Of a stretch of DNA of 18,861 nt, positions 1 to 18,861 are shown piece by piece. Below the pieces are notes generated by a model, which saw only the letters and a program-made list of their open reading frames with translations, ran no database searches and was not told the origin of the DNA. The DNA is from Nitrospirota bacterium. GTDB taxonomy: Bacteria > UBA9089 > CG2-30-40-21 > SBAY01. Made by a program: the position numbers and the translations under genes. How positions within the stretch are numbered: position 1 is the first letter of the stretch; each line of letters begins with the position of its first letter. The stretch spans positions 1-18,861 of the forward strand of contig JBDRHR010000165.1 of assembly GCA_043816605.1 (NCBI GenBank). Direction: 5' to 3'.

Positions 1-960
1 ACATTTTTTGCACAAAATATGAAGAAGTTGGAAGATCAAGGCGTGATACTTGATGTTACGAAATATCAGCAGGAAATTATCGCCAACGCCAAAATTGAAG
101 GCACAACATTTGACGAGATTGAGGGCAAAATTGATTCCGAATCGCGCGCTCGGCTAACAATTGCCGGAAATGATTTGCAGGCATTGTTTGAACAGATTAT
201 CAAAGATTACCTCGGCTCGTTCAAAAATATCAAAAGGTCAGTGCCAGTTGTAAAAACTGCGATTTATTCGTATTTTAGAAAATATCTTGGTTCAAAAGCA
301 TGGCCAGAAGAAGCAATCCTCGTGCAAATGGTATTTGTCCATAACGGCAATAGAAAAAAGTTTGAGGAAATTTTGGCGCAAGCGGTTGAAAAATACAAAG
401 CGGTTAGAGAAAAGGAAATCCAAAAGAGGGTTCAAGAAAGCGAGCAATGGTATGAGTTTGAAATTGCCAAAGAGAAATTTTTCAACCAGCACACGGACGA
501 AAGAGTGGATTATGAAAAATATGTATATGAGCCATGCTATTTGAGCGCGGAGCGACTTAATCCCGAAAAGAATTTTGAGAAGTTTTTGAAAGACAATGCA
601 GATAAAATTCTTTGGTGGTGGAAAAACGGCGAGAATAAACGAGATTATTTTGGTATTAAATATGAATATCCCGCAGGCTTTATTCATACTTTTTACCCTG
701 ATTATTTAGTAAGATTAGCCGATGGACGGCTAGGTATTTTTGAAGTGAAAGATATGGGCGACCAGCAAGGCGGATCATATACCAAAGCAAAGGCTGAAAA
801 ATTACAGGAATATGCAAAAGAGCAAAAAGATAAAAAACTTTTCGGTGGGATTGCGATTGAAAAAAACGACGGCTGGAAAATAAACCAAAAAGAAAAATAC
901 GACTGGAGCAAGTGCGAAAAGAAAGATTGGAGCGATTGGGAAAAATTAGATTTGGAATAA
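1..960 (+). CDS. 3' portion of a larger gene encoding a restriction-enzyme-like (type III Res-like) C-terminal PD-(D/E)xK nuclease domain. The true start lies upstream of the window.
   Basis: Frame 1 is open from nt 1 (TFFAQN precedes the first Met at 19) and there is no RBS before 19. The C-terminal region carries a nuclease-type motif: WWWKNGE...FYPDYLVRLADGRLGIFEVKDMGD (PD...EVK). The stop at 958-960 lies 4 nt before the next ATG. Confidence 0.45.
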   Translation, partial: TFFAQNMKKLEDQGVILDVTKYQQEIIANAKIEGTTFDEIEGKIDSESRARLTIAGNDLQALFEQIIKDYLGSFKNIKRSVPVVKTAIYSYFRKYLGSKAWPEEAILVQMVFVHNGNRKKFEEILAQAVEKYKAVREKEIQKRVQESEQWYEFEIAKEKFFNQHTDERVDYEKYVYEPCYLSAERLNPEKNFEKFLKDNADKILWWWKNGENKRDYFGIKYEYPAGFIHTFYPDYLVRLADGRLGIFEVKDMGDQQGGSYTKAKAEKLQEYAKEQKDKKLFGGIAIEKNDGWKINQKEKYDWSKCEKKDWSDWEKLDLE

Positions 961-964
961 TACT

Positions 965-1828
965 ATGGCAACAACTATTACAGCATCATTTCAAAAACTA
1001 AAAGAAAACCTTGAAATAACAGGGCTTCAAAAAAGCACAACTTCAACTCGTCAAAAAAATGTTCGCGATGTTGTGGCGAATGAAATGGATGTTTTAGATT
1101 CTTTTTTAACTGGCTCATATGCAAGATCAACAATGATTTCTCCTCTCGTGAAAGCAGATATTGATATTCTCATTGTTCTTGATCCAAAGTATTATGAGTC
1201 AGATGGACAGGCAAGTTTGCTGGATAAAGTAAAAAGGGTTTTGCTGAAAACTTATACAAAAACTCCAAAAATAAGTAGAAACAGACAAGCAGTTACTATT
1301 ACTTTTACAGATTTTATTGTTGATGTTGTTCCTGCTTTTAATAGGGAAGGTGGCGGTTATTTAATTCCAGGCACGGTTCAGAAAGTTTGGATAGCCACAA
1401 ATCCCAAAATCCATGTTGATGTAATGGCAAGCGAAAACAAAAATCATAATGGCGATTTAGTACCAATTGTAAAAATGGTTAAAGGCTGGAACAAAAATAT
1501 TAACGATGATTTTGTTTCATTTTATTTAGAATTATTAGCAATCAAGATTTTTAAAAATGTTACTATCAACGACTATCCCAGCGGAATGAGATTTTTCTTT
1601 GATAAAGGGCGGGAGGCAATAAAATATAAAGTTCAAGACCCAGTTGAATATGGCGGTCAAATAAATCCATTAAGAAATTGTCAAACTGTTGATAACGCAG
1701 TAGGTAGATTTGAAACTGCATACAATCGGGCTATTAAAGCTGAACAGTATGCTAAAAATGGAAATACTGAAAATGCTATTGATGAGTGGAGAAAAATATT
1801 TGGTGATTATTTTCCAGCATACGGATAA
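965..1828 (+). CDS. SMODS / CD-NTase-type nucleotidyltransferase (candidate cyclic-oligonucleotide synthase)
   Basis: The pol-beta NTase core is present: TGSYARSTMISPLVKADIDILIVLD (GS...DhD) and a downstream acidic strand FIVDVVPAF (third catalytic Asp). The protein is 287 aa with a helical C-terminal half. It is tightly coupled to the preceding gene (4 nt gap) and to a 2TM SLATT-like gene (11 nt gap). A KNTase/MNT-type nucleotidyltransferase cannot be excluded from sequence alone. Confidence 0.5.
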   Translation: MATTITASFQKLKENLEITGLQKSTTSTRQKNVRDVVANEMDVLDSFLTGSYARSTMISPLVKADIDILIVLDPKYYESDGQASLLDKVKRVLLKTYTKTPKISRNRQAVTITFTDFIVDVVPAFNREGGGYLIPGTVQKVWIATNPKIHVDVMASENKNHNGDLVPIVKMVKGWNKNINDDFVSFYLELLAIKIFKNVTINDYPSGMRFFFDKGREAIKYKVQDPVEYGGQINPLRNCQTVDNAVGRFETAYNRAIKAEQYAKNGNTENAIDEWRKIFGDYFPAYG

Positions 1829-1839
1829 ATTAAAATACT

Positions 1840-2337
1840 ATGAATAATAAAGAAAAAATTATAAACGAGGCCAAAAGAATTGAGGAAGACAGTATTTACT
1901 CTGCCAAAGGTCATTTTTATGCTGGTCAATGTTGGGTAAATATGAACCTTTGGCTCGGCGGTATTTCCGCTGTTCTTTCTGCAATCGCTGGGGCTTCAGC
2001 TCTATCTCAATTCGATTATCACAACATCGTCGCTGGCGGACTTTCAATCATCGTCGCTGGCTTAACTGCTGTGATTACTTTTGTAAATCCAAGTGAGCGA
2101 TCCGTCGTTCATCAAAAGATTGGAAACGAATATAATGCTTTGCGAAATGATACAAGAATATTTTATGATATTGAGGTTAATAATATAGACGAGAAACGGG
2201 CGATTGAAGATTTGAAAAAGTTAAACGATAAAAGAAACAAGTTAAATTTGGAATCCCACCAAATCCCCAAATGGGCTTTTGAAAAAGCCCGAAAAGGGAT
2301 TGAAGGAGGAGAAGCAAAATACAAAGTTGATAATTAA
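1840..2337 (+). CDS. SLATT-like two-transmembrane-helix protein (predicted membrane effector)
   Basis: The 165-aa protein has two adjacent hydrophobic helices (LWLGGISAVLSAIAGASALSQF and IVAGGLSIIVAGLTAVITFV) separated by a 6-aa loop. A charged, helical C-terminal tail of about 80 aa follows. It lies immediately downstream of the SMODS-type NTase. Confidence 0.5.
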   Translation: MNNKEKIINEAKRIEEDSIYSAKGHFYAGQCWVNMNLWLGGISAVLSAIAGASALSQFDYHNIVAGGLSIIVAGLTAVITFVNPSERSVVHQKIGNEYNALRNDTRIFYDIEVNNIDEKRAIEDLKKLNDKRNKLNLESHQIPKWAFEKARKGIEGGEAKYKVDN

Positions 2338-2376
2338 AAATCCGTCCGCCGAAAAGTTTTGGGGGCGAAGCCCAAG

Positions 2377-2426
2377 CAGGCGGGCAAAAAGGAAGGGGGT
2401 TGGGGGAAGAAATTTTTGCCCGCCTG
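2377..2426 (+). repeat. GC-rich hairpin: 14-bp perfect inverted repeat (caggcgggcaaaaa / tttttgcccgcctg) whose 22-nt loop contains two G5 runs
   Basis: Read directly from the sequence. It sits in the 111-nt gap between the SLATT-like gene and the ATPase gene. No T-tract follows it. Confidence 0.6.
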
Positions 2427-2448
2427 AAATGAGGAAAGTGTTCTTAAC

Positions 2449-4320
2449 TTGGTAAATGCCTTAAAATCCCTTTCAGGTACTTATGCCTTACAGTTATTTG
2501 AAGATGACCATGAACAAAACCAAAAGACTATAGCTATCGGCGTAACACTTCACTATTTGTTGCAAAGTAAGGAAAGAGAGGGAAACTTCTTATTGATTCC
2601 GGTATATTGTCATCCCGATATTTTTGATGATGCTGTTAATTTGTGCGACTTCTTACTTATTAGTGTTACACAGCAAAGCATTAAAATTACATGTATTGAC
2701 TCAGCCATTGAAGCAGAATTATCCTTTCGGTCTTCAATCCTTGAAAAGACTAACGAACGATTTTTGAAAACTGAAAAACTCTTCCATGATAAATATTTTT
2801 CAAGTCAGCAGGAAGAATCCGAAGGAAATATTGGGGCACCACTTGAGCGATCCCGATTAGTTATGTTGCTCAGATATTATCTTTCAAAAGCAGTGCGGTA
2901 TAACTTAATTGATAAAGAGGGGTTCGGTAAATTTAGTGAACTACTTAGCAAGGTGGAAGCCGGGAAAATCCAGCTGAATATATTGAAAAGAGCATATTTG
3001 ATAAGTCCAGGTGAAGATAAATATAAAATTGAACCGTCCTATCAGGATGAAATAAAAGTGACGATTCTTGGCAGGCATGTATTATCGGAACCTCCACAAC
3101 CGCTTGATTATGGAAAGCAAATCATTACAGGCTCTTATGAAGAATTACCGCTCATAACAGAAGAACAAAATAGAGAGGAAGAAGACAAAGAAATACTTGC
3201 TGAACAACCGTCTGATATTGGCGGTATCAAAACGGATGAGGTTGATGGTGCAGACATACCTTCATATCCAGAGTCTGTAGAAATCATATTAGGCAAGTCT
3301 GTAACTGATGAGAATGTTGTTTGGAAGCCCTCTGTAAAAGGAAGCCCTCATGTCTTTATTCTTGGAATACCCGGGCAAGGCAAGTCAGTTACCATTAATA
3401 CATTGCTTGTTGAGTTGCAGCGTAATGGAATTGGCACTTTGACCTTTGATTTTCACGGACAATTTAGCGATACAAGGAATGCCTTTAGAAAATCTTGTAT
3501 GCCCACAATTTGGAATGCAGCGGAAGGATTACCGTTTTCGCCGTTTGAAGCTGATTTAGTAAATGAAATAGGGCAACAGTCATGGAAAACGCAAAGTTTT
3601 GCATTAGCAGATATATTTGCGTATGTCTGCGAGCTTGGTGATATTCAAAAAGACGGTGTGTTCAGGGCAATTTCCGCTTGCTACAAAGATACCAAAAATC
3701 GTGGCGATAATACATTCCCGACAATCAACGACCTGGAAAAAAAGATTGAGCGATTAGAAAATAAGAAAGAAATAAGAAATGTGTTAGCCAAATGCAGACC
3801 GCTTTTAGAAATGAATATATTCAACCCACAGGTATTTGAGAAGAACTGGGATATCCTCGAAAGTACTAAAAAAGGCTTGGTCATTAATATAAAAGAAATT
3901 GGCTCAGAAACGGTTCAATTAGCTATCAGTGCCTTTGTTTTAAGAAAAGTATATAAAGAAATATTAAAATGGGAAGAGTCCTATGTCTTGAAATTGGCAA
4001 TTGTTTTAGACGAAGCTCATCGTTTAGCCAAGGATAAAACCTTGCCTTTAATAATGCAGGAAGCAAGGAAGTTTGGAGTTTTGGTTATTGTTGCAAGCCA
4101 AAATATCAATCATTTTCATGAAAATGTACTCGGCAATGCGGGAACTAAGATACTTTTTAGAACAAACAATCCAGATTCAAAAAAAGTTAGTAAGATGGTT
4201 CAAATGCGTAGTAGTAGCAATGCTCAAAGTATTATTGAGCAACTTAGAACAGGACAGGCAGTTGTCCAGACTCCTGACATAAGCTATGCAGCAAAAACAA
4301 TGATGAGAAAGTTTGATTGA
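2449..4320 (+). CDS. HerA/FtsK-superfamily P-loop ATPase (DUF87-like) with an unassigned N-terminal region of about 270 aa
   Basis: Walker A follows a HerA-like lead-in (ILGKSVTDENVVWKPSVKGSPHVFILGIPGQGKS). Walker B is LAIVLDEAHRL, followed by ARKFGVLVIVASQN and ILFRTNN, the pattern typical of HerA-like ASCE ATPases. The track start is TTG with aggaaag 11-17 nt upstream. The first in-frame ATG is about 138 codons in. Confidence 0.6.
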   Translation: MVNALKSLSGTYALQLFEDDHEQNQKTIAIGVTLHYLLQSKEREGNFLLIPVYCHPDIFDDAVNLCDFLLISVTQQSIKITCIDSAIEAELSFRSSILEKTNERFLKTEKLFHDKYFSSQQEESEGNIGAPLERSRLVMLLRYYLSKAVRYNLIDKEGFGKFSELLSKVEAGKIQLNILKRAYLISPGEDKYKIEPSYQDEIKVTILGRHVLSEPPQPLDYGKQIITGSYEELPLITEEQNREEEDKEILAEQPSDIGGIKTDEVDGADIPSYPESVEIILGKSVTDENVVWKPSVKGSPHVFILGIPGQGKSVTINTLLVELQRNGIGTLTFDFHGQFSDTRNAFRKSCMPTIWNAAEGLPFSPFEADLVNEIGQQSWKTQSFALADIFAYVCELGDIQKDGVFRAISACYKDTKNRGDNTFPTINDLEKKIERLENKKEIRNVLAKCRPLLEMNIFNPQVFEKNWDILESTKKGLVINIKEIGSETVQLAISAFVLRKVYKEILKWEESYVLKLAIVLDEAHRLAKDKTLPLIMQEARKFGVLVIVASQNINHFHENVLGNAGTKILFRTNNPDSKKVSKMVQMRSSSNAQSIIEQLRTGQAVVQTPDISYAAKTMMRKFD

Positions 4321-4764
4321 TTTTCTTTTGGTATAGGTCTGGTCGGGGTCAGACTACCATGTAGAAGTCAAGAACTTTTTTAATTTTCTTTTTTAACCTT
4401 ATTGGATACAACTTCCCCTTTCCCCAAGAATGTAGTAATGGAAAGGCGTTTGGAGGTAGAGGTAAATATTGTCCAATAATATCTTGACATAGTTGCCAAT
4501 AACTGATAAAATATCTGCGAGAGTTAAGAGTTTCTTTCCATTTAATGTTCCTCAAGGGATCTATTCTGGTAAATGCGGTTTTGCACCAAGCTACCAAATC
4601 GAGAGTTTGAGGAGGAAAGTGGAGAATCAGTGTCAGGGCTCGAATTGAGAAATTAAAAAGAAAGACGAAAAGAAAAGAGACGGCGGAGTGAAGTTTTTGA
4701 ATAAATCAGACAGAATTGGTTATTTTTGTGGTTAGTCGGATACTAATACATTTGGAAGGTTACA

Positions 4765-5223
4765 ATGAAAAAATCTCGAATTTATGCTGATACTTCTGTT
4801 TTTGGAGGATGTTTTGATGATGAATTTTCAAAAGAGAGCAAAGCACTTTTTGAAGATATAAAGAGTGGCAAATTTATACTTGTAATCTCTACGACTACTT
4901 TGCGTGAAATTGACAATGCACCAGATTGTGTCCAAAATATTCTATCGGAATTGTCACCAGAAATGGTAGAAATAATAGTTTATTCGGAAGAAATTGGAAA
5001 TCTTCGAGATGCTTATTTGAAAGCTAAAGTTGTCGGTCATGCAAGCAAATTTGATGCAGAACATATTGCTGTAGCTTCTGTAGCAGAAGTTGATTTTGTT
5101 GTTAGCTGGAATTTCAAGCACATTGTTCACTATGAAAAAATAAGTGGTTATCAAGCGGTGAATTTGCTAAATGGCTATAAACCCATTCATATTTATTCTC
5201 CAAAAGAGGTGGTTAAACAATGA
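4765..5223 (+). CDS. PIN-domain protein (VapC-like putative ribonuclease)
   Basis: PIN signature positions are present: RIYADTSVF (first Asp), LREID, DAEHIAVASVA (DAxhhAxA-like), then VVSWNFKH. The start has a GGAAGG RBS 6 nt upstream. Confidence 0.5.
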   Translation: MKKSRIYADTSVFGGCFDDEFSKESKALFEDIKSGKFILVISTTTLREIDNAPDCVQNILSELSPEMVEIIVYSEEIGNLRDAYLKAKVVGHASKFDAEHIAVASVAEVDFVVSWNFKHIVHYEKISGYQAVNLLNGYKPIHIYSPKEVVKQ

Positions 5224-5411
5224 AAAAACACAAAAAATTTGATTGTGTTCAGATGAAATGGGATATTCAACAAAAAATTGCAAAAGAGGCTGTTGGTATT
5301 TCTGACAAGGAATTCAACAGAATTCAAATGGGAAAAATTACTAAGAATCCCATTTTGGGACCATTTCTCAAGAAAACAGAATCAGAAAACAGAGTCAGTG
5401 GTAGATATTAA
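5220..5411 (+). CDS. Small HTH (XRE-like) protein overlapping the PIN gene stop (ATGA); possible antitoxin or regulator
   Basis: The 4-nt ATGA overlap indicates translational coupling. IAKEAVGISDKEFNRIQMGKI resembles an XRE-type helix-turn-helix. It is short and unverified. Confidence 0.35.
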   Translation: MKKHKKFDCVQMKWDIQQKIAKEAVGISDKEFNRIQMGKITKNPILGPFLKKTESENRVSGRY

Positions 5412-5578
5412 AAGTTAAATAGTTCCAAGAGAGTTTGCTGAAATAAGATAGTTTAGCAAGCCAGAAGAAAAGAAAAAACAGCAAAACAAAGCAATTGTCT
5501 AACCAGAAAAATGCACCTGACAAGGAGCAGGTTATTTTTATCGTTAGCCAACCAAATGTAGATAAATAGGGACAGCGA

Positions 5579-5857
5579 CGAATGGCACTGACTTAAGAGT
5601 TTACGAGCCAGAAATTCCACCCCCTTACCCCCGCCAGCGGGGGATAATTTACCCCACCCTGTCCCAGAACAACTGGTATCGGCCCTTACCCCCGCCAGCG
5701 GGGGATAATTTACCCCACCCTGTCCCAGAACAACTGGTATCGGCCCTTACCCCCGCCAGCGGGGGATAATTCCACAAGATATTGTAGTAATTACAAGGTG
5801 AAACTACTACTTATCAACCTGATTTTGTGTTCATATTTCTTAAGTCAGTGCCATTCG
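5579..5857. mobile_element. MITE-like nonautonomous element with perfect 20-bp terminal inverted repeats enclosing 2.5 tandem 61-bp units
   Basis: cgaatggcactgacttaaga (5579-5598) is the exact reverse complement of tcttaagtcagtgccattcg (5838-5857). The 61-bp units start at 5622, 5683 and 5744 (partial). Each unit carries the GC palindrome cccccgccagcggggg. No ORF is present. Confidence 0.5.
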
Positions 5858-5899
5858 GGACACAATACTAATTAATGGTCAATGCAAGGAGAAAAAGTT

Positions 5900-7654
5900 A
5901 TGGAAACACCAAATCATAAGTCATCAACAAGGCGCACCTCTGATTTTATACGAGATATTATTGAACAAGACTTAAAAACAAATAAAACTAATGGTCGGGT
6001 TGTAACCCGATTTCCGCCTGAACCAAATGGCTATTTACATATTGGACACGCCAAATCCATTTGCCTTAACTTTGGTATTGCCGAAGAAAATAAAGTAGGC
6101 TTGCCTGGTAGAGGTGTTTGCCACCTGCGGTTTGATGATACCAACCCCATCAAGGAAGAACAGGAATACATTGACGCCATTAAGAAAGACATCGCCTGGC
6201 TTGGCTTTGATTGGGGTGAACACGAATATTACGCATCTGACTATTTTGAAAAACTATACGAGTATGCGGTGGCGTTAATCGAAAATGGTAAGGCGTATGT
6301 TTGTGATTTGAACACGGAGGAAATCAGAGAATACCGCGGCACCTTGACTGAACCCGGTAAGGACAGTCCCTATCGTAACCGTTCTATTGAAGAGAACTTG
6401 GACTTGTTTGAGCGTATACGGGCAGGAGAATTTGAGGATGGTTCCCGTGTCCTTCGAGCAAAAATTGATATGTCCTCCCCAAATTTAAATATGCGCGACC
6501 CGGTTATGTATCGTATCCTCCGGGCAACCCATCACAGAACAGGTGACAAATGGTGTATTTATCCAATGTATGACTGGGCTCACGGCATCGAAGATTCCAT
6601 TGAAGGTATCACCCATTCGATTTGCACATTAGAATTTGAAGACCACCGACCACTGTATGATTATTTTCTGAACGAATTGAATGTCCACCATCCTAAGCAA
6701 ATTGAATTTGCTCGCCTTAATCTCACTTATACGGTAATGAGTAAGCGAAAACTTCTGGAATTGGTCAAACAAGGCTATGTAACCAGCTGGGATGACCCAC
6801 GCATGCCTACAATATCAGGCTTACGCAGGCGTGGTTACACAAAAGAGGCAATCCGAGATTTTTGTGAACGAATTGGAGTGGCAAAAAGTAATAGTGTGGT
6901 GGATATCGCCTTGCTTGAGCATTGTCTGCGTGAGGATTTAAATCTACGAGCACCGCGGGTGATGGCTGTATTGCGTCCACTTCGAGTGGTCATAGACAAT
7001 TATTCAGAGAATCAGGTGGAAGAGTTGGATGCTCAAAATAATCCTGAGGATGCCGGTATGGGATTGCGGAAAATTCCTTTTTCCCGTATCCTGTATATTG
7101 AGCAAGATGATTTCCAGGAGAACCCTTCGAAAAAGTTTTTCCGATTATCTCCAGGACAGGAGGTACGATTAAAACATGCGTATTATATCAAATGTGTGGA
7201 TATCGTTAAGGATGAAAAAACCGGTGAGGTGATTGAATTGCATTGCACCTATGACCCACAAACACGAGGTGGTTGGTCTGATGATGGACGCAAGGTTTTG
7301 GGGACTTTACATTGGGTTTCTGCGGCTCACTCACTAAAAACTGAGGTACGCTTGTATGATTATCTCTTCACAAAACCAAATCCAGAGGAGGACGATGATT
7401 TCAAGGCTAACTTGAATACCAATTCGTTAGTAAAATTAACTTCATGTTTAGTTGAGCCAAGTTTGAAATCCGAAATCCAAAATCTAAAATCCAAAATTCA
7501 AAATCCAAAAGGTGCTCTACCAGGAAATCGATACCAGTTTTTAAGGCATGGTTATTTCTGTGTTGACCCTGATTCTACTAAAGAATTATTAGTATTTAAT
7601 CGCACAGTATCTTTGCATGATTCGTGGAAAAAAATTGAGAAATCGCAAAAATAG
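5900..7654 (+). CDS. glnS: Glutamine--tRNA ligase (GlnRS)
   Basis: Class I HIGH motif ([17 protein letters not shown]) and KMSKS motif (TVMSKRK) are present. The protein is near-collinear with E. coli GlnRS as I recall it ([46 protein letters not shown]). The ORF track starts at 5882, but the ATG at 5900 follows AAGGAGA by 8 nt and gives METPNH..., matching the GlnRS N-terminus. Confidence 0.9.
7465..7510 (+). repeat. A-rich imperfect octamer repeat (aaatccaa-like, about 5 units) in-frame inside glnS
   Basis: gaaatccgaaatccaaaatctaaaatccaaaattcaaaatccaaaa encodes [15 protein letters not shown]. This appears to be an insertion relative to the E. coli GlnRS C-terminus. Confidence 0.6.
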
Positions 7655-7668
7655 GTAAATGGTCTGAA

Positions 7669-8949
7669 TCACAAAGCCCATTCTAACGATTCTACCCACA
7701 CATCATCACCTTTTGTAATTTCCTTTTGGTCGGGCAAAATTTGAATTAAGCAATTAGCTGAAATCATAGAATTAAGTATGCCGGAACCTTGTGCCCCGGT
7801 AGTGGTAACTATCCACCCATCTTCTCCATAAGAAAGTATGCCCCTGAGCCATTCTAATCGACCTTGTTTTTTAGTCATTTGGAAGTTAGTCTTCGCCTTA
7901 AACAGCACAGTTTTATCATACTCTTTACAACCAGCCATTTTCAAAAGGGCACATCGAACAAATTTAATAAAGCTAACTATCACAGAAACAGGATTACCCG
8001 GTAACCCAAAGAAATAACAACGACCGATTTTACCGAATGAAAGTGGTTTGCCGGGTTTTATATTCACCTGCCAGAATTCTACATTGCCAAGGGAATCTAC
8101 CACTTCTCTGACTAAATCGTACTTACCTACTGAAATACCACCAGAGGTAATGACAACATCTGCCCGCTCAGATGCCTCTCTAAATTTTGTCTTGAGCATT
8201 TCCCTATCATCTTTGACGATACCCAAATCAATTATTTCTACGCCAAGAGAGGTTAATAACCCGGTTAAACTATAACGATTACTATCGTAAATTTTTTCTG
8301 GTGTCCGTTTTTCTCCAATAGAAATAAGTTCATCTCCGGTAGAGATAATGGCAACATTTAATTGGCGATAAACATTTACCGTCCCATACCCCATAGAGGC
8401 TAACAGACCCATTTCCTGAGGTCTAATTCGTGTGCCTGTTTGAAGTATCAATTCACCTTTTTTAATACTTTCCCCTTGAAGTCGAACATTAGCACCTTTT
8501 TTAATCCACCCCCTTACCCCCGCCAGTGGGGGACAGCCATCTTGAAATCGAATATTAGCGTCAAATTTAGTCGCTTGGGGTGAAATACTTACCCAATCAC
8601 CATCTTGTAATGTTACCTCTTGCATAACCACTGTATCTGCCCCTTTAGGCATAGGTGCACCGGTCATAATTCTTAGGGCTTCTCCGGTTTTAAGTTCCTT
8701 ATCAAAGGATTTACCTGCAGGCAATTCCCCAATTACCTGCAATCTTACTTCCTCTATTTCACTAATATCTTCATATTGGACAGCATAGCCATCCATAGCT
8801 GAGTTATTACAAGGTGGGACATCAAAAGAGGCGATTACATCCGTGGATAAAATGCGATTCAAGGAGGATATTACCTTGATTTCCTCCGTTTCTTTAACCG
8901 GAACGATACCATCTAATATTTTTTGTTTTGCATCTTCAAAGGAAATCAA
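7669..8949 (-). CDS. moeA: Molybdopterin molybdenumtransferase MoeA / gephyrin-like
   Basis: SAMDGYAV, VITSGGISVGKYDLV and GLPGNPVS are MoeA signature segments. The start is TTG with AGGAAGG 5 nt upstream. The gene is convergent with glnS, 14 nt apart. Confidence 0.85.
   Translation of the reverse strand: MISFEDAKQKILDGIVPVKETEEIKVISSLNRILSTDVIASFDVPPCNNSAMDGYAVQYEDISEIEEVRLQVIGELPAGKSFDKELKTGEALRIMTGAPMPKGADTVVMQEVTLQDGDWVSISPQATKFDANIRFQDGCPPLAGVRGWIKKGANVRLQGESIKKGELILQTGTRIRPQEMGLLASMGYGTVNVYRQLNVAIISTGDELISIGEKRTPEKIYDSNRYSLTGLLTSLGVEIIDLGIVKDDREMLKTKFREASERADVVITSGGISVGKYDLVREVVDSLGNVEFWQVNIKPGKPLSFGKIGRCYFFGLPGNPVSVIVSFIKFVRCALLKMAGCKEYDKTVLFKAKTNFQMTKKQGRLEWLRGILSYGEDGWIVTTTGAQGSGILNSMISANCLIQILPDQKEITKGDDVWVESLEWAL
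8475..8562. repeat. Intragenic insertion within moeA: a 44-bp GC-rich palindromic element flanked by 22-bp imperfect direct repeats (18/22 identical)
   Basis: The inserted 8497-8540 contains tccacccccttacccccgccagtggggga, which matches the 61-bp unit of the 5579-5857 element. The flanking direct repeats are cttgaagtcgaacattagcacc (8475-8496) and cttgaaatcgaatattagcgtc (8541-8562). The total length of 66 bp keeps the moeA frame. Confidence 0.6.
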
Positions 8950-8961
8950 TTTACCTTCCTT

Positions 8962-9030
8962 TTACAGGTATCAGGTGTCAGGTATCAGGTAAGATTTCTG
9001 CCTTCTAAGCCCTAAACCCTGAACCCTTAC
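8962..9030. repeat. Intergenic palindromic element of the GTNTCAG-heptamer family
   Basis: caggtatcaggtgtcaggtatcaggtaag ... ccctgaacccttac. The right core ctgaacccttac is the reverse complement of the gtaagNNttcag core seen at 15363, 15826 and 17192. It overlaps the SPFH stop codon at 9027-9029. Confidence 0.45.
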
Positions 9031-9794
9031 TTAATTTCTTTGTCAGTCCCAATTAATTTCGAAAAAGCTTGCATGAAATCTATTGGTATCGGAAAGACAA
9101 CCGTAGTATTTTTTTCAGTGCCTATCTCGGTTAAGGTTTGTAAATATCTCAGTTGGATAGCAGTTGGTACCTTACCTATTATTGCCGCCGCCTGAGATAA
9201 TTTATCTGATGCTTGTAATTCACCTTCTGCATGGATAATTTTAGCCCGCTTTTCCCGTTCTGCCTCTGCCTGTTTTGCCATTGCCCGCTTCATCGTCTCC
9301 GGCAACTCAACATCCTTTACCTCAACGACACTTACCTTTACTCCCCATGGTTCTGTCTGAGAATCAATTATTTGTTGTAACTGCTGATTTATCTTCTCTC
9401 TCTGGACTAACAACTCATCTAATTCCGATTGCCCAAGAACACTTCTTAAAGTTGTCTGAGCAATTTGAGAAGTAGCATAGGTATAATTAGTAATTTTAGT
9501 TACGGCATCTGACGGATTAATTACCCGGAAATAACATACCGCATTTACCCGAATGGTAACATTATCCTTTGTAATTACCTCTTGTGGTGGAATATCCATA
9601 GTGATAGTTCTCATGTCAATCTTATTCCATTGTTCGATATTAAAGGGAATAATATAGATAATCCCGGGTCCCCGAGCATTAACTATTCTCCCTAATCTAA
9701 ACACCACTGCCCGCTCATATTCCCGCAAAATTTTAATCCCACTAACTAAAAGCACAACACCTAAAATCAACAACCCTGACAAAAACTCTGACAT
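9027..9794 (-). CDS. SPFH / band-7 (stomatin-prohibitin-HflC/K-like) membrane protein
   Basis: An N-terminal TM segment is followed by an SPFH core ([16 protein letters not shown]...) and a coiled-coil, Ala/Glu-rich C-terminal region ([20 protein letters not shown]). The ATG at 9794 follows AAGGAGG. Confidence 0.8.
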
Positions 9795-9923
9795 TTTAAA
9801 AACCTCCTTATTTTATTTTAAATTTTGGATTTTTTTAATCCACAATCCGCAATTTCCTTAAGTCTATTATAAATCAAAAGATGTTTTTTGTCAAGATAAT
9901 TTTTTGCACGGCAGCAATTCTCA

Positions 9924-10835
9924 TTATTTCCTGAACATAAATAAAGATATACACCCTAAAATAAAAGTACCTCCAAGAAGTAATAAAAGTACCATTGCAT
10001 TAGAAAAACCCTTTTTGAGTAAATAATGATGAATATGTCTTCCATCCCCTATGAATATAGACTTGCCTTCTTTTAGTCTTCTTATAATAGAAGTGATAAT
10101 ATCGAATATAGGCACCCCAAAACATAAAATAGTAAGTAACAAAACATCTGTTTTTTCTCCGTTATTTGATATAAAGATAGAAATAGCGGCAAGTAAAAAT
10201 CCTAATAAAGTGCTACCTGAATCACCTAAAAATGTCTTTTTGGATAGGTTGAAGATAAAAAATATTAATACTGCTCCACAAAGAATGGAGGCTAAAGGTG
10301 TAAATCTAATCCCTTCATTAAAGAGCAAAAACATAGACGCAATAAATGTAATTCCGGAGGCAATACCATTAGTTCCATCAATCAGATTCATACCATTTAT
10401 AAAAATGAGAAACCAGAATAGATTAAGGATAATATTAAGGATTTCCGAATCAACGATTTTAAATTTTATACCACCAATTACCGCTATTAAACAAATACAT
10501 GTCTGTCCTACCAATTTAATATGTGCTTTAATATCCTTATGGTCATCCCAAAGACCAAAAATTAGTATTCCCATACCACAAAAGATAAAGAAGATATAAG
10601 GGTAGCAAGGATAATCTATGATGTCCGGATGAAGGAAAAAACTTATTATTAGACAAATATAGAATGAAAAAAAGATGAATATACCTCCTGAGCAAGATGT
10701 AGGGATTTTATGTATCTTTCGCTCTCCAGGATAGTCTATGGGAATAATACTACCCAGTGGTAATCTTTTGCCAAGGGATGACCAAATCAGATAAATAAAT
10801 ATCGCTGATAAGAAATAAAATAGATTCCAGAACAT
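9924..10835 (-). CDS. Polyprenyl-phosphate HexNAc-1-phosphate transferase (WecA/MraY family, PF00953-type), the initiating enzyme of glycan assembly
   Basis: The polytopic membrane protein carries the family motifs WDDHKD (DDxxD), NLIDGTNGIASG (NxxDGxDG), FLGDSGSTLLGF and GDGRHIHHYL (DxxHxHH). The start is preceded by GGAGGAG. Confidence 0.8.
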   Translation of the reverse strand: MFWNLFYFLSAIFIYLIWSSLGKRLPLGSIIPIDYPGERKIHKIPTSCSGGIFIFFSFYICLIISFFLHPDIIDYPCYPYIFFIFCGMGILIFGLWDDHKDIKAHIKLVGQTCICLIAVIGGIKFKIVDSEILNIILNLFWFLIFINGMNLIDGTNGIASGITFIASMFLLFNEGIRFTPLASILCGAVLIFFIFNLSKKTFLGDSGSTLLGFLLAAISIFISNNGEKTDVLLLTILCFGVPIFDIITSIIRRLKEGKSIFIGDGRHIHHYLLKKGFSNAMVLLLLLGGTFILGCISLFMFRK

Positions 10836-10881
10836 TGTTTTAATCTCCTCCTCGTGAACGGCTATAATTGCCTTATCCTGC

Positions 10882-11979
10882 TCATTTCAGCAGAGAACAA
10901 TACAATTCCTCATACATATCAACTATTTTGTCCCAGGAATAGTTTGTCAATACATGCCTTTTAGCCTCATCCTTTTTGGCATCAACCAGTTCCTTCTTCT
11001 CTAAGAATAACTCCAGCATCCTTTGAAGGTCTCTGGAGTCCTTGTTCGTAAAGGTATAACCATGTCCATTAATTGCCTCTAAGTTTTCAGGGATGTTACT
11101 GACTAAGACACAATCGCCATAATGCATTGCTTCCAGGAGAGAAATAGATAGTCCCTCTATCTCTGAAGGAAGAACATAAACATAAGCGTTACTGAACAAC
11201 TCCTCTAATAATTCACCGGTCACAAATCCCAGAAATAGCGTATTTTTATTTGCCTTTTGTTTAAGGCCATTAATATAGTCAATTTCGTGTTTTGCATCAC
11301 CGGCAATGACCAACTTTTTATCAGTCTTAAGGTTATTAAAGGCATCTATAAGATAATGAGCCCCTTTATCCGGCACCAATCTGGCTGCAAAGAAAATATA
11401 ACTATCTTTATTCAAGCCATATTCCAAAATCTTATTCGGCTCTCGTAAGTTAACTTCACTTATACCCGTTGGAATGTAGTGGACATTTATACCAAATTTC
11501 TCCTCATAATATCCCTTGAGAACCTCTGATACCGCAGTAACTTTATTAGGGAAATAGACGGCAGAATAGTCACTTAATCTTAAAAAAGTTTTTCCAATAA
11601 TTCCCCATTTAGGTCTTTTCCATTCAACTCCATGAATCTGAACCACGGTCTTTATCCCTTTTAGTCGAGGCAAAAAAGAAAAAACAGAAGGACCTACCGC
11701 ATGGAAATGGGCAATATCTACTTTTTCTTTCATCAGAAGGTGAAGCGTGGAGAAGAAGACAAGTGAAATTTTGTGTAGGCTTTTGGTATTGATAGCAGGT
11801 AGTATTTTGATGTCCATACCTTTGTATTTTTCCGGCTTGGTATTGTATTGAGAACTGCAATAAACTATAACCTCATGCCCTCGTTCCACCAGACGAGAAC
11901 CTATCTGTTCAGTTAAATGCTCTATACCTCCACCGAGAGGCATTCCTTTTAAGGCAATATAAGCAATTCGCATTTTCAA
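10882..11979 (-). CDS. GT-B fold glycosyltransferase (CAZy GT4-like, Glycos_transf_1)
   Basis: Retaining-GT4 E-x7-E motif (SEIEGLSISLLEAMHYGDCVLVSN) and an N-terminal GT-B Rossmann half are present. The likely true start is the ATG at 11973 (the track's TTG at 11979 lies two codons earlier). The gene overlaps the stop of the radical-SAM gene. Confidence 0.8.
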   Translation of the reverse strand: MKMRIAYIALKGMPLGGGIEHLTEQIGSRLVERGHEVIVYCSSQYNTKPEKYKGMDIKILPAINTKSLHKISLVFFSTLHLLMKEKVDIAHFHAVGPSVFSFLPRLKGIKTVVQIHGVEWKRPKWGIIGKTFLRLSDYSAVYFPNKVTAVSEVLKGYYEEKFGINVHYIPTGISEVNLREPNKILEYGLNKDSYIFFAARLVPDKGAHYLIDAFNNLKTDKKLVIAGDAKHEIDYINGLKQKANKNTLFLGFVTGELLEELFSNAYVYVLPSEIEGLSISLLEAMHYGDCVLVSNIPENLEAINGHGYTFTNKDSRDLQRMLELFLEKKELVDAKKDEAKRHVLTNYSWDKIVDMYEELYCSLLK

Positions 11980-12938
11980 TACCCCTGCTTTAAAAACTTT
12001 GTTTTAATAATCCACTTAATCGGAATGGTAATATTTTTTTTCATTATCTCTGCCACACTTCCTATCATCCAGCAATTCTCACGGCAATTTCGCACTTTAT
12101 CCCTGATTCTCTCTGCCTCAGAACCATTCCATATTTCCTTAAAACTTCGCTCTTTAAGATTACCCATAGTCTCTTCCATAACATTACAGGGTCTTATCTC
12201 TCCATAAGGGTCAAGGAAGAAGGATTCATATCCCATTTCACATGGTAGAAGTCTTGGATTACCTTTAATATAATTTATTAATCCAGAATTAAAATAAGCC
12301 CTGAACCAGTCTTTTATCGAGGGTGATTTTAATAATTCATCAATCAACTTTCTAAATTCCTCAATAGCTATTTCAGGCTTTTCAAACCTATTGTCGTATT
12401 TATGAAAATAATATGAATTGTGTATGGCCGCAGTGGCAAACTCCACCTTCATCATCTTAGCCAGATGATAGAGTTCAAGCATATCCCCGGCATTCCTGTC
12501 AGAAACAGTAATCCCAAATCCGATGTCTTTTACACCGAGGTGGGACAATTCAATCAAAGTCCTTATTCCTCTATCAAAGCCATCAGGGATACCTCGGAGT
12601 TCATCATTAGCCTTAGGAAGCCCTTCTATACTTATTCGGATACCAATATCCTGCCTTTTCCTGAAAAGATTCAATATCTTGTCTGTAAAATAGCCATTAG
12701 AACTTATTACCAGACGATTACACTTCTTTCTAATGACCGCGATTACCTCTTCTATGTCTGCTCTAATAAATGGTTCCCCACCGGTAACATTTACAGTCTC
12801 CATCTCAGGTAATTTCTCAAGCGTGTGTAACTCAATCTCTTGCTCCGGTTTTGAAGGATACTGCCAGGTATGACAAGTATTGCATTTGGCATTACAGCGA
12901 TAGGTTACAACAATACTGGCAAAACTAATCTTATCCAT
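11976..12938 (-). CDS. Radical SAM enzyme with a C-terminal SPASM/twitch-like Cys-rich domain
   Basis: The CxxxCxxC triad (VVTYRCNAKCNTCHTW) is followed by C-terminal cysteines (CEMG...RPCNVMEE...CRENCW). The ATG follows AGGAGAG. The gene is translationally coupled to the downstream GT4. Confidence 0.8.
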   Translation of the reverse strand: MDKISFASIVVTYRCNAKCNTCHTWQYPSKPEQEIELHTLEKLPEMETVNVTGGEPFIRADIEEVIAVIRKKCNRLVISSNGYFTDKILNLFRKRQDIGIRISIEGLPKANDELRGIPDGFDRGIRTLIELSHLGVKDIGFGITVSDRNAGDMLELYHLAKMMKVEFATAAIHNSYYFHKYDNRFEKPEIAIEEFRKLIDELLKSPSIKDWFRAYFNSGLINYIKGNPRLLPCEMGYESFFLDPYGEIRPCNVMEETMGNLKERSFKEIWNGSEAERIRDKVRNCRENCWMIGSVAEIMKKNITIPIKWIIKTKFLKQGY

Positions 12939-12992
12939 CTCTTTTCTCTCCTAATTCTTTGTGTTTCTTTGTGTCTTTGTGGTTAAAAATTC

Positions 12993-13197
12993 GGTAACTA
13001 TTTACTCAGATGAAGTAACGAAGAATATAAGCCACAGATTCACAGAGTTTACAGAGAATAGAAATCAGAAGTAAGAATTTATAATCTGTGAATCTGTGGC
13101 TTTTCTCCGTGTCTTGAGTGCCTCTGTGGTTAATCTTTGCTTCAGATGGCTAAAGTGTTACAAAATTCGTTATACTTCACTTGGGTAAATAGTTACC
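12993..13197. repeat. MITE-like element. It has 13-bp perfect TIRs (about 22 bp imperfect; ggtaactatttac / gtaaatagttacc) and an internal 17-bp perfect stem hairpin (aagccacagattcacag at 13029-13045, complement at 13086-13102).
   Basis: Read directly from the sequence. The right TIR overlaps the last 6 codons and stop of the methyltransferase gene. CACAAAG-type heptamers lie just to the left (ctttgtgtttctttgtgtctttgtgg). Confidence 0.45.
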
Positions 13198-14127
13198 TTT
13201 TGTCGCACATATCATTATCGACAAAAAATCCATTTGATTGATTTTATCCTGAAATCGTTTATTTAAGGATTTATTAACTTGTAGATACCCTTCTTCAAGT
13301 TTAGTTAAAGGCATAATTTTTATGTTAGTCCAACCACATTTCTCAAAAATTTCTTTATACTCAAAAGGCCTGACTCTATTTGGTGAGCCGGAGAATTTGA
13401 ATAGATTGTAAATAAAATCACTATATCTATATATGTTAAGTGGGTCTAAATCACGAATCCACATGGTATGGGTTTTTAAATCAACCTCGGCAATCAAGAT
13501 TGTGCCACTTTTCAGGAATTTCAATTGTGAAATGGTTTTCTCTATATTATCAAAATGCTCAAAGGCGGCTTGGCTGAAAACTAAATCTATGTCTTCTTCT
13601 GCAAAAATTGAAATATCAAAGTCTTTGCTCACCCAATAATTAAGTTTATCATTTTCCCTTACTTGAGTTAATTTTAGCTGTGAGCGCAAATAGTCTATAT
13701 CTATTTTTTTATCTTTTATAGTTTTGATGTAGCGAAAAAGTTCTTCGTAAAATTGTTCAGGAACTGCCTCAACCAGGTTATTAATATCAAGTGCATTATA
13801 TTTTTTCGCTTCTTTCATTAAAATAATTATGCCTATACCAAGGTCTGCACCTGGACCTAATTCTAAGATTGTTTTTCCCTTTAGACTGGATTTACTTCCT
13901 GAATATTCGTCTAAAACCTTTATCCAATGGTTCACTATATTAAAATCATATTCAATTGCTTTCTTAACTTCAGTCATCGGAAATGTCCTTGGATTTGTAT
14001 ATCCAGAGATAGAATGTCTGATTTTATTAAGAAAAAGAAAAAATAAACCAATCCAGTAATATATATAATTGTAAAATTTTGATGCAGACATTTTAATCTC
14101 CATTACTTTATGAGCAAGCCATCTCAT
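13177..14127 (-). CDS. Class I SAM-dependent methyltransferase
   Basis: Motif I is ILELGPGADLGIG, with an acidic residue after the following strand (NALDIN). A more likely start is the internal ATG at 14091 (MSASK..., GGAG 8 nt upstream) or 14103. The track's ORF overlaps the upstream GT gene by 20 nt. Confidence 0.65.
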   Translation of the reverse strand: MRWLAHKVMEIKMSASKFYNYIYYWIGLFFLFLNKIRHSISGYTNPRTFPMTEVKKAIEYDFNIVNHWIKVLDEYSGSKSSLKGKTILELGPGADLGIGIIILMKEAKKYNALDINNLVEAVPEQFYEELFRYIKTIKDKKIDIDYLRSQLKLTQVRENDKLNYWVSKDFDISIFAEEDIDLVFSQAAFEHFDNIEKTISQLKFLKSGTILIAEVDLKTHTMWIRDLDPLNIYRYSDFIYNLFKFSGSPNRVRPFEYKEIFEKCGWTNIKIMPLTKLEEGYLQVNKSLNKRFQDKINQMDFLSIMICATKGNYLPK

Positions 14128-15337
14128 AAACCTCTTTTAACCTCTGATAATAAATCTCCTGATTATATTCATCTTCAACTATTTTCCTTGCTTTCTGCCC
14201 CATCTCTGTGATTTTTGAGGGGTTTTGCAACATCTCTGTTATCCTGGCTCTTAAATCTTGTGCGTTTCCCATTTCAAATAACAATCCAGTCTCACCATGT
14301 CTGACCAGTTCAGGGATTCCACCTACATTAGAGCCAATTACAGGCTTACCATAGGCAAATGATTCAAGTACACTTCGTGGGTTGTTTTCATACCATTCGC
14401 TTGGAACTACACTTGCCATACCTTCTTTAATTTTATTGGCTAATTTTTCATCTGATAAATATCCTAAAAATTTTATATTTGATATTTTTTCTTTTTTTAC
14501 CTTTTCTTCAAGCCTGTTTTTTAGAGGACCTTCTCCTGCTATCTCAAGGTTTATTTCTAATCCTTTTACTGCTTCAAGAAGGGTTTCCAATCCTTTTTCC
14601 AGTGATAATCTACCGATATAAATTATGTTCTTTTTTTCAAAACTAAATTCAGGCTCTATTCTTGATGTATCAACAAAGTTTGGTAAATAAACTACTCTTT
14701 CTTTAAAATCAAATCCCATTTCCTCTATTTCCTTGATTAAAAACCTGCTGGGTGATATAAAATAATTTACCTTGTCAAAAATCTTTAAGACTTTATGGTG
14801 CAAAAATCCAGACAGGGCAATAACTCCACTTCCTTTTAAACCATCCCTGCATCCAACTTTTATGGCATTAAAATATTTTCCACCTCTACATGCCTCGCAT
14901 ATCTTGCCATTTGCTAACAAGAGACTGTTCCCACACACCAAATAATAGTCACGCAGATGCATAACTATAGGAATCTTTTTCCCTTTTAAAACCGATATAA
15001 TCGAGGGTGAAATACGATAGTTTATATTGTTCAGGTGAGCTATATCTATTTTATGCTCTTTTAAAAACCATTCAAGTTTTTTCTGAGATTCCTTACACCA
15101 GATTGCCCTTCCTAAGCCGGCAATCTTTGCTTTAACCGAGGACAACCCTTGAAAGTCTATATCCCTGACAAAATATTGACTATATTCGTATTCATAATTT
15201 TCAGGATGATGCGAAGAGAAAAAAAATACTTTATGCCCTTTTTCTTTCAACAGTTGTGCTGTGTTAAACAAAGAGATTTCCGCACCACCACGGGGATAGA
15301 AGAAATTATTAACCATTAAAATATTGAGATTGTTCAT
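14108..15337 (-). CDS. GT-B fold glycosyltransferase (CAZy GT4-like)
   Basis: The N-terminal LMVNNFFYPRGGAEI segment is typical of the GT4 N-terminus. The E-x7-E motif is present (SEWYENNPRSVLESFAYGKPVIGSNVGGIPELV). The ATG follows AAGGAGA. Confidence 0.8.
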   Translation of the reverse strand: MNNLNILMVNNFFYPRGGAEISLFNTAQLLKEKGHKVFFFSSHHPENYEYEYSQYFVRDIDFQGLSSVKAKIAGLGRAIWCKESQKKLEWFLKEHKIDIAHLNNINYRISPSIISVLKGKKIPIVMHLRDYYLVCGNSLLLANGKICEACRGGKYFNAIKVGCRDGLKGSGVIALSGFLHHKVLKIFDKVNYFISPSRFLIKEIEEMGFDFKERVVYLPNFVDTSRIEPEFSFEKKNIIYIGRLSLEKGLETLLEAVKGLEINLEIAGEGPLKNRLEEKVKKEKISNIKFLGYLSDEKLANKIKEGMASVVPSEWYENNPRSVLESFAYGKPVIGSNVGGIPELVRHGETGLLFEMGNAQDLRARITEMLQNPSKITEMGQKARKIVEDEYNQEIYYQRLKEVYEMACS

Positions 15338-15362
15338 CTGAGAAGTATCTCCTTAAAAGCTG

Positions 15363-15837
15363 GTAAGCGTTCAGGTGTCAGCTGTCAGCTATCAATTTTA
15401 ATAGAATTCCCCCTTATTAAACTTATCTTTACCCACAAATATTGCTGGACAATTTAAGGTAAACGATTAGAGAAATTATCATTAAATATTTTGTCCTGTG
15501 CAGTTGGAATTTGCTACACAGATTTATAATAATTTCACCCCTTCGGGGTTAGGATTTGTTTATACCGATTTTCTACAATCATATCACCCCTTCGGGGTTA
15601 GGATTTATTTATTTTGACTTTCTTAAATCCCGAAGGGATGACATTATTGTAGCACAATCATAAATAAACCATAATCAAATCCCGAAGGGATGACATTATT
15701 GTAAATGCAGAGGCAGAAAAATTGTCCAGCAAAAGATGTGGGACATGCTAAGATTATTAAAGGGGGTTAGGGGGTTGTTCCTCTCTCGATTTTTCTGGTT
15801 TTGGCTGAATGCTGATACCTGACGGCTGAACGCTTAC
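15363..15837. repeat. Composite palindromic noncoding element. Its 30-bp imperfect TIRs share the core gtaagcgttcag plus GTNTCAG heptamers. Internally it carries 2+2 copies of a 27-29-bp stem-loop repeat in opposite orientations.
   Basis: Left end gtaagcgttcaggtgtcagctgtcagct (15363-). Right end gctgatacctgacggctgaacgcttac (-15837), which is its reverse complement with heptamer substitutions. Internal repeats are tcaccccttcggggttaggattt (15536, 15586) and aaatcccgaagggatgacattattgta (15626-15652, 15677-15703). Confidence 0.5.
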
Positions 15838-15844
15838 TCCTTCC

Positions 15845-17182
15845 TTACCTAACATTCCTTCGATAATTGTTCAACTGTTCTGAAAAGTATTTTTCACCTT
15901 CCTTTGAGTAATATTCACTTTCTTCAAAAATATTTTTTATCGGATATTGCACCAGCAAACGCGGTCTATACCTTTTAATCAATTCCCAACGACTTTTTTC
16001 TTCATCCAGATTTAATTTCCATCTATCATCCCGATGTAACATCAAGCCAAATTTCAGATCTGCATTCACAAGTCTTTTATACTCTTCAATAAAATATTCA
16101 AGATTTGCCTTTATGGGAGGATAGGTTTCACAGACGACATAATCAATTTCAGGATGTTGACTCAATAATTCAATATCCATGCCCCGTTGTCTTCCCCATG
16201 CACCCCACCTATGTATTTCAGGAACTGTAAAGTCTTTATCTATTATTTTTTCATAGGGCAAAGTCCAATGATGTAGTCCAATATAAACAGTCCCATACCA
16301 TTGCGGATTATCTTTATTGACTTCATTTACTACCCCGGCAATTCTCCCAATCCAATTATTTATAAAAAGCTCGCATATAAAATCAAACCAATGTTTCCAG
16401 ACACCTTCGGGCTTAGACAAATCTACAAACCTCTGCCCGGGCGTAATTTCAACAGGCACATTATAACCAGGACAATATTCCGTTAACTCAGAGACCATAC
16501 TTGGGTCATGCACAGGGAATTTATCAACTAATTTACCATTATGTCTAACATTATGTTTCATGGCATATTCTTGCCATTTTTTTAAAATAGCCGGGCTATA
16601 TGTGGGATTACTCCAATAATCATATCTTTTTTCATTTCTCCACTCATCAAGATAAGTCAATACATCTTCATCAAAGAAATAGCCATTCAATATCCCTTTA
16701 AACCTTTGTAAATACCTCGTTTTATATTCCTGGAGAAACCAGGTTACGGCATCTTCATTCAAAACATCAAAAAGAGGTCTATCGTTAAGTGTGGCAGGAA
16801 TAATACTACCGTCTTTTTGCATAACACATGCCTGGTATTCGGGTTTTATCTTACCAAATGCTTGTATCCTCTCAATAATCTTGAAAGAAGATGCCCATAA
16901 ATGTATTCCATAGTTTTGGGCTACTTTGGCTATATAATAATATGCATTCAGGTCATTTTCATTATAATATAACGATGAAAGCGCAACGCCGCAATCTTTA
17001 TATTTAATCCTTGAAAAGATTTTTTCAGCCTCTTCCCCACTGCTTATAGCACCGAACTTGCTTTCCCCATAAGTTTCAACGACAACAAAAAGCAAATAGC
17101 CCTCCGGCAGACTTGTTTTAGCCCGGCATTCTATTGGGAACAATAAATATACCATTATTGAAATCAAGAATAATTTATACAT
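15845..17182 (-). CDS. Secreted or periplasmic protein of unknown function (predicted signal peptide), possibly a carbohydrate-active enzyme
   Basis: N-terminal MYKLFLISIMVYLLFPIECRA has the n/h/c layout of a signal peptide. The protein is 445 aa with no motif I can assign confidently. The assignment to the glycan locus is by context only. Confidence 0.55.
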   Translation of the reverse strand: MYKLFLISIMVYLLFPIECRAKTSLPEGYLLFVVVETYGESKFGAISSGEEAEKIFSRIKYKDCGVALSSLYYNENDLNAYYYIAKVAQNYGIHLWASSFKIIERIQAFGKIKPEYQACVMQKDGSIIPATLNDRPLFDVLNEDAVTWFLQEYKTRYLQRFKGILNGYFFDEDVLTYLDEWRNEKRYDYWSNPTYSPAILKKWQEYAMKHNVRHNGKLVDKFPVHDPSMVSELTEYCPGYNVPVEITPGQRFVDLSKPEGVWKHWFDFICELFINNWIGRIAGVVNEVNKDNPQWYGTVYIGLHHWTLPYEKIIDKDFTVPEIHRWGAWGRQRGMDIELLSQHPEIDYVVCETYPPIKANLEYFIEEYKRLVNADLKFGLMLHRDDRWKLNLDEEKSRWELIKRYRPRLLVQYPIKNIFEESEYYSKEGEKYFSEQLNNYRRNVR

Positions 17183-17191
17183 GTTTTTCTT

Positions 17192-17369
17192 GTAAGCATT
17201 CAGTAATCAGGTATCAGCAGTCAGCCAAAGACCAGTAAAATCAAGGATGGAGAATGAAAAATGGAGGATGGAGGAGAAAAGGATAAGATGTCATACATCC
17301 TTCATTCTCCATTCTTCATCCTTCATCCTATAAAAACTGATACCTGACACCTGATTACTGAAACCTTAC
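17192..17369. repeat. Palindrome of about 178 bp. Its TIRs are of the GTNTCAG-heptamer family, and its internal 33-bp imperfect arms are ggatggagaatgaa... / ...ttcattctccattc.
   Basis: gtaagcattcagtaatcaggtatcagcagtcagcc (17192-17226) versus the reverse complement of ctgatacctgacacctgattactgaaaccttac (17337-17369), which is gtaaggtttcagtaatcaggtgtcaggtatcag. The right TIR overlaps the stop codon of the Wzy-like gene (17355-17357). Confidence 0.5.
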
Positions 17370-18683
17370 TTTTCCTTTCAATTGGAATTGGGCTTGATTG
17401 TATAGTGAAAAATAAATACCGACAAGACCAAAGTATGTCCAAACCACAAAGGCACAATTTAGCCCTGTCCCGAAACACATAATAACCAGAGCAACAACAT
17501 AATTTGCCAATATTCTGCCTATTGTATACATCTGGACATCCCTCATTGTTTTAAACCGGTTAGACATATACTTCAACCTCTTAAAAAGAGAAAGCCAGAG
17601 CAGTGAAAAGGCAATAACTCCCAATATTCCCAACTCTCCCCAGATAACCGGCCAAAAGGTATCAATACTGCCCATGTGATATACCAGGGTTCTATAATAT
17701 TCCGACCAATCATCATATCTTGGAGATTCAAATATTGTCGATGCCAGACCGCCAAACATCCCAACTCCTGCTCCAAATATCGGATTTTCTCGTAGCAGTC
17801 TAAAAGACTCACAATATGTAAAGGTTCTATAATATACTTCAGGGTCATAGTCATCTGAACCAAATAAACTCATGGCTCCAATGCCGAGAATAATTAATAA
17901 GCCCGGCACGAGCAGTCTTTTTTTTATTAAAACCGACATCACCAATAATCCTATCCATGCCTGTCTTGAAAAGGTTAAAAATATTAGACATAAAGTCGCC
18001 AACAAACTTAAATTTTTAAAAATCCCACTTTTTGTAGTTGTATAGATAAGAAATAACCCTAATAGTGCATACATACCGAGATAATTAGTACTGCCATATC
18101 CGGTAAGGGACTGAACTCTGTAAAATCCTAATCTGTTATTTTCCTCAGAACCAACTAAATAGCCCACACCAATCCCGCCATAAAGGGCAAGGATTTCTGC
18201 AATTATGCCAACAATCGCAAGGAATATGACTATTTTTTTGACCCAGCCTATCATTGCCAAAAATTCATCTCTTGACCAATATAGAGCAGTAAAGACATAA
18301 ATAACTATAATATTTTTTACAATATCATAAATCCCGAAAAAACCCTGTAGAATCGGCACATGGTTGACTATGATTGAAATACCGCTCACAGCAACAAGAG
18401 AAAGTAAATATTTAGTAAATGGAATATCTTTTAGATTCAAAGAATAATGTGCTGATTTGAGTAAAATAAACCATAAAACCAAGACAATAGAAACAATAAA
18501 AGCAAATTCATCTAAATATGTGAACAATTTTAATATTATAACTTCCTTAGATTCTTCCGGGTTTTCAAAAAAGATAGTTGGAAACTTTTGAAATGGAAGA
18601 ACTAATATGACTAAAAACAATAGTTTATGAAACCCACATGAGCCATTAGTCTCACAAAGAGGTATGAAAATTAAGTTGATCAT
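17355..18683 (-). CDS. O-antigen ligase / Wzy-like polytopic membrane protein (Wzy_C family)
   Basis: The protein has ten or more predicted TM helices. FSRQAWIGLLV matches the SRxAW hallmark of O-antigen ligase-like domains. GAGVGMFGG is a GxGxG-type motif near the large loop. No RBS is seen upstream of the ATG at 18683. Confidence 0.55.
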   Translation of the reverse strand: MINLIFIPLCETNGSCGFHKLLFLVILVLPFQKFPTIFFENPEESKEVIILKLFTYLDEFAFIVSIVLVLWFILLKSAHYSLNLKDIPFTKYLLSLVAVSGISIIVNHVPILQGFFGIYDIVKNIIVIYVFTALYWSRDEFLAMIGWVKKIVIFLAIVGIIAEILALYGGIGVGYLVGSEENNRLGFYRVQSLTGYGSTNYLGMYALLGLFLIYTTTKSGIFKNLSLLATLCLIFLTFSRQAWIGLLVMSVLIKKRLLVPGLLIILGIGAMSLFGSDDYDPEVYYRTFTYCESFRLLRENPIFGAGVGMFGGLASTIFESPRYDDWSEYYRTLVYHMGSIDTFWPVIWGELGILGVIAFSLLWLSLFKRLKYMSNRFKTMRDVQMYTIGRILANYVVALVIMCFGTGLNCAFVVWTYFGLVGIYFSLYNQAQFQLKGKVRFQ

Positions 18684-18861
18684 ACTGCTTTTTTGTTTGC
18701 AGATTTGGGATACAGCATGCTATAACGGAGCTTCCTCCTATCCGCGTACATAAAACACCCTTTAACTATTTGAAAACACAAAAGATATGAAGAATTGGCA
18801 GATTTTTTTTACTAACTACAATTGCTTGGGCAGGGTTATGTTGAGTGCCTGAAGAATCTTT

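Follow-up and report, generated by a model that had tools for sequence, protein, structure and literature searches.

Organization of the locus

Do four closely spaced genes at the start of a metagenomic contig encode one defence system, or several that merely adjoin? The window analysed was the whole contig of 18,861 nt, and the question concerns bases 1-4320, where all four genes lie on one strand and close together. An earlier note had seen here a possible undescribed composite of a restriction-like nuclease, a SMODS nucleotidyltransferase, a two-helix SLATT protein and a HerA-like ATPase. Its four domain calls were borne out by profile searches, in the case of ORF1 by motif and homologue names. 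The genes, the gaps of 4 nt (ORF1-ORF2) and 11 nt (ORF2-ORF3) and the GC-rich hairpin spacer were confirmed from computed coordinates and from folding; the ribosome-binding sites, described as weak, were judged by eye alone. The region was found to consist of three known things adjoining and not of a new four-gene defence system. In the reading adopted here, to which a probability of roughly 0.8 was given, bases 1-4320 belong to a defence island and contain three independent units: the 3' end of a Type III restriction-modification (R-M) system, a complete Type I CBASS and a relic of a DndH/DptH-like gene.

The Type III restriction fragment

ORF1 (1..960, plus strand) is cut at the contig end, and its frame is open from base 1. 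The part present comprises the C-terminal 319 codons (41%) of Res; in the homologue from locus L007, 785 aa long, these are approximately residues 467-785. A PD...EVK endonuclease motif, PDYLVRLADGRLGIFEVKD, was recognized by inspection of the translated sequence. No match to the fragment was obtained in Pfam, NCBIfam, PADLOC or PDB. Homologues were found (n = 60), many of them named 'type III restriction enzyme' by their source. The full-length Res of L007 is 89% identical to ORF1 and has an N-terminal ResIII/SF2 helicase. A gene for an N6_N4 methyltransferase (Mod) is located upstream of res in both L006 and L007, overlapping in the locus of the full-length homologue, and L007 carries an extra gene for a 608-aa SF2 helicase upstream of mod. 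The helicase and the adjacent Mod were seen in the L006 and L007 homologues (83-89% identical), the contig itself starting inside res.

From these comparisons ORF1 is predicted to encode the C-terminal end of a Type III Res subunit, which in relatives is part of a complete Type III R-M system. The likeness to EcoP15I-like Type III R-M systems (Mod + Res) lies in the C-terminal PD-(D/E)xK region of ORF1 and, in the full-length homologue, in the SF2 ResIII helicase and the overlapping upstream N6_N4 methyltransferase. The locus differs from such systems in that merely 319 aa are present on the contig and in that a CBASS pair is appended 4 nt past res. The PD-(D/E)xK domain of Res would cleave foreign DNA that lacks the modification, once sites have communicated through the action of the helicase. 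The relatives of ORF1 are mostly from Patescibacteria MAGs; the contig is labelled Nitrospirota.

The CBASS pair

ORF2 (965..1828, plus strand, 287 aa) was identified as a CBASS CD-NTase, an oligonucleotide cyclase. It matched SMODS in Pfam at 5.9e-26, the PADLOC cyclase PDLC00823 over its full length at 4.2e-100 and NCBIfam CBASS_cyclase_b with 215.9 bits, the equivalog cut-off being 200. The catalytic residues G50-S51, D65xD67 and D120 are all intact; G50, S51, D65 and D67 are invariant among the relatives of ORF2 and D120 is kept in 33 of 34. The nearest solved structures are 6p82, 6p8u and 6p8j (approximately 1e-26), which we take to be Pseudomonas CdnD from a Type III CBASS system. Unlike that system, the pair described here stands without HORMA/TRIP13 genes: neither these nor Cap2/Cap3 were found beside it in L006, in L007 or in the contig, whose end lies 965 nt before the cyclase. 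ORF3 (1840..2337, plus strand, 165 aa) was identified as the CBASS effector, a SLATT_4 protein with two transmembrane helices, and two hydrophobic peaks were observed at approximately residues 46 and 73. It scored 29.8 bits against Pfam SLATT_4 (cut-off 27) and 142 bits against NCBIfam SLATT_4 (cut-off 55), and it matched the PADLOC 2TM effector PDLC00712 at 1.9e-61.

An effector homologue is present at most 120 nt directly 3' of the cyclase in 31 of the 37 loci with room for one. The cyclase-2TM pair is kept at 40-98% identity with dN/dS values of 0.04-0.15, i.e. under strong purifying selection. With curated models matched and the pair conserved to this extent, the proposal that SMODS plus SLATT is the minimal CBASS logic proved correct. 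No conserved ancillary gene cluster was found among 47 cyclase loci, and the flanks of the pair in the contig, L006 and L007 are made up of Mod, Res, helicase and a repeat element. Type I CBASS is defined by two genes (PMC10419184). ORF2 and ORF3 appear to be a complete and canonical two-gene Type I CBASS of an already known kind. They resemble Type I systems with a 2TM (SLATT) effector in the GS/DxD/D CD-NTase followed on the same strand by a small SLATT_4 protein, in the lack of Cap2/Cap3 and HORMA/TRIP13 and in the conservation of the pair across many genomes; no architectural difference was seen in ORF2-ORF3. The classification of CBASS into types is reportedly due to Burroughs 2015 and Millman 2020. 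Judging from the families, infection would cause the CD-NTase (ORF2) to make a cyclic oligonucleotide, by which the SLATT_4 membrane protein (ORF3) would be activated; it would then oligomerize and breach the inner membrane, leading to cell death before the phage matures.

The hairpin repeat and the junction at 2426/2427

ORF3 and ORF4 are separated by a GC-rich spacer of 111 nt (2338-2448), which folds into a 14-bp GC/AT stem and a smaller hairpin (-42.7 kcal/mol). The z value was -2.05 and 7 of 200 shuffles folded as well; the spacer is structured, only moderately beyond chance. A GC-rich hairpin-forming repeat element, with no strand assigned, was located at 2336..2426 from its fold and its copies in relatives. 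Copies are present in L007 at 63-154 (inverted) and 7888-7978 and in L006 at 1-59 and 5856-5914, and in these relatives inverted copies flank the R-M and CBASS cassette on both sides, enclosing Mod-Res-cyclase-2TM. No Rfam family was matched by the element.

The repeat is the 3' end of a block shared with related loci. Blastn alignments to L005, L006 and L007 (90-93% identity) stop at 2426, and the alignment to L054 (87%) begins at 2427, corresponding to L054 position 411. A rearrangement junction was placed at 2426..2427 from these alignment ends; the sequence to its left is common to the R-M/CBASS loci L005-L007 and the sequence to its right is common to DndH-like genes. In L005 and L006 the CBASS pair is followed by unrelated sequence. 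A junction of this kind might also be an assembly artefact, by which two genomes or loci were joined at the repeat. It coincides with the end of a repeat where related contigs break, L006 and L007 ending in the repeat, and the taxonomic labels are mixed, since Patescibacteria MAGs dominate among the ORF1 relatives, the closest ORF4 relative is in a MAG labelled Nanoarchaeota and the contig carries the Nitrospirota label. However, comparison of the sequences gave a microhomology of at most approximately 1 nt, so that the two source types have no common sequence of k-mer length at the junction, and G+C is uniform across it (34-38%). A chimeric contig was considered very unlikely.

The DndH-like ATPase gene

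Homology to DndH/DptH(MAD8)-like genes runs from the junction onward (2427..4320, plus strand). ORF4 as annotated covers 2449-4320 on the plus strand, with a TTG start and 623 aa. In profile searches a DUF87/HerA domain was found from approximately residue 275, and in the AlphaFold model (pLDDT 83.8) residues 1-217 form a confident fold and residues 218-269 are disordered. Walker A (GIPGQGKS) and Walker B (VLDEAHR) are preserved and the 623-codon frame is intact. The best fold match, also the closest in sequence, was the DndH C-domain (7es4), and ORF4 is nearer to DndH, VirB4 and TrwB than to HerAs of the Sir2-HerA and DUF4297-HerA type. The scores against two NCBIfam HerA_antiphage models were 20.9 and 17.6 bits, with cut-offs of 800 and 850. 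ORF4 resembles Sir2-HerA/Nezha and DUF4297-HerA/Hachiman-like systems in belonging to the same ATPase superfamily, with their structures among its fold matches, but it has neither a Sir2 nor a DUF4297 gene as a neighbour.

The N-terminal region of about 270 aa had been described as unassigned. The region could now be aligned to the restriction-endonuclease (REase) segment of long DndH homologues, followed by a linker. The segment is degenerate: PVD..RCDL..FIEVK of the long homologues is replaced by PVY..CDFL..CIDSA, and in this alignment an active REase motif upstream of the ATPase is absent from ORF4. In DndH the REase is followed by HerA/FtsK at the C-terminus, and the N-terminal part comprises SWI2/SNF2-like, beta-sandwich, TRD and inactive methylase domains (PMC10853773). 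ORF4 shares with DndH/DptH (DndFGH) and the related MAD8 (MADS) the C-terminal HerA/FtsK ATPase and, ahead of it, the segment aligning to the REase of long homologues. It differs from them in its length, 623 aa versus approximately 1700 aa, in lacking all the N-terminal domains listed above, in the replacement of the REase catalytic residues and in the lack of DndF/DndG neighbours.

In L054, the closest relative (87% at the nucleotide level, with an 80%-identical frame), the reading frame runs on upstream for 136 codons or more, across a strongly conserved block that the contig lacks. Of 80 genome loci, 68 have the ORF4-like region within a long ORF, no shorter than 1200 aa and usually of 1600-1750 aa; relatives have a further 800-1100 aa on the N-terminal side. 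The operons of the long relatives have the order NERD-kinase-DndF/SspF-like, MAD7/DndG-like, DndH-like. A MAD7/DndG-like gene is present upstream in 60 of the 80 genome loci and none upstream of ORF4; DndF/DndG-like genes were not found beside ORF4, the upstream genes being the CBASS pair. By its alignments, ORF4 is best described as the 5'-truncated remainder, the last 40%, of a gene for a DndH-type ATPase. It would have lost approximately 800-1100 N-terminal residues together with the DndF- and DndG-like partner genes; only an REase-like domain with degenerate catalytic residues and the HerA/FtsK motor at the C-terminus would remain. ORF4 probably does not work as a restriction system, and in all likelihood it takes no part in the adjacent CBASS. 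It could still be expressed and act, because the frame and Walker motifs are intact and the dN/dS of 0.33 in the comparison with L054 departs from neutrality.

These same features, with dN/dS below 1, and the confident AlphaFold model would also fit a functional stand-alone short isoform of a DndH-like HerA/FtsK ATPase, acting alone or with unlinked partners. Other short forms of the protein exist (P0002 with 647 aa and P0003 with 789 aa), the 647-aa form being present in L001 and L002. Such an isoform was nevertheless considered rather unlikely. The homology to L054 reaches the junction itself while the L054 frame goes on upstream, the start is TTG only, with no ATG for approximately 148 codons, and both the REase catalytic residues and the DndF/DndG-like genes are missing. 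Furthermore, dN/dS is 2-8 times that of the neighbouring defence genes, and the short form in L001 adjoins a methyltransferase fragment, suggesting decay.

Co-occurrence of the four genes

Truncation of ORF4 is the preferred reading, and it bears on whether the nuclease, cyclase, 2TM protein and HerA-like ATPase could be one previously undescribed four-component defence system. None of the 47 cyclase loci, of which 28 have 1 kb or more of downstream sequence, contained an ORF4 homologue, and the 84 loci with an ORF4 homologue were all free of cyclase and 2TM homologues. The searches were done by tblastn, which very distant CD-NTases would escape. The proposed composite was thus not supported in either direction, and co-occurrence was the refuting condition that the earlier note had itself set. 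The shared strand and the close spacing speak for it, and HerA-family ATPases partner effectors elsewhere, Sir2-HerA and DUF4297-HerA being among the fold matches of ORF4. Against these points stand the zero co-occurrence, the break in synteny at 2426/2427, the unrelated sequence that follows the pair in its closest relatives (L005 and L006), the 17-21 bits obtained with HerA_antiphage models that require 800-850, and the truncated DndH-like nature of ORF4, whose relatives have other conserved partners. A four-component system was judged extremely unlikely.

The finding matters little as it stands, the region being an ordinary defence island. One Type I CBASS with a 2TM effector, one Type III R-M system and one decayed DndH-like gene are added to a metagenomic defence island. 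It is also a cautionary case: closely packed genes with a credible set of domains had suggested a new composite, and a synteny breakpoint placed to the base, together with neighbourhood tests in both directions, showed simple juxtaposition with a gene fragment as one partner.

Linkage of restriction and CBASS genes

With the ATG of the cyclase 4 nt past the res stop, res and the cyclase-2TM pair probably share a transcript. This 4-nt gap is kept in four loci. Because of the gap and the enclosing inverted repeats in L006 and L007, R-M and CBASS appear to travel together in this lineage; the term independent, as used above, refers to mechanism and not to inheritance. Res adjoins the cyclase only in L005-L007, the three closest loci, where the cyclase is 95% identical. 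Next to cyclases of 67-87% identity, Type I, II, IIG or IV restriction genes occupy the Res position instead. The nuclease of the earlier note was thus rightly recognized and is a Res, but a fixed membership with CBASS was not upheld, as the two adjoin solely in near-identical loci.

By analogy with the PrrC anticodon nuclease, which sits within the EcoprrI Type I operon, Type III R-M and CBASS might be a coupled, co-transcribed two-layer module, with CBASS as a back-up or guard if restriction fails or is inhibited. The conserved 4-nt gap is consistent with this, as are the inverted repeats that mark off Mod-Res-cyclase-2TM as a unit in L006 and L007, and gaps to R-M genes are often 1-4 nt. 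In approximately 12 of 13 independent subclade contexts the pair abuts or lies within R-M operons (Types I, II, IIG, III and IV), a raw count. The type of R-M partner varies, however, implying no specific protein-protein coupling, and beside more distantly related cyclases lie genes of other kinds (integrase, RloB/AAA_21, a second cyclase, a 4TM effector). Moreover, no defence genes are commoner than those of R-M, and other defence genes are known to land in Type I operons. On balance such coupling seems unlikely. Also unlikely is a broader proposal, that the cyclase-2TM pair of this clade could be a portable add-on, inserting into and co-transcribed with R-M operons of any type, an abortive-infection back-up firing when restriction is evaded or inhibited. 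It would be the CBASS counterpart of PrrC/EcoprrI, with the res-cyclase junction as one instance.

Mechanistically independent units are the preferred reading. The repeated embedding in varied R-M operons is the sole lead worth specialist time; if it reflected functional coupling, it would bear on the coordination of first-line (restriction) and second-line (abortive) immunity.

This CBASS clade was observed repeatedly inside restriction-modification operons. In line with the independence of Res and CBASS, dS between the contig and L007 was 0.56 for res and 0.14 and 0.08 for the CBASS genes.

Organization of bases 1-4320

Four open reading frames were found on the plus strand of bases 1-4320 of the contig, which is complete at 18,861 nt and whose parent MAG is labelled Nitrospirota by its source. 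ORF1 (1-960) is already open at the first base, where the contig end truncates it. ORF2 (965-1828) follows after a gap of 4 nt and ORF3 (1840-2337) after a further 11 nt, and ORF4 (2449-4320, TTG start) is separated from ORF3 by a GC-rich spacer of 111 nt with a 14-bp stem and a second hairpin. ORF coordinates and folding bore out the layout, gaps and structured spacer described in the earlier note, and its domain calls were correct. With a probability of roughly 80%, the region is an ordinary defence island in which three units are juxtaposed: the last part of a Type III restriction-modification (R-M) operon, a canonical Type I CBASS whose effector is a 2TM protein, and a DndH-like remnant that has lost its 5' part. 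Downstream of ORF4 a PIN-domain gene is followed by housekeeping genes.

The CBASS pair

ORF2 matched SMODS (5.9e-26), the PADLOC CBASS cyclase model from end to end (4.2e-100) and the NCBIfam equivalog CBASS_cyclase_b (215.9 bits, above the cut-off of 200). The catalytic residues G50, S51, D65 and D67 were invariant among 34 relatives of 44-95% identity, and D120 was present in 33 of the 34. The nearest solved structures were 6p82, 6p8u and 6p8j, which are of Pseudomonas CdnD. ORF3 scored above the cut-off for SLATT_4 in both Pfam and NCBIfam, matched the PADLOC '2TM effector' model (1.9e-61) and has two hydrophobic segments; a search against PDB sequences gave no match for it. A metagenome scan yielded 47 loci with an ORF2 homologue, and an ORF3 homologue was located at most 120 nt downstream of the cyclase in 31 of the 37 with enough room. 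The dN/dS ratio was 0.04-0.15 for both genes. No conserved Cap2/Cap3 or HORMA/TRIP13-type gene was seen around the pair in the neighbourhoods of the window and related loci. Type I CBASS is defined as one cyclase and one effector (PMC10419184), and ORF2 with ORF3 is a canonical example. The curated models matched above cut-off and the conserved pairing confirm the CBASS-like logic earlier read into SMODS plus SLATT. Judging from the family, phage infection would cause the CD-NTase to make a cyclic oligonucleotide, which would activate and oligomerise the 2TM membrane effector and so lead to abortive infection.

Two related loci, L022 (3820-5791) and L038 (9122-10864), carry two tandem SMODS cyclase genes upstream of a single 2TM effector. 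In L038 the tandem cyclases are preceded by a SIR2_2-domain protein of 1289 aa.

Restriction genes beside the CBASS pair

The ORF1 fragment matched nothing in Pfam, NCBIfam, PADLOC or PDB sequences. Sixty homologues were found, many carrying the source name 'type III restriction enzyme', and the translation contains a PD...EVK motif. ORF1 corresponds to residues ~467-785 of a full-length 785-aa homologue (89% amino acid identity) with an N-terminal ResIII/SF2 helicase in L007, one of the three closest CBASS loci (L005-L007). This res gene begins within the 3' end of an N6_N4 methyltransferase gene, and L007 also carries a separate SF2 helicase gene upstream. From the homologue names and the full-length L007 gene, ORF1 is assigned as the C-terminal part of a Type III Res subunit. 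Exact matching of ORF2 and ORF4 gave no contig longer than the window, which is itself the entire contig, so the absent 5' part of res is not recoverable.

A res gene next to the cyclase is confined to L005-L007, where cyclase identity to ORF2 is 95%. In other members of the cyclase subclade of at least 67% identity, different restriction genes occupy its position. A Type II methylase with an REase (L008/L009) or alone (L011) is found 2 nt from the cyclase, and the gap is 1 nt for an HNH-like REase (L010), for a D12 methylase with an uncharacterised 368-aa protein (L012/L013) and for an upstream HsdM-HsdS (L019). Gaps are larger for HsdM-HsdS upstream in L021, for HsdR and/or GmrSD in L014 and L029, and in L015 and L016, where the cyclase-2TM pair is embedded between hsdS and hsdR. 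L020 has a Type IIG enzyme downstream on the opposite strand. Since other restriction genes take the res position, the CBASS does not include the nuclease as a conserved part, and its inclusion in one system with the cyclase and 2TM protein was not upheld. More distant cyclase relatives have non-R-M neighbours.

The recurrence of this CBASS clade inside R-M operons of differing types is the sole lead of some interest. Within the subclade (at least 67% amino acid identity), the pair adjoins or sits inside R-M operons of Types I, II, IIG, III and IV in ~12 of 13 independent contexts (L005-L021, L029 and L042), as a raw count. The distance from the upstream stop to the cyclase start is often just 1-4 nt in the R-M-embedded loci, and the pair is very likely co-transcribed with whichever R-M operon hosts it. 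Between the window (1-2337) and L007 (5552-7885), dS was 0.56 in res as against 0.14 in the cyclase and 0.08 in the 2TM gene. The lower values point to a more recent common history of the CBASS pair than of res, which suggests a later exchange of the pair than of its res neighbour.

ORF4 and the DndH family

Scanning genomes with an alignment of 26 sequences recovered 80 loci of the ORF4 family. The ORF4-like region accounts in 68 of these for the last ~620 aa of a longer ORF, which has at least 1200 and typically 1600-1750 aa. The long DndH-like ORF is preceded in 60 loci by a gene of ~565 aa, itself preceded by one of ~1300 aa. In a representative operon of this kind (L061) the large protein matches DndH and mad8, the ~565-aa product is mad7-like by PADLOC, and the ~1300-aa product is NERD + Ser/Thr kinase + SspF/DndF-like. 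This operon has the DndFGH architecture, in which DndF carries variable N-terminal NERD/kinase domains and the REase domain of DndH immediately precedes the C-terminal HerA/FtsK ATPase (PMC10853773).

The N-terminal region of ORF4, left unassigned in the earlier note, aligns with the REase segment of the long homologues; the HerA-like ATPase described after it stands as a HerA/FtsK ATPase. Where the long homologues have the REase motif PVD...RCDL...FIEVK, ORF4 reads PVY...CDFL...CIDSA, which predicts an inactive nuclease. The AlphaFold model (pLDDT 83.8) comprised a folded domain (1-217), a disordered linker (218-269) and the ATPase. Whole-protein fold searches returned ATPase matches only, because the ATPase dominates the query; an REase-like fold of the N-terminus is predicted from the alignment motifs and PMC10853773. 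ORF4 lies outside the CBASS cassette and is a DndH/DptH-like gene in truncated form. Its frame is intact, Walker A and B motifs are present and dN/dS was 0.33 against its closest relative, L054. ORF4 may be a recent truncation or may keep some stand-alone activity. Further short forms occur in the family, and one of them, L001, looks decayed as well. Roles as a Type III-CBASS TRIP13-like partner or a Sir2-HerA-type partner were both rejected, the ATPase family being wrong and the partner genes absent.

No ORF4 homologue was found in the 47 cyclase loci, of which 28 have at least 1 kb downstream and which include L005 and L006 with the same cassette. Conversely, no cyclase or 2TM homologue was found in 84 ORF4-homologue loci (tblastn E <= 1e-3). 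The closest ORF4 relatives are surrounded by Type I R-M, MAD7-domain proteins and DUF4276, and CBASS is absent from these contexts. This absence in both directions is the outcome that the earlier note itself had named as refuting its composite of four genes, and with ORF4 a truncated gene beyond a junction the composite is unsupported.

The three-gene operon is widespread in L057-L131 (e.g. L061 1234-11923), mainly in Chloroflexota/Ktedonobacteria, Actinomycetota, Planctomycetota and Armatimonadota. Its order is NERD + Ser/Thr kinase + SspF/DndF-like (~1300 aa), MAD7/DndG-like (~565 aa) and DndH/MAD8-like (~1700 aa), with a UvrD-like helicase gene upstream in 17 loci. In L003 (1-3988) and L004 (2212-10205) the DndH-like protein is split over several consecutive ORFs, as is the MAD7-like protein of L004; sequencing frameshifts, decay into pseudogenes or truly split genes could each account for this.

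The junction and the hairpin repeat

DNA similarity to L005-L007 (90-93%) spans 1-2426 and ends there, and similarity to L054 (87% nucleotide, 80% amino acid) starts at 2427. The junction reads ...TTTTTGCCCGCCTG followed directly by AAATGAGGAAAG, with repeat element on the left and, on the right, sequence that is coding in the L054 gene. The L054 frame runs at least 136 codons further upstream, as far as its contig end, through a strongly conserved block (WVLTIDRFFG...GDRLLVTTCWQ) collinear with residues 676-812 of a 1413-aa Thiomargarita homologue. Where L054 has this block, the window has the repeat and a stop codon. A chimeric contig, joined at the repeat during assembly, is very improbable, as the two sides of the junction have no k-mer-length sequence in common and G+C is uniform across it.

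The spacer folded at -42.7 kcal/mol (z = -2.05; 7 of 200 shuffles equally good). Rfam, run over the whole window, gave no known RNA family there, and a terminator scan passed over the spacer, whose loop is longer than that scan allows. The GC-rich hairpin repeat occupies 2336-2426. Inverted copies in L007 (1-154 and 7887-8040; 154 nt, 97% complementarity) and L006 (1-59 and 5856-5914) enclose the Mod-Res-cyclase-2TM block, together with the helicase gene in L007, and two contigs end inside the repeat. Such a block may move or recombine as a cassette. Plasmids, compared with 1-4320 by megablast, and viral contigs, scanned for exact patterns of the repeat, gave no match and no sign that the cassette is carried by plasmids or phages. 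An integron attC site or CRISPR repeat was rejected: neither array nor integrase was present, just inverted copies around a 6-8 kb cassette.

Other features of the window

The PIN-domain gene encodes 152 aa (PIN_3 2e-4, under the Pfam cut-off), and a 63-aa ORF without family match overlaps its 3' end by 4 nt (4765-5411). Together they may form a toxin-antitoxin pair with the gene order reversed. At 4484-4512 there is a near-consensus sigma-70-like promoter. At 5616-5766, just upstream of glnS, a 61-nt unit is repeated in ~2.4 tandem copies, each with a CCCCCGCCAGCGGGGG hairpin, and a perfect inverted repeat of 20 nt (5579-5598/5838-5857) encloses the array. Another copy of the 29-nt core of this unit is found at 8505-8533, in a moeA-like ORF on the minus strand. 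Short intergenic repeats on CTGATACCTGAC-like motifs, direct and inverted, occur between minus-strand genes at 8962-8988, 15363-15394, 15800-15837, 17192-17229 and 17337-17369.

Follow-up and report, generated by a model that had tools for sequence, protein, structure and literature searches.

A 31-nt hairpin element (8505-8535, TCCACCCCCTTACCCCCGCCAGYGGGGGAYA) sits in frame within the moeA gene of a Nitrospirota bacterium, between two similar copies of a 22-nt sequence, and comparison with homologous genes shows it to be a newcomer that entered moeA in this lineage after the split from its nearest sequenced relatives. The explanation that we consider best overall, with a probability of about 0.55, is that the element inserted with duplication of its target, that the footprint of such insertions is variable and that DUF559 is its likely partner. 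The features identified in the window, the whole stretch of 18,861 nt that was analysed, are collected in Table 1. The three Pfam domains of the host protein, MoeA_N (E 1e-46), MoCF_biosynth (1.5e-34) and MoeA_C (4.5e-16), together with its likeness to solved structures of E. coli MoeA (2NQR/1FC5, E 9e-86), place it in the MoeA / gephyrin E-domain family, and it is 100% identical to a protein of an NCBI MAG designated 'Nitrospirota bacterium'. A scan of positions 5400-9100 for promoters and terminators returned matches at chance level only.

Table 1. Features of the moeA site and of the related intergenic region, in window coordinates.
Feature	Position	Strand	Description
MITE-like composite	5579..5857	.	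Perfect 20-bp inverted repeat CGAATGGCACTGACTTAAGA (I23) encloses the array
Full intergenic copy of the 31-nt element	5616..5646	+	
Tandem array, period 61 nt, 2.4 units	5622..5768	+	Repeat families D1 + D2, 61/61 identical
moeA, molybdopterin molybdotransferase	7669..8949	-	426 aa, host gene; Pfam domains and structure matches
Native 13-mer CACCTTTTTTAAT	8454..8466	+	Gene strand ATTAAAAAAGGTG, encodes I-K-K-G
Codon AGT = Ser161	8467..8469	-	Asp in 64/64 other homologues compared; corresponds to E. coli D142
Direct repeat copy 2 (3' in gene)	8475..8496	-	GGTGCTAATGTTCGACTTCAAG, encodes GANVRLQ; ancestral-like, native position
Junction 13-mer CACCTTTTTTAAT	8493..8505	+	Spans the end of copy 2, the filler and base 1 of the element
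44 nt between repeats	8497..8540	-	ATGGC + 31-nt element + TTAAAAAA (gene strand), encodes DGCPPLAGVRGWIKK
31-nt element proper	8505..8535	+	TCCACCCCCTTACCCCCGCCAGTGGGGGACA: C-rich 'foot', TTA linker, 6-bp hairpin
Direct repeat copy 1 (5' in gene)	8541..8562	-	GACGCTAATATTCGATTTCAAG, encodes DANIRFQ; diverged copy

The moeA gene has gained 66 nt, 22 codons that keep the frame and contain no stop codon, and the site consists of two 22-nt direct repeats (copy 2, CTTGAAGTCGAACATTAGCACC; copy 1, CTTGAAATCGAATATTAGCGTC; plus strand) flanking a 44-nt insert that includes CCCCCGCCAGTGGGGGA, the layout, coordinates and preserved frame all being as the first-pass annotation had described them. The coding strand encodes ...KF-DANIRFQ-DGCPPLAGVRGWIKK-GANVRLQ-GES..., and as the insert is open and in frame, plain translation suffices and translational bypass was rejected. 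The repeats agree at 18/22 positions. All four differences are transitions, and each changes an amino acid when copy 1 is compared with copy 2 or with the single copy of the orthologues. Copy 2 falls on the N-x-R motif, which is conserved in all homologues and in E. coli MoeA, and copy 1 falls mostly within a low-confidence loop of the MoeA model. Direct repeats of at least 18/22 at a spacing of 23-120 nt occur in the window only at the moeA site and in tandem arrays; first-order Markov simulations yield 0.13 such repeats per window, and the moeA flank repeat has p ~0.003 against a cross-locus null. The earlier reading of the site as the footprint of an insertion plus duplication holds for the in-frame repeat and the flanking duplication, but the mobile unit is 31 rather than 44 nt, the consensus of 64 unique contexts ending exactly at its borders, and the length of the duplication is ambiguous. 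Stretches of 5 and 8 nt (TTTTTTAA...GCCAT) separate the moeA repeats from the element, and these 13 nt are either filler or belong to a longer duplication.

None of 64 MoeA homologues has residues in the columns occupied by window residues 131-149. The three closest orthologues (L001, L002 and L005), which are 85-86% identical at the nucleotide level and share a Band_7 neighbour, are empty sites with a single copy of the 22-mer, in L005 identical to the window copy at 8475-8496, and the 44-nt insert is absent from these three as from all 64 homologues. The empty site that the first-pass annotation had proposed looking for is therefore present in the nearest relatives, and a block shared with other homologues, which would have marked it as ancestral, was sought and found in 0/64. 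The moeA junctions themselves rest on one assembly (P0001: 1 member, 1 contig).

With the element in place the gene still looks functional. Its dN/dS against the orthologues is 0.17-0.20, its load of private substitutions is similar to theirs, and the AF2 model of the protein has a mean pLDDT of 90, with values <50 only at residues 132-145. Both the dN/dS and the AlphaFold model point to a gene under continuing constraint, from whose product the extra residues loop out. To this extent the suggestion of a tolerated loop stands, but the site is not an innocuous loop: the insertion duplicates part of the N-x-R-x-x-G-E-D motif, conserved in MoeA, that carries R137 and D142 of the E. coli enzyme. 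The window protein retains N154, R156, G159 and E160 of this motif, and position 161 is Ser. One of the aligned E. coli MoeA structures, PDB 2NQR, carries the D142N mutation.

The element is one of a family of dispersed repeats, nearly invariant and with sharp ends, whose carriers are MAGs from six or more phyla. Its exact core is present in 74 contigs (38 genome and 36 metagenome) within unrelated flanks, at 1-5 exact copies per MAG, the phyla being those of the named genome matches. Several of the contigs concerned are 0.24-1.6 Mb long, and binning error was accordingly rejected as the source of the cross-phylum spread. As ssDNA the hairpin folds at -6.2 kcal/mol, element variants have compensatory stem changes, and in the consensus of the 64 contexts the hairpin is bordered by TCCACCCCCTTA and, at its opposite end, by YA; a T-run lies 5' of TCCACC in many copies. 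Where two HK genes (L014 vs L022) are compared, both flanks are 68% identical and the element is identical at 30/31 positions. Inverted doublets are found at L047, L070, L072, L075, L044 and L030. Viral contigs scanned for a 28-mer of the element gave 0 matches. Rfam 15 gave no match to the whole window at the gathering score, and only chance-level matches to 5500-5900 at E<10. With the 30-aa insert region as query, phmmer returned from 1.84 billion representatives only unrelated Cys-rich and repeat proteins, and a composite peptide query made from the five open frames of the element returned, from 5.8 billion proteins, one uninformative candidate. A literature search with the element DNA and peptide strings surfaced papers on Klebsiella CRISPR and mitochondrial genomes, and nothing relevant as judged by title and abstract.

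Within the window, the palindrome motif matches at 5628, 5689, 5750 and 8517, four times against 0.01 expected from shuffles, which agrees with the earlier statement that the moeA insert shares its palindrome with the element at 5579-5857. The stretch common to the insert and the intergenic copies is 29 nt long (repeat family D1), and the moeA element is identical to 5616-5644 at 29/29 or 28/29 positions. In the intergenic array each 61-nt unit combines the hairpin part of the element with 36 further nt, and the first 6 nt of the foot are missing from units 2 and 3. The 5579-5857 region is a separate, TIR-bounded composite that contains copies of the 31-nt unit.

The hypF gene of another organism (L049) shows the layout of moeA over again: a target copy, the element and a second target copy. 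Here the duplication is of 31 nt (63 nt in all), the copies abut the element directly, the peptide reads ...IIRRSRGYA-VSPAGGGKGVE-IIIRRARGYAP... and the protein has a 21-aa insertion relative to the solved HypF 3VTH. About 85% of element copies have no flanking repeat, and duplication is therefore not an obligatory product of insertion; 42 contexts of variant element copies also had no flank duplication. A minority of copies have abutting repeats of 6-14 nt, flank repeats overall measuring 6-31 nt where present. A flank repeat at p<0.004 was found in 5/63 contexts (~0.2 expected), and abutting repeats scoring >=6 in 7/64 (~1 expected). The duplicated copies differ at 18-27% of positions, including synonymous Arg codons in hypF, beside a pristine element, and a duplication 'identical at birth' consequently requires an extra assumption.

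In moeA three lengths of duplication are conceivable, 22 nt, 30 nt (at 73% identity) and 39 nt, the last by slippage and suggested because a 13-mer is repeated 39 nt apart: 8493-8505 is an exact 13/13 copy of 8454-8466, and the native 13-mer is present in all three orthologues as GATATTAAAAAAGGTG. A clean 22-bp target duplication does not describe the footprint, which a 39-nt slippage duplication would explain equally well. A set of two or three separate local events is a possible, if rather doubtful, origin of the block. It would comprise a slippage duplication of 39 nt (13 codons, GANVRLQGEDIKK) between two GGTG microhomologies, entry of the element (33 nt including GGC) into the upstream copy, with GAT before it and ATT after it, and a 6-nt deletion (GGGAAG, between AAG repeats), or all of this might result from one multi-step template switch. 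Such events account exactly for the AAAAAA|GGTGCTAAT junction as well as for the 13/13 identity, and they agree with the retention of the ancestral GAT upstream, next to the element, with AGT downstream; the 13/13 match and the retained GAT suit a separate slippage duplication better than they suit the preferred reading. Slippage associated with the hairpin is real here, because there is a 61-nt array in the window and tandem duplications containing the element occur elsewhere (L076 and L035), and most copies elsewhere have no flank repeat. Three rare events would, however, be required within 40 nt of a 1.3-kb gene, the GGC is not accounted for, the A-rich 9 nt could have come with the element, given the T-run of many copies, and the direct abutment of the hypF copies would be a coincidence if duplication and insertion were independent.

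When the 682 ORFs within 3 kb of the element were clustered, the top recurrent neighbour was a DUF559 gene, found at 13 loci or about a fifth of the total, and no cluster resembled a transposase. These DUF559 ORFs encode ~140 aa and match PF04480 (E 1e-30), DUF559 being a Vsr-like PD-(D/E)XK endonuclease. Element copies often form inverted terminal repeats around the gene, as at L007, L024, L039, L048, L052, L021 and L037, and at L080 and L082 the ORF is bounded by direct ~55-nt repeats that contain the element; the window ORFs include no DUF559 gene or cassette of this kind, and the moeA copy is solitary. At DUF559 genes the element supplies C-terminal codons and, upstream, the Shine-Dalgarno-like TAAGGGGGTGGA. 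Tails or heads encoded by the element are present in 44 among the 120 nearest DUF559 cluster representatives, and one member has at least 3233 relatives in the database. Identical DUF559 proteins occupy one fixed chromosomal place across samples, and the cassettes are therefore not visibly jumping. Judged by title and abstract, none of the listed papers on DUF559 ties the family to hairpin repeats. Both a role for DUF559 in insertion of the element and the way in which insertion might proceed are inferred.

Under the preferred reading, insertion with target duplication and a variable footprint, the element would insert without a fixed-stagger transposase, more likely into staggered breaks or gaps, or it would be copied by template switching at a stalled fork. 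Insertion of this type would leave target duplications of variable length, from none to ~31 nt, and in essential genes an event would survive only if it kept the frame and spared one complete copy of the motif that it interrupted. The redundant half-copies would then drift, and gene conversion, re-insertion or a constraint acting on the DNA would hold the element uniform. The DUF559 nuclease, nicking at or near the hairpin, would be the most likely partner, and MoeA would carry its 22 extra residues as a disordered excursion under purifying selection. More tentatively, and with clear reservation, the 31-nt hairpin and the DUF559 endonuclease might together form a previously undescribed, REPtron-like selfish system in which a PD-(D/E)XK nickase replaces the Y1 transposase. 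Such a system would spread horizontally across phyla, would have its repeat kept uniform by gene conversion, and would be able to enter essential genes in frame, duplicating up to ~30 bp of the target so that the interrupted motif stays whole in one copy.

We regard it as improbable that the element is an ordinary REP/REPIN which owes its mobility to a RAYT (Y1 HUH transposase) gene at another place in these genomes, with DUF559 as a frequent neighbour or target. The element is a short, GC-rich, imperfect palindrome, dispersed as single copies and inverted doublets and clustered with other hairpin repeats, and for RAYT subclass 2.4, which many Bacteroidetes and Cyanobacteria have, there is a report of REPs inserted into coding sequence (PMC6006769). 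Against this, the 64-context consensus has no 5' GT[AG]G head, no Y1 HUH transposase recurs beside the element or is flanked by it among the 682 ORFs within 3 kb of the 74 loci, where DUF559 is the only strong recurrent neighbour, the copies per genome look few, and near-identity across phyla is at odds with the lineage-specific nature of REPs. An integrase-type insertion (Cas1-Cas2 or casposase-like), in which ~32-nt DNA makes staggered attacks ~30 bp apart and the target is duplicated as in CRISPR spacer acquisition, is very unlikely. The lengths would suit it, with a 31-nt target copy and an element of 31+1 nt in hypF, 30 and 31+5 nt in moeA under the 30-nt reading and an array period of 61 nt, and the hairpin resembles type I-E repeats such as that of E. 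coli. The same sequence is, however, inserted each time and across phyla, most copies have no duplication, and a CRISPR array was rejected, as the 'spacers' of the 61-nt array are identical, the window ORFs have no cas domains and the copies at the 74 loci are solitary rather than arrayed. That the block is ancestral or an assembly artefact, for which its presence in a single assembly might speak, is just as remote, because it is absent from 64/64 homologues, including the three at 85% identity with conserved synteny, is in frame and stop-free with repeat copies that differ at 4 sites, as an assembler collapse or duplication product would not, and has an independent parallel in hypF.

Tiny palindromes in essential genes are rare natural experiments on peptide tolerance, here beside the active-site motif of MoeA, and the target copy, element, target copy order in moeA and hypF provides a concrete footprint for insertion chemistry. 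The link to the element gives DUF559, a very large family of unknown function, a testable substrate in the form of a defined 31-nt DNA hairpin, and a repeat that varies so little from phylum to phylum is not accounted for by vertical REP evolution or by classical transposition. Among known processes, unprocessed 5' flaps or hairpin slippage, the signature of yeast rad27 or bacterial polA 5'-exo defects, generate microhomology-bounded tandem duplications of tens of nt and are favoured by hairpin DNA. The GGTG-bounded 39-nt reading and the 61-nt array are both in keeping with this signature, but the process on its own brings in no foreign 31-nt sequence. Rickettsia palindromic elements (RPE) are palindromes of ~100-150 bp, restricted to Rickettsia, that lie in frame in conserved protein-coding genes and are tolerated as extra surface peptide. 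The element shares with them its palindromic nature and its in-frame position in conserved genes, and differs in size, host range, nuclease and duplication; we know of no nuclease gene associated with RPE and of no RPE flanked by a duplicated active-site motif. The small dispersed repeats (SDRs) of heterocystous cyanobacteria (Elhai et al. 2008, Genome Res 18:1484) are mobile repeats of 21-27 nt that insert precisely, including into genes, with SDR5 found inside HIP1 (as cited in PMC4390886). They and the element are both tiny and gene-inserting, and their taxonomic ranges differ. To our knowledge, SDRs have no link to DUF559 and no long duplication. MITEs, such as Correia, Nezha and the composite at 5579-5857 in the window, are likewise small, non-coding and dispersed in or beside genes, but they have two TIRs, derive from a parent IS and duplicate a short target of fixed length, whereas the element is a single 31-nt hairpin with a foot, with flank repeats mostly absent and variable where present. 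The REP/REPIN and RAYT (TnpA_REP) pairs known as 'REPtrons' resemble the element in that their hairpins are ~30 nt long, are dispersed as single copies or inverted doublets, lie on either side of a small gene of nuclease type and spread in genomes. The element differs from them in its DUF559 partner, Vsr-like rather than Y1 HUH, in the absence of a GTAG head, in its near-identity across phyla and in its long target duplications in conserved genes.

Two direct repeats within moeA, CTTGAAGTCGAACATTAGCACC at 8475-8496 and CTTGAAATCGAATATTAGCGTC at 8541-8562 on the + strand, are identical at 18 of 22 positions, with all four differences being transitions, and are separated by 44 nt that contain CCCCCGCCAGTGGGGGA. 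Translation of the coding strand across this block gives KF-DANIRFQ-DGCPPLAGVRGWIKK-GANVRLQ-GES. The palindrome is matched four times in the window against 0.01 expected, with 29 nt common to the moeA insert and 5616-5644, and, tandem arrays apart, the block contains the only short-range direct repeat of at least 18/22 in the window, a class with 0.13 occurrences in simulated windows. The 22-bp duplication and palindromic insert described in the first-pass annotation are thus confirmed as written. All 16 of the closest MoeA homologues (85-47% identity) are without the 22-residue block, and an ancestral duplicated heptapeptide can be dismissed, as the columns of window residues 131-149 are empty in every other sequence of a 65-sequence alignment. 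An NCBI MAG labelled Nitrospirota bacterium includes the window as one of its contigs; the moeA DNA at the three closest orthologous loci (L001, L002 and L005) is 85-86% identical to that of the window, with the same Band_7 gene upstream, and each has the empty site with a single 22-mer that had been predicted for relatives. The single 22-mer of L005 is identical to the window copy at 8475-8496. Judged from these alignments, the moeA block is a derived insertion; the original finding is real and its interpretation was essentially right.

Alignment of the element loci on the motif shows unrelated flanks and an abrupt end to conservation, at a 31-nt consensus, T-CCACCCC-CTTACCCCCGCCAGCGGGGGA-Y-A, with a C-rich foot, a linker and a hairpin, located at 8505-8535 in the window. 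The mobile element proposed for moeA is a real dispersed unit, with the true unit being these 31 nt and not the 44-nt insert. A scan with CTTACCCCCGCCAGNGGGGGA of one genome per GTDB species returned 38 contigs, all but one labelled as MAGs and some 0.24-1.6 Mb in length, from Bacteroidota (several families), Syntrophia/Deltaproteobacteria including Smithella, Planctomycetota including Brocadia, Ignavibacteria, Oscillatoria and Desantisbacteria. A 28-mer scan of metagenomes added 36 further contigs, and none was found in viral contigs. The unit is distributed across phyla, its exact form being rare and present in few copies per genome, and a search of Rfam returned nothing resembling it. Variants in the same loci have a changed linker (TTA, TG, TAA and others) or changes in both stem arms together, for example CCCCCTCCGGAGGGGG, and these joint changes argue that the hairpin matters. 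Read directly from the sequence, 5 of the 6 frames of the element are open, and the encoded peptide is CPPLAGVRGW in moeA and SPAGGGKGV in hypF and a histidine kinase. REPIN-like inverted doublets with a 15-nt spacer (GATTCCTTGCACATG/C) are present at L047 (1836-1906), L070, L072 and L075, and recur in several contigs of one metagenome. In Syntrophia/Smithella (L010, L023, L027, L031, L033, L034 and L067), the element lies inside a longer repeat of ~150 nt, with conservation to either side of the core (...GGAGGTGGAC...ATATCCACCCC[core]CAYTAC...GACTGCAA...); this longer repeat has multiple copies in one MAG and is frequently positioned at contig ends.

When all ORFs of 90 aa or longer lying up to 3 kb from the element were clustered, the top recurrent neighbour, at 13 loci, was a ~140-aa protein of the Vsr-like endonuclease family DUF559 (PF04480, E 1e-30 to 1e-34). 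Inverted element copies bound the DUF559 ORF in L007, L024, L039, L048, L052, L021 and L037; upstream, TRTCCCCCGCTGGCGGGGGTAAGGGGGTGGA is followed 3-25 nt later by the start codon and, downstream, CCACCCCCTnnCCCCCGCCAGCGGGGGA encodes the final residues (...HPLTPASGG*). In L080 (9830-10440) and L082 (9800-10450), the ORF lies between direct, not inverted, ~55-nt repeats, each with the element, a pattern suggestive of recombination-mediated integration at the element or of a long duplication of the target. The element encodes the tail or head of 44 of the 120 DUF559 cluster representatives nearest among 3233 matches at E<1e-10, and 30 more, based on protein ends only, terminate (..TTP, ..HPL) as if the stop were inside the foot. 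The element and DUF559 endonuclease genes are tightly associated, and identical DUF559 proteins occupy one fixed chromosomal place across samples; this is therefore an association and not a demonstrated mobilisation. The window itself encodes no DUF559 protein, and in the titles and abstracts of the listed papers that mention DUF559 no tie to such repeats is apparent.

Most copies of the element have no flanking repeat, but there is a clear excess over the cross-locus null, with 5 of 63 contexts at p<0.004 against ~0.2 expected, and 7 of 64 with abutting repeats scoring at least 6 against ~1 expected, including L069 (12-14 nt), L026 and L065 (8), L018 (7) and L016 (8). By its sequence, hypF at L049 is the strongest parallel to moeA and a second, independent case of target copy-element-target copy. 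The translation, ...ETIIRRSRGYA-VSPAGGGKGVE-IIIRRARGYAPLP..., has a duplicated IIRR(S/A)RGYA motif and a 21-residue insertion relative to the solved HypF 3VTH, with the native motif aligned to the second copy. The gene strand reads 31-nt copy, G, 31-nt element, 31-nt copy (63 nt in all), and the copies have 6 mismatches that include synonymous Arg codons (AGA/CGT and CGC/CGT). In two Roseivirgaceae histidine kinases (L014 and L022), the element occupies the same site, in the turn that precedes the DNGxGIP box, and no duplication is detectable around it; the element is identical at 30 of 31 positions between flanks that are only 68% identical. In moeA, hypF and the two kinases, the element matches the consensus at 29-31 of 31 positions, whereas divergence is 18-27% between the duplicated target copies and 32% between the orthologous kinase flanks. 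Neutral drift from identical copies would result in ~6 changes per element, with rough Poisson probabilities for the uniformity of ~0.02 for moeA and 0.003 for hypF. Therefore, either the element has been homogenised or re-inserted, or its DNA sequence is itself under constraint, or the copies already differed when they arose.

The moeA layout permits the same reading as hypF, with a first 30-nt copy (8541-8570, CTAAATTTGACGCTAATATTCGATTTCAAG), filler ATGGC, the 31-nt element and a second copy (8475-8504, TTAAAAAAGGTGCTAATGTTCGACTTCAAG) with 8/30 mismatches, 66 nt in total. The footprint is also compatible with a tandem duplication of 39 nt (GANVRLQGEDIKK) between GGTG microhomologies, with the element (+GGC) between GAT of the upstream copy and ATT, and a 6-nt deletion between AAG repeats. 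This reading explains more bases exactly and is consistent with CACCTTTTTTAAT occurring both at 8493-8505 and, unchanged, at 8454-8466, 39 nt apart, and with the upstream codon adjoining the element being the ancestral GAT, where the 'native' copy has AGT; it requires, however, either three events in a 40-nt stretch or a single template-switching event of several steps. A plain 22-nt duplication leaves 13 nt of filler unexplained. In this one genome, the sequence is ambiguous between the 22-nt and 39-nt readings.

The window moeA product matches E. coli MoeA structures (E 1e-85). Values of dN/dS are 0.17-0.20 against the three orthologues and 0.17-0.23 among them, and private substitutions are not raised (16 vs 11-28). 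In an AlphaFold2 model (65 sequences; mean pLDDT 90, pTM 0.85), pLDDT is <50 only at residues 132-145 (NIRFQDGCPPLAGV), and the extra residues form an excursion with the native position taken by the second copy. The gene still looks functional, with Ser161 as a caveat, and the suggestion that an extra loop is tolerated is upheld to this extent. The insertion is not in a neutral loop: directly after it comes the conserved N-x-R-x-x-G-E-D motif, of which it duplicates a part and which holds E. coli R137 and D142. Ser161 (AGT, 8467-8469) is located where 64 of 64 homologues have Asp, E. coli D142, and the structure alignment includes a D142N mutant of E. coli MoeA (PDB 2NQR). There is, then, evidence suggesting both continued constraint and loss of a conserved Asp.

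Elsewhere in the window, the SMODS and SLATT_4 genes (965-2337) look like a CBASS-like defence pair. The 279-bp intergenic unit encloses a tandem array, 2.4 units with a period of 61 nt, built on the hairpin element, with the first 6 nt of the foot missing from units 2 and 3. A second repeat-rich intergenic region (15409-15778) has 47-nt imperfect inverted termini and two small hairpin repeat families, CACCCCTTCGGGGTTAGGATTT x2 and AAATCCCGAAGGGATGACATTATTGTA x2, and GGGGGTTAGGGGG at 15762-15774 resembles the element foot. Heptamer-type repeats (CTGATAC/CTGACAC/CAGTAAT...) are present in spacers at 8962-8988, 15363-15394, 15800-15837, 17192-17229 and 17337-17371, and the 15800-15837 and 17192-17229 pair (87% complementary) brackets a 445-aa ORF (15845-17182) with no Pfam match. 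Similar arrays adjoin the element in other phyla (L035, L056, L069, L070, L074, L076).

Features of the window and, in its own coordinates, hypF at locus L049
Feature	Position	Strand	Description
SMODS nucleotidyltransferase	965-1828		PF18144, E 6e-26
SLATT_4 two-TM effector	1840-2337		follows SMODS nucleotidyltransferase
HerA/FtsK-like ATPase	2449-4320		follows SMODS/SLATT_4 pair
Weak PIN-domain ORF	4765-5223		after HerA/FtsK-like ATPase
Intergenic unit, 279 bp	5579-5857		perfect 20-bp inverted repeat CGAATGGCACTGACTTAAGA at ends
moeA	7669-8949	minus	426 aa; three MoeA Pfam domains
hypF (L049)	8513-10858	+	781-aa HypF; in-frame 63-nt block at 9650-9760

These observations suggest that the element may be inserted into staggered breaks or copied by template switching during replication, with nicking by DUF559 as a possible trigger, and that in-frame events preserving the motif then presumably survive. 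The 31-nt unit, its cross-phylum spread, the DUF559 association, the hypF parallel, and the constraint on moeA with its Asp loss are additions to the first-pass annotation. The closest known kinds of element include REP/REPIN-RAYT systems, although their defining features, a GTAG head and a Y1 transposase partner, were not found when the element was tested for them, together with the Rickettsia palindromic elements and the small dispersed repeats (SDRs) of cyanobacteria.
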